In this document: positions 1 through 64,000 of the stretch, piece after piece
Layout of the letters: each line of letters begins with the position of its first letter
How positions within the stretch are numbered: position 1 is the first letter of the stretch
Virus genome (UHGV): UHGV-1366990
Direction: 5' to 3' (one strand)
Length of the DNA: 64,000 nucleotides
From: a virus
The notes under the pieces: model-generated
The model's input: only the letters and a program-made list of their open reading frames with translations
Database searches by the model: none
Told to the model about the DNA's origin: nothing
Made by a program: the position numbers and the translations under genes

Positions 1-1541
1 ACGATAAGCCATCTCAACGTGCCTATGCGCTGCCCTCTAACCTGGGGTCTGTAACTGCCACCACTTTGGTGGACGGCCTGCTCACGCACTCTGGAGGCAC
101 TGTTGACCTGGGTGCACTGGCGGTACTGCGAGAAGAATTCGTTACTCTGGTGGAGAACTTCACGTCTGGGTTCACTATCCGTGTTAAGAATGAACTGGTG
201 AGCGACGGTCAGTCTCTGTACCGCTGGGATGGGGCGTTACCAAAGACAGTGAATGCGGGTGGTTCGGTTTCTGCGGATGGGGTTGGCAAGGGTAAATGGG
301 TTGAAACGAGCACAAGTAATCTCAGTTATTTTCCTAAACCGATAACTTGGGCCGGGTTTGCTGGAGGCGCAGCCTGGGATGGAGTAACTAATGACAGCAT
401 CCCCTATCAGGCCGCCGCGCAATCTGGGCGAAAGTTTTTAATGCCTTATGGTGTGGGGAACATACCGGATTATTCTGTAGGCTTGTATTCTCCCAACTTC
501 TCCGTTCTGGGTGAGGCTGAGCAGTTGGGTTCGTTACAAAATCCAGTTGACGATTTTCGACCGTCACACACAGACACAAAATATTCAAAGTATCACGAAA
601 CGGATCCAGCATCTAATCGGTGGGATTCCTGTTCTATACATACAATTGTTAAATGTCCTCAGGGCGATGCTAATCCAAAAGGAAATGCGGCAGCTGTAAC
701 TGGGTATGTAAGAGCAATTAGCAGCGAGGGTGGTGATCATGTTGGCGTACATGGTAGAGCAGAAGGTGATACCAGTTACGACTTCGGTACTGGGATGGGG
801 TTGTGGGGTGGATGGCTGTCAGCCGTTTACAGACCTAATACAGGCTCAGCTGGGAAGCTAATAAAGTCTATTATTGGTTGTGAGATTGACGTGCAAAATG
901 ATGGACCACATGCACAAAACCCCAATCCGGCTGGTGTTGGTGAGCTGCGTGGTCTCGCGGTAGGGAATACTGGCACCGGCCATCTTAATCAAGGCGTTGA
1001 TGTATTCTCTAGCAATAGCGGTGCGCGTGGAAGGTGGTGGATGGGCGTTCACGTGCGTGCTAATTCCATTGTAGGAAGACATCTGGTATCATCAGAGGAG
1101 GAAGTTGGTAATGCAATGGTGATTGCTGGAGCGGCATCGTCAGGGACGCGTTACGGCGGATTAAAATTTAGTAAATATCCCTACACAGCGGTAGGACAAG
1201 GAGGTCATCTTTCTTATGGAATTGATTTCAGGGAGGCAACAATTCGCTTACAAAACGCGATTGTAATGGGTCCTCAGCACCGGATTACATGGGATCCTGA
1301 CACTGCAAAGGGTGTTGCGGTAGAGACAGAGGGAGGGGATGTAATTACTTTCCGGGGATATAATATAGCCATAAATAACTCCAAAGTTTTGGGGGCTAGA
1401 CAAACTGGTATCTTTAATATGTCGGGGATAGCAGATGGAACCTCATACAATACAGAAACCGTTACACTTGTAAATCTTGCCAGATACCTAAAGAAGGTAA
1501 CTGATGCATTAATATTTCATGGCCTTATTGGCCCAACTTGA
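1..1541 (+). CDS. virion structural protein, C-terminal part (tail fibre/baseplate-like), 5' truncated at window edge
   Basis: Frame is open from the window start (codon phase from nt 3) to TGA at 1539-1541; Gly/Ser/Thr-rich; directly upstream of the large structural gene. Confidence 0.5.
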   Translation, partial: DKPSQRAYALPSNLGSVTATTLVDGLLTHSGGTVDLGALAVLREEFVTLVENFTSGFTIRVKNELVSDGQSLYRWDGALPKTVNAGGSVSADGVGKGKWVETSTSNLSYFPKPITWAGFAGGAAWDGVTNDSIPYQAAAQSGRKFLMPYGVGNIPDYSVGLYSPNFSVLGEAEQLGSLQNPVDDFRPSHTDTKYSKYHETDPASNRWDSCSIHTIVKCPQGDANPKGNAAAVTGYVRAISSEGGDHVGVHGRAEGDTSYDFGTGMGLWGGWLSAVYRPNTGSAGKLIKSIIGCEIDVQNDGPHAQNPNPAGVGELRGLAVGNTGTGHLNQGVDVFSSNSGARGRWWMGVHVRANSIVGRHLVSSEEEVGNAMVIAGAASSGTRYGGLKFSKYPYTAVGQGGHLSYGIDFREATIRLQNAIVMGPQHRITWDPDTAKGVAVETEGGDVITFRGYNIAINNSKVLGARQTGIFNMSGIADGTSYNTETVTLVNLARYLKKVTDALIFHGLIGPT

Positions 1542-1552
1542 TAGAGGTATCT

Positions 1553-1714
1553 ATGAATCAACAAACAATTCGCAACATCATGGAGTTCATGATGCGTGTT
1601 CAGTTAACTGGGCAAGAGGTTCCTGCATTCAACGTTGCAATGAACGCCTTGCAAGCCGAATTAGATAGCCAAGACAAATCCATTACTGAGGTAGAAGATG
1701 GCTCTAAAAAATGA
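1553..1714 (+). CDS. small hypothetical protein (53 aa)
   Basis: ATG with AGAGG Shine-Dalgarno 6 nt upstream; below the ORF-track size cutoff. Confidence 0.25.
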   Translation: MNQQTIRNIMEFMMRVQLTGQEVPAFNVAMNALQAELDSQDKSITEVEDGSKK

Positions 1715-1987
1715 GAATACTGGTGGGCTATATATCCGAGTAGAACTTCCGCGAGCACATGGTAAGTACCGCGTGCAGTTCGATCTAATTCAGTATGTAG
1801 GCCATCCCATTACTGGAGAAAGGTAGAGGTGGGTCGCGAAACCATGGAATGCGACTACGACCTTGATGGTCCTAACGTGTTCGAGCAATGCTACAATTAC
1901 ACCAAGACCCAAGTCCCGTATCAAACTGTTGACTGTTAACAGAATGCCTCCACGGAGGCATTTTTATTTCTATCTGCCCACCAGTCG

Positions 1988-1999
1988 TATACTAAATAT
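1988..1999 (+). promoter_or_regulatory. late-promoter-like motif TACTAAATAT
   Basis: Member of a recurring (C)ACTAAATA(C/T) family resembling the T4 late promoter TATAAATA; about 35 nt upstream of the 2034 start. Confidence 0.4.
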
Positions 2000-2033
2000 C
2001 TCTATAAACGGCACCTTATCGTGGAGCACTAAA

Positions 2034-5000
2034 ATGCAAGAAATGAACCTCAACCGCCGCCCATATTGGGATGACTGGAATCCAGAGAAGCGTTTTTCGC
2101 GCATCCTATTCCGTCCGGCACCTATCAAAGTTCAGACGCGTGAACTGAACCAGATACAGACCATCTTCCAGGATCAACTGGAGAAACTTGGCAACCATCT
2201 GTTCAAAGACGGTTCAATGGTTATCCCCGGCGGTCTAACGATCACCAACACTGCTGTGTCCATGAAGTTCACTCTGGCTGGTGGTAGTGAGTTCACTGAT
2301 CTGGAAGGTATCTCCGAACTCTATGTTCTGGGCAAGGACAACAATGCGAAAGCACGCGTCCTGTCCTTGGAACGTTATCCAGCTGAGCCGGATACAATGT
2401 ATGCCATCTTAGAGATTACTGAAAGTGGTAGTTCAGACGGTTTCGAAGCTGGTGACAATCTATATTTCAACACCTATGACGTGAACGATAACTTCATCCG
2501 TGTCGGCTATGGTGTGGCCGATACTGTTGGCGGTTCGATTGTCGCTCGCATGACAAAGGGTGTTTATTTCGTTCGTGGTATGTTCCTGGATGTTGAACCA
2601 ACCACTTTGATCGTAGACAACGCATCGAACTCTACATCTCACCGCATTGGCTTCAAAGTTACAGAAACAATCGTGACCGAAGCAGAAGATGAAAGTCTGT
2701 TCTCCAATGCTCAGGGTACTCCGAACTCTAAAGCCCCTGGTGCGCATCGCCTGCGCGTCGACCTCGTGTTGTCTCGCTACGGTTATGATGAAGAAGTGGC
2801 CGACTTCGTTGAACTGGCGAAGGTGAAAGACGGTCGTGTTCAGTCCATGGTCACCCAGTCAACGTACAACATCCTCGAAGACGCCATGGCTCAGCGTACC
2901 TATGAGACCAACGGGGATTACAACGTCTCTACTCACCAGATCGACCTACGCGAACATCTGAAACAGAACAACAACGGTGGCGTATACACTCCGGCCGAAG
3001 GTGGCGACGAAAGCAAATTCGTGGCGGTTATGAAGCCAGGCATTTCCTACGTTCGTGGTCGTCGTATCGAAAACCTCGGCGAAGAGCTGGTCATAATTGA
3101 CAAAGCCCGTGACACTGATATCCTGAACAACAACCCTGTGGCTGTTTCGACTGGCAACTATCTGGTGTCCAAGAACTCCAAAGGGGTTCCGGTTGTCTCC
3201 CGCACAATCCGCTACAAGTTCCTGAACGCATCCAGCGATGTGCAGGCCACCGCCCTGCTGATTTCGGCAGAGCGCTCTGGTACTGAATTCCGTCTGTATA
3301 TGCGCGACCTGGTTGTGACTGGGGACATGGGTACGGTGACCAAAGTCGCTTATGAAGAAAGCGGTACAACGATGTTCTCTTGCGAACTGGAGTCCAATCA
3401 GTTCAGCCAGAGTTCAGCAATTGACCTGATCTTCCCTCTGCCTGTATTTGGTGTGAAGACTCTAGCACCTACAGGCACCATCGACATCAACTACACCGTC
3501 CTGCGGTCAAACAAGATCACGTTGAACGCCGCTGGTGCAGGCTCAATCTCTGCTCCTCTGGGTTACAGCTTCAGCCCTGAGTTTTCACTGTACTCCGCAG
3601 CGAAGGCAGATGGCACTGCAGCTCAGTTTGATATCTCTTCGGGACTGTCCCTGGCTGGTACTCCGGTTGGTTCAGCACTACAGATTTCCCTGGGCGCGGG
3701 GTACGCCAACCAGTCTATCAACCTGTTGACATTGATGGTCCGCACCACAGCGACGATCAAGACCAAGACTGTTACCGAAGCCACCGAGACTGTGACGTTT
3801 ACTGCGGCGGCCAGCGCACAACTTGGGAACCATGATGGTTACAAGCTGATCAGCGTGAAGAACGCAAATGGCGCTGATGTCACCTCTAACTTCACTCTGG
3901 ACGGCGGCCAGCGTGATGCTGCATACTACCTTTCTAACCTCATATCGTCCGCTGGAGCCATTTCAGGGACGTTCACAGTGGTGTACCAGTACTTCGCTCA
4001 CAGTTCTGGTGATTTCTTCACAGCGGACTCCTATTCGTCCATCAACTACCCAGACATCCCGAACTATGTTTCATCCAGTTCTGGTACTGTGTATGGGTTG
4101 GCCGACAGTCTGGACTTCCGTCCCAAGATCACCAGCGGAGCGTCTGACACGGACATGGTTCGCCCGAACACCGCGATCATCCTAGATGCAGAGTACTATC
4201 TGCCTCGTATTGATGCTGTGTATCTGGCAGACAACGGTGTGTTCAACGTTGCTCGTGGTGTGAGTTCCAACAACCTGGCTTCCCCTGCGATTCCAGACAA
4301 CGGTATGCGTCTGTATGAATTGATGATCCCACCATACACGGCCAACATTGACGACATCCAGATTCGTACTATCGACAACCGCCGCTACACGATGCGCGAT
4401 ATCGGTAAACTGGAGACCCGTATCTCCAATGTCGAATATTACACCTCACTGTCTCAGCTGGAATCCTCGGCGATGTCACAACAGGTATTCGATCCAATTA
4501 CTGGCAACCCGCGCTTCAAGAACGGTATCGCAGCAGACCCGTTCAAAGACTTCCGTCTGATCGACGATTTGTCTGCAGACTGGGTGGGTTCAATCGACAC
4601 TGACAATGGTCGCCTACGCCCGTTTGTTCAGCAGAACGCGATTGACCTGACGCCAGTCGGTTGGAACAACGTTCAGGATGGCATGGTTGTATGCAACTAC
4701 ACCCGTGAGATCTCTGTCCGCCAGGACTATGCAACCACGACCATCAACGTGAACCCGTATGCAGTATTCAACTGGGAAGGTTTCCTGAAACTGAACCCGA
4801 CTACTGATTACTGGTTTGAGAACTACTATGTTACTCCACGTGTGATCAACGAAACGATCAACACCCGTGGTGCGATCAAAGAAGGTTCTGTGTATGGCAC
4901 ATGGCGTACTGTGTCCGTGTCTGAGCGTGTGTGGGAACCACATGGCGCAGGTGGTGTATGGTGGGGCTATCGCTACCGCACGACTGTGTCCACCCGTGAC

Positions 5001-6872
5001 ATTACCACGTACACGTACACCGACAGGACGACCACCACCATGACTGGTGAGCAGATCGTTGAAACGCAGGTAATCCCATACATGCGCAAAACGAACATCA
5101 ACTTCGAAGCCACAGGTCTGCGTCCGTTCACTCGTGTGTATCCGTTCTTCTCTGGACGTGATGTGAGCGCGTACTGTACCCCAAACGGTGGTGTACTGGG
5201 TGGTGCGTTGAACACTGACGCCAACGGTAACATCAAAGGTGTGTTTGCGGTTCCTCAGAACGAGACTATCAAGTTTAACACGGGTGACAACGTTTTCCGT
5301 CTGACTGACAGTCCTGTGGATAGCAAGTCTGCTGATGATACCCTGACCAATGCTGAGGCTGTTCATAAGTCCTTCGGCAAGAAACAGGGCATCCAGAAGA
5401 CTTATGTCAATACTCGCGTCCTGGGATACACTGCGACCAAGTCTACGGAAAACAAAACAGAGACGGTTGAAGTCGCGAAGTGGAAAGATCCTATCGCCCA
5501 GTCCTTCATGGTTGCCACCAATATCGGCGGCGAATACATCGAAGGGATTGAAGTCTTCTTCTCCACCAAGTCCCGTGATATCCCGATCACTCTGGAAATC
5601 CGTGAGATGAGCAATGGTCTGCCAGCGACGACTGTCGTCACTCGTAAGACTCTGAATCCATCAGAAGTTTCCACCTCCACAGACTCTTCTGTGCCGACGA
5701 TGTTCAAGTTTGATTATCCTGTGTATCTGCAGGCGCAGACTGAGTTCGCGATCGTACTCCTGGCCAACACTCAGGACTACAACGCATACATCGCAGAGAT
5801 GGGCAAGAAGAACTTGCTGACCAACGAGTTCATTGCCAAACAGCCGTACACTGGCGTGTTCTTCACATCTTCAAATGGTACGACCTGGACTCCAAACCAG
5901 ACTGCCGATATGAAGTTCCGTGTATATCGCTGTAACTTCTCCGCTGGTTCAAACATCGTGACCTTCGATGCTAAAGTCGGTCCGAAGATCCGCCCTCTGG
6001 GTCTGAATACCGTGAAATGTGTCAACGGTTCTTCAACTGTTACTGTGTACGCTCCGGGGCATGGCCTGACTGCGGGTGAAAGTGTTACTCTGTCTGGGTT
6101 GACAGGTGGTTGCGGTTTCACTCCTGAGCAACTGAACGCTCAACACACTGTGACTGATGCGACGTTCACGACATTCAAATTCGTTCTGAGTTCCAACGCC
6201 GACTCCGACGGTCAGATTGGTGGTGAGGCGGCTTCTTTCCTAGGCAACTACTTGGTAGACATGTTCTACGCAAGCGTCACCAATTCAGCCCTGGAAGGAT
6301 CTGTGTTGAAACTGGAATACCGCTATCGCGATGCGACCTCCAACTCATTCTCTGATTGGGTTGAGTTCGAATCCGATACGGACGTGTCTCTGCCGACGGA
6401 AGGTATCTATCGTCAGGTGGGCGACTTCCAGGTTCGTGCAACCATGACTCGCAACGAGAGTAATGTCTACACGGCTCCAATGATCGACGGTGATGATTTC
6501 ACTATCATCTTCAACACCTACGGTGTGGATCCGTTTGAAGATGTGTTCAGCTATGTGACCAAGGATATCGGATTCGATAACCCTTGCACCACTCTGAAGC
6601 AATACTTCGGCGCGATGCTACCTTCTCAGTCTTCAATGACTGTGCAGGTTAAACTGCTACGCGCAGGTCAGGAGATGGATAACGTGGCATGGGAAACTGT
6701 GACACCGACATCCCCTCTGGTCAATGACGGTTCTGCATTCTTCGAATATGAGTATGACAAGACTGTAGACAGCACCAATCCTTTCGTTGGCCTGAAGATC
6801 CGCCTGCTGGTCAGAGGCAACCGCATAGCACCGCCGTCATTCAAAGATTTCCGTTTGATTGCTCTGGCATAA
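2034..6872 (+). CDS. large virion structural protein (about 1612 aa; tail fibre/baseplate-associated)
   Basis: ORF 1863..6872; first ATG with GGAG Shine-Dalgarno is at 2034 (MQEMNL...); position upstream of neck genes. Confidence 0.7.
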   Translation: MQEMNLNRRPYWDDWNPEKRFSRILFRPAPIKVQTRELNQIQTIFQDQLEKLGNHLFKDGSMVIPGGLTITNTAVSMKFTLAGGSEFTDLEGISELYVLGKDNNAKARVLSLERYPAEPDTMYAILEITESGSSDGFEAGDNLYFNTYDVNDNFIRVGYGVADTVGGSIVARMTKGVYFVRGMFLDVEPTTLIVDNASNSTSHRIGFKVTETIVTEAEDESLFSNAQGTPNSKAPGAHRLRVDLVLSRYGYDEEVADFVELAKVKDGRVQSMVTQSTYNILEDAMAQRTYETNGDYNVSTHQIDLREHLKQNNNGGVYTPAEGGDESKFVAVMKPGISYVRGRRIENLGEELVIIDKARDTDILNNNPVAVSTGNYLVSKNSKGVPVVSRTIRYKFLNASSDVQATALLISAERSGTEFRLYMRDLVVTGDMGTVTKVAYEESGTTMFSCELESNQFSQSSAIDLIFPLPVFGVKTLAPTGTIDINYTVLRSNKITLNAAGAGSISAPLGYSFSPEFSLYSAAKADGTAAQFDISSGLSLAGTPVGSALQISLGAGYANQSINLLTLMVRTTATIKTKTVTEATETVTFTAAASAQLGNHDGYKLISVKNANGADVTSNFTLDGGQRDAAYYLSNLISSAGAISGTFTVVYQYFAHSSGDFFTADSYSSINYPDIPNYVSSSSGTVYGLADSLDFRPKITSGASDTDMVRPNTAIILDAEYYLPRIDAVYLADNGVFNVARGVSSNNLASPAIPDNGMRLYELMIPPYTANIDDIQIRTIDNRRYTMRDIGKLETRISNVEYYTSLSQLESSAMSQQVFDPITGNPRFKNGIAADPFKDFRLIDDLSADWVGSIDTDNGRLRPFVQQNAIDLTPVGWNNVQDGMVVCNYTREISVRQDYATTTINVNPYAVFNWEGFLKLNPTTDYWFENYYVTPRVINETINTRGAIKEGSVYGTWRTVSVSERVWEPHGAGGVWWGYRYRTTVSTRDITTYTYTDRTTTTMTGEQIVETQVIPYMRKTNINFEATGLRPFTRVYPFFSGRDVSAYCTPNGGVLGGALNTDANGNIKGVFAVPQNETIKFNTGDNVFRLTDSPVDSKSADDTLTNAEAVHKSFGKKQGIQKTYVNTRVLGYTATKSTENKTETVEVAKWKDPIAQSFMVATNIGGEYIEGIEVFFSTKSRDIPITLEIREMSNGLPATTVVTRKTLNPSEVSTSTDSSVPTMFKFDYPVYLQAQTEFAIVLLANTQDYNAYIAEMGKKNLLTNEFIAKQPYTGVFFTSSNGTTWTPNQTADMKFRVYRCNFSAGSNIVTFDAKVGPKIRPLGLNTVKCVNGSSTVTVYAPGHGLTAGESVTLSGLTGGCGFTPEQLNAQHTVTDATFTTFKFVLSSNADSDGQIGGEAASFLGNYLVDMFYASVTNSALEGSVLKLEYRYRDATSNSFSDWVEFESDTDVSLPTEGIYRQVGDFQVRATMTRNESNVYTAPMIDGDDFTIIFNTYGVDPFEDVFSYVTKDIGFDNPCTTLKQYFGAMLPSQSSMTVQVKLLRAGQEMDNVAWETVTPTSPLVNDGSAFFEYEYDKTVDSTNPFVGLKIRLLVRGNRIAPPSFKDFRLIALA

Positions 6873-6882
6873 GTAGTATTAA

Positions 6883-6906
6883 CAAGGCGGGGTTGCCCCG
6901 CCATTA
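6883..6906 (+). terminator. stem-loop GGCGGGG-TTG-CCCCGCC after the structural gene
   Basis: Perfect 7-bp GC stem just after the stop at 6872; weak U-tract. Confidence 0.4.
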
Positions 6907-6921
6907 ACAGAGGATATTATC

Positions 6922-7170
6922 ATGCGTGGTGTAAAAGTACAAGGGCATGCATCGATGATGAGAAGTAGCTCTTGCCCTGGGGCTATCATCTGCACAGACA
7001 ATGCTGCCGGTTTGGCAGCACTGAACGCTCGTCGAAATCAGGAAGAAAAGGACAGAACTATTGCAGCGCAGGCAGCGCAAATAGATCAACTGACAGCGAT
7101 GGTACAACTCATGGCGGAACACCTCGGGATTGAACTCCCGTCAGGAGGCCAAGATGGCAACCCAAACTGA
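6922..7170 (+). CDS. hypothetical protein (82 aa)
   Basis: ATG preceded by AGAGGA; ORF track. Confidence 0.45.
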   Translation: MRGVKVQGHASMMRSSSCPGAIICTDNAAGLAALNARRNQEEKDRTIAAQAAQIDQLTAMVQLMAEHLGIELPSGGQDGNPN

Positions 7171-7492
7171 CACTGTGATCGATGTTAAAGCGATCCTCAC
7201 CGGGGTGCTGACGGCGACGATAGTCTCTGTTGGCTCGGTTGTTTGGATGATGGGTAAATTTGAGAATCGCCTTGATGTGGTTGAGCGTGACTCCAACAAG
7301 GTCGACCTGATCCTCACCAAGGTGAACGATATGAATGAGAAGATTGCTGTGTTAAACACAGACGTTAACTACGTCAAGCAGAACGTTGCTGAGTTGAAAC
7401 TCAATAGCAACAGTCTATCCGACGACGTTCGCACTTTACGTATCACCGTCGCTGATATCCAGAGCAACAAGGGGAATGGCAATGGCCGTTAA
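7154..7492 (+). CDS. membrane-anchored coiled-coil protein (112 aa)
   Basis: Start MATQTD with CAGGAGG upstream; N-terminal hydrophobic helix (LTGVLTATIVSVGSVVWMM) then heptad-like region. Confidence 0.5.
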   Translation: MATQTDTVIDVKAILTGVLTATIVSVGSVVWMMGKFENRLDVVERDSNKVDLILTKVNDMNEKIAVLNTDVNYVKQNVAELKLNSNSLSDDVRTLRITVADIQSNKGNGNGR

Positions 7493-8234
7493 TTCTATTG
7501 TTGATCGTAAAGGATTTATGAATTACATTCTCAAGAAATTGGGGGCACCTGTAATTCAGATCAACCTTGACCCAACGCAAGTTTCGGATGCTGTAGACGA
7601 TGCTCTACAGAAGTTTTGGGAGTATCATCGTGATGGCAGTCAGGACGCATTCTTTGTTCACCAGGTGACTGAAGAAACTATCACCAACGGTTACATCGAA
7701 TTCCCCAAAGACATCGACGACGTGGTTGAAGTCATCGTTGGCCCTCCGATTGAATCGATCGGTAACTGGGCAACCCCTCAATGGCAGATGGCCCAAGCCA
7801 TGTTGGTACCAAAGGCCGCCCTCGTTTCCATCCGCTTGGTCGACTATGTTTCAATGCAACAGCGTTTGTCTGACATCACCAGTGTGCTGAACGTGAAGCG
7901 CACCTTCGTTTACAAGAAATTCCAGCGCAAACTCTACCCACAATTCGCCCTGATAAAGGACGAGGTGTTGGCGTTCAAATGCTTCCAGAACATCGACCCA
8001 GAGGTTGAGGGTAATGAAGAAGCATGGAATGATATGTGGCTGAAGGCATATGCAACTGCGTTGGTCAAGCGCCGCTGGGCAGAAGTGCTCAAGAAGGCAA
8101 GAGGCATCCGTCTCCCTGGCGGTATCGAGCTGGATGGCGATAGTATGTTCAGTGAGGCTGAAGCGGAGATCGAGCGTTTAGAGGAAGAATTGCGTACTGG
8201 TCAGCAGTACCCTATCGACTTCTACATGGGATAA
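7476..8234 (+). CDS. neck protein, T4 gp13/gp14-like
   Basis: N-terminus ILKKLGAPVIQINLDPTQV resembles the recalled T4 neck protein ILRRLGAPIINVELTPDQI; synteny upstream of terminase. Confidence 0.65.
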   Translation: MAMAVNSIVDRKGFMNYILKKLGAPVIQINLDPTQVSDAVDDALQKFWEYHRDGSQDAFFVHQVTEETITNGYIEFPKDIDDVVEVIVGPPIESIGNWATPQWQMAQAMLVPKAALVSIRLVDYVSMQQRLSDITSVLNVKRTFVYKKFQRKLYPQFALIKDEVLAFKCFQNIDPEVEGNEEAWNDMWLKAYATALVKRRWAEVLKKARGIRLPGGIELDGDSMFSEAEAEIERLEEELRTGQQYPIDFYMG

Positions 8235-8239
8235 GGAAA

Positions 8240-8266
8240 GGCGGGATTACCCGCCCTTCTTTTAGA
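8240..8266. terminator. bidirectional stem-loop AGGCGGG-ATTA-CCCGCCT with flanking T/A runs
   Basis: Lies between the convergent stops at 8234 (+) and 8262 (-). Confidence 0.5.
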
Positions 8267-8474
8267 TTTTCAAATCCAGGTTTCCGTCGCCACTACCACG
8301 CAGCAGACCGTCTTCTGTCTTGTCTTTGGAGTTCCACCACTCAATGAAGTCTGTGCCATCTACTTCTTTCACCAGACCGACGATGTCGTAATCACCACCT
8401 CCAATCTTGGCGTCCACACAGATGATTCGGACGCGACGACCGCTGCGAACTTCTTTGATGTCTTCCACTTGCAT
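8262..8474 (-). CDS. hypothetical protein (70 aa)
   Basis: Minus-strand ORF in a 300-nt gap between + genes; GAGGAA Shine-Dalgarno 6 nt before ATG. Confidence 0.4.
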   Translation of the reverse strand: MQVEDIKEVRSGRRVRIICVDAKIGGGDYDIVGLVKEVDGTDFIEWWNSKDKTEDGLLRGSGDGNLDLKI

Positions 8475-8502
8475 GAGCTATTCCTCAAAAGAATAAACTT
8501 CG

Positions 8503-8512
8503 ACTAAATACC
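8503..8512 (+). promoter_or_regulatory. late-promoter-like motif GACTAAATAC
   Basis: Motif family member; 22 nt upstream of ATG 8534. Confidence 0.4.
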
Positions 8513-8533
8513 TTCAAAATTGAGGGTATCGAT

Positions 8534-9184
8534 ATGGCCACTTCTAAATATTTCAACGCCACCAATCACCAAGGCACACAGAAGCTGATTGAAGATTTGG
8601 TACAGGAAATGATTGAGTTGCGCGGGATAGACATCAAGTATATACCCCGTTCCATCGTTGAAAAATTTCCTATCACCAACGATGCCAACCACAGGTTCGA
8701 CCAGGCGTTCGACATCGAAGCGTACATGCAGGATTATCAGGGCTTCAACACCCAGATGTGGGAGAAGTTTGGGGGTATCCAATTGCAAGACGAAGTGACG
8801 TTCTCTATCTCGCGCCGCCGATTTGCCGAGGTGATAGGCAACGGTGTTGGGATTGAACAACAACCTCAGGAAGGTGACCTGATCTATCTACCACTGGCGA
8901 ACAAGATCTTCAAGGTCAACAACCCGAACAACGATGAAGACTTCATGCAATTTGGCAAATGGTATACGTTCTCTCTGCCGTGCACGTTGTTCCAGTACGG
9001 CAACGAAAACTTCGATACGGGCGTTCCGGAGATCGACGATATCGACAAACGTCTGTCCATCTTGGACGAAGAGAACGAACCGGACGTGTACAAGGATTCT
9101 TCTCTACAGACCGACAATGCTTTAGCAGATGATCTTGAGAAGGGGCTTGCAACAGACAAGATGAAGATCGACTTTGGAGAATAA
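8534..9184 (+). CDS. neck/head-completion protein (gp14-like by position)
   Basis: ORF with GAGGG Shine-Dalgarno; position between the gp13-like and gp15-like genes. Confidence 0.5.
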   Translation: MATSKYFNATNHQGTQKLIEDLVQEMIELRGIDIKYIPRSIVEKFPITNDANHRFDQAFDIEAYMQDYQGFNTQMWEKFGGIQLQDEVTFSISRRRFAEVIGNGVGIEQQPQEGDLIYLPLANKIFKVNNPNNDEDFMQFGKWYTFSLPCTLFQYGNENFDTGVPEIDDIDKRLSILDEENEPDVYKDSSLQTDNALADDLEKGLATDKMKIDFGE

Positions 9185-9186
9185 TC

Positions 9187-9882
9187 ATGGCCAGACCATT
9201 TGAAAATTACTTCTACCATGATTCATTGATGAAATACATCAATCTGTTTGCCACCATTATGTCTGATCTGAAGGTGAACACAGAGCGTGGTCTTATGGAA
9301 GTCCCATTACACATGGCCATCGGGAGACGCAATGACCTCAACAGGAACGTGCCGTCCAACATGCTTCCATTTGCGACCTTCTCTTTTGGTCAGTTTGAGA
9401 TCAACAAACAGGTGACGAAGACGTACCACAATCGACAATCGACACCAACAGCAGGGGCGAAGCAGCGAATCCCCCTGATTATCGATTTTGAGTACAATAT
9501 CCGAACCAAGAAATTGGTTGAGATGTTACAGGTGCTAGAGCAGGTTTATTCGGTATTCACTCCCTCTCTAGACTGTGGTATCAAGGACAACGATACACTA
9601 CAGCAAGACCAGAAGATCAAGATCCAACTGGTCAGCCACCAGATGTCCGATAACTGGGAAGGGGATGCTTCTGATTCACCACACGTCGACTGCTCCTTCA
9701 TGTTCCAGCTGAGCGGCTTCATCTACGGATATGACTATTGGGTGGACAACGAGGGAGGCGGGGATCCTAACGGGATCAAAGAGATAATTATCGAAATGTC
9801 TAATGATTTGAAAACACCGTGGACGGAACTGCCGGAGTGGTTCCGTGTTGACAAAGACGGTGTACATCATCCTGGAGATTGA
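9187..9882 (+). CDS. tail completion/sheath stabiliser (gp15-like by synteny)
   Basis: GGAG Shine-Dalgarno; immediately precedes terminase genes as in T4. Confidence 0.45.
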   Translation: MARPFENYFYHDSLMKYINLFATIMSDLKVNTERGLMEVPLHMAIGRRNDLNRNVPSNMLPFATFSFGQFEINKQVTKTYHNRQSTPTAGAKQRIPLIIDFEYNIRTKKLVEMLQVLEQVYSVFTPSLDCGIKDNDTLQQDQKIKIQLVSHQMSDNWEGDASDSPHVDCSFMFQLSGFIYGYDYWVDNEGGGDPNGIKEIIIEMSNDLKTPWTELPEWFRVDKDGVHHPGD

Positions 9883-9884
9883 TT

Positions 9885-10592
9885 ATGAGTGCTATGTCAG
9901 AACGCCTATTATCCACCCTCAGTGCTATCCAAGCGCGGGATGAGGTCGCTCAAGAAGTCATGGAGAAGACCTCGCCTATGGCCAGAAAAGATTACGATCC
10001 GGATACAGGCGAATGGTTGGGTGAAAAGCCTGCGGGGTATGAGCCTGTGGTGTTTCCTCCTTCATTGGACCCAGAAGAGCTGAAGCCCAAGGAGTCTAAG
10101 GTTCCAGACTTCGAAGACACTGATGCCACCACCGACTACAAACGCATCCGTGACACGACTTATGCCATGCAGGAAGCCACGATGTTCATGATGGGACAGG
10201 CAGCCAAACTTGCGACGACGACTGAAGCACCCCGTGCCTTCACAGTCTTCAAAGAGTTGGGTGAACTCATGCGCGGCCTGAACAAAGACCTGATGGAGAA
10301 CCAGAAAACTATCAAGGCGGTCACGGGCGACAGAGAGCCACCTCCTGGAGATGAAACAACCGTCGAGGTCACCACGTCCCCTGATGGCACAACCACGGTC
10401 AACGTCGGTAAACAGGCCAGGTCTTCCCGTGATCTACTGAAGACCATCGAAGACGCCCGTAAACGTGCTGAAGAACGTGCTGCAGCGAAAGCTGCGTCCA
10501 AAGGACCTGATCCCGAAGAAGATGTAATCGACGTTCAGGCCGAGCCGCAGCCGAAGGAAGAAGGTGAAGACAATGGCGTATCAGAAGCGTGA
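9885..10592 (+). CDS. putative terminase small subunit (gp16 position)
   Basis: Acidic Pro/Glu-rich protein; ATG at 9885 with GGAG upstream; synteny only. Confidence 0.4.
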   Translation: MSAMSERLLSTLSAIQARDEVAQEVMEKTSPMARKDYDPDTGEWLGEKPAGYEPVVFPPSLDPEELKPKESKVPDFEDTDATTDYKRIRDTTYAMQEATMFMMGQAAKLATTTEAPRAFTVFKELGELMRGLNKDLMENQKTIKAVTGDREPPPGDETTVEVTTSPDGTTTVNVGKQARSSRDLLKTIEDARKRAEERAAAKAASKGPDPEEDVIDVQAEPQPKEEGEDNGVSEA

Positions 10593-12783
10593 TGTAGAAT
10601 ACGCCCCACTCAAGACGGGGTTTAAGACAGAAGACGTCAGACTGCGTATGGACCAAACGTTCATGCGCAAGCCGTCTGTGCGCGCTCCTCGTGTGGAGTT
10701 GATGCTAACAGATGAGCAGGAATCGGAGTTCGTCGAGTGCGCGATGGACGCCCATTACTTCGCCGCCAACTACTACAAGATCACGACCATCGATAAAGGC
10801 TTCATCCTCTTTGACATGCACGATTACCAGAAGCAGTTGTTCCATGACTTCCAGGACTATCGATTCAATGCGGTCGTCCAGGCTCGTCAGTCTGGGAAAT
10901 GTGTAAAAGGTGACACGCTTGTCACAGTTTACGATACTCTCAGCCAAGAGCAGTTGCTCCTGACCATAGGGGAGCTTCACAGCCGCTTCGAGGACGTCAA
11001 TCACGCTGTGCCGCTGAATACCATTGGCAACCATGACAAGTTCGTGGACAGCCGCTTCGGCAAACGTTACTTTGTGCAATCCGATAGTGGCTGGGTTCCG
11101 GTTATCGCAGCGCATAAGACGAAGAAATATGCGGAATTCGTTATTGTGACTGTTACTGGGCGGCGAATTAACGTGGCCGACGAACATATATTCTTCACTC
11201 CGGAAATGAAGGAGATATTTGCCAAAGACCTGAATGCTGGGTCATACATCATGACGTCAGAAGGTCCAGAAGAAATCCGTGAGGTTTGGCAGACTGGTGA
11301 GACGCATCACATGTATGACCTACAGGTGAAATCTAGTGATCAGCGCTACTACACCAACGGCTTCCTCAGCCACAACACGACAGTCGTGGCAGCGTTCCTG
11401 CTCTGGTATGCGATGTTCCACTCCGACAAAGAGATCGCAGTACTGGCGAACAAAGAGAAGCAGGCGATTGAAATCCTAGATCGTATTCGCAAAGCATATC
11501 AAGATTTGCCATTCTTCCTCCAACAGGGTTGTGAGAAGTTCGGTTCCACGCTGATAGAGTTCGAAAACGGATCAAAGATCTACGCCTATGCGACATCTTC
11601 CGACTCCATCCGTGGTCGATCTGTATCGCTCCTGTATGTGGACGAAGTGGCGTTCATTGAAAACGACTTTGAATTCTGGGAGTCTACATTCCCGGCGATT
11701 GCATCTGCAGAGACTTCACGTTGTATTCTGACCAGTACGCCGAAAGGTCAGCGCGGGTTGTTCTACGACATCGTCACCAAGGCGAACCCAGAACACCCAC
11801 AATACAACGACTTCAAACTCACCGAGGTCCCATGGTATCGTGTTCCAACGTACACCAAAGATCCAGACTGGGAATCCAAACAGAGGGCGAAGCTGGGTGA
11901 TGCACGTTTCGATCAAGAATTTGGCATTAAGTTCCGTGGTTCTGTGGGATCACTGATACCTGCCAAGTGTCTGGACAAGATGACCTCGAAGCTGTATCAG
12001 GAGCCGAACGAGTTCACCAAGATTTATCACGACTACGATCCCAAACGCATCTATATGGGTATCGCAGATACAGGCAAGGGTGTCGAAGGGGATTATTCTG
12101 TACTGACCATTATCGACATCACAGACTATCCTCACAAGATCGCAGCCAAGTATCGAAATAACACGATACCTCCAATGATGTACGCGTACACAATCGCCGA
12201 TATGGGCGAGAAGTATGGAACGTGCCCGATGCTAGTCGAGACTAACAACGACGTGGGTGGTCAGGTAATCACAATTCTATACCAGGAAATTGAATATCCA
12301 GAGATCATCTTCACTACAACAGATACCAAGGGTACAGGCAAAAGAATCGGTGGTCGCCGCCCTGAGCCTGGTATCAATACCAACAAGAAGGTGCGCACAA
12401 ACGGCTGTGCCAACCTGAAAGCCCTGATTGAACGTGAAATGCTGGTGATAGATGACCAGGACACGATAGATGAACTCAGTACATTCGTATGGACTGGAAC
12501 AAGGTATGAAGCCGATGATGGTTGTCATGATGACTGTGTAATGCCCCTCGTGTTGTATGCATGGGCGGTGAAACAAGAATGGTTTAGTGATCTCACCAAT
12601 TCAAATATCTCTGTGGACATGAGAGGACGGTTGTCTGCGATGGAAGAATCTCAGATGCTACCATTTGGGGGTATGATGTCGACGCCAGATCCTCACTCTG
12701 TGGAGAACATCCCAGGGTTCGGTGGAATTCAGGTTTATGATGAACGCTCTGGTGTGTCTATGGAAGAATGGCTGAGACGGTGA
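10573..12783 (+). CDS. terL: terminase large subunit (T4 gp17-like), intein-containing
   Basis: Exteins QARQSGK + TTVVAAFLLWYAMF...ILTSTPKGQRGLFYDIV align to T4 gp17 P-loop and downstream motifs; ATG at 10573 (ORF track starts at GTG 10564). Confidence 0.9.
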   Translation: MAYQKRDVEYAPLKTGFKTEDVRLRMDQTFMRKPSVRAPRVELMLTDEQESEFVECAMDAHYFAANYYKITTIDKGFILFDMHDYQKQLFHDFQDYRFNAVVQARQSGKCVKGDTLVTVYDTLSQEQLLLTIGELHSRFEDVNHAVPLNTIGNHDKFVDSRFGKRYFVQSDSGWVPVIAAHKTKKYAEFVIVTVTGRRINVADEHIFFTPEMKEIFAKDLNAGSYIMTSEGPEEIREVWQTGETHHMYDLQVKSSDQRYYTNGFLSHNTTVVAAFLLWYAMFHSDKEIAVLANKEKQAIEILDRIRKAYQDLPFFLQQGCEKFGSTLIEFENGSKIYAYATSSDSIRGRSVSLLYVDEVAFIENDFEFWESTFPAIASAETSRCILTSTPKGQRGLFYDIVTKANPEHPQYNDFKLTEVPWYRVPTYTKDPDWESKQRAKLGDARFDQEFGIKFRGSVGSLIPAKCLDKMTSKLYQEPNEFTKIYHDYDPKRIYMGIADTGKGVEGDYSVLTIIDITDYPHKIAAKYRNNTIPPMMYAYTIADMGEKYGTCPMLVETNNDVGGQVITILYQEIEYPEIIFTTTDTKGTGKRIGGRRPEPGINTNKKVRTNGCANLKALIEREMLVIDDQDTIDELSTFVWTGTRYEADDGCHDDCVMPLVLYAWAVKQEWFSDLTNSNISVDMRGRLSAMEESQMLPFGGMMSTPDPHSVENIPGFGGIQVYDERSGVSMEEWLRR
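10900..11376 (+). mobile_element. mini-intein (159 aa) inserted in TerL Walker A
   Basis: Begins with Cys (CVKGDTLV), ends ...FLSHN followed by Thr +1; removal restores a contiguous GK-T P-loop; too short for an endonuclease domain. Confidence 0.75.
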
Positions 12784-12795
12784 TCACTAAATATC
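12784..12795 (+). promoter_or_regulatory. late-promoter-like motif CACTAAATAT
   Basis: Preceded by palindrome GTGATCAC; 40 nt upstream of the sheath ATG. Confidence 0.45.
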
Positions 12796-12835
12796 TTTCA
12801 AATTGAGCGAAACTCTACAGAGAAGGAATAAGATT

Positions 12836-14731
12836 ATGGCAACTCAAAGCTTCAGCGTTGCGCCGTCCGTACAGTGGACTGAGCGTGATGCCACGCTTCA
12901 GACGTCTCCATCCGTTGTTGTTCAGGGTGCGACTGTCGGCAAATTCCAATGGGGTGAAGCAGAACTCCCTGTGTTGGTCACTGGTGGCGAAACTGGTCTG
13001 GTGAAGAAATTCTTCAAGCCAAACGATGCAACTGCCACCGACTTCTTGGTGATTGCTGACTTCCTGTCTTACAGCTCTGTTGCATGGGTGACCCGTGTGG
13101 TCGGTCCGGCGGCACGCAACGCTGTAACCAAAGGTCAGACTGCAATCCTTATCCGCAACAAACTAGACTTCGAAACTGCGTCCCCATCTGCGTCTATTAC
13201 TTGGACAGGCCGCTATGCTGGCTCTCTGGGTAACGACATTGCTGTGAACATCTGTGATGCTGCGCTGTTCCCGACCTGGGAATTTCGTAACAACTTCGCA
13301 TATGCTCCGCAGGCTGGCGAGTACCACATCGCCATCGTTGACAAAGTAGGTCGTATTACCGACTCTTCTGGCGCTGTTAGTCAGGTTGACCGTATCTCTG
13401 TATCCGGTACTGCCACCGCTGCTGGTTCCATCTCTGTTGCTGGTGAAGCCGTGGCGTACACTGACGCTGACACCCCGGCGACTCTGGCGACAAAGATCGG
13501 AACCGCGCTGACGTCTCTGTCTGACGTGTATTCTTCTGTTGTCGTGAAGTCCAACACCGTCACCGTCACCCACAAAGCAATCGGTCCTCAGGCTGCGACT
13601 GCGATTGTTCCAGACGCGAATGGTCTGACTGCTACCGCTGCCGTCACCACTGTTGGTGCTTCCGGTACGATCATCGAGAAGTATGAACTGGTGCAGACCG
13701 CTCAGGGTTCTAAGAAATCTGATGGATCCAATGCGTACTTCAAAGACGTGATCAACGGCACCTCAAATTGGGTGTACACCTTCGCCACTACCCTGGCTGC
13801 TGGTGTCATTGAACTCGAAGGTGGTGTAGACGATTACACTGGGAACCGTGTTGCGGCTATCCAGGCACTGAACAACGCCGAAGCGTATGATGCCAAGCCA
13901 GTGTTCGGTTTCTGTGAAGAACTGATTGAGCAGCAGGCACTGATCGACCTGTCCACCGAGCGTAAAGACACAGTGTCCTTTGTGTCTCCTCTTCGCGATA
14001 CGGTCGTCGGAAACCGTGGCCGTGAGATGGATGATGTTGTGGCCTGGCGTGAAAGCCTTGTTCGCGACTCCTCCTACTTCTTCATGGATGACAACTGGGC
14101 GTATGTGTACGACAAGTACAACGACAAAATGCGTTGGATTCCGGCTTGTGGCGGCACCGCAGGTGTTTGGGCGCGAAGCATTGAAATCGCGGGTATCTAC
14201 AAGTCTCCAGCGTTCCATAACCGTGGTAAATACAACAACTATAATCGAATGGCGTGGTCTGCGTCTTCTGATGAGCGTGCTGTGCTGTATCGCAACCAGA
14301 TCAACAGCATCGTCACCTTCTCCAACGAAGGCATCGTGTTGTACGGCGACAAGACTGGCCTGACCCGCCCATCGGCGTTCGACCGCATCAACGTTCGTGG
14401 TCTGTTCATTATGGCAGAGCAGAATATCGCAGCCATCGCCAAATACTACCTTGGTGAGAACAACGATGCATTCACTCGTGGGTTGTTCAGCAACGCTGTC
14501 CGCCCATATATCCGCCAGTTGGCCAACATGGGCGCGATCTATGACGGGATGGTGAAGTGTGACGAGGACAACAACACCGCTGATGTTATCGCTGCGAACC
14601 AGATGGTCGCGGGTATCTGGCTGAAACCAGAATACTCCATCAACTGGGTGTATCTGGACTTTGCTGCGGTACGTCCGGACATGGAGTTCAGCGAGATCGA
14701 AACTGGCGGTGGCATCGTAGCCGCTTCTTAA
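12836..14731 (+). CDS. tail sheath protein (T4 gp18-like)
   Basis: Shares GKFQWG, YDKYND, RW(I/V)P, FDRINVR and TRG motifs with recalled T4 gp18; ATG at 12836 with AGAAGGA Shine-Dalgarno. Confidence 0.9.
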   Translation: MATQSFSVAPSVQWTERDATLQTSPSVVVQGATVGKFQWGEAELPVLVTGGETGLVKKFFKPNDATATDFLVIADFLSYSSVAWVTRVVGPAARNAVTKGQTAILIRNKLDFETASPSASITWTGRYAGSLGNDIAVNICDAALFPTWEFRNNFAYAPQAGEYHIAIVDKVGRITDSSGAVSQVDRISVSGTATAAGSISVAGEAVAYTDADTPATLATKIGTALTSLSDVYSSVVVKSNTVTVTHKAIGPQAATAIVPDANGLTATAAVTTVGASGTIIEKYELVQTAQGSKKSDGSNAYFKDVINGTSNWVYTFATTLAAGVIELEGGVDDYTGNRVAAIQALNNAEAYDAKPVFGFCEELIEQQALIDLSTERKDTVSFVSPLRDTVVGNRGREMDDVVAWRESLVRDSSYFFMDDNWAYVYDKYNDKMRWIPACGGTAGVWARSIEIAGIYKSPAFHNRGKYNNYNRMAWSASSDERAVLYRNQINSIVTFSNEGIVLYGDKTGLTRPSAFDRINVRGLFIMAEQNIAAIAKYYLGENNDAFTRGLFSNAVRPYIRQLANMGAIYDGMVKCDEDNNTADVIAANQMVAGIWLKPEYSINWVYLDFAAVRPDMEFSEIETGGGIVAAS

Positions 14732-14739
14732 TTTACTCC

Positions 14740-14759
14740 ATGCCCTCTTCGGAGGGCAT
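14740..14759 (+). terminator. stem-loop ATGCCCTC-TTCG-GAGGGCAT
   Basis: Perfect 8-bp stem with TTCG loop right after the sheath stop; no strong U-tract. Confidence 0.4.
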
Positions 14760-14773
14760 ATTGAGGTATTGTT

Positions 14774-15076
14774 ATGAAAAGTTTTTCTCAATTTTTAGCA
14801 GAAGCAGGTCTAAAAGGTGACCTTCAGAAAGTTAAAGACTCCGTGATTGAATGGTTGGAAGACCAAGATGTAAGGCTCAAAAAGGGTGATATCGAAAATG
14901 GAGTATTTGGAGATTTCTTCCGCATAACCATTGATGATTTTGAATATACATATAATGGCAAAGAGATTAAAGTATTCGACCTGAAGAAAGATAAACAGGT
15001 TGTTAGCAAGGCTGCTGGAACTCGAGAAGCCCCAGGTGAACTCGGTAAATTGTTTAAGAAATACAGCAAAGTGTAA
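14774..15076 (+). CDS. hypothetical protein (100 aa)
   Basis: ATG with GAGGT Shine-Dalgarno; Lys/Asp-rich; inside the insertion island between sheath and tube. Confidence 0.5.
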   Translation: MKSFSQFLAEAGLKGDLQKVKDSVIEWLEDQDVRLKKGDIENGVFGDFFRITIDDFEYTYNGKEIKVFDLKKDKQVVSKAAGTREAPGELGKLFKKYSKV

Positions 15077-15081
15077 CAAGA

Positions 15082-15109
15082 CCCCGCTTCGGCGGGGTTT
15101 TAAATTTTT
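15082..15109 (+). terminator. rho-independent terminator CCCCGC-TTCG-GCGGGG + T-run
   Basis: GC stem with TTCG loop followed by TTTTAAATTTTT. Confidence 0.7.
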
Positions 15110-15131
15110 CCAGATTATTTTATTGAATTAC

Positions 15132-15159
15132 TTTACTTCTTCAATAACTCACGTATAAT
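15132..15159 (+). promoter_or_regulatory. sigma70-like early promoter (TTTACT-16 nt-TATAAT)
   Basis: -35 TTTACT at 15132-15137 and -10 TATAAT at 15154-15159; part of a repeated cassette. Confidence 0.5.
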
Positions 15160-15207
15160 TCTAAACATAAGCAGTACGACACCAACTTGAAACGAAGGAT
15201 CTATATC

Positions 15208-15564
15208 ATGACCAAGACCGAAATTAACGCTATCCTGAAAGAAATCGGCCTCTGTAACCTGAAACGCCGCATCAATCCTTACCAGCCTGCAAAGCCAGTA
15301 CGCGACAGCCAGGGAAAGATGATAAAAGGGATCTACTGTGCAGATGTTGGTCCAATGACGGTGACCAGTCCACACATTGACAGATTTAACGCTATTGTTG
15401 GGGAGTTTTGTGGTAAGGTTCTGGGTAAACTGTCTAATGATTTATGCTCCCCAGATACCAAAGTTGTAGCTTTCGGGAGCCACCTCGTCACCTTCCACCT
15501 CACCACCTTCCGTACCCACGGTGATTATCATGTGTATTATGCTCAGGTTAGCATTCGCAAATAG
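15208..15564 (+). CDS. hypothetical early protein (118 aa)
   Basis: ATG within the conserved AAGGAtCTATATCATG start region; ORF track frame. Confidence 0.55.
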   Translation: MTKTEINAILKEIGLCNLKRRINPYQPAKPVRDSQGKMIKGIYCADVGPMTVTSPHIDRFNAIVGEFCGKVLGKLSNDLCSPDTKVVAFGSHLVTFHLTTFRTHGDYHVYYAQVSIRK

Positions 15565-15570
15565 TAGTTT

Positions 15571-15598
15571 ACCCCGCTGAGGCGGGGTTTTAGTTTTC
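15571..15598. terminator. bidirectional terminator CCCCGC-TGAG-GCGGGG + T-run
   Basis: Between convergent genes 15208..15564 (+) and 15603..15878 (-). Confidence 0.65.
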
Positions 15599-15602
15599 CA
15601 GT

Positions 15603-15878
15603 TCATACCGGATAAGACCACACCCCCCCCCAGATACACCCCAACCCGGTTTCTATCGCCAGTATATCCTCTGTTTTACCTTCTACATTGTATCCAAGTT
15701 TAAGGAATTTCTCTTTCCTGAGTTTACTATCAACCCAAGATCGGCATTCAGTTTCGGTCGTCGGGTTGTTATCCAACAAACCCGGATTGCGTTTCATCGT
15801 CCCCAGCATGAATGATTTACATTCGTCACTACAATACAACGCAGCCTTCCTGGTTGGGTGAACGGTTTGTGACAGCAT
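15603..15878 (-). CDS. homing-endonuclease-derived small protein (nuclease core absent)
   Basis: N-terminal YCSDECKSF and C-terminal GYNVEGKTEDILAIETGLGCIW match the ends of the 490-aa endonuclease at 21901..23373 (FCSDACKTF / GYDVEGKTESQLATEAGLVRIW). Confidence 0.5.
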   Translation of the reverse strand: MLSQTVHPTRKAALYCSDECKSFMLGTMKRNPGLLDNNPTTETECRSWVDSKLRKEKFLKLGYNVEGKTEDILAIETGLGCIWGGVWSYPV

Positions 15879-15950
15879 GAACAATTTTTATCGGGGAATG
15901 GCATAATAAATATCCTCACTTTGGAGTATTTTAACCCCCATTTATTTCAA

Positions 15951-15960
15951 AACTAAATAT
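15951..15960 (+). promoter_or_regulatory. late-promoter-like motif AACTAAATAT
   Basis: 26 nt upstream of the tail tube ATG. Confidence 0.4.
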
Positions 15961-15985
15961 TTACACTATTCAGAGGAGAACGACC

Positions 15986-16519
15986 ATGGCTACAGTTAAT
16001 GAATTCAGAGCAGCTATGTCACGCGGGGGCGGCGTTCAGCGCCAACACCGTTGGCGTGTGACTGTTAACTTCCCTTCCTTCGTGGCTGGAAGCGATACTA
16101 TCCGTGATGTTTCGCTGTTGGCGGTGACCACAAATACCCCAACAGGCCAGCTCGGGGAAATACTCGTCCCATGGGGTGGTCGTGAACTTCCATTCCCAGG
16201 CGACCGTCGTTTCGAGGCTCTGCCTGTGACGTTCATCAACGTCGTGGACAACGCTCCGTACAACGCATTCGAAGTCTGGCAGCAGTATATCAACGGCAGC
16301 AACAACAACCGTGCGTCTGCTAACCCAGATGATTATTTCCGTGATGTAATCATGGAACTGCTGGATGCTAACGACAACGTCACCAAGACCTGGACCCTTC
16401 AGGGCACCTGGCCTCAGAACCTCGGTCAGCTGGAACTGGACATGTCTGCAATGGACTCTTATACTCAGTTCACTGTTGACCTGCGTTACTTCCAGGCCAT
16501 TTCAGACAAGTCTCTCTAA
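15986..16519 (+). CDS. tail tube protein (T4 gp19-like)
   Basis: C-terminus LQGTWPQNLGQLELDMS...QFTVDLRY resembles recalled T4 gp19 IKGLWPTNVGELQLDWD...TFEVTLALDY. Confidence 0.85.
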   Translation: MATVNEFRAAMSRGGGVQRQHRWRVTVNFPSFVAGSDTIRDVSLLAVTTNTPTGQLGEILVPWGGRELPFPGDRRFEALPVTFINVVDNAPYNAFEVWQQYINGSNNNRASANPDDYFRDVIMELLDANDNVTKTWTLQGTWPQNLGQLELDMSAMDSYTQFTVDLRYFQAISDKSL

Positions 16520-16543
16520 TGTCCTCAGTGCTGGGGGATCTTT

Positions 16544-16553
16544 ATTCCCCCTC
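16544..16553 (+). promoter_or_regulatory. late-promoter-like variant CACTAATTAC
   Basis: Preceded by hairpin GGGGGA-N7-TCCCCC; 33 nt upstream of the portal ATG. Confidence 0.35.
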
Positions 16554-16585
16554 ACTAATTACAAGAAAATGTTGAGGACTTAATC

Positions 16586-18280
16586 ATGGCATTCGGTAAT
16601 GGTGCATTCGGAAATGGGTTCTTCGGCTTGTTCGGCAGAGGCGGCAAAGTAGAAGCGCCGATTGATACCGACAAGATGGTCACGAACCAAGAAGAGAAGT
16701 TGCTTTCAAAAGCGACTGTTGTTGCGCTGGACGATTCTCAGGATGGTTCCATCATCCTCCAGGGCGGCGCGAACACATTCAATTTCGTTGGTGTTGAGAA
16801 TGAGTTGCTCAACGTCAAACAGCTGGTCGAAGAGTACCAGTCTATGGCTCAGCAGCCTGAGATTCGTAAGGCTGTGGATATCATTGTCAACGACATCGTC
16901 ACCTGTGAAGAGGAAGAGACTCCTGTAACCATCAACCTGGAAAAGGTGGATGGCGTCACAAACGAAGTCAAAGAGAAGATCACTGACGCATTCAAAGAGA
17001 TCATGCATCTCCTTGACTTTGACAACACGGCGTATCAGAAGATCCGCAAATGGTATATTGAAGGCCGTCAGGCATTCCACGTTGTGGTGGACCCGAAGAA
17101 CAAGAAAGCGGGTATCGCCAAACTCATCATGATGGACTCACGCTGTATCCGTCCTGTATACATCGTTCAAAAGGCGATGCGCGACGGTATCGAAGTCATC
17201 AATGACGTAAAACTTCAATACTACTACAACCCGAACTACAACCGCAACCAATTCACTGGCCAGTCCGGAACGTCTCAGAACTTCCAACCGTCACAGCAAG
17301 AGCTGGTGTTTGATGATGAGAGCATAGTGTATCTGGACAGTGGTGAAGAGCCTCTGGCGAATGGGGTTGTGCCAAGCCTGCTGAACCCAGCTATCCGTCC
17401 CCTGAACAACCTTGTTACAACTGAAGATGCAACGGTGATCTATGCGATCACACGTGCTCCTGAGAAGCGAGCGTTCTATCTCGACGTGGGTACGCTGGGT
17501 AAGAAGTCGGCCGAAGAATACATGCAAGCCATGATGGGCAAATTCAAGAACCGTCTGGCGTATGATCGCACCACTGGTAAGGTGGCTGGTAACACTCATT
17601 TGATGGGCATCGCTGAGGACTACTGGTTACCACGTCGCGAAGGGCAGAACGCAACCGAGATCTCCAACGTAGGCGGTGGCGATCAACTGGGTCAAATGGA
17701 TCATGTGGTATACTTCCGCGAGAAGCTCTACGAGGCTCTGATGATCCCTAAGAGCCGCCTGCAAGAGGAAGGTTCCATCAACATCGGTGGTTCCAATCTT
17801 GCTGAAATCACACAGGAAGAACTGCGCTTCAACAAGTTCTGTGCGAGCCTGCGCCGTCGTTATTCTTCTGGTATCTTCCTGGAACTTCTGCGCCGTCAAC
17901 TGATATTGAAAGGCATTACAGATCAGGCTGACTGGAATGAGAAGATCAAGCCGTTCGTCAAGTTCGAATTCACTTCTGACAGCTTCATCCGTGAACAACA
18001 AGAGAACGAAATCTTGTCACAGCGTATGGCGGCTCTCGGTCAGATCGAACCATATATCGGCACTCTCTTCTCTATCGATTTTGCTCAACGCAATTTGCTG
18101 CGTATGTCCGATGAAGACATCAAAGACCAGCAAGAGAAGATCGCGAAAGAGAAGAAAGAAGGCAAATACCCTGAAGTGCAGGCAGATGAGTCCGGCGGCT
18201 TCGGCAGCGGGGAAGTCAGTCCACTGAAATTCAGACCTAACGTCATCCCAGCGACTAACCCTCCTGGTGGTGAAGAATAA
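16586..18280 (+). CDS. portal protein (T4 gp20-like)
   Basis: 564 aa in the gp20 position between tube and prohead core genes; GAGGA Shine-Dalgarno. Confidence 0.8.
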   Translation: MAFGNGAFGNGFFGLFGRGGKVEAPIDTDKMVTNQEEKLLSKATVVALDDSQDGSIILQGGANTFNFVGVENELLNVKQLVEEYQSMAQQPEIRKAVDIIVNDIVTCEEEETPVTINLEKVDGVTNEVKEKITDAFKEIMHLLDFDNTAYQKIRKWYIEGRQAFHVVVDPKNKKAGIAKLIMMDSRCIRPVYIVQKAMRDGIEVINDVKLQYYYNPNYNRNQFTGQSGTSQNFQPSQQELVFDDESIVYLDSGEEPLANGVVPSLLNPAIRPLNNLVTTEDATVIYAITRAPEKRAFYLDVGTLGKKSAEEYMQAMMGKFKNRLAYDRTTGKVAGNTHLMGIAEDYWLPRREGQNATEISNVGGGDQLGQMDHVVYFREKLYEALMIPKSRLQEEGSINIGGSNLAEITQEELRFNKFCASLRRRYSSGIFLELLRRQLILKGITDQADWNEKIKPFVKFEFTSDSFIREQQENEILSQRMAALGQIEPYIGTLFSIDFAQRNLLRMSDEDIKDQQEKIAKEKKEGKYPEVQADESGGFGSGEVSPLKFRPNVIPATNPPGGEE

Positions 18281-18311
18281 TTCGACTAAGTATAGAAAAC
18301 ATTTAGAGGAT

Positions 18312-18488
18312 ATGAACATGGCTGCTATCGATCTGGTAAAAGCAATCATCGCTGGTGATACTGATGCCGCTGCTGCTGAATGCGAAATGGAGCTATCCGC
18401 TCGCGCCCAAGAACTGGTCCAGCAGGGTACTGAATATGTCTTGAACTCCCTGAGCCAAGACATGGGTCCTTTCGGCGACGACCAGTAA
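18312..18488 (+). CDS. small acidic prohead-core-like protein (gp67 position)
   Basis: ATG after AGAGGA; 58 aa acidic; synteny only. Confidence 0.35.
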   Translation: MNMAAIDLVKAIIAGDTDAAAAECEMELSARAQELVQQGTEYVLNSLSQDMGPFGDDQ

Positions 18489-18500
18489 GAGGAATGTATC

Positions 18501-18806
18501 ATGGAAATCGAAGAAGTTGCAACGTTCGCTGATTTCCTGGCTTCCCGCATGGATGAGCAGAAAGTCATTGACAAGGTGAACGCAAAAGGCAAACGCCGTC
18601 GCCGTCTGCAGTGTGCTCCTGGTTTCAAACTGTCTGCGGATGGTTCCCGTTGTGAGGTGATGGTCGCCAGTGAGCGCCGTACTCGCAAGCTGGGCAACCG
18701 CAAGGCGATCCGAGCCAAGAAACGCATGGGTATGGGATACCAACGCAAAATCGAGCGTCGTAAGAAAAAAGCAATGAAGTTCCGTCGTATGATGGGACTG
18801 AGTTAA
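18501..18806 (+). CDS. basic prohead-core-like protein (gp68 position)
   Basis: 101 aa, highly basic C-terminus; AGAGGAA Shine-Dalgarno; synteny. Confidence 0.45.
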   Translation: MEIEEVATFADFLASRMDEQKVIDKVNAKGKRRRRLQCAPGFKLSADGSRCEVMVASERRTRKLGNRKAIRAKKRMGMGYQRKIERRKKKAMKFRRMMGLS

Positions 18807-18813
18807 GGAGCGA

Positions 18814-19482
18814 ATGATGAAACTGTTGCGTGAGATCACTGCGATAGGGAAAGACCTTCAGATTGGTGAAGCGGCCACGGCTACTGGCGGCAAAGCCATG
18901 TACATCGAAGGTCCATTCGTGATGTGTAACCAGGTGAACCGTAATGGTCGCAACTACGATCTCCAAAAGGTGGGTATCCCTGCTGTCGAAGCATACGACA
19001 AAGAGTATATCCAGGATCGTCGTGCAATCGGTGAACTCAAGCATCCGGATTATCCTTTCCCCGATATCGAACACGCTGCACTCAAAACCGAATCTTTGCG
19101 CTGGGAAGGCACCAACGCTATCGGTCGAGCGCGGATCCTGAATACACCGAAAGGTCAGATCATTCGTGCTCTGGCTGAAGCAGACTTCAACCTGGCCGTG
19201 TCTACACGTGGCCTTGGTGAGACCAAGTCAGTGAACGGCTATGATGACGTTCAACCCGGCTTTATGCTCACTGCTGTTGATGCAGTCGACCGTCCTTCTG
19301 GACAAGTTTGTTATGTAAAGGCTGTGAGCGAATCTGTGGAATGGCAGCTTGATGAATCTTCAGGAATTTGGGTTCCTAAGGACATTAAGGGGCATGTGGT
19401 CGATTCATTGGTGAAAACCAATATTCAGTTAGAAGACGACTTCCTGCGCCGCCTCGATATCGCATTGAAACATCTGGGCTGA
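18814..19482 (+). CDS. prohead core protease (T4 gp21-like)
   Basis: YIEGPFV...NRNGRNY, GELKHP and GRARI...STRGLG align with recalled T4 gp21; AAGGAG Shine-Dalgarno. Confidence 0.85.
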   Translation: MMKLLREITAIGKDLQIGEAATATGGKAMYIEGPFVMCNQVNRNGRNYDLQKVGIPAVEAYDKEYIQDRRAIGELKHPDYPFPDIEHAALKTESLRWEGTNAIGRARILNTPKGQIIRALAEADFNLAVSTRGLGETKSVNGYDDVQPGFMLTAVDAVDRPSGQVCYVKAVSESVEWQLDESSGIWVPKDIKGHVVDSLVKTNIQLEDDFLRRLDIALKHLG

Positions 19483-19490
19483 ATTCAGCC

Positions 19491-19501
19491 TCACTAAATA
19501 C
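19491..19501 (+). promoter_or_regulatory. late-promoter-like motif TCACTAAATAC
   Basis: Follows the 14-nt perfect palindrome GGCTGAATTCAGCC; 27 nt upstream of the scaffold ATG. Confidence 0.45.
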
Positions 19502-19527
19502 TGAAAATCGTTCAGAAGGAAACAATC

Positions 19528-20382
19528 ATGAAACCTGAATTGCAAAAACTGTTTGAGGGCGTTAACGGCCTCAGCACCGACTTCCTGGATAAAGTGTCTG
19601 GTCTGCTGGAATCTAAAGTAGAAGCCGCTCGCCTGACCGCTATTCAAGAAACCGAAAACGCTGCCAATATTGAGCGCCTGCGTCTGGTTGAAGCTCATCA
19701 GGCTGAGATTGCTCAGCTGAAAGAGTCTCACTTGATGGAAATCGCGACCAAAGTCGATGGCTTCCTGAATGCTGTTGTAGAAGAGTGGGCTAACAAGAAC
19801 GCTCCTGCAATCGATGCTCAGATCAAACGTGAAGCGGCTGAAAATCTGCTGACTGGCCTGACTGGTGTTCTGAAAGAAGCTGGTATCAACTTTGCCACCG
19901 ACGAAAACGGCCAGATCGCTGCGCTGACTGCCCGCCTGACCGAAGCAGAACGACGTGCTGCGATTGCCGAAAGCGAAAACCGTCAAATCAAAGAAGCCGC
20001 GAATGCGACTCTGCGTGACTCTGTGATCGCCCGTATCTGTGAAGGTATGGTCGACACCAAGAAAGCAACGGTTGTCAATCTGCTGGAAGCTGTGCAGTTC
20101 ACCACCGAAAGCGAATTCGCTTCCCGCGTACACACCTTCCGCAACCTGGTAGAAGGTAAGTCCGTGAAGAAAGAAGGCGATGACGATGACGATGACTTCC
20201 AGGACAAAGTCGGCGGAAAAGACGGCGATGACGACAACAAAGATGTTAAAGTCGAAGAAGGCAAAAAGTCTAAGAAAGAAGGCGATGAAGATGACGATGA
20301 AGATGAAACAGACAAAGAGCTGAAAGAATCTATCAAGCGTCAGTTAGCCGACTATAATCGTCGCTTCGGCATCAACGGCTAA
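19528..20382 (+). CDS. prohead scaffold protein (gp22 position)
   Basis: Ala/Glu-rich with poly-Asp/Glu tail (KEGDDDDDDF...DEDDDEDE); synteny. Confidence 0.7.
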   Translation: MKPELQKLFEGVNGLSTDFLDKVSGLLESKVEAARLTAIQETENAANIERLRLVEAHQAEIAQLKESHLMEIATKVDGFLNAVVEEWANKNAPAIDAQIKREAAENLLTGLTGVLKEAGINFATDENGQIAALTARLTEAERRAAIAESENRQIKEAANATLRDSVIARICEGMVDTKKATVVNLLEAVQFTTESEFASRVHTFRNLVEGKSVKKEGDDDDDDFQDKVGGKDGDDDNKDVKVEEGKKSKKEGDEDDDEDETDKELKESIKRQLADYNRRFGING

Positions 20383-20395
20383 TTTTAGCAGCCAC

Positions 20396-20419
20396 AGCCC
20401 TCGAAAGGGGGCTTGATTT
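20396..20419 (+). terminator. GNRA-loop hairpin AGCCCTC-GAAA-GGGGGCT + TGATTTT (attenuator-like)
   Basis: 7-bp stem with one GU pair between the scaffold and capsid genes. Confidence 0.35.
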
Positions 20420-20473
20420 TGAACTACTAAGTAATTTCAACTTAACTGAATATCAATGTAAGGAATGACCATC

Positions 20474-21796
20474 ATGGCTAAGAAACTTGTTACCGAACAA
20501 ATGCGCGAGCAGTGGCTGCCAGTTCTTCAGAAAGAATCTGAAAGCATCCAGCCGCTTTCTGCCGAAAACGTTGCCGTCCGTCTGCTGCAAAACCAGGCTG
20601 AGTGGAACGCCAAAAACCTGGGCGAATCCGACGCTCCTGGCTCCGTGAACGCCTCTGTGGGCAAATGGCAGCCAGTCCTGATCGACATGGCCAAACGTCT
20701 GGCTCCGGTCAACATCGCGATGGACTTCTTCGGTGTTCAGCCGCTGTCTGGTCCTGACGGTCAGATCTTCGCACTGCGTGCTCGCCAGGGCGTTGCAGAC
20801 GGCTCCAACACTGCCCAGTCCCGCGCTGAGCTGTTCATGAACGAAGCCAACTCCGGTTACTCCGGTGACGACACTGCACAGGCTGGCGACCCATCTGGCT
20901 TCTCCCAGACTGAGATCGAAGGTTCCGGCGCTGCTACCACCACCATCGGTAAAGGTATGTCAACTGCCGACGCTGAACTGCTGGGCACCACCACCAACCC
21001 ATGGGCACGTGTTGGTATCACCGTTCAGAAAGCAACCGTGACTGCGAAGTCTCGCGGCCTGTACGCTGACTACAGCCACGAACTGCGCCAGGACATGATG
21101 GCGATCCACGGCGAAGACGTTGACAGCATCCTGTCCGACGTGATGGTAACTGAAATTCAGGCAGAGATGAACCGTGAGTTTATCCGCACCATGAACTTCA
21201 GCGCAGTACGCTTCAAAAAATTCGGCACCAACGGTATCGTAGACATCTCCACTGACATCTCCGGTCGTTGGGCGCTGGAAAAATGGAAGTACATGACTTT
21301 CATGCTGGAAGTTGAAGCGAACGGCATCGGTGTTGACACCCGTCGTGGTAAAGGCAACCGTGTTCTGTGTTCTCCGAACGTAGCGTCTGCCCTGGCGATG
21401 TCCGGCATGCTGGATTATGCTCCGGCACTGCAGGAAAACACCAAGCTGGCGATTGATCCGACTGGCCAGACCTTCGCTGGTGTGCTGTCTAACGGTATGC
21501 GTGTCTACATCGACCCGTATGCAGTAGCAGAATACATCACCCTGGCATACAAAGGCGCAACCGCGCTGGACGCTGGTATCTTCTTCGCACCGTATGTGCC
21601 GCTGGAAATGTACCGCACCCAGGGTGAAACCACCTTCGCACCACGTATGGCGTTCAAGACCCGCTACGGGATTTGTGCTAACCCATTCGTTCAGATCCCA
21701 GCGAACCAGGATCCACAGGTCTATGTGACTGCGGATGGTATCGCCAAGGACACCAACGTGTACTTCCGTAAAGGGCTGATCAAAGGCCTGTTCTAA
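20474..21796 (+). CDS. major capsid protein (T4 gp23-like)
   Basis: FGVQPLSGPDGQIFALRA, AGVLSNGMRVYIDPYA, FKTRYGI align with recalled T4 gp23; ATG at 20474 with AAGGA (20465 is an alternative start). Confidence 0.9.
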   Translation: MAKKLVTEQMREQWLPVLQKESESIQPLSAENVAVRLLQNQAEWNAKNLGESDAPGSVNASVGKWQPVLIDMAKRLAPVNIAMDFFGVQPLSGPDGQIFALRARQGVADGSNTAQSRAELFMNEANSGYSGDDTAQAGDPSGFSQTEIEGSGAATTTIGKGMSTADAELLGTTTNPWARVGITVQKATVTAKSRGLYADYSHELRQDMMAIHGEDVDSILSDVMVTEIQAEMNREFIRTMNFSAVRFKKFGTNGIVDISTDISGRWALEKWKYMTFMLEVEANGIGVDTRRGKGNRVLCSPNVASALAMSGMLDYAPALQENTKLAIDPTGQTFAGVLSNGMRVYIDPYAVAEYITLAYKGATALDAGIFFAPYVPLEMYRTQGETTFAPRMAFKTRYGICANPFVQIPANQDPQVYVTADGIAKDTNVYFRKGLIKGLF

Positions 21797-21823
21797 TCGA
21801 ACAGTTGTCCTTAACCCTGACAA

Positions 21824-21848
21824 ACCCCGCTTCGGCGGGGTTTTTATT
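21824..21848 (+). terminator. rho-independent terminator CCCCGC-TTCG-GCGGGG-TTTTT
   Basis: Same hairpin type as at 15082; directly after the capsid gene. Confidence 0.75.
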
Positions 21849-21900
21849 TGTTCATATTATCGAACAGGTTATACTAGATACCATATGGAGGAGAATAATT

Positions 21901-23373
21901 ATGTATCAGGTAATCTGTAGTGTCTGCCATGAACAGTTCAAAGCATCCAGGAAAGATAAGAAATTTTGTTCAGATGCTTGCAAGACCTTCGCATCGAACA
22001 CCCTAAAGAACCTCCCGGAAGGTTTCCTTGAAGCAGTGAATGAATTGTCTGACGAGGAATCATATCGCCAATTTTTCTACAAATATATGTTTACCAAGAA
22101 CAACAAATTGGATATCCAAAAATGCAAATCTGAACTGCTTATGAAGCACATCAATGTAGACCTTTTAGCGTTCGCCAATACCCACAACACCCTACAAGAT
22201 TTGGCTTGTAAAGTCACAGCTTGGCTGTACAATAGAACCGTGAAAATATGCCCGGTGTGTTCCAAGGAAACCAACTTTTATATCAATAATAAAGATTACA
22301 GAACATATTGTTCTGAAGAATGTTATCAGGTTTCTATGTGTAAAGGTGGGATTGGTCGGAAAGCCATAGAGACTTCGAATATATCCAAATACGGGAGCTG
22401 CTCCACACTACAATTACCTGGTGTGAGGGAGAAGGCGTTGGCAACGTTACAAGAACGTTATGGTGTTGACAACCCTATGAAAAACTCGAACATACTAAAA
22501 CGTGCGTTGTTCAGCAATGGTTCTATCAGGAACAAGAAATCTTCTTATGAAAAGGAAATATCCGAGTTTCTCACCTCAATGGGAGTTGTAAACACTGTTT
22601 CTGATTACAGTATATTATCCGGTAAACAACTGGATATCTATTGCCCTGAACACAAATTGGCGATTGAATTTAATGGTCTGTACTGGCATTCAGAAGTTTT
22701 TAAAGAGAAACATTATCACCTGGAAAAGACTGAAATATGTGAATCTCAGGGTATCCAGTTGGTCCACATCTGGGAAGATGAATGGGTTGAGAAACAGGAA
22801 GTGGTCAAATCTCTTCTGAAAGCTAAACTTGGCATTAAAACGCCTGCGTCATATGCTCGCCAACACAAAGTCGTTTGGGGGAATATAAGCGGCTTGAGGG
22901 AGTTTTTAGACAACCACCACATACAAGGTTCCGTTTCTTCCACCCACCATTTATCGTTAATTGACAAGAGTGGGGTCATACAAGCCGTGATGCTATTCAC
23001 TAAAAGGAAAGATGGCCTGGAATTAGTCAGATTTGCCTCTAATGATTGCCACGGAGCATTCAGTAAACTTCTTTCACACTTCAGAAGAAAATTTGCCGGC
23101 ACCAAAATCTATTCCTTTGGGGATAGGTGTGTTGTAAGCAGGTTGTCCAACATTTACCTATCCCACGGATTCGTAGAAGAGGAAGTACAGAAGCCAGACT
23201 ACAAATATCACAAGCCTGGCACATTTATGCGTGAGCACAAATTCGGTTTCAGAAAAGGTTCATTTGCTCGCATGGGGTATGACGTAGAAGGCAAAACAGA
23301 AAGCCAGTTAGCAACCGAAGCCGGGCTGGTCAGGATTTGGAATTGTGGACTGATCAAATATGTCTTGAACTAA
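21901..23373 (+). CDS. freestanding homing endonuclease, Vsr-like PD-(D/E)xK type with N-terminal zinc ribbons
   Basis: Repeated CxxC pairs at the N-terminus; core LDIYCPEHKLAIEFNGLYWH matches the Vsr/DUF559-type signature; GGAGGAG Shine-Dalgarno; inserted after the capsid gene. Confidence 0.6.
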   Translation: MYQVICSVCHEQFKASRKDKKFCSDACKTFASNTLKNLPEGFLEAVNELSDEESYRQFFYKYMFTKNNKLDIQKCKSELLMKHINVDLLAFANTHNTLQDLACKVTAWLYNRTVKICPVCSKETNFYINNKDYRTYCSEECYQVSMCKGGIGRKAIETSNISKYGSCSTLQLPGVREKALATLQERYGVDNPMKNSNILKRALFSNGSIRNKKSSYEKEISEFLTSMGVVNTVSDYSILSGKQLDIYCPEHKLAIEFNGLYWHSEVFKEKHYHLEKTEICESQGIQLVHIWEDEWVEKQEVVKSLLKAKLGIKTPASYARQHKVVWGNISGLREFLDNHHIQGSVSSTHHLSLIDKSGVIQAVMLFTKRKDGLELVRFASNDCHGAFSKLLSHFRRKFAGTKIYSFGDRCVVSRLSNIYLSHGFVEEEVQKPDYKYHKPGTFMREHKFGFRKGSFARMGYDVEGKTESQLATEAGLVRIWNCGLIKYVLN

Positions 23374-23436
23374 AAGAACATTTCAATAACGGGGCGAGAG
23401 GTATTATTGCCCCGTCTACTATCCGAGGGTTGTACC

Positions 23437-23661
23437 ATGTACCTGAAAAAGACTGTGAAGAAGCCGAAAGGTGATGTTGTCGAGGTGTGCCTTATTGAGG
23501 CTTATGTTGACTCCTGGAATAACGAGCAGCGCTACTTCATGGTCAACACATTGGTGTATGTGCCAGCCTCTCACTTGAACCGTGATTTCATCACAACCGA
23601 GAACATCGTCCGCTGGGAGATTGCAACGCAGTCCGATATCGACGAACACAACATTCTTTGA
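23437..23661 (+). CDS. hypothetical protein (74 aa)
   Basis: Internal ATG of ORF 23407..23661 with GAGGG upstream. Confidence 0.4.
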   Translation: MYLKKTVKKPKGDVVEVCLIEAYVDSWNNEQRYFMVNTLVYVPASHLNRDFITTENIVRWEIATQSDIDEHNIL

Positions 23662-23678
23662 AAGGAAGAATCTATATC

Positions 23679-24122
23679 ATGTGTGATAAGAATTTCATTT
23701 TCATTAGTCCCGCCAAGAAACAGTTCTTCCATAGCTCCGTTGGGGACAAGGTGGAAGGTTTCCGTAAACTCAAAGATTATCGCCTGGCATGCGGTGATGT
23801 TGATTTTCAGAGCTTCGACAATGATCGCCAGGATTTGAACGATGAGGGTTGGACAGAAGTTCCATCCCCACAGTTTATCGACGTCAAGCTGTACTACATG
23901 AAGGACAGTGGGAAGTATTATTCAGAGGGTGTGATCAAAATCAACCGTGGGGAGGCCGAGGCCGAACCTGCTAAGTCCTGGATGGAGACTATGGATAAAA
24001 TCCGCTATCTGCTTGACTCAGGCAATTTGCCTGGTTTGGTTAAAGGTGCCCGGTATGAGGTCTTCGTGACCGGAGAAGGGCATCCAGGTGGGTATCCGGC
24101 GGTATTCCGCGTTAACAACTGA
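23679..24122 (+). CDS. hypothetical early protein (147 aa)
   Basis: ATG in the conserved AAGGAAGAATCTATATCATG start region. Confidence 0.55.
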   Translation: MCDKNFIFISPAKKQFFHSSVGDKVEGFRKLKDYRLACGDVDFQSFDNDRQDLNDEGWTEVPSPQFIDVKLYYMKDSGKYYSEGVIKINRGEAEAEPAKSWMETMDKIRYLLDSGNLPGLVKGARYEVFVTGEGHPGGYPAVFRVNN

Positions 24123-24130
24123 GGTCAAAC

Positions 24131-24367
24131 ATGATTATCAAAAAGATCGGCGCAAGTCCTCTCACTGGTACTATATTCCAGGGCAGGTTGAACACCAAAA
24201 CCAGCATGTGGGTTGGTGAGAAGACCGACGTGACAGATGACTGCGTGGCAGCTGTAGCTGAACACTTGCGTCACATCAAGAAAGACTATTGCTTCCCAAC
24301 AACGGATGGTAAGTTTCTGGTGCTGAGCGCCGAGGTTCACGACACCCTTCCTGATCGCTTCAAATAA
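24131..24367 (+). CDS. hypothetical protein (78 aa)
   Basis: ORF with GAGG Shine-Dalgarno. Confidence 0.5.
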   Translation: MIIKKIGASPLTGTIFQGRLNTKTSMWVGEKTDVTDDCVAAVAEHLRHIKKDYCFPTTDGKFLVLSAEVHDTLPDRFK

Positions 24368-24393
24368 ATTTTAAATTTATTCAATAAACGGGG

Positions 24394-24421
24394 TTTACTT
24401 CTTCAATAAACCCCGTATACT
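24394..24421 (+). promoter_or_regulatory. sigma70-like early promoter (TTTACT-16 nt-TATACT) inside a hairpin cassette
   Basis: The -35 lies in the loop of ACGGGGT...ACCCCGT; same architecture as the cassettes at 15132 and 58291. Confidence 0.5.
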
Positions 24422-24470
24422 TCATTCCATAAGCAGCACAACACTGACTCTGAAATGAAGGAACTATATC

Positions 24471-24788
24471 ATGAACACTCCAAAAATCTCTATCTGGGCT
24501 TTCGACGAATTCACCGCATTTGACGCTCTGATTGCTACTCTGGGTTGTGCTCCTCAGGAAGCGGAAGACGATTACTCCCGCACTAACAAAGTCAAGATGG
24601 TGAACACCACTCACGATTTCAAACACGACCTGAACTCCTTCTTGGACGTTTTGGCTACCACCCTGCCAGAAGCTGACATGGCAACTGTGCGCGGCTCTAT
24701 CTTTAAGAAGAACGGCGAAATGCGCAAGTTAGCGGGTAAAGAAGTGAAATTCGCCGCCGACGGTTTCTTCATCACCATTGAATTCTGA
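24471..24788 (+). CDS. hypothetical early protein (105 aa)
   Basis: ATG in the conserved GAAGGAACTATATCATG start region. Confidence 0.55.
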   Translation: MNTPKISIWAFDEFTAFDALIATLGCAPQEAEDDYSRTNKVKMVNTTHDFKHDLNSFLDVLATTLPEADMATVRGSIFKKNGEMRKLAGKEVKFAADGFFITIEF

Positions 24789-24802
24789 TTGAGGTGCACA
24801 CC

Positions 24803-25132
24803 ATGACTTTTAAAGGCTTTGTAGCATTCGACGCAACCAAAACCAACGTGCTGAGCAATCCGCAGCTGGAAACCATCTCTGAAATGCGCCAGTGGGTGAT
24901 GGGGATCACTGGCCATCAAACCCGCAAAGATCTTGAAGCGGAGTTCTATATCGAACCTGCTGAAGTCTTCTTCAATCGCCCTGAAGATGAACCGTTCATC
25001 CGTCAAGACTTGGATGACAATGATATCACTCTCGCGATCTTCTCTGAAGCAAAAGCGGCTATGATCGTGGACGGCCTGTGTGATGAGTCCTTCACATACG
25101 ATGAATACTGCGATCAGTGTCAGGATCTGTGA
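24803..25132 (+). CDS. hypothetical protein (109 aa)
   Basis: First ATG in ORF 24794..25132. Confidence 0.5.
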   Translation: MTFKGFVAFDATKTNVLSNPQLETISEMRQWVMGITGHQTRKDLEAEFYIEPAEVFFNRPEDEPFIRQDLDDNDITLAIFSEAKAAMIVDGLCDESFTYDEYCDQCQDL

Positions 25133-25201
25133 TTTGTTCTAAACCTTTGAACAGGGTATGTTAACCGCATACCCTATCCCCTACAAATAGAGGACTTTAC
25201 C

Positions 25202-25546
25202 ATGGCAGCAGACACCAAACTGAACAAATCCGTGGAGATCCCCCACATCGTCAAATTCGAAAAGCCGAGTGAGCGCAAGCCACGCAAAACGCGCCGCCTG
25301 ACCACCAAACTGGATATTCTGAAACAGAAGTTCGGCGACCACAGCGTGTTCACTCGCATTCGCAATGCAATAAAGGAAGGGCGAACTGAGCTGGAGCTGT
25401 ACCGTCCGAACGGTTCGACACGTGCGTATCAGACCACCGACGGCTTACTGGAACTGATCCGCCTGAGCGGGATGACGATCGAACCTCGTTCGTCAGGCAC
25501 TCCTCTGTGCTCCCTGTACGTAATCGGCAATCTTGGGGCGCTGTGA
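25202..25546 (+). CDS. hypothetical basic protein (114 aa)
   Basis: AGAGGA Shine-Dalgarno; ORF track. Confidence 0.5.
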   Translation: MAADTKLNKSVEIPHIVKFEKPSERKPRKTRRLTTKLDILKQKFGDHSVFTRIRNAIKEGRTELELYRPNGSTRAYQTTDGLLELIRLSGMTIEPRSSGTPLCSLYVIGNLGAL

Positions 25547-25551
25547 GTTCT

Positions 25552-25974
25552 ATGAAGAAGTATATCGTTCTCATTACGGGTTCCCGCTCAATCACCGAGC
25601 GGGATAAGGTATTCGCCAAGCTGGACGAACTCCTCGATCCTCATGAAGTCTATACGTTGATCGAGGGTGAGGCCACGGGTGTCGACACGATTTGCCGTGA
25701 TTGGGCTGAAATCAATTATGTTCATATCACTCCTATGCCAATACCTCCGAGCTATTATGAAAAGTATGGGAAAGGGATGGGCAACAAACGCAATCAGGAC
25801 ATGTTAGACAAGGCATTGGATCTCGTCAGACAGACCAAGCTGGAAGTGTATCCGATTGCGATGTGGGATGGTTCGTCCACTGGCACCCTGGACATGATCA
25901 ACCGTTGCAAGAAAGCTGGCCTCCCTGTGGATATCACTCTAATGGGTAAGCCGAAGACCAAGCGCCTTTTGTAA
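25552..25974 (+). CDS. SLOG/DprA-like Rossmann-fold protein (DUF2493-like)
   Basis: IVLITGSRS...GEATGVD motif pattern typical of the SLOG/DprA-like fold; assignment from memory. Confidence 0.4.
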   Translation: MKKYIVLITGSRSITERDKVFAKLDELLDPHEVYTLIEGEATGVDTICRDWAEINYVHITPMPIPPSYYEKYGKGMGNKRNQDMLDKALDLVRQTKLEVYPIAMWDGSSTGTLDMINRCKKAGLPVDITLMGKPKTKRLL

Positions 25975-26015
25975 CATATCATAAATAATTTGAGTACACA
26001 CAGCGGAGATACATC

Positions 26016-26186
26016 ATGTTTGTCGTCATCAATCTGTTCTGTTACATCTTCACGGCGTACTTCTTGGGCGCGGTAGGGATCGAGACATACAATGATCTGA
26101 AGGATGGGGAATACGCCAACCGAATGGTTTATGTCAAGAAGTTTGTTCGTAAGTTCTGGTCCAACTTCGTTTACAAACTACCATGA
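26016..26186 (+). CDS. small membrane protein (56 aa)
   Basis: GGAG Shine-Dalgarno; one hydrophobic helix; below the ORF-track cutoff. Confidence 0.35.
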   Translation: MFVVINLFCYIFTAYFLGAVGIETYNDLKDGEYANRMVYVKKFVRKFWSNFVYKLP

Positions 26187-26188
26187 TC

Positions 26189-26215
26189 CCTAAATACCCC
26201 CATCATACATGGGGG
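26189..26215 (+). promoter_or_regulatory. late-promoter-like motif CCCTAAATACC fused to hairpin CCCCC-N9-GGGGG
   Basis: Motif overlaps the 5' arm of the hairpin; the GGGGG arm is the only Shine-Dalgarno candidate for the ATG at 26225. Confidence 0.4.
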
Positions 26216-26224
26216 TATTTTCTT

Positions 26225-26953
26225 ATGAACGCACAGATCTATGACGCCCTATCACAGGGCAACGCCTTTACCAATCCTCTCCCGTCCCTCAGCAGCGCCT
26301 CACAGGGGTTAATCACCAGTGGTAAGGCGACTACAGCGTCACTGGCTAACACCGGAAATGCGCAGATTCAGGAAGCGCTGACGGCAGGTGGGTTGACTAC
26401 AGCCAAACTCAACGAATCTACAGCAATGTTCAACTCAGCCAACAACAGCATCACTACTTTGAACAACTATGGCGACCAGTCAGTGAACGAGGCATATTCC
26501 CGCATCGGTACATCTGTGTCGTATAAGTCCGCCCTGAAGTCTATAGGTCGAGAACCGAACAACTGTGATCTGATCAATAATGCATTTGGGATTATTCAGA
26601 ACCTCGGCAAACAGTGGATCAACACCATGCAAAGTGTTCTCACAACTATCACAAACAAGATGAATGAGCTGGCTGAGTTGGTAGCTCAGGGTGTCAGTGC
26701 TGGTCTTGATGCTATTCGGGCACTGGCTGCTGAAGTTACTCAGGCCATCGACACTGCTGTCGCATCAGTAGCCTCTATTGCTCAGGACATCACGAACGGT
26801 ATTGCAGCAGAGTTAGCCCATATCCAAGACATGGTTGGTAAGTGTCTTAACTTCTCTTTTGCCAACGTGATATCAGAGTGGGCGAAAGATATCTGCGCCG
26901 GAGGTGTCATCAACAGCATCGGTTCCGATAATCTGAAGAACGCACTGAAGTAA
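26225..26953 (+). CDS. hypothetical Ser/Thr/Asn/Ala-rich late protein (242 aa)
   Basis: ATG at 26225 downstream of the late motif; low-complexity composition suggests a structural or fibrous protein. Confidence 0.5.
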   Translation: MNAQIYDALSQGNAFTNPLPSLSSASQGLITSGKATTASLANTGNAQIQEALTAGGLTTAKLNESTAMFNSANNSITTLNNYGDQSVNEAYSRIGTSVSYKSALKSIGREPNNCDLINNAFGIIQNLGKQWINTMQSVLTTITNKMNELAELVAQGVSAGLDAIRALAAEVTQAIDTAVASVASIAQDITNGIAAELAHIQDMVGKCLNFSFANVISEWAKDICAGGVINSIGSDNLKNALK

Positions 26954-27361
26954 TCAGTGCTCCCGCGCCGGAAGAACTCCCAATGGTTCGATGCCATCCA
27001 ACAGCAGGGAGTTCACACCCGCATTACTCAGTCTGATCAAGATTGTTCCCCCTGGGTTAACTTCAAAGATGCTCATCCCATTTCCAACCGCGTCGTTGTT
27101 AACGAACACACCCTGAGTTGCGATTCGTACTGGTTTATCTGTGTCATTCATGATCTTGAACGTCACGATTATATCCGATGTTGTACCCAGTCGTCCAACC
27201 ATGCGTTGCTTCAGCTTGGTATAGAATGATGGATTAAAAGTGATAATGATGCTGTTGTTCTGAGAGTAATAAATACTGGCTGAAAGGTATGGAATCTTCC
27301 CTTCATCGCCACGCCGCAGGAGAGGAATTGTGGTCCTCCAGTATGGCTTGAGGGTGCTCAT
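26954..27361 (-). CDS. hypothetical protein (136 aa; start uncertain)
   Basis: Minus frame has protein-like composition across 26954-27300 while + frames there are junk-like; 3' end abuts the convergent + gene. Confidence 0.35.
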   Translation of the reverse strand: MSTLKPYWRTTIPLLRRGDEGKIPYLSASIYYSQNNSIIITFNPSFYTKLKQRMVGRLGTTSDIIVTFKIMNDTDKPVRIATQGVFVNNDAVGNGMSIFEVNPGGTILIRLSNAGVNSLLLDGIEPLGVLPAREH

Positions 27362-27632
27362 GTTCTCATCAAAGCAACCTAAAGGTACGAGCTTCTGGAA
27401 GGGCTGGAACTCTTGCACGATGATGTCCAGCATACCCTTGTTACAAGTGGGAACGCTGGCCGACAACATCACAGGTACGGTGCGCACTTCTGGGGTCCAG
27501 AGTTCGGAAACAGAAATTATTGGCGTGACAAAGATGCGACAGCTCGTAAACAAGAGCATCGAGCATGCCAACAACAATCTACTGATCCCGCGCATCAGGG
27601 TCACAACATATCTCCACAGCAAAGGTGCTATT

Positions 27633-28145
27633 ATGTCCAACGTACAATTTAAGAACGAAAACCCTAATTTCGCGGCGTCCGATAAGTGGCGTCTGACTAT
27701 CGGAGACCTTGTACTCCTAACCCGTAACATCCACGACTTCAGTATACCAGGGGTGTACTCCGAAGGCATCGATGGTCCGTCTCCTGGTGACGTGTTGGTT
27801 TCTATACCTTCAGAGCGTTTAACCTATGATCCCGTCGTATTTACTTTCGTTATAGACGAGGACTGGAAATCATGGTTACAGATCCACCAATGGATTACCA
27901 GCAACGTCGGCAAGGATTTGCCTGTCAGCAAGGACATTACCATTGAATTGCTGGATAACCTCAACCGACCGATTGGCCTCACTCTCGTGCTGGAGGAAGC
28001 CCGCCCGACTGCTTTGGACAACGTACTGGTGGACGTAGACGCGGCTGTACCTCAGCTAGTGACGACAGTGACCTTCAAGTTCCAACAGCTGGTTCCACTA
28101 TCTGGTGGGAAGGCGATTGATTCTAATCCGCAAAATGTGGTATAA
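27633..28145 (+). CDS. hypothetical protein (170 aa; may start upstream)
   Basis: ATG with AAAGGTG upstream; the ORF is open from 27330. Confidence 0.5.
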   Translation: MSNVQFKNENPNFAASDKWRLTIGDLVLLTRNIHDFSIPGVYSEGIDGPSPGDVLVSIPSERLTYDPVVFTFVIDEDWKSWLQIHQWITSNVGKDLPVSKDITIELLDNLNRPIGLTLVLEEARPTALDNVLVDVDAAVPQLVTTVTFKFQQLVPLSGGKAIDSNPQNVV

Positions 28146-28175
28146 TTTTATGACATTGACAAGCTGGGATATTTT

Positions 28176-28628
28176 ATGAAAGAACAACTACAGACAATGG
28201 CTACCGAGGACATCATGAACGAACTGGAGCCGCTGATCACAGTGGACCCAGAAGACATGAACCTTGACCAGATCTCACTGAAAATCGGGCGCTCTTGGAT
28301 GGCTGTACAGCGGCATTATCTGCGCGAGGGACGTTATCTTGAATTTCTCAACGGGCGCTTCCGCCAGATCGACCTCTATCTGCGCCGCTACTATGCAGGG
28401 GAGTTACCCCCTAACATCTACGCAGAGCGCCCCCTGAAGGTTCGCCCCCTGAAGTCTGACCTAGATACATGGGTCAAAGCAGACGATGACTATGTGGAGT
28501 TGTCTGTTCTGTTACAAGAACAAAAAGCAAAAGTCAAGTTCATAGAGACTTGTTTGGATCGCCTGAACAAACTGGGATACGAAGTGAAAAATGCTATTGA
28601 GTGGAGAAAATATATTGATGGTGTATAA
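28176..28628 (+). CDS. hypothetical protein (150 aa)
   Basis: ORF track; acidic N-terminus. Confidence 0.5.
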   Translation: MKEQLQTMATEDIMNELEPLITVDPEDMNLDQISLKIGRSWMAVQRHYLREGRYLEFLNGRFRQIDLYLRRYYAGELPPNIYAERPLKVRPLKSDLDTWVKADDDYVELSVLLQEQKAKVKFIETCLDRLNKLGYEVKNAIEWRKYIDGV

Positions 28629-28643
28629 CGAGGATCACACATA

Positions 28644-29390
28644 ATGGCATCTCTCCAAGATCTACGCAAGCTGAATGACTTCGAAAACCGTCATTACACA
28701 TTCCAGCAATACGAACTTCCTCATAAGGAACTGGAGTGTGTTACGACGGAGAATGGTCGTCATTACGTTTCACCGTCTGGTGTAAAACTGACATCCGTCA
28801 CGACTATGCTGGGACGCACTGGAGATCATGAATGGCTTGAGTCTTGGAGGAAGAAGCTGGGCGCAGAGGCCGCTGATCTTGAGACCATGCGCTGTGCTGA
28901 CCGAGGGGAGAAGCTGCACCTTGCTTGTGAACTGTATCTAAAGAACCGCCCAATGAAAGAAGTGTTGGAAGCGGCTGGCGAATACATGTTCATGTTCAAG
29001 CAGCTGTTCCCTTACCTGAACAAGATGACAAAGATCTATGCTCAGGAGATCCCATTATATAGCGAGGTGCTTGGTCTTGCAGGTCGTGTAGACCTTATCG
29101 GGGTTTATGAGGGTAAACCTGCTGTCATCGACTTCAAGACATCGAACACCATGAAGACGCGGGGCATGATCGAGGATTACAGTATTCAGCTGTGCTTATA
29201 TTCGGTCATGTTCCAGCAGATGTTCGGCGTCAAGATCACCCGCCTCATCAACGTGATTGCCAACGAGTCTTCCCCTCTACCAACCGTCATTGAGTTCAAC
29301 CGTGATGACATTCTGACTAAGATGTTTGAGCGTGTTCGTCTGTATCATCGCATGGATAAAGAACAAAACGGAGTCTGGCCGGATCACTAA
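28644..29390 (+). CDS. RecB-family PD-(D/E)xK nuclease
   Basis: GRVDLIG...VIDFKTS (D...D/ExK) followed by QLCLY (QhxxY). Confidence 0.5.
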   Translation: MASLQDLRKLNDFENRHYTFQQYELPHKELECVTTENGRHYVSPSGVKLTSVTTMLGRTGDHEWLESWRKKLGAEAADLETMRCADRGEKLHLACELYLKNRPMKEVLEAAGEYMFMFKQLFPYLNKMTKIYAQEIPLYSEVLGLAGRVDLIGVYEGKPAVIDFKTSNTMKTRGMIEDYSIQLCLYSVMFQQMFGVKITRLINVIANESSPLPTVIEFNRDDILTKMFERVRLYHRMDKEQNGVWPDH

Positions 29391-29395
29391 ATACC
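29384..29395 (+). promoter_or_regulatory. late-promoter-like motif TCACTAAATACC
   Basis: 24 nt upstream of the helicase ATG at 29419. Confidence 0.4.
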
Positions 29396-29418
29396 CCATA
29401 ATCCTTGGGAGATTTTGT

Positions 29419-30927
29419 ATGGCAGACATTCAGATTGTTAAGGTTAACGAAGTCCGCATGCGTTGCATCGCAGATCTTTCTATCAGGGAAGAACTTAATG
29501 ACTACTTCAAATTCGAAGACCCGAACTTCGTTCCCAACCCCTTCTCTAAATGGGACGGGGTTGTCCGCCTATTTACCAAGTCATCTGGTCTAATCGATAT
29601 CGGTCTGCTGTTTGAGGTATTTAAGTTCTGTAAGAACAACGGATACACCATTGAACTGGATCCGGCACTGAAGTACATTCAGGACATCCCAGATGAAGAA
29701 ATCCGTGAATTCATCGACAGCCTGCATCCAAAGATCCGTACCGAAAATCACGAATATATCGATGCCGAGACTCGTGACTACCAGTACGACACCATCGCCA
29801 AGGCTATGCGTCAAACCAGATGCGTCTGTGAACTGGCTACGAGTGCCGGTAAGTCCTTTATTCTGTATGTCATGGCGCGGTACTACAGGCGGCGCAGAGA
29901 AGCTCTCGAAAGTCCTCTGAAGACGCTTATCGTGGTGCCGTCAATCCACCTAGTCACTCAGCTGTACGACAACTTCGAAGAGTATGCGCATGGCAGTGAT
30001 TGGAAGCCCGTTGTTAACACCCAGCTGATTTTTGAGGGCGCGACAAAGGAGATCAGTAAACCAATCGTCATCAGCACATGGCAGGGCATTCAAGACCAGT
30101 CGAAGGAATGGTTCCACCAGTTCGGCGATATCGTGGTGGATGAAGTGCACACCTCCAAGTCTGAGAAACTGTCTTACATCCTGAACAACTGCATCTATGC
30201 CGACCAGCGCCTGGGGGTTACAGGTACGCTGGCGAACACCAAAGTTGCCGGGCTTCAGGTGGTGGCTCACTTCGGGGCGTACCATAAGATCATCACGGCT
30301 CGCGATCTTATCAATCTCGGGTACGCCACTGACATCAAAGTGAAGATGATTCAGCTGAAGCACACTCCGGCGGATGCTGTTGGTCTAGACGGGGATTATT
30401 CCAAGGAAATAGAATACCTTATTACACACCAGTCCCGCAACGAACTGATCGCCAAGATGGCACTGAATCTGAAAGGGAACGTGGCCATCATGTTCGAGCG
30501 TATTGACGCCCACATGATGGTTGTGTACGATATGCTGAGCGCAGTCAAGCCCAACGTGTTTGTCATCAACGGGGAAGTGAAGATCGAAGACCGCCGCCGC
30601 ATACAGAAAGCGATGGAGGATGGAGAAGATATCACGTTGTTGGCTTCATACGGGACAATGCAACAGGGTGTGTCAATCAAGAAGCTACACCACCTTGTAC
30701 TGGCACACCCGAGCAAGTCATATATCCGTGTCATACAGACATTGGGTCGTCTGATGCGTCAGCACTCCTCTAAGGACGTCGCGTGGATATGGGACTTAGT
30801 GGATGATGCATCGTACAACGCCAGCACGAACCACGCTCTCAGGCACTCTCATGAACGTTACAAGTTTTACCTGGCAGAGCGCCACCCCGTGGAGTTCATG
30901 AAGGTGGCGCTGGGCAATCACGATTAA
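29419..30927 (+). CDS. SF2 DNA helicase (DExH)
   Basis: Walker A ATSAGKS, Walker B VVDEVH, C-terminal helicase motifs; ATG is residue 32 of ORF 29326. Confidence 0.8.
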   Translation: MADIQIVKVNEVRMRCIADLSIREELNDYFKFEDPNFVPNPFSKWDGVVRLFTKSSGLIDIGLLFEVFKFCKNNGYTIELDPALKYIQDIPDEEIREFIDSLHPKIRTENHEYIDAETRDYQYDTIAKAMRQTRCVCELATSAGKSFILYVMARYYRRRREALESPLKTLIVVPSIHLVTQLYDNFEEYAHGSDWKPVVNTQLIFEGATKEISKPIVISTWQGIQDQSKEWFHQFGDIVVDEVHTSKSEKLSYILNNCIYADQRLGVTGTLANTKVAGLQVVAHFGAYHKIITARDLINLGYATDIKVKMIQLKHTPADAVGLDGDYSKEIEYLITHQSRNELIAKMALNLKGNVAIMFERIDAHMMVVYDMLSAVKPNVFVINGEVKIEDRRRIQKAMEDGEDITLLASYGTMQQGVSIKKLHHLVLAHPSKSYIRVIQTLGRLMRQHSSKDVAWIWDLVDDASYNASTNHALRHSHERYKFYLAERHPVEFMKVALGNHD

Positions 30928-31295
30928 TCTTGATTCACATAGGCGGGGGTGGCCTCGCCTTCATCAGTTACTACGCCGAACAATTTATCCAGAGAAGCCA
31001 GACATTGTGAGTTTAGGTGTTCACTGATCGTATCCTTCAGCATTTCTTCGCTGCCCAATTTGAATGGCAGAACTTTCGCTTCGATGCCGTTTTCAAACGT
31101 CACCACACCGACATACAGACCAACTTTCAGACCTGTCATCAAACCCAGAGGGACAAATCGCGGCTCCGATGGTAAGTTCTTGTCTGACGCCAGCTGTGTC
31201 AGATAAACCGGGGTGCCTGTGATAAATTGACCTGTGGTGAGGTTGGCGTCTGGCTTACTACACCCGACTGCGTATAATCCTACGAACTGTTTCAT
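30924..31295 (-). CDS. hypothetical protein (123 aa)
   Basis: Protein-like minus ORF; the overlapping + ORF 30949..31206 is Ser/Arg/Pro-rich junk; convergent with the helicase. Confidence 0.5.
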   Translation of the reverse strand: MKQFVGLYAVGCSKPDANLTTGQFITGTPVYLTQLASDKNLPSEPRFVPLGLMTGLKVGLYVGVVTFENGIEAKVLPFKLGSEEMLKDTISEHLNSQCLASLDKLFGVVTDEGEATPAYVNQD

Positions 31296-31480
31296 ATATT
31301 ACTCTCGTGTGTTGGTTAACATGACATACATATTATTTCGCGTGCATGTTTAGACCAAATAAATTAATTTTGCTGTTGAATAAAAACTGCTTTCTTGTTG
31401 AACAACGGCGTGGTATTATACGAGTTGTGAGCGTTAGCGAACAACGAGTATTTGTTTTATGAGCGAAGCGAATAGGATTA

Positions 31481-31549
31481 ATAAAGATTATTATCTTTAA
31501 TAAAGGTTATTATCTTTAATAAAGTCCATAAATGCCGAAGGCATTTATT
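31481..31549. repeat. tandem direct repeats (TTATTATCTTTAATAAAG x2) plus perfect 8-3-8 palindrome TAAATGCC-GAA-GGCATTTA
   Basis: Read directly in the 360-nt AT-rich divergent intergenic region; operator- or origin-like architecture. Confidence 0.6.
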
Positions 31550-31656
31550 AATAACGCGTAGCGCAATTTGCCACTTGTTCTATAAGCAAAACACAGCGAT
31601 ACTAGATTTCGTCAAACATGACTTGAACCCCCACTATATTTTGAGGATACATACAA

Positions 31657-32325
31657 ATGCAAGAGATCACTCTCTCCGAACGTACACTTCAGTTGCTGGC
31701 CAACTTTGAGACCATCAACCCATCTATCGTTCTGACACCGGGCAAGATGCTGCGCAGTATTAATGATTCTTCTACTGTGATCGCCGTGGCGCAGATCGAA
31801 GAAGACTTCCCGTTTGAGTTCCCGATTCTGGACCTGACCAAACTTCTGGCCATCCAGCGCCTACCTTCCTTCAAAGGTGCCAAAGCCGAATTCCATCAGG
31901 ACTACATCCTGTTGAAAGGCGAAAGCTCTCAGCTGCAATTCTGGCGTTCTGCTAAAGAACTCACTGTTGTTCCGGCTGACACCATTGAACTGCCGTCTGT
32001 TGACTTTGAAGCGATCATCACTCCAGAGAAGATGAAAGAACTGACCCGCGCCTGCTCTACCCTCGGACACAAGACTGTGCGTCTGGTTGCTCAGGGTGGC
32101 AAAACTCGCCTGGTTGCAACCACCACTACCCTGGACAACTCCAACAACTACACTGTTGAGCTGGGCGAAACCGCGCTGCCGGACTTCGTAATGCCGCTGG
32201 ATGTTGCCAACCTGAAAATGATCGAAGGCAACTACACTCTGCGTGCATGTGCTGATCTACAGATGGTGAACTTCCAATCATCAGACGCGACGATCAATTA
32301 CTTCGTCGGCGCACAGATTGAGTAA
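31657..32325 (+). CDS. sliding clamp (T4 gp45-like)
   Basis: N-terminus LQLLANFETINPSIVL resembles recalled T4 gp45 LLKNFATINSGIML; followed by clamp loader as in T4. Confidence 0.8.
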   Translation: MQEITLSERTLQLLANFETINPSIVLTPGKMLRSINDSSTVIAVAQIEEDFPFEFPILDLTKLLAIQRLPSFKGAKAEFHQDYILLKGESSQLQFWRSAKELTVVPADTIELPSVDFEAIITPEKMKELTRACSTLGHKTVRLVAQGGKTRLVATTTTLDNSNNYTVELGETALPDFVMPLDVANLKMIEGNYTLRACADLQMVNFQSSDATINYFVGAQIE

Positions 32326-32405
32326 TCAATCTCCAGCCTGATGCTATAATGTGTGGGCGGGGCGTTCCCCGCCTATTTGAAATGATTCTTCTACACGAGG
32401 CTGAA

Positions 32406-33395
32406 ATGTCTAATATCACTATCGTTTCCGACCAGTACGCATGGGAAAACAAGTACCGCCCTGACAACCTGGACGAGATTATCATCCCTCAAGACGTCCG
32501 CGCTAAAATCCATGGCTACATCACCAGCGGTAACGGCAACATCCCGTCTATGCTGTTCTACTCCCCTCAGCCTGGTACTGGCAAGACTACCTCCGCCCTG
32601 GCCGTGTGTAATGAAATCGGTTGTAAGCAACCACTGATGATCAACGCATCCCTGGACAACAGCATCGACGTTATCCGTGACCGCGTGATTCAGTACTCTA
32701 CTGGTGTGAGCGTATTCGGTGGCCGCAAAGTCGTTATCCTCGACGAAGTAGAGCGTCTGTCTATGGCGGCACAGGAGTCGCTGAAGGGTATTGTGGAGAA
32801 GGTCTCCAAGAACTGTTCATTCATCCTGACCACCAACGCCAAGCAACGTGTGAACGAACCTCTGCGCTCTCGTTGCCGTGAAATCGACTTTATCTGGAAT
32901 GAGACCGAGGCTGATGAGGTCAAACTTCAGTTCATGCGCCGCTGTGCTGAAATCCTTCGCTGCGAAGGTGTTGAGTATGACCCTCCTGTGTTGGCTGCTA
33001 TTGTCAAGCGCCATTTCCCTGATAACCGCCGCATCATGGGTGTTCTACAGGATAACGTCACCACTTACGGCAAGATCGACGAACGTGCACTGGCTGTGTT
33101 AAAATCGGCCGATATGGGCATGTTGGTGAATATGTTGAAGGATAATGACTGGGCTGGGATGAAGCAGTGGGTGACCGACAACCAGAACTATATCACTGAA
33201 GACTTCTATTCCCGCTTCTTCCAGTTCTGTGTACCACAGGATAAAGAGAAGCAAATGTTGGTCCAGAATGAGTCTATCCCTGATCTGGTATGCGTGTGTG
33301 GTCAGTCTCAGATTGAACACCGTCAAGTCGGCGATGTCTGGCTGCATGCTGTGTTTTTCCTGACCAATGTCATGCTCAACATCAAGTGGAAGTGA
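32406..33395 (+). CDS. clamp loader large subunit (T4 gp44-like AAA+)
   Basis: ENKYRP, SPQPGTGKTT Walker A, ILDEVE Walker B, SRC motif; ATG at 32406 after GAGG. Confidence 0.9.
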   Translation: MSNITIVSDQYAWENKYRPDNLDEIIIPQDVRAKIHGYITSGNGNIPSMLFYSPQPGTGKTTSALAVCNEIGCKQPLMINASLDNSIDVIRDRVIQYSTGVSVFGGRKVVILDEVERLSMAAQESLKGIVEKVSKNCSFILTTNAKQRVNEPLRSRCREIDFIWNETEADEVKLQFMRRCAEILRCEGVEYDPPVLAAIVKRHFPDNRRIMGVLQDNVTTYGKIDERALAVLKSADMGMLVNMLKDNDWAGMKQWVTDNQNYITEDFYSRFFQFCVPQDKEKQMLVQNESIPDLVCVCGQSQIEHRQVGDVWLHAVFFLTNVMLNIKWK

Positions 33396-33399
33396 TATT

Positions 33400-33822
33400 A
33401 TGGCCGCCCTTGGATTGTTCGATTACCTGGCTGCTCTGAACAGCAGCAAAGAAAACCTTTTGCGGTCTGATGACCCAGAAGTGTTGAAAGGATTCGACCC
33501 GTTTATGACGCGGCGTGGTTTAGCTCAGAGCAAAGACACTCTAGTGGCTGCGCAACAGATGAATAAGCTACATGCTATCACTCCATGGATGCAATGGTCA
33601 TATGCCTTTTACACCATTCCGGCTCGGAAACGCTACGACAAATGGTCTAAGAAAGGTCCGATTGATCCTGACGTGAAGTTACTCTCCGAGTACTTCTACA
33701 TCAGCATGGAGAAGGCATCGGAGTACGTCCGTTTCTTGCCGAAGGAAGTCCTGGCCGAGATACGCGAGAAGATGAGACGTACTGAGCTGAACGCCAAAGC
33801 GAAACCGCGCAAGGCTAAGTAG
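33400..33822 (+). CDS. clamp loader small subunit (T4 gp62-like)
   Basis: IPARKRYDKWSK resembles recalled T4 gp62 VPRGKRYGKWAK; synteny. Confidence 0.7.
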   Translation: MAALGLFDYLAALNSSKENLLRSDDPEVLKGFDPFMTRRGLAQSKDTLVAAQQMNKLHAITPWMQWSYAFYTIPARKRYDKWSKKGPIDPDVKLLSEYFYISMEKASEYVRFLPKEVLAEIREKMRRTELNAKAKPRKAK

Positions 33823-33851
33823 TTCAAACTATTGTAAAAGGGGAATGAGTC

Positions 33852-34316
33852 ATGGCGCGTAATACGCTAGACATATTGAATATTTCAGCAGTCAACGATG
33901 AGGCCAGCATCGTTGATTGTATGGTTGAAGTTCAATTGAACCAAGATCGGCCAGGTATATTCCTGGGGATCAAGGAAACACTGAGTCGAATTGGGGTAAA
34001 CACGCGCCAAGAGCCGAATACTCTGTATCAGACTTGCCATATTCTTCATAAGTGTGGTAAGTATTATATCGTCCACTTTAAGCATCTATTTATGCTGGAC
34101 GGGCATTACAACGGATTTAACCGCGAAGATGTCCTGAGGATGAACCGAATCATCAAGCTGCTGGAGCAGTGGAACATGGTGAAGGTCATTCATCCTGAGC
34201 AGGTCACCGAAGCAGCCGATATGTCTCGCATTAAAGTGGTTAAACACGATCAGGTTCCTGAATGGAAGCTGGTTCCAAAATACATCATCCGGCCTACAAA
34301 GGCAAAAAGCGAATAA
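33852..34316 (+). CDS. regA: translational repressor RegA
   Basis: LYQTCHILHKCGKYYIVHFKHLFMLDG and EWKLVPKY match recalled T4 RegA; T4 gene order 45-44-62-regA is conserved. Confidence 0.85.
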   Translation: MARNTLDILNISAVNDEASIVDCMVEVQLNQDRPGIFLGIKETLSRIGVNTRQEPNTLYQTCHILHKCGKYYIVHFKHLFMLDGHYNGFNREDVLRMNRIIKLLEQWNMVKVIHPEQVTEAADMSRIKVVKHDQVPEWKLVPKYIIRPTKAKSE

Positions 34317-34332
34317 CTGGAGTCGCTATATT

Positions 34333-35205
34333 ATGACAACTACATTTTCTAAGAACGTGAATCTGAATCTGGCTTTCGGTAATGCAAAGGGCGACGTCAC
34401 ATCGCCCGACTTTGGTAAGATCCGCAATCAGGCGAAACTGGTGCTGGAAGAAACTCGTGAACTGCTAGAAGCGGCGTATTTCGACCACGAGGTGAAAATT
34501 GAGTTCACCGCATCTCCGCGAGTCCTGAAAGAACCCGTTGTTGTCGACATCAAAGACATTATGCGCCAGATCATGGATGCCCAGGGCGACATCACAACAG
34601 TCAACGACGGTTTGGCTCATATTGCTGGTTTCGACGGTGACGAATGCCTACAGCGCGTGTATGCGTCTAATATGAGCAAGTTCGTTCGCAATGAAGGTGA
34701 AGTTGTTCCAGCGCTGGAGTATTACTATAACAAAGGATTCCCACGCGAAAGTCTACGCATCGAAGGGGAATTCCCTCAGGCGTGCATCAAAGTGGTGGAC
34801 ACCATCACTGTCGACAGCAAAGAATACCCGGCTGGCAAGTTCCTGAAGAACATGGCAACCTTCAAAGAGCCTGACTTCTCTGATATGTTGACCACCGAGC
34901 CTAAGCGCCAGATCACCGAAATCATTCTGACGGGCACGGCTACCCCAGGTCGACTCGGATGCAACGAACATGCTGGTGTTGCCTACGCGCCGTTCGATTT
35001 TATTGACGAGATCGTGGGATACACCAAGATGGGTTTCCAGGCGTTCTCTGGCGAAACAGTCGAGAGCTACATTCCCGTGTTTGTTTTCAATGAAGACAAC
35101 TTCCCAACTCTACCGTTGATCTGGGGTGAATGGAAAGCCAACGTCCGTATCTATGTGGCCAGCCCAGTGCAATCATCTATCACCCAACTGACCCGTATCG
35201 ATTAA
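34333..35205 (+). CDS. MazG-like NTP pyrophosphohydrolase domain protein with extra C-terminal domain
   Basis: N-terminal LVLEETRELLEA resembles the all-alpha NTP-PPase EExxELLE motif; C-terminal 170 aa unassigned. Confidence 0.35.
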   Translation: MTTTFSKNVNLNLAFGNAKGDVTSPDFGKIRNQAKLVLEETRELLEAAYFDHEVKIEFTASPRVLKEPVVVDIKDIMRQIMDAQGDITTVNDGLAHIAGFDGDECLQRVYASNMSKFVRNEGEVVPALEYYYNKGFPRESLRIEGEFPQACIKVVDTITVDSKEYPAGKFLKNMATFKEPDFSDMLTTEPKRQITEIILTGTATPGRLGCNEHAGVAYAPFDFIDEIVGYTKMGFQAFSGETVESYIPVFVFNEDNFPTLPLIWGEWKANVRIYVASPVQSSITQLTRID

Positions 35206-35228
35206 GATATACAGTTATTCACTAAACA

Positions 35229-35256
35229 ACAGAGGCTATAATGGCCTCTGTTTTCG
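35229..35256 (+). terminator. hairpin AGAGGC-TATAATG-GCCTCT + TTTT
   Basis: 6-bp stem; the loop contains TATAAT. Confidence 0.5.
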
Positions 35257-35273
35257 TATTCTAAGAGGATACC

Positions 35274-36497
35274 ATGAAAGATAAACCATATGACATCCCA
35301 TATTGCGGTGTCCGTGAAACCAAAATCAAATCAGCCCATCCTATGTTAAGTTCATTCCACCGCCAGCTGGCATATGAATGGATGAGGGATCGTTATGCGA
35401 TACATGTCAAGAAGGACGTGCAATGCCTTCCAGCGCCATGGACGGATAATCCGGTATTACGCCAAGTCAAGTTTTGTAACGTGCGGAGAGAGCACGATAG
35501 ACAGTCTCGAAATTTGATCAATAATATCATCCTCAATCAGGATCTCACGCTATCTGACAAAATGTTCAACTGTGTATTGTTCCGCATGTACAACATGTGG
35601 GAACCTATACAGGCTTTGGGTGGTCCATGGACGATCGAAGAATTCGGAAACATAAATCTTGAATGGTGTCGAAATGTTCTTCAGGAATTCGAATCTAAAG
35701 GTGGCAAAGTTTTCACCAATGCGTTTAATACAGGCGGTCTGAAACAATGCCTGGCTTTCCCCGAACTAGTTGTCAACCACAAGGAGCATCACTTCGGTGG
35801 GATGATGGTGAATCTGATCTGTAAAGACGGTTCAATCCAGAACATGGATTACAAGGAAGCCAAGGCCATCGCTGAAGCAGAGCCGGACTTCTACACCATC
35901 GAAGGTTGGGAACCGTACATGCCAATGCGTGTCATCCGCTCCCTGAAGGCATTCGTCAACAAACACCCTCATTACTTTGATCGCCTCAGGGAATTTAGCC
36001 GTCCCGACTCTGTTTACCAGGCGATGTATGACGACATTGAGGGGCTTGGACCATTCTTGGCATACCAGATTTGGGTTGATTTTACATACATCGATGAATA
36101 TCCATTCAGTGAAAACCACTTCACTATCGCTGGTCCAGGTTGCCGTGCTGGTATCGATCTGTTATTTTTGGACAAGGACGGCATGACGCATGAAGAATGC
36201 ATATTCTGGGTTCGTGATCATCAAGATCAATTGTTCGCTCAGTATGGGTATAAACGTAATGAATTTTGGTCGGCAGAAGAACCGGAAGACCGTTGCATGA
36301 ATGTTATGCAGCTGGAGAACATGTTCTGTGAACTTCAGAAATATACCCGCTGCGTTGAGGCAGTGATGCGCGGGGAGAAACCTCGAGGAAAGGTGGGGTA
36401 TGACGGGAATGGCAGTGCGTATAAGCAACGTTGTGATGAAGTCGTGCTCAAACGTGGTTCCGTCAATTTGCTGGACCGTTTGAAGAAACCTGAATAA
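35274..36497 (+). CDS. hypothetical protein (407 aa), Trp/Cys-rich, function unknown
   Basis: AAGAGGA Shine-Dalgarno; no motif recognised by eye. Confidence 0.6.
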   Translation: MKDKPYDIPYCGVRETKIKSAHPMLSSFHRQLAYEWMRDRYAIHVKKDVQCLPAPWTDNPVLRQVKFCNVRREHDRQSRNLINNIILNQDLTLSDKMFNCVLFRMYNMWEPIQALGGPWTIEEFGNINLEWCRNVLQEFESKGGKVFTNAFNTGGLKQCLAFPELVVNHKEHHFGGMMVNLICKDGSIQNMDYKEAKAIAEAEPDFYTIEGWEPYMPMRVIRSLKAFVNKHPHYFDRLREFSRPDSVYQAMYDDIEGLGPFLAYQIWVDFTYIDEYPFSENHFTIAGPGCRAGIDLLFLDKDGMTHEECIFWVRDHQDQLFAQYGYKRNEFWSAEEPEDRCMNVMQLENMFCELQKYTRCVEAVMRGEKPRGKVGYDGNGSAYKQRCDEVVLKRGSVNLLDRLKKPE

Positions 36498-36612
36498 AGA
36501 TTCCCTTTACTTCGTTCTTCAATAACTCTTTTCAACGTATTATTGACCTCACTTAAACGAAGCGCCCTGGCAAACGGGGCGCACATTTGAACTGAAACAG
36601 GAAGACTACACC

Positions 36613-38631
36613 ATGTCAGAATTTAAGCCCTTCGCAGTAGCTGTTAACAACAACGTGCTGGCTATGTCAGCATCTGGTCTGTTCATGACCAACATCGATA
36701 AAGATGCTCTGTGGGATCTGTATCTGTCTTCTTTCCCTGCTGGTACCAACCCGCTCTACCGTGAGCGTACCGAGCACGACTGCACCTGCTGTAAACAATT
36801 CATCCGTAACATCGGCGGTGTGGTCACCATCGACGCCGACCTGAACGTGATCTCTATCTGGGATAACATTCAGCTGGGTAACGAATACGACGTTGTCGCT
36901 GCGGCGCTGTCAGCGTATGTTAAGCAGCACGCAATCGTCGACGTGTACTTCAACGACACCAAGAAAGTTGGTGTTGAGTCGAATCACGAAATGAAAGACG
37001 GTATTGTCCGCACCTACAACCACTTCCACACCGACCTGCTGGGCAGCTATGTTCTGCGGGCAGATACCATCGCTTCTAAGAAGGGTGAAATCCGCCAGGC
37101 GATTGAAGTGTTTGAGCGCGGCCTGCGTGAACTGTCTCTGGAATCGGCTGAAATCGTTCTGGAATTGATTGACCAGAATTCTCTGTATCGCGGTGAAGAG
37201 CACAAAGCGGCAGTGCAGGCGTTCGTGGTGAACAAGACCCTGTACGAACAAACTGCAGAAGAGAAACGCGCTCTGTGGGCTTGGCGCACTGGCTACCGTG
37301 CAAACGGTCATACCCCTCACGGCATTCGTAATACCGTGATTGGCTCTCTGCTGGTAGACCTCAATGAAGGCCGGGATCTGGAAACCGCCGTGAAGTCCTT
37401 TGAAGCCAAAGTCGCTCCGACGAACTACAAGCGCCCAACCGCGCTGGTCACGAAGTCCATGATTGAAAACGCGCAGAAAGAAGTCGAAGCGCTGGGCCTG
37501 ACCGATTCACTGGGTCGCCGTTATGCCGTGTATGACGATCTGACCATCAACAATGTTCTGTTCGCCGATCTGGCAGCTCAGAAGAAGATGGACCCGTTTG
37601 CTCAGCTGGCGTCTGAAGTGAAGACTCCGACCAAGTCCCTGGACAAGGTTGAAGAGATCACGATCGACGACTTCCTGACCAACGTGTTGCCAAAGGCGCA
37701 TTCCCTGGAAGTACTGGTTGAAAACTCTCACATTGGCAACCTGATGTCCCTGATCGCTCCGGCTACCGCAGGCGCTCCTAACCTGTTCAAGTGGAACAAC
37801 GGCTTCAGCTGGTCGTACAATGGCGAAGTGGCCGACTCCATCAAAGAGCGCGTGAAGACCGCAGGCGGTAATGTCGACAGTTTCCTCCGTGTGTCACTGG
37901 CTTGGCATAACAACGACGACCTGGATCTGAGCATGAACGATCCTCTTCACAACCACGTGTATTATCACAACCGTCGTTCGACAACTGGCGCAACTCTGGA
38001 CATCGACATGAACGGTATGGACGGCATTGATCCAAACCGCCGTCCGGTGGAGAACATCTTCTTCAGCGATGAACGCAAGCTGCGTGATGGTCTGTACGAG
38101 TTCTATGTCACTAACTTCAGCCAGCGTGAAACCTGTGATATGGGCTTCGAAATCGAAGTTGAATACAAAGGCCAGACCAAGCGTTTTTCGCATCCTGGCC
38201 TGAAGCACAAAGATCGCACTCTGGCTGTTGTGATTGATGTCCGCGCTGGACAAGTGGTAGACATCCGTTCTACCCTGAAAGACGACGCTCGCTCTCAGGA
38301 AATCTGGGGCATCAAGACCTCCGTCTTCCAGAAGGTACAGCTGGTTCTGAACTCACCAAACCATTGGGACGGCGAGCAGACTGGCAACAAGCACGTGTTC
38401 TTCATCCTGGAAGGTTGTGCTAACCCTGTCGGCACCCGTGGTTTCTATAACGAATATCTGAAGCCGGAACTTGATAAACACCGCAAGGTTTTTGAAATGT
38501 TAGGCGGTAAGATTAAAGTACAGCCAAGCACTGAGCAGCTGTCCGGTCTGGGCTTCTCTACCACCCAACGCAACCACGTGTTCGTGAAGGTGAGCGGTTC
38601 GTTCAACCGCACTGTGAAAGTTGTGTTCTAA
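36613..38631 (+). CDS. hypothetical protein (672 aa), function unknown
   Basis: CAGGAAG Shine-Dalgarno; upstream TTTACTTC...TTCAATAA cassette-like element; no P-loop seen. Confidence 0.7.
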   Translation: MSEFKPFAVAVNNNVLAMSASGLFMTNIDKDALWDLYLSSFPAGTNPLYRERTEHDCTCCKQFIRNIGGVVTIDADLNVISIWDNIQLGNEYDVVAAALSAYVKQHAIVDVYFNDTKKVGVESNHEMKDGIVRTYNHFHTDLLGSYVLRADTIASKKGEIRQAIEVFERGLRELSLESAEIVLELIDQNSLYRGEEHKAAVQAFVVNKTLYEQTAEEKRALWAWRTGYRANGHTPHGIRNTVIGSLLVDLNEGRDLETAVKSFEAKVAPTNYKRPTALVTKSMIENAQKEVEALGLTDSLGRRYAVYDDLTINNVLFADLAAQKKMDPFAQLASEVKTPTKSLDKVEEITIDDFLTNVLPKAHSLEVLVENSHIGNLMSLIAPATAGAPNLFKWNNGFSWSYNGEVADSIKERVKTAGGNVDSFLRVSLAWHNNDDLDLSMNDPLHNHVYYHNRRSTTGATLDIDMNGMDGIDPNRRPVENIFFSDERKLRDGLYEFYVTNFSQRETCDMGFEIEVEYKGQTKRFSHPGLKHKDRTLAVVIDVRAGQVVDIRSTLKDDARSQEIWGIKTSVFQKVQLVLNSPNHWDGEQTGNKHVFFILEGCANPVGTRGFYNEYLKPELDKHRKVFEMLGGKIKVQPSTEQLSGLGFSTTQRNHVFVKVSGSFNRTVKVVF

Positions 38632-38675
38632 ACCTGATTTGAAATTGTAACCCATTCATCATTGAGGATAGTAAA

Positions 38676-39047
38676 ATGTTTGATAAAGCAACCCGTATGA
38701 AACTGCGCTTCGAGTCTAACAAAGGCCTGTTGTCTGTTGAGCAGGTCTGGGACCTGAGCCTGACTGCCCTGAACGAAATGGCGAAAGGTCTGAGCCGTCA
38801 GGTGAAAGCAGCAGAAACCGATGAAGAAGATTTCATTGGTACCAAAAGCAACGTTGACTCCGAACTGCAGCTGCGCTTCGACGTTGTCAAGCACATCATC
38901 GGCGTTAAGCTGAAAGAACGTGACGACAGCAGAGAAGCGGCAGAGCGTAAGGCGAACAACCAGGTTATCCTGGAGCTGATCCAACGTAAGAAACAGCAAG
39001 AGCTGGAAAGCAAATCTGTTGAAGAACTGGAAGCGCTGCTGAAATAA
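38676..39047 (+). CDS. hypothetical coiled-coil protein (123 aa)
   Basis: GAGGA Shine-Dalgarno; followed by a strong terminator. Confidence 0.55.
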   Translation: MFDKATRMKLRFESNKGLLSVEQVWDLSLTALNEMAKGLSRQVKAAETDEEDFIGTKSNVDSELQLRFDVVKHIIGVKLKERDDSREAAERKANNQVILELIQRKKQQELESKSVEELEALLK

Positions 39048-39069
39048 CCCTGTTGGCCTCGGCCTGAGC

Positions 39070-39097
39070 AACCCCGCCATGTGCGGGGTTTCTTTTT
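39070..39097 (+). terminator. rho-independent terminator CCCCGC-CATGT-GCGGGG-TTTCTTTTT
   Basis: GC stem plus U-tract. Confidence 0.7.
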
Positions 39098-39108
39098 GGA
39101 CAAAGAAT

Positions 39109-39510
39109 ATGAAACTTGTCATCTGTGATTACTGCGGCCTCCTAGCCGAATTCGTCGGTGGTGATGTTCTCTACCCTCATCGCCCTGACCTCCGCAATCT
39201 GAAGTTCTGGGTGTGCACTCCATGTGATGCCCGTGTCGGTTGCCATGCCCATGGCGACGGCAGACAACCTTTGGGAAGGATGGCGAATGCCGCTCTCCGT
39301 GCTGCTAAGCAGGAAGCCCATAGATCGTTTGACCCATTGTGGAAAAGCGGAGAGAGGAGCAGGAGCGACGCTTACAGTTGGCTGGCGCATGAGCTGGGGA
39401 TAAAGAAGCGTGAGTGTCATATTGGCTTGTTCGATATCGACATGTGCCGTAAAGTAGTTGCTGTATGCAACCAATTACGGGAAACACAGAATGGCAACCA
39501 TCAATCGTAA
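39109..39510 (+). CDS. zinc-ribbon protein (DUF3268-like)
   Basis: CDYCG...CTPCDARVGCHAHG cysteine pattern; ATG is residue 11 of ORF 39079. Confidence 0.5.
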   Translation: MKLVICDYCGLLAEFVGGDVLYPHRPDLRNLKFWVCTPCDARVGCHAHGDGRQPLGRMANAALRAAKQEAHRSFDPLWKSGERSRSDAYSWLAHELGIKKRECHIGLFDIDMCRKVVAVCNQLRETQNGNHQS

Positions 39511-40285
39511 TGAACCCCAAGGTGTTGAGCTGAAGGGTAAATCTGTTCGCGAAGGTCTAAGGCTATCTCCAGATCTTCTGAAGTCACACATTGCCGAAGT
39601 CATCTATGAAGACCGTGAAGTCGGCGGCCACCGCGTCATCACCTGCCACTTCAAGATGGACAACGGCTTTGTCGTGTGGGGTAAGAGTAGCTCTACTTCC
39701 ATCGACCCTGCCAACTTTGATGAAGAGTTGGGCAAGAAGCTGGCCTATGACAAGACCTTCTCCCAGTTGTGGGAACTGGAAGCCTACCGCGCCGTTGTGG
39801 AGAAGCAGATGTTGGAGGTGGCTACCGCCGATGCGAAGATAGACATCTTCCAGTACATCTCCGAAAGGGGGAAGATAAATCATATGGCTGGGATGGAATT
39901 CTTACAAGGCCACGGTCAGTCTTTCGTGTTCCGACATCCACGAGACCCAAGTCGCGGATTCGGTGCTGAATTTATTCAGACTGACAACGAACGCCACAAC
40001 GAACAATTCAATGGTAAATCCCGAGAGAAGGTTGAAGCCTATCTGCGTTCGTTCATGCGCCCGGATGAATTGTATTCTGAACTCGTTGTTCGTCTGGCCA
40101 AGACTTGCATGGCGGCCTACAAGGGTGGGATCTACTTTAATGCCACCTCTTGGGATAAGATGAGCGCCGAAGAACAGAAAGACTGCTGTGATGACGTCAG
40201 GCGGCTCTTGCTGGCTCCGACGGATTATACCCCAACCGACCAGAAGGATGCGCTGTTCAAGGCCATCGTTGATTCTTACAAATAA
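39491..40285 (+). CDS. hypothetical protein with Gp49-like N-terminal domain
   Basis: ITCHFKMDNGFVVWGKSS...DPANFDEELGKKLAY resembles the phage Gp49/Sf6-gp66 family; from memory. Confidence 0.45.
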   Translation: MATINRNEPQGVELKGKSVREGLRLSPDLLKSHIAEVIYEDREVGGHRVITCHFKMDNGFVVWGKSSSTSIDPANFDEELGKKLAYDKTFSQLWELEAYRAVVEKQMLEVATADAKIDIFQYISERGKINHMAGMEFLQGHGQSFVFRHPRDPSRGFGAEFIQTDNERHNEQFNGKSREKVEAYLRSFMRPDELYSELVVRLAKTCMAAYKGGIYFNATSWDKMSAEEQKDCCDDVRRLLLAPTDYTPTDQKDALFKAIVDSYK

Positions 40286-40358
40286 CTGAATTATCAAAGT
40301 CCTTCAATAACAATAACGCCCAGTATATTTGCTGGGCGTTTCAATTTGTACATCACAG

Positions 40359-40364
40359 TATAAT
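40359..40364 (+). promoter_or_regulatory. -10 TATAAT downstream of terminator hairpin ACGCCCAG-N8-CTGGGCGT
   Basis: Perfect -10 hexamer 32 nt before ATG 40396; no good -35. Confidence 0.3.
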
Positions 40365-40395
40365 ACGGCTGTACAATACACCATGAGGTTACATT

Positions 40396-40629
40396 ATGTT
40401 TCGTTTGAAATTGAACGACCAAGATGTGTTCTACAAACACTTCACCTTCCCAGGTGGTGAGGAACATATCAAGATTCAAAAATCTGGTATCCCTATCGGC
40501 CATGTTCAGAACGTGGTGATTGATGCTCACATCAAATCATCAGACGTTCAGAAGCGGTTGGCTCTATCCAGCGCCTGTGGGAGATCTTTGAAACTGGGCA
40601 CTTCCTGTTGGATGAGCACATCGGCCTGA
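40396..40629 (+). CDS. hypothetical small protein, possibly frameshifted
   Basis: The first 50 aa are protein-like, the tail is junk-like; the alternative frame gives SIQRLWEIFETGHFLLDEHIGLIYGDSITPPGA ending in a C7 tract. Confidence 0.3.
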   Translation: MFRLKLNDQDVFYKHFTFPGGEEHIKIQKSGIPIGHVQNVVIDAHIKSSDVQKRLALSSACGRSLKLGTSCWMSTSA

Positions 40630-40714
40630 TCTACGGTGATTCTATCACCCCCCCTGGCGCGTGAAGACCGCTATTAAATCCCAACAGGGCGTCGTCTCTG
40701 TTAAGTGAGATCAA

Positions 40715-40930
40715 ATGATACTGAAAGAATGTTTTACCGACCTGAAGGCGACGTCTGAAAGTATTCCGGCTTGCATTCAGAACTATGCTCCAAAGGATGT
40801 GCTCTTGGCTCAGCTGGAGCAGTCTCGTGAGTTTATCAACAATATGCTGGACTCTGTAAAGACGCGCATCGAAGCCGCTGATGAGTCTGAACTTAACCCT
40901 TACGCACAAGGCGAAGAGAACAATGATTGA
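40715..40930 (+). CDS. hypothetical acidic protein (71 aa)
   Basis: ATG ORF; stop overlaps the next start (ATGA). Confidence 0.35.
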   Translation: MILKECFTDLKATSESIPACIQNYAPKDVLLAQLEQSREFINNMLDSVKTRIEAADESELNPYAQGEENND

Positions 40931-43124
40931 ATCATTAGAATTTAAGAATGCGGTTGCGACTGCTGCCCCGTCCAACCATGTAATCGTTGTAGACATTTCC
41001 GGCTCTATGTACCGTGCGCTCCCTGAAGTCCGTAAGCATCTGAAGGAGAACCTGCCTTCCCTGGTGAAACCGGAAGACACTGTGAGTGTTCTATACTTCT
41101 CATCCAAAGGCGACTTTGGCACTGTGTTCGCTGGCCGTCAGATCAATGCAGCATCCGACCTGAGCGAAATCAACAATCTGATTGACCGTTTCCTGCAACC
41201 ATCCGGCTGTACTGGTTTCGTTGAGCCATTGAAACTGGCGATGGACACTGCTCGTGGCCTGAAGAAGCCTGGCTATGTCAACAACCTGGCGTTCATGACT
41301 GACGGGTATGACAACTGCTGGCGTACCAACGAAATTCTACTGGTTGCTGAGACCCTGCCATTTGCTTTTGATAACATTACATTTATCGAATATGGCTGGT
41401 ACTGTAACCGCGAACTGCTGGCGCAGATGGCCGAACGCTCTGGTGCTACTCACGTGTTTGCCGAAGGTCAGACCGAATACCAGACCGAGCTGGAAAACGT
41501 GCTGAAGTCATCAGTGCCGAAGGTGAAAGTTGATGTCCCAGTCATCTACACCCATGCCATCTACGTCGAAAACGGTGTGGCAACAGTACTGGCGGTGCAG
41601 GACGATGACTCTCACCCGGTCGGCTATGTGAGCATCCCTGAGAGCGTCACCAAGCTGTGGGTTGTAAACCCTAACATGATCGACCAGCTTGATGCGCTGG
41701 CGGATATCCAGGCGGCATACGTGCTGGCGTTCTACGGCGTACACATCATGGACGCGGACCTGGTGTGGGCTGCACTGAAGAAAACAGGTGACGTTCGCTT
41801 CATCAAACAGTACAGCAACTGCTTCACCAAGCAGGACTACTCCAACATCAAGAACGATCTGGTTCAGGCGATTGTTGAAGACCAGCTGCGCGGCGTTGAC
41901 GGTATTGACTATGACCTGGTTCCGGCTGAAGATGCGACCACCGTCGTTGATGTGCTGACGTACCTGGCTGAAGCTGGTGTGCCTGTTGCTACCAAGCATC
42001 CGATGTTCTCCTATAAGAGTATCGGGCGCGGTACTGTGCAGAAAACCGACGACACCGAAGACAAGCTGGCAGAACAGATCGCGAATGCTCAGTCCAAAGA
42101 AGAGCGTAAAGCCCTGGCTCTCAAGCTGGCAGAGCACGAAGAGTGGAACCCGACGTTCGAACCTACCAACGACCTGGGTGTTGTGCCAATCAGTGATTTG
42201 GTCTATAACTTCGAGCGCCCGAACATCAGTGTGCGTACAATTCAACACGGTACTGTGGCTGTGCCTGAATTCGCACAGAAGAAGTTTGGCCTGCCTGAAG
42301 AACTGGACACTTTCCAGTGGCGCAACTACACCATCGTCAAAGACGGTATCATCAACGTGAAGACTCTGCCGTTCAAGGCTGATATCGAAGTTGTACAGAA
42401 GCTGATCGAAATGGGCGTCCACGTGTTTGGTGGTCCGGAAGTGTTTGTCCTGAACCTGGAAAGCGTACCGCTGGTCAACCGCGCCATGGTCAAGAACATC
42501 AGTGCTGCTCAGTTCTTTGCGGATAATGTCCGTCTGGAAGCCCTGAAAGGTAAGCAGAAGGTGCTGAAGTTCTATCGAGACGCCCTGGTTGGTAAGGGTA
42601 ACGCCAAAGGCCTGGCAGTACAGTACGGCGCTGAGGCGGCCGAGTTCCTGTCCTCCTACGGCATCCGCGATTACGGCTTCTCACCGAAGACTGAGACCAA
42701 AGAGTCTACCGACTTCTACATGAGCCGTGAGCTGAACGTGAAGATCGCCGGGGCGTCTTCACTACCGAGCATCGCGGCAGTACAGAAGAAGATCGCAGAG
42801 AACAAGAAACTCAATGCTGGTGACTTGTTCATCGCCAATGCTCTGAAAGAGTACGAAGCATTCGTGAAGTCTCCTATGATCACTGCCGTGCCTGAAGCCT
42901 TACAGAAACAGCTGATCGAAAACTGGATCGACGCTGCTGCCAAGGCGGCCATCACCGAAGTCCGTGCCCTGAACAAGACGCTGTCTAAAGTGGTGTATGG
43001 TATCGTTGCTGGTCATGGCTGGTTCACCGACCTCGACCTGGAAGAGTCCACCATGGAAGTTGAAGTGGATGGCGTGAAGTACAAGGTCACTGCCGAACTG
43101 ACAGAGAAAGAAATCAAAATCTAA
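40923..43124 (+). CDS. von Willebrand factor A (vWA) domain protein (733 aa)
   Basis: MIDAS-like VIVVDISGSM ... MTDGYDN near the N-terminus; the C-terminal 500 aa are unassigned. Confidence 0.7.
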   Translation: MIESLEFKNAVATAAPSNHVIVVDISGSMYRALPEVRKHLKENLPSLVKPEDTVSVLYFSSKGDFGTVFAGRQINAASDLSEINNLIDRFLQPSGCTGFVEPLKLAMDTARGLKKPGYVNNLAFMTDGYDNCWRTNEILLVAETLPFAFDNITFIEYGWYCNRELLAQMAERSGATHVFAEGQTEYQTELENVLKSSVPKVKVDVPVIYTHAIYVENGVATVLAVQDDDSHPVGYVSIPESVTKLWVVNPNMIDQLDALADIQAAYVLAFYGVHIMDADLVWAALKKTGDVRFIKQYSNCFTKQDYSNIKNDLVQAIVEDQLRGVDGIDYDLVPAEDATTVVDVLTYLAEAGVPVATKHPMFSYKSIGRGTVQKTDDTEDKLAEQIANAQSKEERKALALKLAEHEEWNPTFEPTNDLGVVPISDLVYNFERPNISVRTIQHGTVAVPEFAQKKFGLPEELDTFQWRNYTIVKDGIINVKTLPFKADIEVVQKLIEMGVHVFGGPEVFVLNLESVPLVNRAMVKNISAAQFFADNVRLEALKGKQKVLKFYRDALVGKGNAKGLAVQYGAEAAEFLSSYGIRDYGFSPKTETKESTDFYMSRELNVKIAGASSLPSIAAVQKKIAENKKLNAGDLFIANALKEYEAFVKSPMITAVPEALQKQLIENWIDAAAKAAITEVRALNKTLSKVVYGIVAGHGWFTDLDLEESTMEVEVDGVKYKVTAELTEKEIKI

Positions 43125-43128
43125 TCCA

Positions 43129-43155
43129 ACGGGCGGGGCAACCCGCCTTTCTTTG
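43129..43155 (+). terminator. rho-independent terminator GGCGGG-GCAA-CCCGCC-TTTCTTT
   Basis: GC stem plus U-tract after the vWA gene. Confidence 0.65.
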
Positions 43156-43166
43156 GGAGAAGTAGC

Positions 43167-43490
43167 ATGAGCAGTAAACCAACATATGTTGAAGTCATGC
43201 GTCATCTGGCTCAGTACGCCACCGACAATCTGAATATGGATCTGTGGCGTGACGATGACAAGCGCAAATTGCTGGACGACGTGGCATCTCAGAACGAGGA
43301 CGCCCTGGACAAGCTGGCTGGCCTCCGTACCAAGAAAGACCTCGGCGGTGATGAACTGGACGCTATCGAAATCGTAATGGACCTCGAAGAAGAGTTTCAG
43401 GTCGAAATCGACGACGGCTGGCTGGGTAGTAAAGGCGATGACCCGACCATGGGTGAACTCGCTGAACTCGTGGTTGCCCTGCGCAAATAA
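43167..43490 (+). CDS. acyl-carrier-protein-like protein with DSL to DEL substitution
   Basis: DLGGDELDAIEIVMDLEEEFQVEIDD aligns with E. coli ACP [26 protein letters not shown], but the Ser is Glu. Confidence 0.65.
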   Translation: MSSKPTYVEVMRHLAQYATDNLNMDLWRDDDKRKLLDDVASQNEDALDKLAGLRTKKDLGGDELDAIEIVMDLEEEFQVEIDDGWLGSKGDDPTMGELAELVVALRK

Positions 43491-43493
43491 CAG

Positions 43494-43522
43494 AAGTCCC
43501 CAACAAACGTTGGGGATTTTTA
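43494..43522 (+). terminator. terminator TCCCCAAC-AAAC-GTTGGGGA-TTTTT
   Basis: 8-bp stem plus U-tract. Confidence 0.65.
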
Positions 43523-43532
43523 CTTTTAGGGG

Positions 43533-43561
43533 TTTACTTCCTCTAAGGAATGTCCTATTAT
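43533..43561 (+). promoter_or_regulatory. sigma70-like early promoter (TTTACT-17 nt-TATTAT)
   Basis: Same TTTACTTC -35 context as the other cassettes; followed by TTCAATAA. Confidence 0.45.
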
Positions 43562-43612
43562 TCAATAACTGGCGAACGATGGGTTCACCGGGTTGAAAGG
43601 TAAGATTATATC

Positions 43613-43852
43613 ATGAAGAACAAAATGGTCGAAACTTCAGTAGAGATTGATCGCAATTGGGGATTGCTCCGCGCTAAAGGGTTCCGCCGTGTGTATGCGA
43701 CCAAAGAAGTCTACGCACAGCGTCGTGACGTTATCATCAGCAAGAAAGGCAAAGAGTGGGTTGCTGAAGAAGTTGATGTCGAGACAGGCATCGTAGGAAA
43801 GGTAAAGGCCAAGGCCGCGATCCTCTTCGCTCTTCTGAAGCACATCAGTTAA
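43613..43852 (+). CDS. hypothetical basic protein (79 aa)
   Basis: ATG in the conserved AGGTAAGATTATATCATG start region. Confidence 0.5.
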   Translation: MKNKMVETSVEIDRNWGLLRAKGFRRVYATKEVYAQRRDVIISKKGKEWVAEEVDVETGIVGKVKAKAAILFALLKHIS

Positions 43853-43911
43853 TTCTATAACTTTGGGCGGGGTATGATTACCCCGTCTATTTGAAACCAA
43901 GAGACTATATC

Positions 43912-44286
43912 ATGAAAAAGTTAATCCTCGCTGTTGCCCTGCTGGGCGCTTCCTTTGCTGCTGTTTCCGCCCCTCCTGTCATCACCGGAGTGTCTACCAA
44001 CGGTGTTTATGCTTTCAAGGCGTATGGCCAAGACCTCGTTCTGTATAAGAACGGGAAGATGATTGAGCGCTGCGTATCAGACGACGTGAATCGTGGGATC
44101 GACAATCAGGGTAGCCCATACGTCCTGGACATCTATTCCTGCTCCAACGGGACGAAGTCCTTTGGCGTCAAGACCTTTGGCAACGTCGCCGACGGTGGCT
44201 GGGGCTTCATGTTCGAAACCCGCAACCACCACCCGGTCAAGACCATGCAAGAAGAGTTCTTGATCTCTGTCGGGGGTACGTTATGA
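43912..44286 (+). CDS. exported protein with signal peptide (124 aa)
   Basis: MKKLILAVALLGASFAAVSA-PP: signal peptide with AxA site; conserved start region. Confidence 0.6.
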   Translation: MKKLILAVALLGASFAAVSAPPVITGVSTNGVYAFKAYGQDLVLYKNGKMIERCVSDDVNRGIDNQGSPYVLDIYSCSNGTKSFGVKTFGNVADGGWGFMFETRNHHPVKTMQEEFLISVGGTL

Positions 44287-44570
44287 CACCATCAGAGAGA
44301 AGTTCTATCAAGGAGATGATCAGAGACAAGGCGTGTGTTGGCCATACTCAGTCAGAGAACATCTTGCGCCTGATGGTAATAAAGAACGATATCGACAACA
44401 GCCGATTCCAAACAGCGTTGTATGGCATGCTGGAGTTTATATCGCGGTCATCTGATCTTGGCACGGTCCGATATCTTGACGATCTGACCAAGCTGCTGAA
44501 CACGGGCGGGGAAACTTTCGACGCCGCTCGTATCCTGATTGACGGTGGACCTGAAGAAGACGAGGTATAA
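44283..44570 (+). CDS. hypothetical protein (95 aa)
   Basis: ATGA overlap with the upstream gene. Confidence 0.5.
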   Translation: MTPSERSSIKEMIRDKACVGHTQSENILRLMVIKNDIDNSRFQTALYGMLEFISRSSDLGTVRYLDDLTKLLNTGGETFDAARILIDGGPEEDEV

Positions 44571-44762
44571 TTTGGATAAAGAATTGGTTTGGGAAATTGT
44601 GAAGGGTGTCCTAGTAATAATCGCGGTGGTTTTCATCTTGGGTGGGAACTTCTTCTATTGGTTATTCCGATCCGACCAGAAACGTCGCGAACGCAAGGAG
44701 AAAGAGAGAAAGGATCGATGGATGCGCTAACTAAGGGATAACCCTATATCCCGAGGTGTGTC

Positions 44763-45212
44763 ATGTTCCTTACATCTTTTATTGACTGGTTGAACATCAT
44801 TAACGGCCTGAGGATTCCTGTTGGGAACCTCGGGCTTTCTCGTTCTTCTATGCCGCAAATCGATGCCGACAAACAAGAAGATTTTCACAAATATCTTGAA
44901 GACAACGGCGTGTCCATAGATGCTGTGCAAGTGCCCATCAAAATGCTTCGTCTTACCCAGAACGAAATCAACAAGATGAAGGTCTGGAAGATCATGAAGA
45001 ACATCAGAAATAAGAAACCTATGGGTCGAGTTTGGGTGTCTTCTGACAATTACGTTGTTGACGGTTCTCACCGATTTGTCGCTGCGTTGAACATGGACGG
45101 CAAACAGCGCATGAAGGTCTACAAAGTTGATTTGCCAGCGATGGAATTTGTTAAACTCGCTAAACAGTTTCAGGGTGTGCGATACAGAACGGTCAGTGAT
45201 ACCCGTTTCTGA
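44763..45212 (+). CDS. ParB/sulfiredoxin-like nuclease domain protein
   Basis: VSSDNYVVDGSHRFVAA matches the ParB N-domain DGxHR core; GAGGTG Shine-Dalgarno. Confidence 0.5.
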   Translation: MFLTSFIDWLNIINGLRIPVGNLGLSRSSMPQIDADKQEDFHKYLEDNGVSIDAVQVPIKMLRLTQNEINKMKVWKIMKNIRNKKPMGRVWVSSDNYVVDGSHRFVAALNMDGKQRMKVYKVDLPAMEFVKLAKQFQGVRYRTVSDTRF

Positions 45213-45291
45213 ATACGATAGTTTATTGAATCCCTTTACTCAACATGGTGAGCCGCCTATCATTTCATCCAATGAAATAAGGAGAATCGCC

Positions 45292-45978
45292 ATGAAACGT
45301 TTAATCCTCGGGGTTGTGCTGGCTGGTCTGGCATTACCCGCCGCTGCCAAGCTGAACTCCACAGGTGATAAACTGTGGTCCGACCTTTCCTATTGTGCTG
45401 GGTTCTCCCAGGCGGTTGCCATCGACAAGTCTGGTTCCATAGAGAACTTCGCTGAACTCTGGAACACAGGCAACGTCTCCACTGCTGTCGTCAATGCCGG
45501 AATTGAGTTCAACCGTTACAAACAGGGAGCCTATAACCTCAAGGGCTACCTCAATGACGACGAATTTAACCGTGGAGGCATGGAGGCTGGCGATTTAATC
45601 ATGACTGGGCGTATGGGCACCCAAGGCCGGATGACCGTAAGACAGTGCCGTTCGCTCCCTTCTCCGGCATTACAGAAGGGTGTGCAGGTTGGTCGCCGCC
45701 ACCTGAACCTCATCAACGATGGCAACCAGTGCGTCAAAGTATTCGAATACAGCGCCACGCAGACCTCTGATCGCGTCCTGAAGAAGGAATGGCGTACTCG
45801 CGCTCTCGGTCTCAGAGCCTGGCTGGTTGAGAACGATTATTACTTTGAAGACAGGGTTCAGAACGGTCTGAAAGACCTGGCCACGAATCTGAGCGTGAAC
45901 CTTGATGATCCTCGCATGTCGCGCGAACTCCAGCAGACTCGTGTTGACTGCGACAATATGATGAAGGAGAACGAGTGA
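45292..45978 (+). CDS. exported protein with signal peptide (228 aa)
   Basis: MKRLILGVVLAGLALPAAA-K signal peptide; AAGGAGAA Shine-Dalgarno. Confidence 0.6.
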   Translation: MKRLILGVVLAGLALPAAAKLNSTGDKLWSDLSYCAGFSQAVAIDKSGSIENFAELWNTGNVSTAVVNAGIEFNRYKQGAYNLKGYLNDDEFNRGGMEAGDLIMTGRMGTQGRMTVRQCRSLPSPALQKGVQVGRRHLNLINDGNQCVKVFEYSATQTSDRVLKKEWRTRALGLRAWLVENDYYFEDRVQNGLKDLATNLSVNLDDPRMSRELQQTRVDCDNMMKENE

Positions 45979-46304
45979 TGAAATGTAAAATCCTGCTCTT
46001 GTTGGTACTGATAGCCGGGTGTGTAAACGCCGCGCCACCGTCCAAACTGAACACATGTGTGGCATGGATGGAGACGTATCAGCAGTTCCACCCAGATGAC
46101 AAGGATACATCTATCCTCCTGTCCGACTTCGAGGGGGAGCTGAAGCGCCTTGATCTGTTCAGTGTTGATCAGATAGAGAATGCGCTGGATCTTCCCATGA
46201 TGCTGACTGCGGCTGATAACAGTCCACAAACGAAGAAAGACCTGATGTATTGTCGGGGGATTGCCCAGGACTTTGTCGGATTTCAAAATAAAGTTTCGGG
46301 TTAA
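45978..46304 (+). CDS. putative lipoprotein (108 aa)
   Basis: MKCKILLLLVLIAGC: lipobox L-I-A-G-C; overlaps the upstream stop. Confidence 0.55.
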   Translation: MKCKILLLLVLIAGCVNAAPPSKLNTCVAWMETYQQFHPDDKDTSILLSDFEGELKRLDLFSVDQIENALDLPMMLTAADNSPQTKKDLMYCRGIAQDFVGFQNKVSG

Positions 46305-46343
46305 AATTTAGCCCTACATTGTGAACTGAAGGAATACACTGTG

Positions 46344-47210
46344 ATGCTCCTGACCAAAACAATCGCTGCGGCGATTATCGAAAAGAATAAGGCTTTTGCC
46401 CCCAACGCAGCCAAAGTTATGTTGGTACACGAAGACGCTCGCGTGATCTTCGCCGAGAAGTTCGAGATGGGTGCGAAGTTCTGGTATGCCGACAACTTAC
46501 GTGAGAGCAAACTTCAGGGTATCATCCACAAACTGACTCTGGTCGCCAAGCGTAATGACCAGGGTGACTGGGTCGGCGTTTCTGACTTCAGTACGAAGAT
46601 CACCCCAAAGGCTCCGCTTTCTCGTCAAGAGCGCATTCTGGAAGCCCAGGAAAAGCTGCGTGCGGCTCGGAGTACCACAAAGGCGAAACCAGATACAAGC
46701 CCTGTCATCAAGCCAGCGGTTGTTCCTAAGTCCAAATACCTCCCACCCGTGAGTCAAAAGGCTGTGGAGCAATTGGTTGAGAAGCGCAAGGGTGACGTTG
46801 TGATGAAGTCTGACTCTTCAGTGGAGCCGTTCAAGCCGGATCCAGCAGAAGTACAGGCGCTGGCAGAAAAGGTAAAGAATTCACAATTCATTTCCCTGCG
46901 TGAACTTGAACCGCCTACTCGCCGTCGTATCGCCAACGAGCTGTTTGTGTCGTTCAGGTCGGATGGTAAGATCATCCTGTGCAAAGCCCTGCGCGATGCA
47001 ATCCCTTGGACAACTCTGAACATGATGGTCACTCGCGACTTCAAGCGTTTTGGTATCATGCAAGGCAAGGACTACAACGTCAACCAGAGCGGGACTTATG
47101 TTAATCGCGCCATGTGTGACAAACTGACCTTCCCAGAAGATACCGGAACGATCCGTGTCGTTCTGAATTGGGACGACAAGCTGAACATGTATGTTGGCGA
47201 TTTCCAATAA
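46344..47210 (+). CDS. hypothetical protein (288 aa)
   Basis: ATG one codon after GTG 46341; Lys/Pro-rich central linker. Confidence 0.55.
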   Translation: MLLTKTIAAAIIEKNKAFAPNAAKVMLVHEDARVIFAEKFEMGAKFWYADNLRESKLQGIIHKLTLVAKRNDQGDWVGVSDFSTKITPKAPLSRQERILEAQEKLRAARSTTKAKPDTSPVIKPAVVPKSKYLPPVSQKAVEQLVEKRKGDVVMKSDSSVEPFKPDPAEVQALAEKVKNSQFISLRELEPPTRRRIANELFVSFRSDGKIILCKALRDAIPWTTLNMMVTRDFKRFGIMQGKDYNVNQSGTYVNRAMCDKLTFPEDTGTIRVVLNWDDKLNMYVGDFQ

Positions 47211-47266
47211 TCAATAACCTCGGGCGGCTTATCATAAAGCTGCCCTTTCATTTGAGAGACTATATC

Positions 47267-47929
47267 ATGGAAAAACTTTATTCTATTATCGTCGGTCCTG
47301 ATCCTGACGGATTATTCTTCGCCCCGTTGTCTTATATTGCCCACGCCCGTATCGGTAGCCATTACGCATATTGCACACGTGGCCACGACGGTTCCAATAT
47401 CCTCCATTATAACCGCATGAACGATTTCCTGGCACTTCAACCAGAAGATGTTGTGCTGGCGCGTCGCGTGTTCATCGACTTCAACGCTATGCACAACAAC
47501 GAAATTGACGCTCGCTATCATGCCATGCGTTCTATGGAAGGGGGAGACTGCATTTATCGCATCGACCATTTTAGTGAGTTTACCGAATGTATTGATTGGT
47601 TCGTTTCAGAAAAGACGTTGGGTGAAAGAATCGTCACAACTCCGTGGGCGCATGCGGAACAACTTCGTGTGTCTACCGATGCGTACAAAGAAGTCGACAA
47701 TCTGTGCAACAAGTTCCGCATCTCGGTGACCTGTAATCAAGACCTGGGCGAAGAGATACAATGGACAGCTGAGTCTCCTCATTTCAGTGGCCTGGTGATG
47801 ACGGCCGAAACCCGTTCCCGTGCTGTTGTCCAGTTAGTACTCTGGGCGTTCTACCAGCGCACCCCGTTCTCATACATGGGACAGAAAGAGATTGATGAAC
47901 TCCTGAAGTCTCACGCGGTGGAGGTGTAA
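47267..47929 (+). CDS. hypothetical protein (220 aa)
   Basis: ATG in the conserved GAGAGACTATATCATG start region. Confidence 0.55.
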   Translation: MEKLYSIIVGPDPDGLFFAPLSYIAHARIGSHYAYCTRGHDGSNILHYNRMNDFLALQPEDVVLARRVFIDFNAMHNNEIDARYHAMRSMEGGDCIYRIDHFSEFTECIDWFVSEKTLGERIVTTPWAHAEQLRVSTDAYKEVDNLCNKFRISVTCNQDLGEEIQWTAESPHFSGLVMTAETRSRAVVQLVLWAFYQRTPFSYMGQKEIDELLKSHAVEV

Positions 47930-47930
47930 T

Positions 47931-48371
47931 ATGGCTGGCGTATGGTGTGATGTCTTGCTGGTTCGTTACAGCGTAAATGGGTGTGCCCAAGTGCGTTCCG
48001 CCTTCTATCCAGTACCGTTCTCCTCTGGTGGCCTTACAGCCCAGAGGGTGTTAAGTATCGAAGCAGAACTGAACGCGAAGACATATATCGGCGATACACA
48101 AGTGTTGGGATACGATCTTCTGAACGAAATGTTGATCGATGAAGATAAGGTAGAAACCATTATTGTTAGCCGTCAAGAAATGGAGGTCTTGATGAAACCG
48201 GAAGGCACCGAAAAGACTGAAGTTCAAACGGTGTCTGTGCCTGTCACACCAACACAGGAACGCCTTGATGCCATTGCTGGATTATTCACGCATGGATTTT
48301 GTGATGATCGCATGGCTCGTGGTATCTATGCCGCCGCACTGGGCGTTGAGAAACAAACGGAGCAAATATGA
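47931..48371 (+). CDS. hypothetical protein (146 aa)
   Basis: ATG 1 nt after the upstream stop. Confidence 0.45.
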   Translation: MAGVWCDVLLVRYSVNGCAQVRSAFYPVPFSSGGLTAQRVLSIEAELNAKTYIGDTQVLGYDLLNEMLIDEDKVETIIVSRQEMEVLMKPEGTEKTEVQTVSVPVTPTQERLDAIAGLFTHGFCDDRMARGIYAAALGVEKQTEQI

Positions 48372-48496
48372 GCACAAAGACTGAAGACGTGGCGAAAGGC
48401 TATTAATTCCGCTTTATTCAATAAAATTTGTTAGTTAAACTGTAGTCCTCTTGTAGTGAACATGAAAGTAAACATTAACCCAACGGAGAAATCCAG

Positions 48497-48775
48497 ATGA
48501 ATCGTACTGAATTTGTTGCCCACATTGCTTCGACCCAGAATATCACCAAAGGCGAAGCGGAGAAAGTAGTGGCATCCTTTATCAACGGTGTTAAAACTGC
48601 AGTTGCTGCGGGCGCATCTGTACAGCTGGTCGGCTTCGGTGCGTTCGAAGTGAAACACCAAGAAGCGCGTGAAGGCCGCAACCCTCTGGACGGCCAGACC
48701 ATTCAGATCGCGGCGAAAAACGTTGTGAAATTCAAAGTGGGCGAAGGTCTGAAGAACGCTGCCAACGGCAAGTAA
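48497..48775 (+). CDS. HU/IHF-like histone-like DNA-binding protein
   Basis: GFGAFEV...R.GRNP.DGQTIQIAAK...F is the HU-family signature; GGAGAAA Shine-Dalgarno. Confidence 0.8.
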   Translation: MNRTEFVAHIASTQNITKGEAEKVVASFINGVKTAVAAGASVQLVGFGAFEVKHQEAREGRNPLDGQTIQIAAKNVVKFKVGEGLKNAANGK

Positions 48776-48825
48776 TTCTATCTGACGCGCGGCCAGACTC
48801 TGCAATACAGGGCATGGCAAAAGAG

Positions 48826-48856
48826 AAAGCCGGAGTACAATGCTCCGGCTTTTTCG
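48826..48856 (+). terminator. rho-independent terminator GCCGGAG-TACAATG-CTCCGGC-TTTTT
   Basis: 7-bp stem plus U-tract after the HU-like gene. Confidence 0.7.
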
Positions 48857-48904
48857 TTCTTGGGGATCGGGTAAACTATAGGCGAATCCCATAGGAGGAA
48901 GAAA

Positions 48905-50623
48905 GTGACAGCATTCAACCAATATACCAAGGCGCTTGACGGCGTCGGACCAGTCAGCATAGACCACATCAAGTCTCTTGCCACTGAGTTCTTCCCGTAT
49001 GACACCGCCAACCCCGGCCAGATGGAATGCATCGTTGAAGCCATTGATGCCCTTGTGAATAAGAAATTCAAACACGTGATCATCGAGGCTCCGACTGGTG
49101 TAGGTAAATCCCTCATCGGCACTACCATCCATAACGTGCTTCGCCATTTGGTTCTTGAGCACAACCCGTATGGTCAGTTCCGCACGTCTATCACGACGCC
49201 GACCAAAGGTTTACAGGATCAGTATGCAGCAGAGAAAGCCGTGGCGATAGACATCCTGAAGGGCAAGAAGAACTACCGTTGCCACATCAGTCCCGACCTA
49301 TACTACAACGCCATTCAGTGCCGTATGGCATGCCGTGATGGCCACTGTAGTAAGAATCGTTGCCCATATGTTCAGGCGCGTCGACAGTGGACCGACGTCT
49401 CCTCCCTGCGCTGCACCAACGCCGCCATGATGGTGGAGATGTGTACGACGATTTGTATGAAGCCGGAAAACCGTGCCGATATGCTGATCCTTGACGAGTG
49501 TCATAAAATGCCCTCTACGCTCCTAGAGCATACTATCATGGAATACAGCACAAAGGCTGTGGAAGGGCTGCTTACGATCCCCGAGGGAGTGCCTATCGTG
49601 GAGACCATCAAGGATATCATCACCCGCACAGAGAACTATGAATTGGGCAAGCTGTATTCCCTGTCTGGTGAGATGCATGCGATATTTGATGAACTGCACG
49701 GCAAGGTTGAAGCCCTGTTGGAAACTCTTGAGGAACTGGTGGAGGACGAGCGCCTGACTGAAGCCCAGGTGATGAAGCTGTCTGATATTATTGATAATCT
49801 TCACAACCTCAGCGACTACTGTGGTATCATGGGGCAGACCAACGCCAGCACTTTCATCGTACAGGAGAAGGACAAGGGTATGATTCAGTTCAAGCCTGTC
49901 ATCGCCTCTGATGTATCCCAGTTCGGCCTGTTCCGCAAGGGTGACTACCACGTTCACATGTCGGCTACCATTTGTGGGATTGACTCGTACGCCCGGTCAC
50001 TGGGTATCCGCGAGGGTGAGTACCACAAGATACAGATCGGCAACCCTATCCCGATTGAGAACCGGAAAGTCAACTACATGCCCATCATGAAGATGACAGC
50101 GAACATGGGTGACTACGAGATGAAGAAGCTGGCTGAATACGTGGATGAAATTATCGCGTTCCACCCTGGACAGTCTGGCATCATTCACACAGTCAGTTAT
50201 GACCGCGCCCTGGCTCTACAAAAGTTCAGTAAGTACCGGAATATGATTCACGTTCCTCGTACTCGTAAGGCTCTGATGGACATCATGGAACACGCGTTCA
50301 GGACGAAGACGCCTTGTGTCATCGCCAGTCCGGCCATGGAAGAGGGGTATGACTTCAAAGGTGATTATAGTCGATTTCAGATCTTGATCAAGGTGCCATA
50401 CGATTACCTTGGTGATCCTCTGGTGGCCCACGTCAACAGTGTGGACCCATCGGCGTACTTCAGGATGGCGGTACTGCGTATCGTTCAGATGTGTGGGCGT
50501 TCGGTCAGGGGCGTGAATGACTGGGCTGCGACGTACATCCTTGATTCTTCTTTTGAATCACTGATGATGCGCAACCCAGAGTTCTTCCCCGCTTGGTTCA
50601 CTGATGCCGTGTTTGAGGTTTAG
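48905..50623 (+). CDS. Rad3/XPD/DinG-family SF2 helicase
   Basis: EAPTGVGKS Walker A, LILDECH, C-terminal GRSVRG...DWAATYILD; GTG start after GGAGGAAG. Confidence 0.65.
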   Translation: MTAFNQYTKALDGVGPVSIDHIKSLATEFFPYDTANPGQMECIVEAIDALVNKKFKHVIIEAPTGVGKSLIGTTIHNVLRHLVLEHNPYGQFRTSITTPTKGLQDQYAAEKAVAIDILKGKKNYRCHISPDLYYNAIQCRMACRDGHCSKNRCPYVQARRQWTDVSSLRCTNAAMMVEMCTTICMKPENRADMLILDECHKMPSTLLEHTIMEYSTKAVEGLLTIPEGVPIVETIKDIITRTENYELGKLYSLSGEMHAIFDELHGKVEALLETLEELVEDERLTEAQVMKLSDIIDNLHNLSDYCGIMGQTNASTFIVQEKDKGMIQFKPVIASDVSQFGLFRKGDYHVHMSATICGIDSYARSLGIREGEYHKIQIGNPIPIENRKVNYMPIMKMTANMGDYEMKKLAEYVDEIIAFHPGQSGIIHTVSYDRALALQKFSKYRNMIHVPRTRKALMDIMEHAFRTKTPCVIASPAMEEGYDFKGDYSRFQILIKVPYDYLGDPLVAHVNSVDPSAYFRMAVLRIVQMCGRSVRGVNDWAATYILDSSFESLMMRNPEFFPAWFTDAVFEV

Positions 50624-51387
50624 TAACCCGCAACGAAGGACAGATGGCACTTGACATTCGGTTCCAACGACGTCACAGAAACCGTCATATTGTCCGTATC
50701 TTGGCTGAAGTCAATGGTGGCGAGAGGTTTGGTCTGAATATGGTTGTATACACTGTAGATCAGATCCTCGCCACGATACCCTACCTTCCCGTCTGTGTCT
50801 TGCCAATGACCCAGTGTCTCATCGTAGACATGCACTCTGAACTCGATCATATGGAAGAGTGCCTTGGGGATGTCCTTGAGTACGCTGGTACCAACCACGG
50901 GAATCTCTATGCTGGAATCATTGGAGTTCCCTTCATAGACCGAAGCCCATGCAAAGGTAGGATCACCCCCAGCAACAGGGGTTCGCTTCCAGTATTGGAA
51001 TTCTGGGTTGCCCGAAGCGTTCTTCTGGAGTAGAATGACCTCACCACCTGTGAAGTTCGAGGTATCGATGTCGCCTCGCTGAAGTTCATCTGCTGGAGAT
51101 CCAATAAATTTCCAGCCTTCGCGATCCAGTAAAGACTTATAATAGTCGGTGAACACGTTGCTGTCTTCTGCATCGTTGATGGCATCTTTGAGACCTTGGC
51201 CTGTCACCATCTCGTTGAGCTTCAACCACATGTTCTTGACAGCAGAAGCTGCTGCGACTTGTCCAGCAGTCCCACCTGCAGTATAATCATAGATGATATC
51301 TTCTGACTTGATAGCATCATAGATAGAGAGGAGCAATTGCTCAATCTGCGGGGCGGTGAGACTGAAACGATATGCGCGGGGTGCCAT
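50620..51387 (-). CDS. hypothetical protein (255 aa)
   Basis: Minus ORF; ATG with GAGGAA Shine-Dalgarno at 51387; divergent from RNase H. Confidence 0.5.
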   Translation of the reverse strand: MAPRAYRFSLTAPQIEQLLLSIYDAIKSEDIIYDYTAGGTAGQVAAASAVKNMWLKLNEMVTGQGLKDAINDAEDSNVFTDYYKSLLDREGWKFIGSPADELQRGDIDTSNFTGGEVILLQKNASGNPEFQYWKRTPVAGGDPTFAWASVYEGNSNDSSIEIPVVGTSVLKDIPKALFHMIEFRVHVYDETLGHWQDTDGKVGYRGEDLIYSVYNHIQTKPLATIDFSQDTDNMTVSVTSLEPNVKCHLSFVAGY

Positions 51388-51432
51388 AGTTTCATTCCTC
51401 TTTCTATAAAACCAGTTTGGGATATTTATATC

Positions 51433-51960
51433 ATGATAGAAATTTATTCTGACGGGGGTTCTAACCCGAAGACCAACCAGGCCGCAGGCTGGGCATTTGT
51501 CATCAGGCCAATAACGGGTATGCAATGGAAGGTGTTCTTCGGTCATCTACCTCCCCCGTCCACCAACAATATCGCCGAGTTGTTGGGTGTGACCAACGCA
51601 TTGAAGCTACTGTGGGCATTCTCAGGAAAGGGTGAGCGCAGAATACCAAAGGCAACAATTTGGTCTGACAGCCAATATGCCATCAAGAGTGTCACCGAAT
51701 GGCGAACGAAGTGGGAGTATCAGGGGTTCCCAGAAAAGAACGTTGAACTCATCAAAGATCTGTTCAGAATCTATGATCTCGTTTGTTCAATTTGTGATGT
51801 TGAACTAAAATGGGTTAAGGGTCATGCGGGACACGAAGGCAACGAACTTGCCGATGACTGGGCTACAGCAGCCAAAAACGACAGCAACTTCCTGATTGAG
51901 AATGACAAGATCTCGGTGAGGAAGGTTGTTGGATCTTTTGATGAATTTATCGGTATCTGA
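51433..51960 (+). CDS. rnh: ribonuclease H (RNase HI type)
   Basis: IEIYSDGG, NNIAELLG, IWSDSQYAI, KGHAGHEGNELADDWA: canonical RNase HI catalytic motifs. Confidence 0.85.
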   Translation: MIEIYSDGGSNPKTNQAAGWAFVIRPITGMQWKVFFGHLPPPSTNNIAELLGVTNALKLLWAFSGKGERRIPKATIWSDSQYAIKSVTEWRTKWEYQGFPEKNVELIKDLFRIYDLVCSICDVELKWVKGHAGHEGNELADDWATAAKNDSNFLIENDKISVRKVVGSFDEFIGI

Positions 51961-51971
51961 GGACTATCATA

Positions 51972-52700
51972 ATGGGAATGAACTTCGTGGACAGAGGGGA
52001 GAATGTCGTCAAATATTTCACGGACGAAGACAACGAGCGTGTCATTAGTATCCTTCGTGATTGGATCCCTGCTCGCAAGAAAGCACTTGCTGAGGGCACC
52101 AGGCTTCCAAAGATCCCCAACTATGTTGCTCTGCAGGTCCAGCGCATCATCACCAAGATGAGTACCCGCTACAACTATCGCGATTATCCCTTCCGTGAAG
52201 ACATGGTCTCTGAAGCAATCGTCAACATCCTGCGTTACCTCCACACATTTGACGTCGACCACATCGGTAAGAAAGGGAAGATCAACTTCTTTTCTTGGGT
52301 GACCATGTGTGCTGATCGCTCATTTGCCCGTAAACTGAACATCGAAGAAGAGCACACGTACATTAAATTGCGCTCATTTGAAGAGGCGGGTGGGTTCGCA
52401 GGCCTGGCAGACGATCCCGACTTCCAACAAGAGATCTTTGTTGATGCTACAGGAATTGGCATGGACTTCCGTGAACGTATCGGCAACTTTGAGAACAAAA
52501 AGGACGCTCAAAGGCAAAAGGAGCGAGAGAAGGTGGAGGCGGCTCGTCTCGCAGAATCGAATAAAAAGATTGCGAAAGGCATACTTCAATACATGGCGCA
52601 GGCTAAGAATACGACACCAGCGCAGGCCGAAGAAAATTTAGATCAGGACTTCGGCAATACCCAATTCGGCCTAGACGAAACCGAAGGAGAAACAGAATAA
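51972..52700 (+). CDS. late-transcription sigma factor (T4 gp55-like)
   Basis: Central region shows recalled gp55-like spacing; sits next to gp47/gp46 as in T4. Confidence 0.55.
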   Translation: MGMNFVDRGENVVKYFTDEDNERVISILRDWIPARKKALAEGTRLPKIPNYVALQVQRIITKMSTRYNYRDYPFREDMVSEAIVNILRYLHTFDVDHIGKKGKINFFSWVTMCADRSFARKLNIEEEHTYIKLRSFEEAGGFAGLADDPDFQQEIFVDATGIGMDFRERIGNFENKKDAQRQKEREKVEAARLAESNKKIAKGILQYMAQAKNTTPAQAEENLDQDFGNTQFGLDETEGETE

Positions 52701-53815
52701 TGGCGATTGCTAAAATTGGTGATCTGCATATCGGGAGCCGTAATGGTTCTCGATACGTTCGCGACTTCATCAAGAACTATCTCATCAATTATTTCATTCC
52801 TGAACTTGCCGACTCTGATATCAAAGAGGTCTGGCAGTTCGGTGATACGTTTGATGTCCGCAAATTCATGTACGGTCGTGACAAAGACTGGCTGAAGGAT
52901 GAACTCACCCCTGCATTGAAAGCGGCTGGTATCAAGTGGAATGGCATCGTGGGCAACCATGACATCACCCTGGAAGAGTCCAACCGCATCAACTGGCCAT
53001 CCTACCTGAACGAACTCGACCCGGATGTGTACTGCTATTACAGCGAACCGACCGAAGTGATGATCGAGGGTGTCAAGACTTTGCTGCTGCCTTGGATCAA
53101 CAAGGAGAACTATGATGCGTCTATTAAAGCGATACGAGATACAGACGCCGAGTACTGTTTTGCGCATCTGGAGCTGGCGGGGTTCAAAATGTACCAGTCT
53201 TCTACTTGTGATCACGGTCAGATCGACGTTGCTCTGCTTTCCAAGTTTACCAGGGTCGACACGGGCCATTTCCATACCCGTTCGATGGAAGGTAACATTC
53301 AATATATTGGGACTCCGTATCACCTGAACTGGGAAGACTACAAAGACGGCACCAATCGTGGCTTCTATGTGGACGACATGCGTGGTGGTGAGATCTTTAT
53401 CCCGAACGCCGAGCACCAGACGCTGTTCCGCTATGTGGAATATGATTACACCAAGTTGTCCTCTGATGAAGAAGGCAATTGGATCGACCCGGAATGGTTG
53501 AACACAGGCTTGGGTATTGAAGGGCAAATTGTTAAGGTTATTGTACAGAACCGCGACAATGCTAAGCATTATGAAAAGTTCTGTGATGCCATGAAGCGAT
53601 GCAAGTGTATTGACTACAACTTCATCGACCGGACGATTACTGTTGCTGCCGAGAAGGTTGAGGTCACCGAAGAGATGGTGGCGACCGATGCGGTGGAAGT
53701 CTTGAAGAAGGATATCCGCGCCGGGAACAACATTCAGCGCCCCGACAACGTCTGTAAACTAGCAGAGCACTTCTATAATGCTGCCCAACAACGCCTGAAC
53801 AAACTGGATGCATAA
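52700..53815 (+). CDS. recombination nuclease subunit, Mre11/SbcD-like (T4 gp47-like)
   Basis: Phosphoesterase motifs GDLHIG, GDTFD, GNHD. Confidence 0.85.
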   Translation: MAIAKIGDLHIGSRNGSRYVRDFIKNYLINYFIPELADSDIKEVWQFGDTFDVRKFMYGRDKDWLKDELTPALKAAGIKWNGIVGNHDITLEESNRINWPSYLNELDPDVYCYYSEPTEVMIEGVKTLLLPWINKENYDASIKAIRDTDAEYCFAHLELAGFKMYQSSTCDHGQIDVALLSKFTRVDTGHFHTRSMEGNIQYIGTPYHLNWEDYKDGTNRGFYVDDMRGGEIFIPNAEHQTLFRYVEYDYTKLSSDEEGNWIDPEWLNTGLGIEGQIVKVIVQNRDNAKHYEKFCDAMKRCKCIDYNFIDRTITVAAEKVEVTEEMVATDAVEVLKKDIRAGNNIQRPDNVCKLAEHFYNAAQQRLNKLDA

Positions 53816-53816
53816 C

Positions 53817-56153
53817 ATGACTCAGAGCACAGATATCTTGACCAAATTTGGTAATCTTTTGAAGGAAGCCGACGCCCCGGTTGAGGTTGAAGTCCCATTT
53901 GAAGTGCGTAACGTTGTTACACACAAACTGACCTTCCGTAAAGGCCGCGCCAAGAACTTCCGCTCCATCGGCAATCAGTTCATGGAGATTGATTATCAGC
54001 GCAACCCGGCCACCCTTGTCACGTCTGATGACAACGGCGCGGGTAAATCCACGATGCTGGTATGGCTGCTGTTTTTCGTACTGTACAACGACACATACAG
54101 CAAGAAGGAGAAGAAGGCAGGCCTGGTTAACTCACAGAGCCGCAAGGAATGTGTGGGTGAGGTGGAGTTTGCCTGCCGTGGTAGCGAATGGAAGGTTCGC
54201 CGTGGCATTAAACCTGACTTTGTTGAAGTCTACCAGATGGTGGACGGCAAGTGGTTGCAGATCGATAACGAAGCAGCCAAAGCCGACATGAACAAGTACA
54301 TCGTGAACCTCATCGGCGTGGACCAGAAGATGTTTGAGAACTCTCTGGTGCTGGGTAAAGAGAAGTTCATTCCGTTCACGGAGATGTACACAGCCGACCG
54401 CCGCGCCATGGTGGAGACTATCTGGGACTTGGGCTTCTTCAGCCTGATGAACGAAGATGTCAAGGCATCCATCAAGAAAGCGAACGAAAAGCTGGACACG
54501 ATCGCGAATGAATGTGCGTTGAAGGTTGTTGACCACACCAACAAGAAGACGCAGCTTCAGCAGATCGAGCAATCCAACGCCCTGATCCAACAGCAGTCGG
54601 CCGATATCCTTGTGCAGCAACAGGAAGCCCTGAATTCCTTGGATGCTGACATCGCCGCCCAGAATGAAGAGCGCACCCGCCTCACTGCGGTTGAGTTCGA
54701 AGCCAGCCAGGAAATGAAGACGGTAGAAAGCCGCCTGCATGATGAATCCATGGTGGAGATCGAGGCTGTCAAGAAAGACTTTGATGCCAAGATCCAGGCG
54801 GTGAAGGACGCCGCGCAGGACAAGGCTGACGATTATGAGCGCATCGAAGTGTCTACTGCGGAGCATGATCTTCAGGTCTTGCGTGACCGCGCCTTTACAG
54901 TGGCCGAACGCAAGAACACCCTGCTCACCGAGCGCAATGCAAACCTGGGTGCCCTGAACGCTGCTATTCAGCGCCGCCAGCAGGGTGAGAACTTCCGTAT
55001 CAAGTTCCAGACTGAAATGGAGGGGCATCAGTCGGCCATCAAGCGCTTCCACGATATGGGGACTTGCCCAACATGTACCCAACTGGTGTCCGACGATACC
55101 AAGGCGCGCATTGAAAGCGAGTACAATCCTCAGATCCAGGAACTGCAGTCGAAGTTAGATCAACTGGACAAAGTTACCGCCGATATCAATGTCCTGATCG
55201 ATGACCACAAAGCCCAGGACGGCAAGCTGGTTGCTGACATTGCTGTGTTGGATGCTGAACTAGATGCAATGCGCAAGCAGGCCGACGAAATCGTTGACAA
55301 CATCAAGCAGCTGCGCCGTGATATTCAAGGTTTTTATGATGCCGCCACGATTGAGTGTAATTCGCTGAACCGTGAATGCCAACAGAAGATCCTTGACATC
55401 CGTAAGGCACTGAACGTTCGTTTTGAAGACATCACTGCGTCACTACAACAAACGCGAGAGAATGCCGTCAGCGGGATTAAAGCCGTCGATGATAAGATCG
55501 CCGAGCTGAAAGCCCGTCGTGCTCCTCTCGTGGCGTCTATTGCCGATCTGGAGCGTAAACTGGCTGTACAGCCAACACCTACCACCGACCTAGAGAACTC
55601 TATCGCTGCGTTGGAGGGTGAACTGGAGGATCTATACCAGCGCGGCGAGGATGCCGACCAAGAACTCCAGGACTTACAGCACCTGCTGTTCTTCTTGAAA
55701 GATGACCAGACCAAGGCGCGTATCATCGCCCTGTATCTGCCATTCCTCAATAGCAAGATCAACGAGTATCTTGAAGCCCTCAACATGTTCTTGGACATCG
55801 TTGTTGACGATACCTTTGAGATCACCATGAGCGCGGCAGGCCGCAAGGGACAGAGTATCTTCTCCCTGTCTACTGGTCAGCGCAGTCGTCTGAACCTGGC
55901 TGTGACATTAGCTCTGCGCGATGTGGCTAACCTCAAGGCGTCTGTACAATGTAACCTGTTTGTCCTGGACGAGATCCTTGAGAACATGAGCGAGCGTGGG
56001 GTGCAGGAATCGGTTGAAATGTTGAAGCATAAGTTCGGCGGGAACAACCTGTTTGTTATTAGCCAGCGCGAACAGGAGTTCCAGGAATACTTCCAACACA
56101 ACATTCGCTACGGCTTGCGAAACGGCCTGACTGAAGTTATCAAGAAGGATTGA
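53817..56153 (+). CDS. recombination ATPase subunit, Rad50/SbcC-like (T4 gp46-like)
   Basis: Walker A GAGKST, long coiled coil, zinc hook CPTC, C-terminal LFVLDE Walker B. Confidence 0.85.
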   Translation: MTQSTDILTKFGNLLKEADAPVEVEVPFEVRNVVTHKLTFRKGRAKNFRSIGNQFMEIDYQRNPATLVTSDDNGAGKSTMLVWLLFFVLYNDTYSKKEKKAGLVNSQSRKECVGEVEFACRGSEWKVRRGIKPDFVEVYQMVDGKWLQIDNEAAKADMNKYIVNLIGVDQKMFENSLVLGKEKFIPFTEMYTADRRAMVETIWDLGFFSLMNEDVKASIKKANEKLDTIANECALKVVDHTNKKTQLQQIEQSNALIQQQSADILVQQQEALNSLDADIAAQNEERTRLTAVEFEASQEMKTVESRLHDESMVEIEAVKKDFDAKIQAVKDAAQDKADDYERIEVSTAEHDLQVLRDRAFTVAERKNTLLTERNANLGALNAAIQRRQQGENFRIKFQTEMEGHQSAIKRFHDMGTCPTCTQLVSDDTKARIESEYNPQIQELQSKLDQLDKVTADINVLIDDHKAQDGKLVADIAVLDAELDAMRKQADEIVDNIKQLRRDIQGFYDAATIECNSLNRECQQKILDIRKALNVRFEDITASLQQTRENAVSGIKAVDDKIAELKARRAPLVASIADLERKLAVQPTPTTDLENSIAALEGELEDLYQRGEDADQELQDLQHLLFFLKDDQTKARIIALYLPFLNSKINEYLEALNMFLDIVVDDTFEITMSAAGRKGQSIFSLSTGQRSRLNLAVTLALRDVANLKASVQCNLFVLDEILENMSERGVQESVEMLKHKFGGNNLFVISQREQEFQEYFQHNIRYGLRNGLTEVIKKD

Positions 56154-56155
56154 TC

Positions 56156-56320
56156 ATGAACTACGAACAAATTAAACTCGCAATACTGATCTTTGCATGC
56201 ATCATTGACATCGTTGCATTTTCTCGTGAAGTCGAAAGGAAAAACTACCTGAAATCACTGGGGTATCTCGGGTTCTCTGTCTGGTTCTGTTATCTACTTG
56301 CAGGTCAAATCCTGAAATGA
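56156..56320 (+). CDS. small two-helix membrane protein (54 aa; holin-like candidate)
   Basis: Two hydrophobic segments; translationally coupled at both ends; below the ORF-track cutoff. Confidence 0.35.
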   Translation: MNYEQIKLAILIFACIIDIVAFSREVERKNYLKSLGYLGFSVWFCYLLAGQILK

Positions 56321-56646
56321 AAGTCGTCCACTTCAAGAAGGAGCCATATGACGTCTACATTGGTCGGCCTGGTAAATGGGGGAACCCGTTTGAGGTCAAA
56401 GACCATGGACGAGGCGTCTGTATCGAACTGTTTGAGGACGACCTGTATGTGCGCCTGATTGAAGGGGATATCACTGAGGATGAACTCCTTGATCTTGACG
56501 GGAAGGTATTGGGGTGCTGGTGTAAGCCGCGCCCCTGCCACGGAGATGTTTACGTCAAAGTCATTGGTCGTATTAAACTATTCCGCAAGCTGGGTAAATC
56601 CTTTACTGAACACCTGAGACAAACGTATGTCAGAAACCAAAGATGA
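56317..56646 (+). CDS. DUF4326-like protein
   Basis: YDVYIGRPGKWGNPF ... LGCWCKPRPCHGDV pattern recalled for DUF4326. Confidence 0.5.
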   Translation: MKVVHFKKEPYDVYIGRPGKWGNPFEVKDHGRGVCIELFEDDLYVRLIEGDITEDELLDLDGKVLGCWCKPRPCHGDVYVKVIGRIKLFRKLGKSFTEHLRQTYVRNQR

Positions 56647-56911
56647 AATTCAGGAATCCTGTGACATTGCTGTGGAGATATGGAATCGCAGGAATCCTCA
56701 TTACCAAGTGACCGTCACTCCGAATCGTTATCTTGAGCAGGGTGGTCTAATTGTGGTTGATGCTGTACTCGCTTTCAACAAGTACCAAGATATGCAGATC
56801 CTGGACGGCAACTTTACCGTCGCGACCAAGACGGCATGGGATGACCCTCTACAGTTCGTCTATGGCTGGCTGGAGTGTATCGAGGAATCCTACCACCTCA
56901 TCTACGAATGA
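56627..56911 (+). CDS. hypothetical protein (94 aa)
   Basis: ATG ORF overlapping the upstream gene by 20 nt. Confidence 0.45.
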   Translation: MSETKDEIQESCDIAVEIWNRRNPHYQVTVTPNRYLEQGGLIVVDAVLAFNKYQDMQILDGNFTVATKTAWDDPLQFVYGWLECIEESYHLIYE

Positions 56912-56920
56912 GGCTGAAGG

Positions 56921-56950
56921 GCACTAAATACCACGTGCCCTTTATCTTTT
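56921..56950 (+). promoter_or_regulatory. hairpin GGGCACG...CGTGCCC with GCACTAAATACC late motif in the loop, then T-rich tract
   Basis: Composite terminator and late-promoter-like element; about 80 nt upstream of the SLT gene. Confidence 0.4.
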
Positions 56951-57007
56951 AACCCCTGTCAGGAGGCTCAAGCGAGCTGCAAGTCGACAAACATAAGGAA
57001 CGCCATC

Positions 57008-57622
57008 ATGACGATGACAACGTTGAAGGCCATGGCCTTGTCCGTGACCTTTACCATTGCCAGCGGGAATGTGCACGCTTCCCAAAATACAAGTCAATGT
57101 GTTTATAATTTCTCCGAGCAACAACTTAATACGATGGCAACCGCCTATCACGTAGGCAAGACACAAGATCTTGGCTACACGCTGGCCGCCATATCTTGGC
57201 GAGAGAGCCGCGCTGGTGAAGATGTAGTGTCAATGCGATACGGCCTCAAAGCGGCCAACATGGGAGCCTTTCAGAACAAGGTGAAGACAGTTGGTGATCG
57301 CGAAGGTTGTAAGAATCGCAAGTGCTATGCCAATGTCGCCATAAAGTTGCTGACCGACCAAGAATATGCCGCGCAAGCCGCCCTCGATGAGATGCAGTTC
57401 TGGCTGACCTATCACAATCAGAATATCCGCAAATCCCTCTCCTCTTACAATGCTGGCTTCGCCCGTAATCCTGCATCGAACGCTTATGCTGCCGACGTCG
57501 TGAAGAAAGCTAAATATCTTCAGAAATGTGTGTCCTTCGAAGGCCGGACCATCTCCGAGGTAGATCCTCAGGTGATCGCCATGAACAAGCACACAATAGA
57601 GAAACTGAAGAGGACAAGATAA
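57008..57622 (+). CDS. lytic transglycosylase (SLT domain) with N-terminal signal/SAR-like segment; endolysin candidate
   Basis: AISWRES (catalytic Glu-Ser), AANMGAFQ, YNAG motifs; hydrophobic N-terminus MTMTTLKAMALSVTFTIASGNVHA. Confidence 0.6.
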   Translation: MTMTTLKAMALSVTFTIASGNVHASQNTSQCVYNFSEQQLNTMATAYHVGKTQDLGYTLAAISWRESRAGEDVVSMRYGLKAANMGAFQNKVKTVGDREGCKNRKCYANVAIKLLTDQEYAAQAALDEMQFWLTYHNQNIRKSLSSYNAGFARNPASNAYAADVVKKAKYLQKCVSFEGRTISEVDPQVIAMNKHTIEKLKRTR

Positions 57623-58260
57623 TGAACATCACTCCATCTCAGGCCGGATATGAACATATCTTGGTCTTCATTGCTCTACAGGGTGCGAAGGAAGGCATCA
57701 TCGTATCCGAGTACTCAGGCACGGTTCGCCTTGCTGATTATGTCGCACCGGAGGCATTTATCAAGAAGTGTATTGACGCATGGTGCCTCTATGCCCTCGG
57801 CACGTATACTACCCCTCCTGAGGGTGAGTTGTTGTTTACTGTACCGACTCCGGCTGCTGGCGATACGGACGCGATCTTTGCCGATATGCTGGCCAAGGGG
57901 TATCTGGTGTATGACCTCACCCACGATGTCTATTCCTTCACCTCGCTGAACACCGTGTTTGGATTCACCATCACATCTGAAGCCAACATCCCTGACTGGG
58001 GTATTTTGGCGTGGGGTGTTGACGGTCTGGGTGCAACCTACGCATCGTCTGACGTCGGTGCGGTTCTGATTGATGAGGGTGTCACCATGGAGCAGTACCT
58101 TGCCCAGTTCCCTCAGCACAATATCACAGGCAGCGACATCATTTTGGTCCAGCCTGGCGCTATCGCTCTACCCCGTTTGGTGGGTGGATGGAAGCCTCAG
58201 CTGAAGGACATCATCGCAGGTATTCGATCCCACATTCCGGTTGTGAATCCGACGCCGTAA
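57622..58260 (+). CDS. hypothetical protein (212 aa)
   Basis: ATG overlapping the upstream stop. Confidence 0.5.
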   Translation: MNITPSQAGYEHILVFIALQGAKEGIIVSEYSGTVRLADYVAPEAFIKKCIDAWCLYALGTYTTPPEGELLFTVPTPAAGDTDAIFADMLAKGYLVYDLTHDVYSFTSLNTVFGFTITSEANIPDWGILAWGVDGLGATYASSDVGAVLIDEGVTMEQYLAQFPQHNITGSDIILVQPGAIALPRLVGGWKPQLKDIIAGIRSHIPVVNPTP

Positions 58261-58272
58261 AAATAATTCAAT

Positions 58273-58292
58273 AAAAGGGGCTTTTGCCCCTT
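58273..58292 (+). terminator. terminator AGGGGC-TTTT-GCCCCT
   Basis: Hairpin whose 3' flank TTTACTTC is the -35 of the next promoter. Confidence 0.6.
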
Positions 58293-58319
58293 TACTTCTT
58301 CAATATCCTTCCCTATACT
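58291..58319 (+). promoter_or_regulatory. sigma70-like early promoter (TTTACT-17 nt-TATACT)
   Basis: Downstream leader CATAAGCAGTACGACACCAACTTGAA is identical to the leader at 15167-15192. Confidence 0.5.
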
Positions 58320-58367
58320 TCATTCCATAAGCAGTACGACACCAACTTGAATAGCAGGAACTATATC

Positions 58368-58703
58368 ATGACACAACTCAAGAACTTCACCGCCGATGAC
58401 ATGTTCACCTTCCAGGGTGCTGAGCACTTTGCTGACGGCTCTGTACCTCGCATCTACTACTTCTCCGACGAAGAAATGGAAGATTTCTTCGCCCTGATGG
58501 AAAAGGACTACGAACCAGACGACTTCGTTTATATCATCCATCACGCCGAAGGACTGACATTGGGTTGGACGGCCAGCAATGAACCAGAAGAAGTAAACTT
58601 CCCTGAAGGTATCATGTCAGAGCGCGTCGAATATCTACTGGAAGCCCTGGACCCCCACACCCTCCCGCTCTGGGCGATGTCTGTAGCCCAAGTTCAAAAA
58701 TAA
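58368..58703 (+). CDS. hypothetical acidic early protein (111 aa)
   Basis: ATG in the conserved GCAGGAACTATATCATG start region. Confidence 0.55.
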   Translation: MTQLKNFTADDMFTFQGAEHFADGSVPRIYYFSDEEMEDFFALMEKDYEPDDFVYIIHHAEGLTLGWTASNEPEEVNFPEGIMSERVEYLLEALDPHTLPLWAMSVAQVQK

Positions 58704-58778
58704 GATAAGGGGGCTGACGCTCCCTTTTGGTTTCGCTAATTAGAAGAAACCGCCGTTAATTCAGTCAGGAGATATAAA

Positions 58779-61706
58779 ATGTCAAAGCTAAGTTTCCTCC
58801 AGTTCATGCAGGAAAGAGATCAGTTGGACGAAGCGTTCAACTCCGCTCCGTATGAGCTGACTATGGGTAAGAAGAACGCAGGCGATGTGTTCTTCACCTT
58901 CGTCGACGAAGATGAAAAGGAATACCGTATTCAGTTCTATACCCCTCAGGGGCTGGGTAAGAGTGTTCGTCAGGTTTTCATCGGCCAGAAGCGCGGCTCC
59001 GTCTATCCTGACGCCATCGCTCGCTTTAAGAACCCAATGCGCGTTATCGCTTCCATGATCGAAGCGACCAAACAATTCATGGCGACTCCTCTGGGCAAGA
59101 CCATCGATGGCTTTGCTGTCAACTTCTCTAAGAAAGCGCTGGATCGTGGGATGACCCTGATTCCTAAGATCATCCGCCAGTCCGGCCTGAAGCAGAAACT
59201 GAATGTAATGGACCTGACCTACGCGCCTGTCCCTGACCGTGGTTATGTGTGGCTAGTTCGTAAGGGTAAAGATCCGGCTCAGGTATTTGACGGTCCGAAG
59301 ATGCAGGGTATCACATGGGATGATCCAGACAAGGTCGGTGACGTTCCGGTTCAGAACAGCGTTGATGGCGTTGTGGGTGGAACTGGTCAAACCATTGTTG
59401 TTGGTGTTGATTTCCGTTCTGAAATGGAAGACTTGGATATTTCGGTGTCTGGAAATGATATCACAGTGATGGATGGGCGCAAACTCGTAGTGTCTTTCAC
59501 TGATCCCGAGACAGCTAGAATCATTTCTGGGATGAAAACCCCTTCTGCTGCAATTACCAATTTCATGCAAAAAACGAATCCAGGAAGATACACTGGAAAC
59601 ATCAAAGTTAACAGCACGAGTACCCGCAGTGGCAAGAAATATGAATTTATTGCTTCCGACTCATCTGGGAAACAATTGTTCAATCTAAACGTAGAAGATT
59701 CCAGAAAAACAAACTTGGGAACCGGGGCTGGTTCTTCTGAAATCGAAGTCAACCGCGAGTGGTACAACAGCTCGGACACTGGTCTGAAGTTGAAGAGCGG
59801 GCGAGACCCGATTCGTGGAAACTACGTCCGCCTGATAAGCGGTTCGAAAGAAGTAGCCGCATTCTATGGTTATGATTTTGACAAATATCCAGACGGGACT
59901 GAGGTATCTTGGAATATGAAGCGCGGCTTCACCAACCAAGACTTGGTCGGTGCGTCCATGACCAAACAGAAGAAAGGCATGTACGATCAGTACACTTTCA
60001 AGAAAGGTGCTCAGATAATTCTGGTGGTGGACGTTGACACCAGCAATGACACCAGCAATGACACCAGCAATGACAACGGTTGGAAACTCGCAAAAGCCGA
60101 CGCCACTCAACCAATGTTAGTATGGGCGGGGAAAGAAAAGGGTCGCTTAGTCACGGCAAATATCGCTCCCCACTACAATGAGCCGGGTGTGTATGTTGGC
60201 GCATACATGAATGAGAAACCTGTGCGTGGGCAAAGTGCTGATTTCATTGCTCGTCAGTTGAAATTACCGCAAGTCCCTATCAGTATCCTGAATGATTTCA
60301 CCATGGCGTCCACAAATTTTTGGAAAGGTTCTCAGCAGAAGTCCGCGCCAGCTGACTCCAACACCACAATCGGGGCAACCAGTATCGATCAATTGCGTGA
60401 CAGCGGTTTCATCGCTCGTGTTCTGGGTATCATTGATACCAACATTGACCAGAAAGCAAGCTATCTCCCAGGGGAAAGCATTAAGAAGATCGGACAGGCG
60501 CGTTATCAAACTAAAGGTGGTCTGGTGATCATCGTCAGCTTCGATTCAGTCGATGGCAAGAATCTGACCTACAACGTGTTCTCTGAAATCGAAACTCAGC
60601 CTGGTGTCATCTCTGGCGATGCTCGTCGGGTGGCAAACGAAATTATGGAAACGATCACACACGTGGCCGAACATCAGTATCGTGGCGGATGGGAAATTAG
60701 CGCAGTGCCAACAAGCGCTCCATACCCTATCAAAGCCATTCGCCGTTCTCGGGGCTGGGGTTATGTGGAAACCGCAAACTGGACTCTGAAAGTGTCCGAC
60801 GCTGTCCTGAATCGTGTGAAGCCAGGGAACACTGCTCTACTGGAACTCATCAAAGAGCCTCCGCGTGGCAAGCACCTGCTGGAAATCATCCCAGAGAAGG
60901 GCGACAAGACCCTGATGCTGAAAGATCGTATTACCGGGGCCATCTATGGTTCTATCGACCTGAATGCCCAAGGTGCTGATCTGGTCAACTCTGGAACCCT
61001 GAAGATACCAAGCAACGCCATGGTGTTTGGTGAGACTGTCAACGGTATGTCCATTCGGTGGAATGTCAATTTCCCCGAAACAGGAAAATATGCCGGTACT
61101 TCTATGATAACCAACGTAACATATTATCACGACAAAGGCAAAGTTGCATTCACCCCAATTGTCTCTCAGAAAGGGCGTACCCTGAACAATCCGAAGACAT
61201 ATGAACTTCCTTTAAACAAAGATATGGTCCAGAGTGTGATTGATGAGATTTCATCAAAAATGGAATATCTTTCCAGAAACCTCCAACAGTTGAAAAGTCA
61301 GTCATACAACCCAAACCAGGTGTTCTTGAACGATATAACCATCACGGATAAAGGTGAAGTGATTTGGAATGATTACAACTTGTCTGACGGCAAAGTTACA
61401 CAAATTATGCTGTCCATGATAAGCGCAGAAAATAAACGCCTGGAGAAAGTAGCAAACACGCCGGATATCAATATCACATTGCCAAAGAAACAAGCTGAAG
61501 TGGTAGAATTTATAAACCGGATGATTGATATTGATCTCACCCCTTATGTGAGAACCCCCAAAAACCGTGATGTGGTATTATTTTACTCTTCTGAATTGTC
61601 GATAAACCAACTCAACAACATAGAACGCCTGGGAAGAGAAACAGGAAAATGGTCTCTTCAGTCAAACGGCGGTATGGGTCATGCACTATTTCTGAATGTT
61701 TGGTGA
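58779..61706 (+). CDS. large hypothetical protein (975 aa) with internal DTSN tandem repeat; possible virion or ejected protein
   Basis: CAGGAG Shine-Dalgarno; upstream CTAATTA late-like variant; 12-nt x3 repeat at 60036-60071. Confidence 0.7.
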   Translation: MSKLSFLQFMQERDQLDEAFNSAPYELTMGKKNAGDVFFTFVDEDEKEYRIQFYTPQGLGKSVRQVFIGQKRGSVYPDAIARFKNPMRVIASMIEATKQFMATPLGKTIDGFAVNFSKKALDRGMTLIPKIIRQSGLKQKLNVMDLTYAPVPDRGYVWLVRKGKDPAQVFDGPKMQGITWDDPDKVGDVPVQNSVDGVVGGTGQTIVVGVDFRSEMEDLDISVSGNDITVMDGRKLVVSFTDPETARIISGMKTPSAAITNFMQKTNPGRYTGNIKVNSTSTRSGKKYEFIASDSSGKQLFNLNVEDSRKTNLGTGAGSSEIEVNREWYNSSDTGLKLKSGRDPIRGNYVRLISGSKEVAAFYGYDFDKYPDGTEVSWNMKRGFTNQDLVGASMTKQKKGMYDQYTFKKGAQIILVVDVDTSNDTSNDTSNDNGWKLAKADATQPMLVWAGKEKGRLVTANIAPHYNEPGVYVGAYMNEKPVRGQSADFIARQLKLPQVPISILNDFTMASTNFWKGSQQKSAPADSNTTIGATSIDQLRDSGFIARVLGIIDTNIDQKASYLPGESIKKIGQARYQTKGGLVIIVSFDSVDGKNLTYNVFSEIETQPGVISGDARRVANEIMETITHVAEHQYRGGWEISAVPTSAPYPIKAIRRSRGWGYVETANWTLKVSDAVLNRVKPGNTALLELIKEPPRGKHLLEIIPEKGDKTLMLKDRITGAIYGSIDLNAQGADLVNSGTLKIPSNAMVFGETVNGMSIRWNVNFPETGKYAGTSMITNVTYYHDKGKVAFTPIVSQKGRTLNNPKTYELPLNKDMVQSVIDEISSKMEYLSRNLQQLKSQSYNPNQVFLNDITITDKGEVIWNDYNLSDGKVTQIMLSMISAENKRLEKVANTPDINITLPKKQAEVVEFINRMIDIDLTPYVRTPKNRDVVLFYSSELSINQLNNIERLGRETGKWSLQSNGGMGHALFLNVW
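60036..60071 (+). repeat. perfect 12-nt tandem repeat GACACCAGCAAT x3, in frame (DTSN x3)
   Basis: Read directly in the sequence. Confidence 0.9.
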
Positions 61707-61780
61707 AACTAGCTGGACTTGAGAACAGAATAAAGCCCCTCTGGGGGCTAATTACATCTAAATCCCCGAGGAGAGATCCA

Positions 61781-62350
61781 ATGAAACCTTTTATCGAATA
61801 TTTTAAAGAACAAGCCGCTAAACCTCAGACCCATGCTGGTGTCCAGGGTAAGACCGTATCCATCACCAAGCAAGCTGACGGCACCCAGTGGTGTTCCGGC
61901 GCTACCGTGACCCAGATCACTCCTGACAATCAGGCGGATGTCTACAACCTGGAGTTAACCAACGGCAACACCATCAAGGTGAAGCTGACTCCGGATCAGA
62001 CTCACGGTATCTCCCAAGGTCAGGAAGTCGTTGCTGTCCATGACGGTTTCGAATTCTTCTTTGGCAAGTCTGCCGACAAAGGCCAGGTGACCGAATCCTA
62101 TGCTCAGGAACTGGCGAACATGGACAAGATGATCGGCAAAGCACTGGGTGCTGGCAAGTCTCGCAAGAGTGGTCGTACTGAGTTCGAATACTCTGGCATC
62201 CCTGGCATCGGCAAGGCGATCACCGTGAACTTCGGTGGTGAAGATGACCCGTATGTGATCGTCACCTGCAACGGCAAGGAGCATGATATCAGCAAGGGTA
62301 AAAACCTGGCTGCTGACATTGCCAAGTTCCTCGGTGTTAAGCCTGTCTAG
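61781..62350 (+). CDS. hypothetical protein (189 aa)
   Basis: ATG with GAGGAGAG upstream (residue 45 of ORF 61649). Confidence 0.55.
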   Translation: MKPFIEYFKEQAAKPQTHAGVQGKTVSITKQADGTQWCSGATVTQITPDNQADVYNLELTNGNTIKVKLTPDQTHGISQGQEVVAVHDGFEFFFGKSADKGQVTESYAQELANMDKMIGKALGAGKSRKSGRTEFEYSGIPGIGKAITVNFGGEDDPYVIVTCNGKEHDISKGKNLAADIAKFLGVKPV

Positions 62351-62399
62351 AAGGTTGCACTAGACGACGCCACGGCGAAAGAACTTGGTCTGTAACTGG

Positions 62400-62430
62400 A
62401 TCCCCCTAAATACAGGGGGATTTCTTTTTC
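62400..62430 (+). terminator. terminator ATCCCCC-TAAATACA-GGGGGAT-TTCTTTTT with late motif in the loop
   Basis: 7-bp stem plus U-tract; loop sequence CCTAAATAC matches the late motif family. Confidence 0.6.
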
Positions 62431-62444
62431 TGAGGAAACAAATC

Positions 62445-62798
62445 ATGGTCAATGCGAGTATTTTCATCAACCGTGGACTGCTTGCTATAGCCCACTCTCA
62501 TGCCTTGCACTTCGTTACAACGTCCTATGCCAAGCACAAGGCACTCGGGGAGTTCTACGGGGATCTAGAGGACTTGCTGGACACGTTTACCGAAGCATAC
62601 ATCGGTGCGGGTGGTCAGTATGTTCCATCATTCGAGAATATCAAATTGTACAACCCAGACCCTATCTCCTATATTAACAGTGTGGTGATAGACGTCGACG
62701 GTATCTACAGGCAGTGCGACTCCCACCTTCAGAACACGCTTGATGAAATCAAGACGCTGTGTTACCAGACGATCTACAAACTGAAGCAGCTGTCGTAA
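62445..62798 (+). CDS. hypothetical protein (117 aa)
   Basis: ATG with GAGGAAA upstream. Confidence 0.5.
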   Translation: MVNASIFINRGLLAIAHSHALHFVTTSYAKHKALGEFYGDLEDLLDTFTEAYIGAGGQYVPSFENIKLYNPDPISYINSVVIDVDGIYRQCDSHLQNTLDEIKTLCYQTIYKLKQLS

Positions 62799-62855
62799 GT
62801 CAATACAAAATAAAGGCATATAATTTTGCTCATTATTCACCAAAAGGAAAGGACA

Positions 62856-63467
62856 ATGAGCAAAATCTTTATCCCGTCACACCGCGAAGGATGTGAAATC
62901 GCGGCCAACTACCTGCGCGGTCGCATGAACTGCGGCGCTGTCTTCATCGAGCCAAATTCGTTTGACAACAAAGAATCACCTGATGCCATCGGGTTCCGTT
63001 CCGGCGGTTGCTCTATCCTGATGGAAGTGAAGGTGTCTCGCTCTGATTTCCTTACCGACAAGAAGAAGCCCCATCGGATGGACCCCACAACAGGGATGGG
63101 CGCATACCGCTTTTATGTCTGCCCTCAGGACGTGATCAGGGTTGAAGACCTGCCACCAAAGTGGGGGTTGTTCTACTTCACACCCCGCAAGTCCCTGATG
63201 CCAGTTCATGTGCCAGACATGCAGTACTCTTCATTGTCATCACCAGAGCATTATCAGAAGTACCTTGATGAACAGATCAAGAGAGGAAGAACCGTTACCC
63301 GGCATATGCGCAGCTACATGGAACTCCTCGACGGATTCGCCCACTTTGAGCGCAACACGACTGGGGAACAGAATATCCTGTATGGGGCTTGGCGCCAACT
63401 GTGTATAGCTCAAAGTCGTGGTGTAGACTATACTGTGACCGAAGTGTTCCAGAGGCCGAAGATCTAA
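62856..63467 (+). CDS. PD-(D/E)xK nuclease-like protein
   Basis: PDAIGF ... SILMEVKVSRSDF fits a D...ExK core; weak. Confidence 0.4.
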   Translation: MSKIFIPSHREGCEIAANYLRGRMNCGAVFIEPNSFDNKESPDAIGFRSGGCSILMEVKVSRSDFLTDKKKPHRMDPTTGMGAYRFYVCPQDVIRVEDLPPKWGLFYFTPRKSLMPVHVPDMQYSSLSSPEHYQKYLDEQIKRGRTVTRHMRSYMELLDGFAHFERNTTGEQNILYGAWRQLCIAQSRGVDYTVTEVFQRPKI

Positions 63468-64000
63468 TGAAATTTCTTGATGAACAATTCATAAATTACG
63501 TTGCTCCCAGACTCGATAAATTCAAGTGGGAACGTGTTGGGTCTGTCGCAAATTTTAGATGTCCGCTTTGTGGAGATTCTCTCAAAAGTGCTAATAAGCG
63601 ACGCGGTTATTTTTTCTTTGATCGAGATAATGATTGCTTTCGGTTTAAATGTCATAATTGCCATAACATGAATGGCTGGTCATTTGAGTTCTGGCTGAAG
63701 AAGTTCGACGAACGCCTCTCAACAGAGTACAACATGGAGAAGTTCCGTCTGCTGGGTGATACGTCGGGTAGACCACTTCCTTCCCTGAAGCCGTTGCCAA
63801 AGCTGACACAGACCGCCCGTATTGGCTCAGTGGCGGCAAAACGCGACGAGAGCCTCCTCGGCAATATGCTACGGCTTGATCTGCTACCGCCTGACCATAA
63901 GGCTCGACAGTACGTACAGTGGCGTGGACTGCCGGAGAGCACTTTGTCCCTCCTGTATTACACACAGCACTTCCGCCAGGATCTACTCCAGTTCGAAACG
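63467..64000 (+). CDS. DNA primase (T4 gp61-like), 3' truncated at window edge
   Basis: FRCPLCGDSLKSANKRRGYFF...FKCHNCHN resembles recalled T4 gp61 zinc-ribbon FRCPVCGDSKTDQNKARGWYY; not in the ORF track because no stop falls in the window. Confidence 0.8.
   Translation, partial: MKFLDEQFINYVAPRLDKFKWERVGSVANFRCPLCGDSLKSANKRRGYFFFDRDNDCFRFKCHNCHNMNGWSFEFWLKKFDERLSTEYNMEKFRLLGDTSGRPLPSLKPLPKLTQTARIGSVAAKRDESLLGNMLRLDLLPPDHKARQYVQWRGLPESTLSLLYYTQHFRQDLLQFET

Follow-up and report, generated by a model that had tools for sequence, protein, structure and literature searches.

A predicted class 1 mini-intein splits the P-loop of the large terminase in a Vi1-like coliphage

The window (the whole 64,000-nucleotide stretch of DNA analysed here) derives from an Ackermannviridae (Vi1-like) coliphage in which the P-loop of the large terminase (TerL) is interrupted by a 159-residue mini-intein. 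Its sequence and modelled fold make it very probable that this insert is a class 1 mini-intein, located at the site of a T4 gp17-type TerL known as the 'classic' GK/T P-loop intein site (PMC5050341). A TerL intein of Vi1-like phages has already been reported in Salmonella phages Maynard and Marshall (2013), in Mooltan and in Klebsiella phage Magnus, and nr holds an entry named 'intein [Salmonella phage Maynard]' (P0001). The observation is therefore correct and not new, and the intein adds a further case to the well-documented preference of inteins for ATPase P-loops rather than a new principle.

The start of the interrupted gene at ATG 10573 (Table 1) is backed by annotated relatives, e.g. 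phage LHE287, whose annotated 'terminase large subunit' shares 99% nucleotide identity with the coding sequence, and by a ribosome-binding site, AAGGTGAAG. An alternative in-frame GTG at 10564 (+), with the same end at 12783, gives a TerL of 739 aa. Numbered from the ATG, the intein occupies residues 110-268 of 736; the residues 113-271 given in the first-pass annotation hold from the GTG and not from the ATG, and its figure of 737 aa for the unspliced protein fits neither start. Pfam places Terminase_6N at residues 269-461 and Terminase_6C at 498-655 of the precursor, which makes the TerL gp17-type and agrees with the host gene first proposed. By calculation the precursor has a mass of 84.5 kDa, which splicing would divide into a TerL of 66.3 kDa (577 aa) and an intein of 18.2 kDa. 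Removal of the insert restores the Walker A motif, SGKTT (RQSGK/TT), and TerL spliced in silico can be aligned with T4 gp17 straight through the junction, in colinear order (ARQSGKTTVVAAFL in the query versus SRQLGKTTVVAIFL; E 3.4e-72), bearing out the likeness to gp17 that had been claimed for the insert-free sequence.

Table 1. Features of the interrupted terminase gene and of its predicted intein (positions in the window).
Feature	Position	Strand	Description	Basis
TerL (gp17-type large terminase) precursor CDS	10573..12783	+	736 aa plus stop	ORF list, Pfam, LHE287 identity
N-extein	10573..10899	+	109 aa, ends in first half of Walker A (...ARQSGK)	T4 gp17 alignment
Predicted class 1 mini-intein	10900..11376	+	159 aa, 18.2 kDa, HINT fold, no homing-endonuclease domain	HMM, PDB profile, AF2, Foldseek
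C-extein	11377..12783	+	468 aa plus stop; remaining ATPase domain and RNaseH-like nuclease domain	Pfam, T4 gp17 alignment
Block A Cys1	10900-10902	+	Predicted nucleophile of first splicing step	Invariant in 21 mini-inteins and all occupied sites found
Block B A93-D94-E95-H96	11176..11187	+	A93, D94 and H96 are invariant columns	21-sequence alignment
Block F Asp140 (in MYDLQV)	11317..11319	+	Invariant column	21-sequence alignment
Block G His158-Asn159 and Thr+1	11371..11379	+	L156, S157, H158 and N159 invariant	
Recombinant tract	10857..11286	+	Kuttervirus-type (GG32/EP75-like) in otherwise Agtrevirus-type (Ag3/P46FS4-like) TerL	Sliding-window identity

The insert comprises 477 nt, or 159 codons, in frame and stop-free, and its flanks read ...VVQARQSGK / CVKGDTLV...GFLSHN / TTVVAAFLLWYAMF. 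The first-pass annotation had placed it exactly between the Lys and Thr of the P-loop, with Cys first, His-Asn last and Thr next, and the DNA bears this out in both coordinates and codons (TGT, 10900-10902; CAC AAC, 11371-11376; ACG, 11377-11379). Cys1 is the sole Cys within the intein, and Thr+1 is at once the first C-extein residue and the Walker A Thr. Across 21 homologues, down to 36% identity, C1, A93-D94-x-H96, D140, H158 and N159 never vary. All 21 also have Thr at +1, as do nearly all of the occupied sites, and three more distant homologues have Ser; both are permitted as +1 nucleophiles. In block B (TxxH) the His is invariant and Ala, likewise invariant, takes the place of the usual Thr (A93-D-E-H96), and the block aligns with SDNH of CatC and with AFNH of VidaL, a functional intein that also has Ala here. 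In the 159-aa clade Gln stands in place of the block F His (SDQRYY versus DHRYY in distant members). Both the Ala in block B and the Gln in block F are non-canonical, yet tolerated in known inteins.

Similarity to inteins was found by HMM and by fold, the outcome of a Hint-domain search that had been proposed as a check and whose failure had been named as grounds for giving up the intein reading. TIGR01445 (intein_Nterm) passed its cut-off (25.1 versus 24.5 bits), Pfam Intein_splicing (PF14890) scored 35.0 bits, 0.8 below its gathering threshold of 35.8, and TIGR01443 scored 11.9 bits, below its cut-off of 15.6. Searched against the PDB, the 21-sequence family profile matched solely inteins, the best being gp41-1 (6qaz, cyanophage-like; 6.4e-11) and VidaL (2.1e-10). 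An alignment-based AF2 model of the intein (pLDDT 95, pTM 0.88), for which a single-sequence AlphaFold model with flanks (pLDDT 32) was discarded, predicts one HINT domain that includes two short helices (residues 23-43), and each of the top 50 PDB matches of this model in Foldseek was an intein or a BIL/HINT domain (TM 0.6-0.83; best E 6e-11). The HINT fold is shared with VidaL (6vgv; TM 0.76-0.83) and with the Pyrococcus horikoshii RadA intein (4e2t; TM 0.79). These two and gp41-1 are only 15-25% identical to the window intein and reside in other host proteins; moreover, the window intein is contiguous, unlike the naturally split gp41-1 and VidaL. No endonuclease domain was found in the 159-aa insert, whose Pfam/NCBIfam matches were all intein-related (splicing-domain models, a sub-threshold PT-HINT match and two sub-threshold intein-containing-protein models); these searches and the model give a HINT domain alone, in keeping with the earlier remark that an endonuclease had no room.

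The Maynard-type TerL intein shares host gene, insertion site and length (159 aa) with that of the window at 76% amino acid identity. The window intein is a different allele, recombined into an Agtrevirus-type TerL; the published notes on the Maynard-type intein give neither site, alleles nor recombination. GK/T-site inteins also occur in gp17-type TerLs of Vibrio phages (VP-1, VAP7), Campylobacter phages (CP21, IBB_35), Salicola phage SCTP-2 and metagenomic phages. They belong recognisably to the same family (Y[YF]T[ND]G[FI]LSHN/T, block B ADDH, 33-43% identity), vary in the loops that separate block A from the KFVDS motif, and measure 150-181 aa. Some GK/T relatives reach 423-447 aa through an insert of ~280 aa between block A and KF[VI]DS that looks charged and of low complexity; Pfam gave no endonuclease match in these longer relatives. 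The mycobacteriophage TerL1-a inteins (Kelley et al. 2016, PMC5050341) lie in terminase_1 family proteins, in contrast to the gp17-type terminase_6 protein here, and several mycobacteriophage inteins carry active endonucleases, whereas the window intein has none. Splicing in a reporter has been shown for TerL inteins at four other, neighbouring insertion sites (TerL1-b, -c, -e and TerL6-f) and for an intein of a terminase-like protein (PMC5050341).

The window allele is of the GG32/PhaxI type, to which it is 96-97% identical, within an Agtrevirus-type TerL. The recombinant tract straddles the boundary between N-extein and intein, taking in ~45 nt on the extein side and ~390 nt on the intein side. 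Informative sites are Kuttervirus-type at 101/115 positions in 10821-11300 versus 61/378 outside (unambiguous sites, 101/111 versus 61/347; Fisher test, p = 5e-46), and dS to GG32 is 0.35 in the intein versus ~2.3 in the exteins. Intein and extein identities are discordant, and within Kuttervirus two intein alleles 21% apart sit on 98%-identical exteins. Since the tract is Kuttervirus-type inside an Agtrevirus-type gene, we infer that intein alleles have been exchanged between genera, probably by homologous recombination during co-infection, which makes this a small example of intein alleles being exchanged although the intein encodes no endonuclease. Base composition gives no sign of foreign origin (GC 49.5% in the intein, 48.5-52.0% in the exteins and 49.3% in the window). 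TerL is a standard marker gene of tailed phages, and an unrecognised intein skews TerL trees and similarity clustering; alleles that recombine between genera worsen the distortion, and the intein should be excised before analysis.

A different origin of the tract, which we consider unlikely, is that the intein is still mobile through the free-standing NUMOD3 homing endonuclease F-LimIX, the tract being a homing or co-conversion footprint rather than a product of ordinary recombination. The discordant identities and the sharp bounds of the tract would fit this, as would a mobile 293-aa endonuclease gene, 94-100% identical across genera, that GG32, the LIMEstone phages and some Klebsiella phages carry directly in front of TerL. 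However, no homologue of the GG32/F-LimIX endonuclease was found in the window, EP75 carries the same intein allele without the endonuclease, and the endonuclease is found alongside both Kuttervirus intein alleles. The tract also stops short of the TerS/TerL junction and has its right end inside the intein. A broader proposal, in which the endonuclease-free mini-intein is an exchangeable cassette among Ackermannviridae genera with one allele copied into the Agtrevirus lineage, and in which the NUMOD3 endonuclease that sporadically sits at the TerS/TerL junction perhaps drives exchange in trans ('collaborative homing') and/or packaging is tuned by splicing kinetics that differ between alleles, is likewise improbable as it stands.

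Whatever moves the alleles, the site itself is found both occupied and empty. Intein-less relatives (P0015-P0019 and many others) read RQSGKTTVVAAFLLWYA at this position, the exact empty site in intein-less alleles being RQSGK/TTVVAAFLLWYA, one of them in a syntenic 118-kb Ackermannviridae-like contig; the empty site was also seen at the nucleotide level in L007. Close uncultured relatives exist without the intein, and it is kept in all cultured enterobacterial Ackermannviridae examined. In a 5.8-billion-protein index the intein alone gave 2 matches, and the family came up only in a search with the full precursor. Values of dN/dS are 0.05-0.2 for the intein and 0.02-0.04 for the exteins, indicating purifying selection that is weaker in the intein, and at the protein level the intein evolves ~8-10x faster than the exteins (dN 0.165 versus 0.015-0.023). 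In the cultured enterobacterial phages examined the endonuclease-free intein would have been passed down vertically. Because a mutant unable to splice lacks a terminase, purifying selection would keep the intein splicing-competent, and the intein would be retained because only a codon-exact deletion is viable.

The insert is present in 310 phage records, almost all from plaque-forming isolates, and because these isolates form plaques their TerL must work. From the viability of hundreds of isolates with a split P-loop we infer autocatalytic excision and extein ligation. Following established intein chemistry, the HINT domain of the 84.5-kDa precursor would fold, Cys1 would undergo an N-S acyl shift at Lys(-1), and the thioester would pass to the hydroxyl of Thr+1. 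Cyclisation of Asn159, assisted by His158, would then free the 18-kDa intein, and an O-N shift would leave a native Lys-Thr bond and regain the Walker A SGKTT. ATP binding and assembly of the packaging motor would be confined to the spliced 66-kDa TerL. In this product the junction-diagnostic stretch is ...QARQSGK-TTVVAAF..., and the predicted chymotryptic peptide spanning the Lys-Thr junction is NAVVQARQSGKTTVVAAF; trypsin cleaves at Lys(-1)/Thr+1, so the peptide TTVVAAFLLWYAMFHSDK cannot tell splicing from C-terminal cleavage. TerL peptides are listed in a proteomic study of Vi01-like phages, which gives no information on the junction.

The first-pass annotation had gone further and suggested that splicing efficiency could gate DNA packaging. 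On such a reading the intein is a conditional switch that splices faster or slower depending on temperature, redox state, DNA or assembly partners and so times or gates packaging. Its place in the P-loop does make TerL activity strictly dependent on splicing, its retention in every cultured enterobacterial member of the family seen would suit a function, and conditional splicing of P-loop inteins has been discussed (PMC5050341). Yet Cys1 is the sole cysteine and the +1 residue is Thr, hence there is no intramolecular disulfide trap; close uncultured relatives manage without the intein; its faster protein evolution is that expected of a tolerated parasite; and the lethality of imprecise deletion accounts for retention. 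We therefore regard a conditional switch as quite improbable, and gating of packaging by splicing efficiency, a generic hypothesis for P-loop inteins, is not supported here.

It is very unlikely that the insert is a permanent HINT-like domain with which TerL works unspliced, although its length of 159 residues is constant across hundreds of phages. The insert parts Lys from Thr in Walker A, the invariant residues are the catalytic splicing residues, and the motif is contiguous in T4 gp17 and in intein-less homologues; a conserved, non-excised domain in related TerLs had been named as the outcome speaking against an intein, and relatives do conserve the 159 residues, but they conserve the splicing residues as well, and intein-less relatives have a precise empty site. 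Scarcely credible, too, is a bacterial-intein-like or pretoxin-HINT domain that cleaves without ligating, as annotated in some Dickeya phage records (phiD3, 'pretoxin HINT domain protein'): the weak PT-HINT (PF07591) match (16.2 bits, E 0.013) falls far short of its cut-off of 27.7 bits, the residues at both splice junctions, the +1 nucleophile among them, are those of a canonical intein, the top sequence and fold matches are true inteins, and cleavage without ligation in Walker A would ruin the ATPase of an essential protein.

As a compact 159-aa Cys1/Thr+1 intein of a mesophilic coliphage, the insert that we take to be a mini-intein could hold some minor interest as a building block for protein engineering. 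No tRNA or Rfam family was found anywhere in the 64,000-nt window. An antisense ORF over the intein (10705..11187, 160 aa) was set aside as a shadow ORF: it crosses the extein/intein boundary and its changes mirror those of the sense strand, and it is also open in Ag3, GG32, EP75 and P46FS4.

We found by direct reading of the DNA that the ORF of the large terminase, TerL, carries an in-frame, stop-free insert of exactly 477 nt, or 159 codons, which opens with TGT (Cys) at 10900-10902 and closes with CAC-AAC (His-Asn) at 11371-11376; the next codon is ACG (Thr). Across the two boundaries the protein reads ...VVQARQSGK / CVKGDTLV...GFLSHN / TTVVAAFLLWYAMF, so the location, length, frame and flanks are those described in the first-pass annotation, which had proposed a mini-intein splitting the Walker A P-loop. 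Its residue numbering, 113-271, was counted from the upstream GTG and does not hold: annotated relatives and a ribosome-binding site favour the ATG as the TerL start, which yields a precursor of 736 aa whose residues 110-268 are the intein (calculated masses: precursor, 84.5 kDa; spliced TerL of 577 aa, 66.3 kDa; intein, 18.2 kDa). The Pfam domains Terminase_6N and Terminase_6C flank the insert, and TerL minus the 159 residues is, as had been claimed, a match to T4 gp17, being colinear with structures 3ezk/3cpe (E = 3.4e-72). Since this alignment is unbroken across the junction (query ARQSGKTTVVAAFL versus T4 SRQLGKTTVVAIFL), the insert parts the Walker A Lys and Thr.

Coordinates of TerL, its intein and other features in the window and in compared records
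Feature	Record	Position	Strand	Detail
TerL ORF	window	10564 (GTG) or 10573 (ATG)..12783	+	single long ORF in ORF list
Mini-intein	window	10900..11376	+	159 aa
Kuttervirus-type recombinant tract	window	10857..11286		
Antisense ORF	window	10705-11187	-	160 aa
Insertion versus LHE287	window	24468-25131		~660 nt
Small ORF in insertion	window	24471..24788	+	105 aa
Small ORF in insertion	window	24794..25132	+	112 aa
ORF in place of different LHE287 sequence	window	39458..40285		275 aa
Site corresponding to the LHE287 two-gene stretch	window	~40541-40669		short remnants only
Two-gene stretch	LHE287	94390-96905		
Intein-less TerL	L007/L008	6001-7746		581 aa
F-LimIX-family endonuclease	L002 (Salmonella phage GG32)	1806-2687		

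Sequence models and fold support the identification of the insert as a class 1 mini-intein that interrupts the Walker A loop of a gp17-type TerL. The expected Hint-domain similarity was found with TIGR01445, the intein N-terminal splicing region (25.1 bits, above the cut-off of 24.5), while Pfam Intein_splicing scored 35.0 bits (E = 1.6e-8), 0.8 bits under its gathering score; the sole non-intein model matched, PT-HINT, was far under threshold. All matches to PDB sequences were inteins, weakly with the single sequence and strongly with a profile of 21 mini-inteins (gp41-1, 6.4e-11; VidaL, 2.1e-10; also the CatC and CDC21 inteins and NrdJ-1). An AlphaFold model built on the alignment of these 21 homologs (pLDDT 95, pTM 0.88) comprises one HINT domain and two short helices, and the top 50/50 Foldseek matches in the PDB were inteins or HINT domains (TM 0.6-0.83), including VidaL, NpuDnaB, Mxe GyrA, gp41-1, PhoRadA and Mtu RecA. 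No endonuclease domain was present in the model or detected in the insert by HMM, consistent with the earlier remark that there is no room for one.

The full precursor as query recovered 746 TerL relatives, many with an insert at the identical GK/ position, Cys first and Y[YF]T[ND]G[FI]LSHN last; the +1 residue at occupied sites is nearly always Thr, with Ser in three distant homologs. Across the 21 mini-inteins, down to 36% identity, it is the splicing residues that do not vary: Cys1; A93, D94 and H96 of block B; D140 of block F; and L156-S157-H158-N159 of block G. Block B is non-canonical, with an invariant Ala replacing Thr, as in the functional intein VidaL, and block F has Gln for His in the 159-aa Ackermannviridae clade. 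The intein is clearly under purifying selection, weaker than that on the exteins (dN/dS 0.05-0.2 versus 0.02-0.04), and its amino-acid divergence from phage Ag3 is about 8-10x that of the exteins. Among same-site relatives, those in the metagenomic TerLs P0054, P0060 and P0064 reach 423-447 aa, with ~280 extra, charged, low-complexity residues between block A and a KF[VI]DS motif rather than between blocks B and F; this segment had no match to a Pfam endonuclease. In P0059 (Vibrio phage VP-1 TerL), P0052, P0056 and P0083, the ORF that contains the P-loop intein also encodes a GIY-YIG / SegE-like domain, located downstream of the ATPase domain, and a second intein, ending FWANGITAHN/C, is apparently present in P0083.

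Empty sites were also found. TerL relatives P0015-P0019 (74-84% extein identity) and many more distant ones, including those of Vibrio phages, have an uninterrupted RQSGKTTVVAAFLLWYA; P0016 is encoded on a 118-kb contig with the gene order of the window, and at the DNA level its empty site joins the two window flanks exactly. In megablast matches the whole TerL gene was covered in 251/254, and the intein is present in 310 records; no intein-less allele was seen among the cultured enterobacterial Ackermannviridae listed. Contigs of this length, L007 and L008 (Logan SRR30800387 and SRR31815898), derive from an uncultured Ackermannviridae-like phage with the window's structural-gene synteny, and their TerL (77% extein identity) has the window flanks fused exactly.

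Of the mechanism, the analysis shows the Walker A position, the fold, the catalytic residues and the selection on them, and the precise empty sites. By the established chemistry of class 1 inteins, an N-S acyl shift at Cys1 would be followed by trans-esterification to Thr+1, cyclisation of Asn159 assisted by His158, and an O-N shift that would restore the Lys-Thr bond and the P-loop. As the split P-loop is carried by hundreds of plaque-forming isolates, we infer from their viability that splicing must occur in these phages; a proteomics paper on Vi01-like phages contains no junction data for TerL. The finding is correct and not new, the same intein having been published for this phage family in Maynard, Marshall (PMC3853055), Mooltan (PMC6486243) and Klebsiella phage Magnus (PMC6763660); a database entry, 'intein [Salmonella phage Maynard]', is 76% identical to the window's intein. 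TerL inteins have been shown to splice in a reporter by Kelley et al. (PMC5050341), although those (TerL1-b, -c, -e, TerL6-f and one in a terminase-like protein) occupy other sites than here. The first-pass suggestion that splicing could gate DNA packaging is legitimate as a hypothesis but generic. The intein has no cysteine other than Cys1, so a disulfide trap is absent; intein-less relatives exist, and the lethality of any imprecise deletion suffices to explain intein retention.

The intein and extein similarities are discordant. Identity to PhaxI, a Kuttervirus phage, is 86.5% in the extein and 96.2% in the intein, versus 92.7% and 78.0% to the Agtrevirus-like P0004 and 92.9% and 70.4% to the Agtrevirus-like P0006. 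The tract listed in the table is 92-99% identical at the nucleotide level to the Kuttervirus phages GG32 and EP75 and 64-83% to the Agtrevirus phages Ag3 and P46FS4, with the opposite pattern in the rest of the gene. Kuttervirus-type informative sites number 101/115 in the tract region versus 61/378 outside (Fisher test on unambiguous sites, p = 5e-46), and the dS values against GG32 are 0.35 for the intein and about 2.3 for the exteins. This region is thus a Kuttervirus-type recombinant tract in an Agtrevirus-type TerL. Its left end lies ~45 nt outside the intein, in the N-extein, and its right end falls within the intein, ~90 nt short of the end, which makes it a gene-conversion tract rather than an exact transfer of the intein. 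The window's ten close relatives all have it as well. Across Ackermannviridae, the alleles of the intein do not follow the extein phylogeny; Kuttervirus itself has two, 79% identical to each other on 98%-identical exteins, in about 88 records each. This mosaicism adds a modest new detail, to be kept in mind when TerL serves as a phylogenetic marker.

In some Kuttervirus phages, including GG32, in all listed Limestonevirus (Dickeya) phages and in some Klebsiella phages, the TerS/TerL junction is the exact insertion site of a free-standing NUMOD3 homing endonuclease of 293 aa, named F-LimIX in LIMEstone1. The enzyme keeps 94-100% identity between genera, shares its first five residues, MAYQK, with TerL, and could promote recombination near the TerL 5' end. 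A causal link to the mosaic tract is nonetheless improbable: no homolog was found in the window, including at ~10573-10592, EP75 shares the intein allele and lacks the endonuclease, and the endonuclease occurs with both Kuttervirus intein alleles.

The window is an Ackermannviridae (Vi1-like) coliphage of Agtrevirus type. Its TerL is 99% identical to those of Escherichia phages LHE287, YX22 and RPN242 and about 88% to those of Ag3 and P46FS4, and its gene order is T4-like (gp13-gp14-gp15-TerS-TerL-sheath-tube-portal). Neither tRNA genes nor Rfam families at the gathering threshold were found across 1-64000. Relative to LHE287, the closest phage, most (~2.4 kb) of a two-gene stretch encoding nicotinamide phosphoribosyltransferase and ribose-phosphate pyrophosphokinase is missing, with the flanks joined, and the window has an insertion with two small ORFs. 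Positions 1-1986, 39480-40302 and 59.7-63.3 kb are unmatched or only patchily matched; the first falls in the tailspike/tail-fibre module, and swapping of this module is known in Ackermannviridae. We regard the antisense ORF overlapping the N-extein and intein, stop-free in Ag3, GG32, EP75 and P46FS4, as a probable shadow ORF of the sense frame.

Follow-up and report, generated by a model that had tools for sequence, protein, structure and literature searches.

Hef of the T4-related phage U5 was reportedly described by Sandegren, Nord and Sjoberg in 2005. Hef-type enzymes have been placed in the EDxHD family, typified by I-Bth0305I (Taylor et al. 2011, PMC3239194; PDB 3R3P), and the Hef-like free-standing endonuclease F-LimVIII, which adjoins the tail tube gene of phage LIMEstone1, was assigned to this type by the authors of that genome (Adriaenssens et al. 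2012, PMC3296691). In contrast to U5 Hef and the EDxHD enzymes, those of the Ackermannviridae carry additional zinc ribbons at the N-terminus, DUF7487 repeats and a C-terminal domain of ~190 aa. We found no published cleavage or homing test of F-LimVIII-type enzymes in the literature. Homing endonuclease genes of phages can degenerate, as the defunct T4 gene I-TevIII shows (Wilson and Edgell 2009, PMC2790892), and Edgell et al. 2010 (PMC2988022) cite a degeneration phase within the homing cycle.

The 64,000-nucleotide stretch of viral DNA analysed here (the window) comes from a Vi1-like coliphage of the Ackermannviridae that shares 98% identity with Escherichia phage ZQ1. We propose, with a probability of about 90%, that the minus-strand ORF between its tail sheath and tail tube genes is an internally deleted and frameshifted pseudogene of a Hef-like endonuclease gene orthologous to F-LimVIII. 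Like F-LimVIII and the intact orthologues of other phages, it lies at the sheath-tube locus on the minus strand with a palindrome of divergent putative late promoters upstream, and its retained 5' part is 87-97% identical to these genes at the nucleotide level. Unlike them, it has lost 1467 bp including the nuclease domain, carries two frameshifts and encodes no endonuclease; none of the catalytic residues of the EDxHD family is retained. This is ordinary selfish-gene decay of a known Hef-type gene that is intact in sister phages. As in the decay of I-TevIII, a site-fixed selfish endonuclease gene has been killed by deletion and frameshifts and is eroding stepwise. In contrast to that case, intact, half-decayed and further-decayed states are found here in near-identical genomes, with two junction variants, and a flank of the remnant appears to have been co-opted for the expression of an essential neighbour. 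The locus therefore makes the degeneration phase of the phage homing cycle accessible in a small, testable system, although the evolutionary point is modest.

Composition of the sheath-tube interval

The interval from the sheath stop (14731) to the tube start (15986) measures 1254 bp and is AT-rich (37-48% GC versus 52-56% in the flanking genes). Its features, its flanks and a related gene elsewhere in the window are as follows.

12836..14731, plus strand: tail sheath gene (gp18-like), left conserved flank (Pfam Phage_sheath_1C and Gp18_domIII_N)
14742..14761, plus strand: native sheath terminator hairpin ATGCCCTC-TTCG-GAGGGCAT, read from the sequence, with a weak T-tail
14774..15076, plus strand: ORF A, 100 aa, no assigned function, no Pfam or PHROG match
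15078..15101, plus strand: terminator 2, ACCCCGC-TTCG-GCGGGGT with a T-run (terminator scan)
15132..15159, plus strand: sigma-70-like promoter TTTACT-16-TATAAT upstream of ORF B (scan, 10/12 matches)
15208..15564, plus strand: ORF B, 118 aa from its ATG, no assigned function (phrog_13016, E=5.5e-42)
15571..15588, plus strand: terminator 3, 3' of ORF B (scan and alignment to ZQ1 and A221)
15590..15714, minus strand: 3' fragment of the endonuclease pseudogene, ancestral codons ~555-594 (alignment to ZQ1 and A221)
15603..15878, minus strand: 91-aa ORF (93 aa from an upstream TTG) spanning the fused fragments, with no Shine-Dalgarno sequence
15715..15721, minus strand: deletion junction TCAGGAA (TTCCTGA on the plus strand), a 7-nt microhomology at which the BLAST breakpoints overlap by 7 nt
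15722..15904, minus strand: 5' fragment of the endonuclease pseudogene, codons 1-~61, with the zinc ribbon (alignment to ZQ1)
15954..15963, both strands: palindrome TAAATATTTA, two putative divergent late-promoter -10 boxes directed toward the tube and endonuclease genes
15973..15985, plus strand: leader GAGGAGAACGACC with ribosome-binding site, derived from the cassette and joined without a gap to the tube ATG (comparison of occupied, empty and GIY-YIG sites)
15986..16519, plus strand: tail tube gene (gp19-like), right conserved flank (annotated as tail tube in all relatives)
21901..23373, plus strand: intact 490-aa Hef-like homing endonuclease gene after the major capsid gene (phrog_3339, E=1.7e-156)

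The last 1.2 kb of the sheath gene is ~99% identical in nucleotides to the available annotated sheath part of ZQ1, LHE287 and A221, and the tube protein scores 27.6 bits against Pfam Phage_T4_gp19, slightly below the cutoff of 28.2. The first-pass annotation had judged the spacing against T4, in which the two genes are adjacent; this yardstick does not apply to a phage of the Ackermannviridae, for which the correct empty-site reference is Ag3, with a spacer of 78 bp. The size variation among relatives that it had named as a check is strong, as spacers range from 78 bp in Ag3 to 2725 bp in ZQ1 and measure 2107-2725 bp in the phages with an intact Hef-like gene. Its inventory of two small ORFs, a 91-aa minus-strand ORF, an early promoter cassette and three terminators was borne out, with one sigma-70-like promoter and three hairpins, the first of which has a weak T-tail. 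The interval is also an insertion island, as had been suggested, but it did not arise as a single insertion: it consists of three modules with differing distributions among relatives, namely ORF A, ORF B with its own promoter, and the endonuclease cassettes, joined at common terminator hairpins.

Two endonuclease families use this interval, a mosaic, as a hotspot. GIY-YIG (Seg-like) endonucleases occupy the same site in RPN242, Magnus, CBA120 ('SegD') and Menlow, but they belong to an unrelated protein family, lie on the plus strand and leave the native tube leader in place. In LIMEstone1, an internally deleted GIY-YIG remnant adjoins F-LimVIII.

The native leader, found in Ag3, RPN242, Magnus, CBA120 and LIMEstone1, is missing from the window, where cassette sequence with TAAATATTTA and GAGGAG stands instead. 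This palindrome is conserved between the window and ZQ1, A221, maane and LIMEstone1, and the LIMEstone1 annotation places a putative late promoter on each of its strands. Judged from these motifs, the 5' flank of the endonuclease gene now supplies the putative late -10 motif and the ribosome-binding site of the tube gene. A mobile cassette can thus take over the signals by which an essential structural gene is expressed, and because the cassette has replaced these signals, its clean excision would be costly.

Decay of the endonuclease gene

An intact minus-strand Hef-like gene (Vsr-like, EDxHD) of ~594 aa is found at this site in ZQ1 (with 98% identical flanks), A221, PC3/PH4, maane, Mutine, KE31 and the Dickeya LIMEstone phages. 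In ZQ1, A221 and maane, it is a CDS of 1776-1785 nt between ORF B and the tube gene, and the LIMEstone1 occupant of this place is the published F-LimVIII. The nuclease domain of the intact gene covers residues ~320-410 (EIEI, IDIYCPEHKLAIEFNGLYWH, IWEDEW). The top PDB match of the intact orthologue is I-Bth0305I (3r3p), a weak match (E=0.088) that spans the KLAIExNGxYW...EDDE motifs, and weak MTES_1575/DUF559 matches were also obtained. The family corresponds to phrog_3339 'homing endonuclease', which the remnant matches at E=6.6e-6.

Window positions 13500-15721 align with positions 1-2219 of the ZQ1 locus and positions 15715-17100 with 3686-5072. TCAGGAA is present in a single copy at the junction and in two copies 1467 bp apart in the intact gene of ZQ1. 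The loss (codons ~62-550) takes the second zinc finger, the DUF7487 repeats, the entire nuclease domain and most of the C-terminal domain, and it is in frame, joining the N-terminal zinc ribbon to the C-terminal module. The Vsr-like nuclease domain with its E...D...H...D residues lies inside the deletion and is absent from the remnant. Because no nuclease domain is kept, the remnant is derived from the family yet is not a functional member of it. The suggestion that a decayed homing endonuclease gene without its nuclease core is present here is thereby confirmed.

Two homopolymer changes, scored against four intact alleles, further disrupt the gene. In the 5' fragment, a C4 run has become C3 at 15856-15858, and this -1 frameshift splits the zinc ribbon; the authentic ATG at 15904-15902, with GAGGA upstream, now encodes just a 36-aa product. 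In the 3' fragment, a G5 run has expanded to G9 (the C-run 15623-15631 on the plus strand), a +4 frameshift near the C-terminus that swaps out the last 11 residues. Six independent gut-metagenome contigs (ENA) carry lesions identical to those of the window, with 100% identity over the 431-bp remnant including both homopolymer runs, and sequencing error as the source of the frameshifts is thus ruled out.

Other deleted alleles were also found. In LHE287 and L020 the junction differs, being (TTG)AACT, with 1465 bp deleted and 7-9 gap openings in addition, whereas contig L019 has the window-type junction and has lost another 70 bp between TTCATGCTG repeats, and the zinc ribbon with them. The deletion, the -1 and +4 frameshifts and the differing, more extensive lesions in other carriers together identify the minus-strand ORF as a pseudogene. 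Near-identical Ackermannviridae genomes and metagenome contigs catch successive stages of decay at one hotspot: the intact gene, core deletion with frameshifts, and further deletion. Substitutions in the remnant number 10/335 relative to ZQ1 (p=0.026) and 24/328 relative to LHE287 (p=6e-10), against 41/3180 in the flanks. The remnant is under relaxed constraint, and its erosion is continuing.

Origin and persistence of the remnant

The zinc-ribbon start and the C-terminal module that the first-pass annotation had seen in both the 91-aa ORF and the 490-aa endonuclease are significantly similar in pairwise BLASTP alignment (13/30 identical, E=3e-5, and 18/32 identical, E=4e-9, respectively), and a tblastn search of the whole window with the ORF gave E=1.3e-5. 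The 490-aa protein shows weak Pfam matches to MTES_1575, DUF559 and Vsr, and both sequences belong to one PHROG family. These similarities at both ends would suit a decayed duplicate of the 490-aa gene, an intragenomic paralogue produced by an earlier transposition. However, the remnant is 94-100% identical in amino acids to the ZQ1 sheath-tube endonuclease in its N-terminal part (E=8e-30) and 84% in its C-terminal part (E=2e-11), against 43-58% to the 490-aa protein, and it is collinear in DNA with the ZQ1, A221 and LIMEstone1 genes at 87-97% nucleotide identity. The orthologue comparison refutes the duplicate origin, to which we give virtually no weight. The 490-aa protein and the ZQ1 enzyme share 41% identity (E=2e-150), which excludes the ZQ1-type gene as a recent derivative of the 490-aa gene. 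Of the proposed 'decayed paralog', then, membership in the same protein family stands, but the remnant did not descend from the 490-aa gene; it is the orthologue of F-LimVIII and of the 594-aa ZQ1 endonuclease. Hardly more than a formal alternative, in our estimate, is that the short form is ancestral and that a small gene gave rise to the 594-aa genes when a nuclease core was inserted into it. The in-frame relationship alone would favour such a history, but full-length genes (81-90% protein identity) are spread across three groups, namely the unclassified Aglimvirinae coliphages (ZQ1, A221), Kuttervirus and Limestonevirus; short forms are found in one shallow clade only and are frameshifted; and each of the two differing junctions is explained by microhomology in the long form.

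Retention of the remnant as a small zinc-ribbon DNA-binding protein, whether to act as a repressor or to occupy the site and so confer immunity to renewed invasion by the intact endonuclease, is very improbable. The in-frame fusion of ribbon and C-terminal module, the undamaged ancestral promoter, Shine-Dalgarno sequence and ATG, and the identical 91-aa ORF called on the 6 metagenome contigs speak for such a protein. However, the 91-aa ORF is an artefactual reading frame across the fused fragments: it holds the second Cys pair only and lacks a ribosome-binding site, the first pair and the authentic start with its Shine-Dalgarno sequence are in another frame, and its C-terminus is altered by the +4 frameshift. 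LHE287 and L020 combine their out-of-frame deletion with many indels, and L019 has no zinc ribbon. No single ORF unites a four-Cys ribbon, translation signals and conservation, and the frames of the other carriers are incompatible with one. The six contigs are identical in DNA, which points to a single recent lineage and not to conservation. When the repaired 103-aa fusion was searched against 5.8 billion proteins, three remnant-derived ORFs were the only matches, all from this lineage; the search was word-indexed and also missed the full-length endonucleases, so that this negative is not strong evidence against a family of mini-proteins. The idea that the ORF was retained as a DNA-binding protein was therefore not upheld, and the label of the 91-aa ORF in annotations should be homing-endonuclease pseudogene rather than hypothetical or DNA-binding protein. 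The 36-aa peptide, an antisense transcript or the DNA itself may have a role. It is unlikely, if less so than a retained protein, that the junction types are a selected deletion outcome, in which the nuclease is dead, both ends are kept for cis elements or target disruption, and the remnant DNA serves as a regulatory or immunity spacer. The two junctions fall within ~20 nt of each other on both sides, and the deletion repeat lies outside the 15 best repeat families in a direct-repeat scan of the ZQ1 gene. Since it is not among the strongest repeats, mutational bias alone offers no obvious account of the coincidence, and deletion at an exceptionally strong direct repeat or mutational hotspot was not demonstrated by the scan. 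The reliance of the tube gene on the cassette-borne -10 motif and ribosome-binding site and the LIMEstone1 GIY-YIG remnant, which also retains both ends, would fit selection as well. Against it, the ~200 nt and 125 nt of the remnant on the two sides of the junction lie a long way from promoter and terminator, the remnant gains substitutions and indels faster than its flanks, and one heteroduplex over an imperfect 27-nt repeat, whose two strands can have become the two junctions, could give both. The window and LHE287 share ACC to ACT and CGT to TGT changes that are absent in ZQ1, A221 and maane; LIMEstone1 also has T at the first of these positions. We likewise consider unlikely the broader notion of a domesticated 'scar', both regulatory and anti-homing, in which recurrent, near-identical core deletions were selected for silencing a costly nuclease, the ends were kept as the -10 motif and ribosome-binding site of the tube gene, and re-invasion of the ZQ1 type was possibly blocked by continued disruption of the recognition site of the endonuclease.

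For decay of an F-LimVIII-type gene, we can envisage the following history. The endonuclease would have entered the sheath-tube spacer through homing driven by a double-strand break, would have become useless once empty targets were rare, or harmful, and would now be lost by microhomology-mediated deletion. The 1467 bp between the TCAGGAA repeats went first, and the two homopolymer frameshifts followed. Because the deletion was in frame and 4/5 of the window-specific substitutions in the N-terminal fragment are synonymous, a brief functional mini-protein phase possibly preceded the frameshifts. Both ends may persist because adjoining cis elements are needed: the late -10 motif and ribosome-binding site of the tube gene on one side and the ORF B terminator on the other.

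Small genes and terminators of the interval

The Pfam search gave no match for ORF A, ORF B or the remnant, and no paralogue of ORF A or ORF B was found elsewhere within the window. The AlphaFold model of ORF B reached a pLDDT of 91 from a 6-sequence alignment (66-70 in the remaining four models). Compared with the PDB, this model gave nothing significant (best E=0.03, TM<0.3), and compared with BFVD, it matched uncharacterised phage proteins only. An Rfam scan of 14500-16200 gave sub-threshold matches only, the best being RsmY with 25.5 bits against a gathering score of 57; these matches overlie the terminator hairpins and were dismissed as chance.

ORF A is a separately mobile small-gene module (about 14728-15074). 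It is missing from A221 and maane, although the rest of the locus is common to them. By tblastn, no more than 5 phages have it: ZQ1, LHE287 and Magnus carry it at this site, SKML-39 carries it immediately behind the capsid gene, and CAU_YEP3 has it as well. By tblastn, ORF B is present at the sheath-tube locus only in phages with a Hef-like endonuclease gene, intact or deleted, and it is located after the capsid gene in Magnus; its promoter sequence is identical in A221. Terminator 3 borders directly on the ancestral endonuclease stop codon, which is on the opposite strand. The native sheath hairpin is also found 3' of the sheath gene in Ag3, RPN242, Magnus and LIMEstone1. The terminator 2 hairpin follows ORF A in Magnus and lies directly 3' of the sheath stop in A221 and LIMEstone1; common to the ORF A module and the endonuclease cassette, it is likely to be the recombination joint between the two.

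The sheath-tube interval and its content

The genes in the window run in the order terminase, sheath, tube, portal, protease, scaffold and capsid. In a megablast search of 50,697 phage records, positions 14000-16600 matched 281 Ackermannviridae (Vi1-like) genomes, with Escherichia phage vB_EcoM-ZQ1 (98.4%), LHE287 (97.4%) and A221/PC3/PH4 (97-98%) as the top matches. Because the best matches are Ackermannviridae, T4 is a distant reference only, and Aglimvirinae plus Cvivirinae form the suitable comparison set. The sheath-tube island is richer in AT than its flanks, and all the features named there in the first-pass annotation, including three GC-rich hairpins, are present:

14731, end of the sheath gene
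14742-14761, GC-rich hairpin
14774-15076, plus strand, ORF A (100 aa)
15078-15101, GC-rich hairpin (terminator 2)
15132-15159, promoter TTTACT-16-TATAAT
15208-15564, plus strand, ORF B (118 aa)
15571-15588, GC-rich hairpin
15603-15878, minus strand, ORF of 91 aa
15986, start of the tube gene

Rfam yields a sub-threshold RsmY match (25.5 bits; gathering score, 57) at 14984-15101, where ORF A ends and terminator 2 lies; it is most likely due to chance and driven by the hairpin. Five models of ORF B were computed from a 6-sequence alignment, and the top one is confident (pLDDT 91, pTM 0.82; the other four, 66-70), with a predicted alpha/beta fold; a structure search found no significant PDB match for it, and its structural relatives are uncharacterised phage proteins only, one of them from the T4-like Acinetobacter phage ZZ1.

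Origin and decay of the minus-strand gene

The minus-strand ORF had been read as a decayed paralogue of the 490-aa endonuclease encoded at 21901-23373. BLASTP confirms a significant likeness in two collinear segments, the C-terminal module (18/32 identical, E=4e-9) and the zinc-ribbon region (13/30 identical, E=3e-5). However, closer relatives occupy the same position in other phages: a 1785-nt minus-strand CDS annotated as 'putative homing endonuclease' in ZQ1, endonuclease CDSs in A221 and Salmonella phage maane, and, at the corresponding place in Dickeya phage LIMEstone1, F-LimVIII, classed by its describers as a Hef-like free-standing homing endonuclease adjoining the tube gene (PMC3296691). 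The N-terminal piece of the remnant shares 94-100% identity with the ZQ1 protein and the C-terminal piece 84%, against only 43-58% with the 490-aa protein; the full-length ZQ1 endonuclease and the 490-aa protein share 41% identity (E=2e-150). The remnant is thus orthologous to F-LimVIII and only distantly paralogous to the 490-aa gene. The notion of a fossil homing endonuclease thus survives in spirit, with a different parentage and without retention as a protein. The full-length gene is present in 26 of the 27 phage records matching the remnant; LHE287 alone is collinear with the window.

Among PHROG families, the intact orthologues hit phrog_3339 'homing endonuclease' (E=3.5e-191); their Pfam matches, to MTES_1575, DUF559 and Vsr, are weak, and so is the top PDB sequence match, I-Bth0305I (3r3p), across KLAIExNGxYW...EDDE (E=0.088). 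The Vsr-like 'EDxHD' family of Taylor et al. 2011 expressly takes in phage Hef-type enzymes (PMC3239194). The kind of element, its family and its locus are already described, and the window adds a new, decayed example.

Window positions 13500-15721 align with 1-2219 of the ZQ1 locus and 15715-17100 with 3686-5072; therefore, 1467 bp of the ZQ1 gene are missing. The two blocks share 7 nt, TCAGGAA (gene sense), found at both ZQ1 breakpoints, the hallmark of deletion through microhomology. The deletion keeps the frame (489 codons) and takes away the second zinc finger, the DUF7487 repeats, the Vsr-like nuclease core and most of the C-terminal domain, leaving no part of the catalytic region. Compared with four intact alleles (ZQ1, A221, maane and LIMEstone1), the C-run at 15856-15858 is 1 nt shorter, which sets the authentic start (ATG at 15904, with GAGGA ahead) and the first Cys pair of the zinc ribbon out of frame with the rest; only 36 codons are open from this start, and the internal ATG of the 91-aa ORF has no Shine-Dalgarno sequence. 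A G5-to-G9 expansion at 15623-15631 alters the last 11 residues. Assembly error was rejected as the source of these lesions, as the 431-bp remnant recurs with 100% identity, both homopolymer runs included, in six independent gut-metagenome contigs from ENA. The remnant is enriched in substitutions relative to its flanks, against both ZQ1 (10/335 versus 41/3180, p=0.026) and LHE287 (24/328 versus 41/3180, p=6e-10). By its sequence, we consider it a dead endonuclease gene.

The junction differs in LHE287 and in L020, a 151-kb Logan metagenome contig, where the retained N-side piece is longer by 20 nt and the C-side piece shorter by 18 nt, so that 1465 bp are deleted, out of frame; they join at AACT (TTGAACT if the deletion arose in a maane-like allele) and carry 7-9 gap openings besides the deletion. 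Upstream of its junction, LHE287 has a maane-like patch (GGTCAATCTTCCG), which suggests that this deletion occurred independently of that in the window, from another parental allele. However, window and LHE287 have two changes in common, ACC to ACT (a position that is T in LIMEstone1 too) and CGT to TGT, that are missing in ZQ1, A221 and maane. As the junctions also lie at opposite ends of one imperfect 27-nt repeat, a single heteroduplex could have given rise to both, one from each strand. L019, a 23-kb Logan contig (SRR25011136, 1400-1900), has the window-type junction and a further 70-bp deletion between TTCATGCTG repeats, through which the zinc-ribbon coding sequence is gone; owing to this deletion and a G-run length unlike that of the window, the gene caller gives a 125-aa ORF antisense into ORF B. 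With the repaired fusion as query, 5.8 billion proteins yielded three ORFs only, all derived from these remnants, and no conserved mini-protein family, a weak negative because full-length endonucleases were also missed. Together, the lesions, the decay series and the protein search argue strongly against retention as a DNA-binding protein, a possibility raised in the first-pass annotation that is at odds with the differing junctions, the extra indels and the loss of the zinc ribbon in L019. The stages of decay of this endonuclease gene are sampled unusually well.

Cassette ends and the tube gene

The native tube leader (CTAATTAGAATTGTGTAAC...GGAGAAT...ATG) is conserved in Ag3, RPN242, Magnus, CBA120 and LIMEstone1 and missing in the window, ZQ1, A221 and maane, in which the tube ATG is joined to cassette sequence with the palindrome TAAATATTTA (15954-15963), which the LIMEstone1 annotation marks as divergent late -10 boxes, and GAGGAGAACGACC. 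Because the native leader is gone, the right cassette end would now be needed for expression of the essential tube gene. The left end adjoins the ORF B terminator, and these two constraints may be why the cassette has not been cleanly lost; dependence on the ends does not alone account for the ~200 and 125 nt of leftover coding sequence. Part of the interest of the locus lies in this putative co-option of a promoter and ribosome-binding site by the tube gene.

Mosaic structure and other elements

Spacer size differs widely among relatives, from 78 to 2725 bp.

Sheath-tube spacers (sheath stop codon to tube ATG)
Ag3, 78 bp: empty
CBA120, 547 bp: short GIY-YIG gene
RPN242, 816 bp: GIY-YIG
Magnus, 899 bp: ORF A and GIY-YIG
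LHE287, 1250 bp: ORF A, ORF B, endonuclease remnant
Window, 1254 bp: ORF A, ORF B, endonuclease remnant
LIMEstone1, 2107 bp: F-LimVIII
maane, 2378 bp: ORF B and endonuclease
A221, 2383 bp: ORF B and endonuclease
ZQ1, 2725 bp: ORF A, ORF B, endonuclease

The island is a mosaic hotspot. ORF A is a separate indel (14728-15074), lacking in A221 and maane and known in five phages only, with the SKML-39 copy directly 3' of the capsid gene. ORF B occurs in this spacer only in phages with the Hef-like gene, intact or deleted, and elsewhere lies 3' of the capsid gene in Magnus and in another region in Kuttervirus. The hairpin ACCCCGCTTCGGCGGGGTTTT, the last element of the ORF A module in Magnus and the first of the endonuclease cassette in A221 and LIMEstone1, is a likely recombination joint between the two. 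In the window, the intact 490-aa Hef-like endonuclease lies directly 3' of the major capsid gene, a position held by an ORF B homologue in Magnus and an ORF A homologue in SKML-39, which suggests that small-gene cassettes have been exchanged between the sheath-tube and post-capsid hotspots.

Against RPN242, whose spacer carries a GIY-YIG endonuclease, the sheath gene has 27 mismatches over its final 700 nt, 23 of them within the last 140 nt (window 14593-14713); ZQ1, LHE287 and A221 have no such cluster. The cluster looks like a tract of co-conversion or target-site variation linked to the GIY-YIG element. LIMEstone1 (locus L007, 2916-3127) retains, in the stretch separating the F-LimVIII cassette from the tube gene, the native sheath terminator together with ~46 nt from the start and ~20 nt from the end of an RPN242-type GIY-YIG endonuclease unit. 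Like the Hef-like remnant of the window, this remnant has both ends kept and the core deleted, and it shows the original insertion place of the Hef cassette.

At 10900-11376, a 159-aa mini-intein (CVKGDTLV...FLSHN/T) appears to split the Walker A P-loop (RQSGK/.../T) of the large terminase (gene at 10564-12783), with a Pfam Intein_splicing match under the gathering score (E=1.2e-6). As this stretch is found in ~190 Ackermannviridae records, the mini-intein looks fixed in the family.

Follow-up and report, generated by a model that had tools for sequence, protein, structure and literature searches.

A cassette of about 100 bases, in which terminator, promoter and leader follow each other, is present in three near-identical copies in the window (the whole 64 kb stretch of DNA analysed here), and comparative genomics, which had been suggested as a check, revealed that genes are replaced, gained and lost precisely where the cassettes lie. 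Directly observed in this analysis are the repeats with their hairpins and their conservation, the swapping of genes, and insertions or deletions with duplicated terminators. They are probably best explained by conserved early promoter cassettes for the host RNA polymerase, which also serve as homology linkers for swapping the gene in a slot, together with the ectopic placement of a self-contained module.

The window derives from an Ackermannviridae (ViI-like) phage, approximately 98% identical to the coliphages ZQ1 and LHE287. An earlier sequence-only reading had cited such cassettes from T4-type phages, a group (in the strict sense the Straboviridae) to which this phage does not belong. Large virulent phages of the Ackermannviridae are in wide use in biocontrol, typing and reporter-phage engineering. 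In addition to scanning the 64 kb window, cross-genome comparisons were made with GenBank phage records, since IMG/VR scans seeded with proteins yielded a few Ackermannviridae loci only; an IMG/VR scan with the bare 15-mer described below gave chiefly chance matches without relation.

The 15-mer TTTACTTCTTCAATA has exactly three exact copies in the window (15132, 24394 and 58291, all on the plus strand), and any other match to it contains three mismatches. The 26-mer CATAAGCAGTACGACACCAACTTGAA is exactly repeated at 15166-15191 and 58326-58351, so the claimed identity of two leaders was right while the coordinates first given were one base too high. An nhmmer profile built from the three copies recovered all three in the window, each with an E value of about 1e-24; the repeat is confirmed. 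Chance repetition, or relics of gene duplication in which paralogues carry along their upstream regions, has nothing in its favour beyond the existence of the repeats. It is refuted by the shuffled sequences (the 26-mer occurred 0 times in 100 shuffles), by the nhmmer scores and by the three proteins encoded downstream of the cassettes, which have no similarity to each other and belong to separate PHROG families; its probability is practically negligible. With such unrelated products downstream, the repeat is one of regulatory sequence only, and an origin by gene duplication was ruled out.

The copies at 24394 and 58291 are called site A and site B, the copy at 15132 is part of a portable terminator-promoter-gene-terminator module (15078-15593), and a related locus is called site C. 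Thus the 64 kb hold three strong copies, plus site C, a promoter-like site at 45235 and a degenerate relative at 36503:

24368-24470, plus strand: site A cassette, with a TTCAATAA box at 24380, a 10-bp hairpin at 24388-24416, the -35 box at 24394-24399 and the -10 box at 24416-24421
24428-24470, plus strand: leader of site A predicted from the sequence, Shine-Dalgarno at 24458-24462
58262-58367, plus strand: site B cassette, with a TTCAATAA box at 58267, a hairpin at 58274-58293, the -35 box at 58291-58296 and the -10 box at 58314-58319
58326-58367, plus strand: leader of site B, likewise predicted, with the 26-mer at 58326-58351
43492-43612, plus strand: site C, a related terminator and predicted promoter (-35 at 43533, 17-nt spacer, TATTAT)
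36503-36612, plus strand: degenerate cassette relative, TTTACTTC-GTTC-TTCAATAACTC-TTTTCAA-CGTATTAT with a spacer of about 26 nt; a hairpin and a start region of the cassette type come next
45235-45263, plus strand: promoter-like TTTACT-N17-TATCAT with TTATTGAAT ahead of it

The common architecture proposed for the three loci was confirmed: each has a hairpin, the -35 box TTTACT, a spacer (16, 16 and 17 nt), a -10 box (TATAAT, TATACT and TATACT, respectively) and a leader. A stable hairpin exists at all three, nevertheless it does not always lie ahead of the promoter as had been claimed, for the one at 24388-24416 encloses the -35 box; the -35 box is enclosed at site C as well, where a second hairpin holds it in the loop. 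The stem-loops are more stable than shuffled sequence (fold z = -3.0 for 15078-15101, -5.35 for 24388-24416, -4.7 for 58274-58293, the fourth value being -4.6). The hairpin of site A has no U-tract, and that of site B was called as a terminator on the opposite strand only; its stem is invariant, its loop varies in seven of the eight sequences, and one compensatory pair was found. We infer promoter activity, and early timing with it, mainly from the recurrence of these elements: the hexamers match the sigma-70 consensus at 9-10 of 12 positions with the TGn motif absent, the consensus matches in the cassette regions, taken alone, hardly outnumber those in shuffles (21 against 13.4 +/- 3.9 and 19 against 17.4 +/- 4.4), and promoter-like sites as a class show no enrichment over shuffles. 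The evidential weight is in repetition and conservation, not in hexamer scores. The -35 and -10 boxes are invariant over 18 aligned copies from four genera (in silico), and so is TTCAATA in the promoter spacer (18/18).

The related locus reported at 43494-43615 has the hairpin, GGGGTTTACTTCC, the 17-nt spacer, TATTAT and the same start region, TTATATCATG, but its leader differs. Site C is 97.6% identical in LIMEstone1 and 93.5% in CBA120, the adjacent ACP gene 69-91%. The LIMEstone1 counterpart of 36503-36612 is annotated as a 'putative promoter'.

The leader is about 42 nt long and is followed by AAGGA or CAGGA and then CTATATCATG, the start region GGAnCTATATCATG being present in all three copies. 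The leaders fold less than shuffled sequence (z = +0.8 to +2.3), which ruled out a structured leader or riboswitch, and no known RNA family was found, with zero Rfam covariance-model matches at the gathering threshold over the whole window. The 10-mer CTATATCATG stands at about eight gene starts, 10 matches having been counted where 3.2 +/- 1.7 were expected, and a longer form of it, TTGAAAnGAAGGAACTATATCATG, is found after plain hairpins too, at 43850-43914 as well as in CBA120. Such recurrence, along with the conservation of the leader at nearly all bases and a bona fide RegA homologue at 33852-34316 (PF01818, E = 2e-34), would suit a leader and start region that is chiefly an RNA operator for this translational regulator or for a nuclease, in a coordinated early-gene regulon. 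In T4, RegA represses genes 44, 45 and 62 (clamp and clamp loader) and regA itself, through an operator that overlaps the start region of these genes. The starts of gp45, gp44, gp62 and regA in the window lack the CTATATCATG motif, and judged by these expected targets a RegA operator appears unsupported; moreover, the missing Rfam match and the unstructured leaders speak against an RNA operator, which also fails to account for the sequence ahead of the transcription start being conserved just as strongly. We regard it as improbable as the chief function, although it can coexist with the promoter-cassette explanation.

The TTCAATAA box is strongly enriched, with 11 copies where 1.97 +/- 1.26 would be expected; all of them are intergenic, and they often lie directly 5' of a hairpin or within the promoter spacer. 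Together with the invariant TTCAATA and a conservation beyond promoter needs, this could point to a DNA site for a phage transcription or shut-off factor, acting through the boxes and the hairpin-buried -35, or to a replication-origin promoter as T4 oriF/oriG. No candidate binding protein was identified, no GC-skew or composition signal was detected at the cassette sites, and the conserved ribosome-binding region is left unexplained; the proposal seems very improbable. Nevertheless conservation is near-perfect over all bases, those of spacer and leader among them, which exceeds the need of a simple promoter and leaves room for further function.

Cassettes were found in 276-281 phage records, essentially all of them Ackermannviridae (281 for site A, 276 for site B), with two or three cassette places by BLAST in most of the records listed and one to four overall. 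Sites A and B stand at orthologous positions in about 280 records with 80-100% identity; judged by these alignments they are ancient fixtures and not recently mobile. The site A cassette is 100% identical in LIMEstone1, 98% in CBA120 and 90-91% in Taipeivirus; between the genera where it is 98-100% identical, the major capsid protein gene (MCP) is 87-91%, the adjacent gene 70-84% and third-codon positions 69-76% identical. Exactly this 26-mer was also recognized in LIMEstone1, a Dickeya phage, and in the kutterviruses CBA120, Se-E and aagejoakim, in each at the orthologous site. As it is conserved across the family, its identity in two leaders is no evidence of recent recombination, contrary to what the sequence-only reading had suggested. 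The cassette was absent from 5,426 E. coli genomes (0 matches), by which a host-derived promoter was ruled out.

Genes located behind sites A and B occupy variable slots:

24471-25132, plus strand: variable slot of site A, defined by genome comparison, with two ORFs (105 and 112 aa)
25133-25201, plus strand: conserved 3' linker of this slot, a hairpin GGGTATG...CATACCC followed by CTACAAATAGAGGACTTTACC up to the ATG at 25202-25204
58368-58726, plus strand: variable slot of site B, a 111-aa 'MTQLK' gene (phrog_9866) with its own terminator at 58707-58726

The slot genes are unrelated alternatives, with three alleles per site and a distribution incongruent with genus boundaries. At site A the two ORFs match a single 154-aa ORF of CBA120 (39-59% amino-acid identity), and in other phages unrelated phrog_10263 or phrog_17538 genes take the slot, so that three unrelated PHROG families alternate; the 3' linker is near-identical in Se-H, CBA120 and LIMEstone1. 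At site B the alternatives are MTQLK (85 records), MKIIL (phrog_5704, 141 records) and a gene resembling phrog_13016; the genus Kuttervirus by itself has all three, and Taipeivirus has two of them. Identity reaches the ATG and then ends in aagejoakim versus Se-H and in IME250 versus Kp cp18, and the alleles of spacer, -10 box and leader are reassorted between sites and genera. Antisense ORFs over the cassettes (e.g. 24381-24626, minus strand) start in the non-conserved slot genes and were therefore rejected as artefacts. Beside site B, the protein annotated as 'RegB' in LIMEstone1 and aagejoakim gave no RegB match; it is SLT-like by a weak PF01464 match (E = 4e-4, below the Pfam cut-off). The CBA120 record names this 'RegB' orthologue Vs.1-like.

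The third copy lies in a different setting:

15078-15101, plus strand: left terminator hairpin, AAGACCCCGC-TTCG-GCGGGGTTTT, the top terminator call (fold -17.3 kcal/mol)
15102-15131, plus strand: segment with an inverted TTCAATAA box (TTATTGAA, 15120-15127), from the sequence and the box enrichment
15132-15159, plus strand: predicted sigma-70-type promoter, TTTACT, 16-nt spacer with TTCAATAA, TATAAT ('gamma' allele), 10/12 consensus positions, the best in its region
15166-15207, plus strand: predicted 5' leader, consisting of the 26-mer (15166-15191), TGAAACGAAGGA, which contains AAGGA (15195-15199) as Shine-Dalgarno, and the spacer CTATATC, z = +1.55
15208-15564, plus strand: cargo gene, 118 aa, phrog_13016 by PHROG match, no assigned function
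15571-15593, plus strand: right terminator hairpin, a direct repeat of the left one, by repeat family, terminator call, folding and relatives
15603-15884, minus strand: remnant of a homing endonuclease gene of the F-LimVIII type that has lost about 1.45 kb internally, abutting the module, by a match to the C-terminus of phrog_3339
21822-21843, plus strand: MCP (gp23) terminator, same sequence as the left hairpin of the module, by repeat, terminator call and relatives

The left hairpin is a copy of the gp18/gp23 terminator of the family, a sequence that follows gp18 and gp23 in all relatives sampled, and the MCP terminator of the window is likely the source or the partner for ectopic recombination. 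In relatives the module is located downstream of either the tail sheath gene or the capsid gene, always with the terminator duplicated around it. When Mutine and the window were compared with LIMEstone1, a clean insertion/deletion was seen at the gp18 terminator, and another one at the gp23 terminator when Kp cp18 was compared with IME250, with the terminator on both sides of the module in each; the direct repeat measures 26 nt in Mutine. The gp18-gp19 interval contains only the terminator and a homing endonuclease gene in LIMEstone1, and instead a GIY-YIG gene in RPN242, CBA120 and IME250; both retained ends of the endonuclease remnant were seen by BLAST against LIMEstone1 and Mutine. The cargo gene family is limited to 42 phage records, 33 of them Ackermannviridae, where it occurs at three differing genome positions, each time behind a cassette copy. 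The 'gamma' allele (spacer and -10) of the 15132 copy is of the same type as site B of CBA120 and Se-E, and outside the 26-mer this copy resembles the site B cassette of CBA120 and neither of the other two copies of the window. A distant homologue of the module gene stands behind a 58291-type cassette in other phages, and in a T4-like Bragavirus (Straboviridae) a homologue is placed behind a textbook T4 early promoter, GTTTAC-17-TGaTATTAT. On the strength of the gene swaps at the slots and of this portable module with duplicated terminators, the description of the cassettes as mobile modules like the promoter-early stem-loops (PeSLs) is largely supported: the architecture fits (PMC2839356) and genes are replaced, gained and lost at the cassettes, but recent mobility does not apply to two of the three copies.

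According to the explanation that we favour, the cassettes would be family-wide conserved sigma-70-type (host RNA polymerase) early promoter units of the Ackermannviridae. The stem-loop, overlapping the -35 at sites A and C, would end or attenuate incoming transcription; an AT-rich region with the TTCAATAA box would be the second element, followed by the promoter element TTTACTTC-N14/15-TATAMT, by a CA-rich leader of about 42 nt, presumably selected for lack of structure, and by a fixed ribosome-binding region, (A/C)AGGAnCTAyAyyATG. The five elements could jointly provide immediate, strong and transcriptionally insulated expression of the first downstream gene. As the cassette and the 3' linker are near-invariant while their flanks diverge, they would act as homology linkers: recombination between co-infecting relatives may swap the gene in the slot at sites A and B, and the self-contained module may be placed ectopically at gp18/gp23 terminator copies. 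We infer terminator activity and this mechanism of recombination from the genome comparisons.

The cassettes might instead be ordinary conserved promoters only, similar by convergence or retention, the swaps being general phage mosaicism. In agreement with this, two of the three copies are fixed at orthologous positions family-wide, T4 early promoters share an extended consensus beyond the hexamers (PMC2988021), and in CBA120 versus Se-H the exchanged block also takes in the upstream DUF7270 gene (76% versus 90% identical to the window), therefore the cassette is not always the crossover point. However, one cargo-gene family recurs behind the cassette at three non-homologous positions, duplicated terminators bound the inserts, two genome pairs independent of each other lose their identity right at the ATG, the alleles reassort, and a divergence of 0-2% over 103 nt against 25-30% at silent sites is hardly explained by promoter function alone, which makes this alternative rather unlikely. 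A more far-reaching version of the favoured explanation is a tentative possibility: cassettes and 3' linkers might be universal Ackermannviridae 'landing pads' and the actual crossover points, keeping their identity thereby, so that small early genes for host takeover or anti-defence would be exchanged across hosts, even with T4-like phages, and promoter-gene units bounded by terminators could travel as circular intermediates and enter any gp18/gp23 terminator copy, in an integron-like system without an integrase, the first outside the Straboviridae.

The authors of the CBA120 study stated that early promoters could not be found by informatics, and that homologues of Alt, ModA, MotA and AsiA are lacking in the family (PMC3184105). 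In RefSeq, CBA120 orf140 is nonetheless labelled 'RNA polymerase ADP-ribosylase'. No Ackermannviridae transcriptome, transcription start map, transcript mapping or promoter reporter data were found in the searchable literature. The cassettes offer a concrete, testable early-promoter consensus, with leader, for ViI-like phages, and they may mark the small genes likely to be expressed first after infection. A non-coding 103-mer that is 98-100% identical across genera represents a degree of constraint without explanation so far and merits experiment. The conserved slots could be natural, transcriptionally insulated sites for payload insertion, and the PeSL concept, by which modular genes are exchanged by way of conserved regulatory linkers, is extended to a second family of large virulent phages.

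Predictions made independently of ours are present in the LIMEstone1 record HE600015 (Adriaenssens et al. 2012, PMC3296691), where the counterparts of A and C at orthologous positions bear the label 'putative early promoter' and that of site B 'putative middle promoter', B and C being labelled as terminators as well. That source does not describe the repeats, how widely the family conserves them, the leader they have in common or any connection with gene shuffling, and the -10 of site B is annotated inside the segment that we read as leader. T4 early promoters were reportedly treated by Liebig and Rüger in 1989. They are strong promoters of the sigma-70 type and resemble the cassettes in the TTTAC-type -35, the AT-rich upstream region and the consensus beyond the hexamers (Hinton 2010, PMC2988021), but the cassettes have no TGn extended -10 and carry the invariant TTCAATA in the spacer.

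Morons are said to go back to Juhala et al. in 2000 and to Hendrix and co-workers; classical morons have no conserved flanks and are thought to arrive by illegitimate recombination. The term denotes a gene that brings along its promoter and terminator and is inserted where relatives have two genes side by side (summarised in PMC2839356). The 15078-15593 unit stands between gp18 and gp19, where LIMEstone1, RPN242, CBA120 and IME250 have no such gene, and with its predicted signals the module of the third copy is a moron in this sense. It differs in the homologous terminators at the junctions and in the family-wide cassette used as promoter; furthermore, the phage being virulent, prophage expression does not come into question, unlike in classical morons.

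The closest likeness is to the PeSL cassettes of T4-like myoviruses (Arbiol et al. 2010, PMC2839356; Comeau et al. 2014, PMC4122927). Both combine an AT-rich region with a sigma-70-like promoter and with a stem-loop of the GGGG...CCCC type, which either precedes the -35 or overlaps it, both close with a Shine-Dalgarno sequence and a start codon and are conserved over about 100 bp, both flank small genes without assigned function in variable regions, and in both insertion, deletion or replacement occurs between close relatives with gene and cassette as a portable unit. The host family is different (Ackermannviridae here, Straboviridae for the PeSLs), and each genome here holds two or three high-similarity and two or three diverged copies, in contrast to the dozens in dense arrays of RB49 and phi1 (PMC2839356). 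Further differences are that two copies here stay in fixed orthologous slots, 90-100% conserved across genera and subfamilies, that a long conserved unstructured leader belongs to the unit, and that the junctions of the mobile module lie in duplicated late-gene terminators. For the PeSLs the description includes demonstrated promoter and terminator activity and circular PeSL+ORF DNA, which would be predictions here; by this analogy the cassettes are, with fair probability, the counterparts of the PeSL and PeSL+ORFan units in function and evolutionary behaviour.

The window was placed in the Ackermannviridae (ViI-like phages) and, judged by its nearest classified relatives, in the subfamily Aglimvirinae. 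Escherichia phages vB_EcoM-ZQ1 and LHE287 share about 98% identity with it, and strictly speaking it is not of the T4 type. Its GC content is about 49%, and the + strand carries nearly all of the genes. A cassette of about 100 bases (terminator, promoter, leader) occurs in three copies, named by the start of the -35 side, and has a relative, site C:

15132, + strand: copy between the gp18 (tail sheath) and gp19 (tail tube) genes
24394, + strand: copy at site A (24368-24470), within the variable stretch separating the major capsid gene (gp23) from gp3
58291, + strand: copy at site B (58262-58367), 3' of a DUF7270 gene (orthologue in LIMEstone1: confirmed virion protein)
43492-43612: site C

Exact TTTACTTCTTCAATA was found in the window at these three + strand positions, and further matches need three mismatches. 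The order of elements is the same in each copy:

first half: hairpin; AT-rich tract; -35 box TTTACT; 16 or 17 nt; TATAAT or TATACT
second half: leader of about 42 nt; AAGGA or CAGGA; CTATATC; ATG

A profile built from the three copies finds each of them again with E about 1e-24. The hairpins are far more stable than shuffled sequence (z = -3.0 at 15078-15101, -5.35 at 24388-24416 and -4.7 at 58274-58293), and the three leaders are less folded (z = +1.55, +2.28 and +0.78); the shared architecture proposed for the three loci was clearly borne out by these results. The related locus suspected near 43494-43615 follows the cassettes in plan, -35 context and start region, and differs from them in its leader. 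Hexamer matches by themselves were unremarkable, and promoter-like sites as a class did not clearly exceed the shuffle expectation, so it is repetition and conservation that carry the case for the cassettes. On comparison, the proteins encoded behind the three copies showed no mutual similarity and fall into separate PHROG families (13016, 6516 and 9866), all of unknown function, and no Rfam family matched anywhere in the window; the repeat among the three loci is judged to be regulatory only.

By BLAST, the 58291 cassette matched 276 phage records and the 24394 cassette 281, essentially every Ackermannviridae genome (Kuttervirus, Agtrevirus, Limestonevirus, Taipeivirus and Serratia phages), with two or three cassette places in most records listed; there was no match in 5,426 E. 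coli genomes. In six genomes from four genera, a profile search returned a single copy at site A and a single copy at site B, the orthologous positions, and we regard these copies as ancient fixtures. It is striking that the non-coding 103-mer of site A is conserved above the capsid gene: its identity is 100% in LIMEstone1 (a Dickeya phage), 99% in Se-H, 98% in CBA120 and 90-91% in Taipeivirus, against 87-91% for the major capsid gene, 70-84% for the gene directly upstream and 69-76% for third-codon positions of a common neighbouring gene. Identity steps up near 24348 and stays at 93-100% as far as the ATG. Seven of eight genomes differ in the four-base loop of the site B hairpin, whose stem is invariant; one genome carries a compensatory GGGAC/GTCCC pair in the stem. 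Sites A, B and C are already labelled putative early or middle promoters in the LIMEstone1 record (HE600015), with terminators at B and C; the authors of the CBA120 paper (PMC3184105) reported that early promoters were not identifiable by informatics.

The 26-mer CATAAGCAGTACGACACCAACTTGAA is absent from all shuffled sequence, and the two leaders are indeed identical over it, although their true positions (15166-15191 and 58326-58351) lie one base lower than first reported. Recent recombination had been suggested from this identity; however, LIMEstone1, CBA120, Se-E and aagejoakim also have the exact 26-mer at their site B, so that its identity within the window reflects family-wide conservation and gives no sign of recency. 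In its remainder (AACT-CACGTATAATTCTAAA, covering spacer, -10 and discriminator) the 15132 copy matches the allele that CBA120 and Se-E carry at site B, and neither site A nor site B of the window itself. Mutine carries a different allele at this position, and Taipeivirus has a leader of the site-B type at site A. These mixed spacer, -10 and leader alleles show that cassette segments were reassorted among sites and lineages, with no sign of a recent date.

Comparison of genomes, as had been advised for detecting gene gain or loss, revealed alternative genes in the slots, the variable positions behind sites A and B. Site B is followed by MTQLK (111 aa, 85 records), by MKIIL (91 aa, 141 records) or, in the aagejoakim group, by a homologue of the window's 15208 gene (31% identical); since all three alleles occur within Kuttervirus and two within Taipeivirus, the pattern cuts across phylogeny. 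Behind site A three unrelated genes (phrog_6516, 10263 and 17538) stand in differing phages, and in the 50-kb regions sampled each slot allele is confined to its own slot. Each slot is closed by a conserved linker:

25133-25204: site A 3' linker, hairpin GGGTATG...CATACCC plus CTACAAATAGAGGACTTTAYCATG
site B 3' linker: TTTCGCTAATTAAGGGAAACCG

Both aagejoakim against Se-H and IME250 against Klebsiella phage cp18 are 90-100% identical to the ATG and unrelated thereafter. Between CBA120 and Se-H the diverged block takes in the upstream gene, so the cassette is not always the exchange boundary. The DUF7270 structural gene (57622-58260) is 90% identical to that of Kuttervirus Se-H, and similarly close to the aagejoakim copy over its last ~650 nt, but only 76% identical to that of Kuttervirus CBA120, a pattern that indicates a block exchange between subfamilies, larger than the cassette. 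Behind site A, one 154-aa ORF of CBA120 and Se-E is represented by two adjacent ORFs, 24471-24788 for its N-terminal and 24794-25132 for its C-terminal part (at 39% and 59% identity), directly behind a cassette that is 98% identical; the window's gene is evidently split or remodelled.

The third copy belongs to a module (15078-15593) of terminator, cassette, 15208 gene (118 aa, phrog_13016) and terminator. The gene family counts only 42 records, 33 of them Ackermannviridae, and has three placements: the gp18/gp19 gap in Mutine, maane, KE31 and the clade of the window; directly 3' of the capsid gene in Klebsiella phage cp18 and, by inference, in the 14 further Klebsiella records; and, in the aagejoakim group, behind site B. 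At every placement examined the gene has a cassette copy in front of it. In all genomes sampled a near-identical terminator, AAACCCCGC-loop-GCGGGGTTTTT, stands 3' of both gp18 and gp23. After gp18, LIMEstone1 has one terminator, where in Mutine and in the window a cassette and its gene lie between two terminators (a 26-nt direct repeat around the Mutine module); after gp23, IME250 has a single terminator and cp18 has the module between two terminator copies. Such a clean duplication of the terminator, the footprint of a travelling promoter-gene unit, is striking, and the third copy fits the definition of a moron. Distant phrog_13016 homologues occur in T4-like Straboviridae, the Bragavirus one being a lone forward gene amid reverse genes behind GTTTAC-17-TGaTATTAT.

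Further insertions and a terminator were recorded:

15603-15884, - strand, with 15885-15985: F-LimVIII-like homing endonuclease remnant adjoining the module; two ends kept, ~1.45 kb internal deletion
14774-15076, + strand: extra 100-aa ORF between gp18 and the module; hairpin 14738-14759 upstream
21898-23373: large free-standing endonuclease-like gene directly after the capsid-gene terminator; positional counterpart of F-LimVII
39072-39088: third CCCCGC-loop-GCGGGG family terminator (loop CATGT), between convergent or adjacent genes

Salmonella phage Mutine and LIMEstone1 both retain an intact F-LimVIII-like gene, and since LIMEstone1 lacks the module, module insertion is separable from the endonuclease. 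The gap between gp18 and gp19 is a hot spot; in relatives it holds a GIY-YIG gene instead. The 100-aa ORF has no Pfam or PHROG match, is found in LHE287 and is absent from Mutine, RPN242 and LIMEstone1; it is a second, nested insertion at this site. The 21898-23373 gene resembles restriction-endonuclease-type nuclease domains (MTES_1575, DUF559, Vsr) weakly and below the Pfam threshold, and shares the C-terminal motif GYDVEGKTE...GL.RIW with the remnant. The 39072-39088 terminator is kept in CBA120, Se-E, Se-H, IME250 and Kp cp18.

Because a clear homologue of the translational repressor RegA is encoded at 33852-34316 (PF01818, E = 2e-34), an operator role was considered for the cassette start-region motif; it found no support, the motif being missing at the clamp, clamp-loader and regA starts. 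The gene called 'RegB' in LIMEstone1 and aagejoakim (window 57008-57622) is probably misnamed: it is SLT-like by weak, sub-threshold Pfam similarity, and Vs.1-like in CBA120's record. Against 2 expected, the window holds 11 occurrences of the octamer TTCAATAA or its complement, all of them intergenic:

15120, 15140, 23382, 24380, 24402, 36518, 40303, 43561, 45223, 48417, 58267: TTCAATAA

It often lies directly 5' of a GC hairpin or within the promoter spacer, where it is invariant. It may be a protein-binding box, and its enrichment and spacer invariance hint at an extra factor. One copy lies upstream of a small gene (48497-48775); genes in the corresponding position in LIMEstone1 and CBA120 are annotated 'DNA binding protein'. 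A second intergenic linker class consists of a stop codon, (T)TCnATAAC, a GC hairpin and TTTGAAAnGAAGGAACTATATCATG; in it the last (3') third of the leader is used again, at many gene starts, behind plain hairpins:

43850-43914, 47209-47269, 36560-36615, 23640-23681: second linker class, window
about 15790-15900, 16340-16480: second linker class, CBA120 L130
36503-36612: degenerate cassette relative, -35-like box shifted ~10 bp (roughly one helical turn)

The last lies upstream of a 672-aa gene, and its LIMEstone1 counterpart is annotated 'putative promoter'.

Anatomy, hairpins, unstructured leaders, extreme conservation, alternative genes and terminator-bounded indels were observed here. In the mechanism that we propose, immediately after infection host RNA polymerase would start transcription at about 15166, 24428 and 58326, the hairpin would insulate the unit from late or early transcription upstream, and the open CA-rich leader with its fixed Shine-Dalgarno spacing would favour efficient translation. 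The invariant cassette, 3' linker and common terminators could serve as short homologies for the phage recombination system; recombination there would replace the slot gene and occasionally place the whole unit at another terminator.

In the searchable literature no description of Ackermannviridae cassettes was found beyond promoter predictions in one GenBank record. Compared with the promoter-early stem-loop (PeSL) cassettes of T4-like phages (PMC2839356), those described here, known from sequence alone, match the published description feature by feature except in phage family and copy density. The feature is real, the interpretation first given for it was partly right, and the repeats are regarded as PeSL-like, moron-like regulatory cassettes of the Ackermannviridae.
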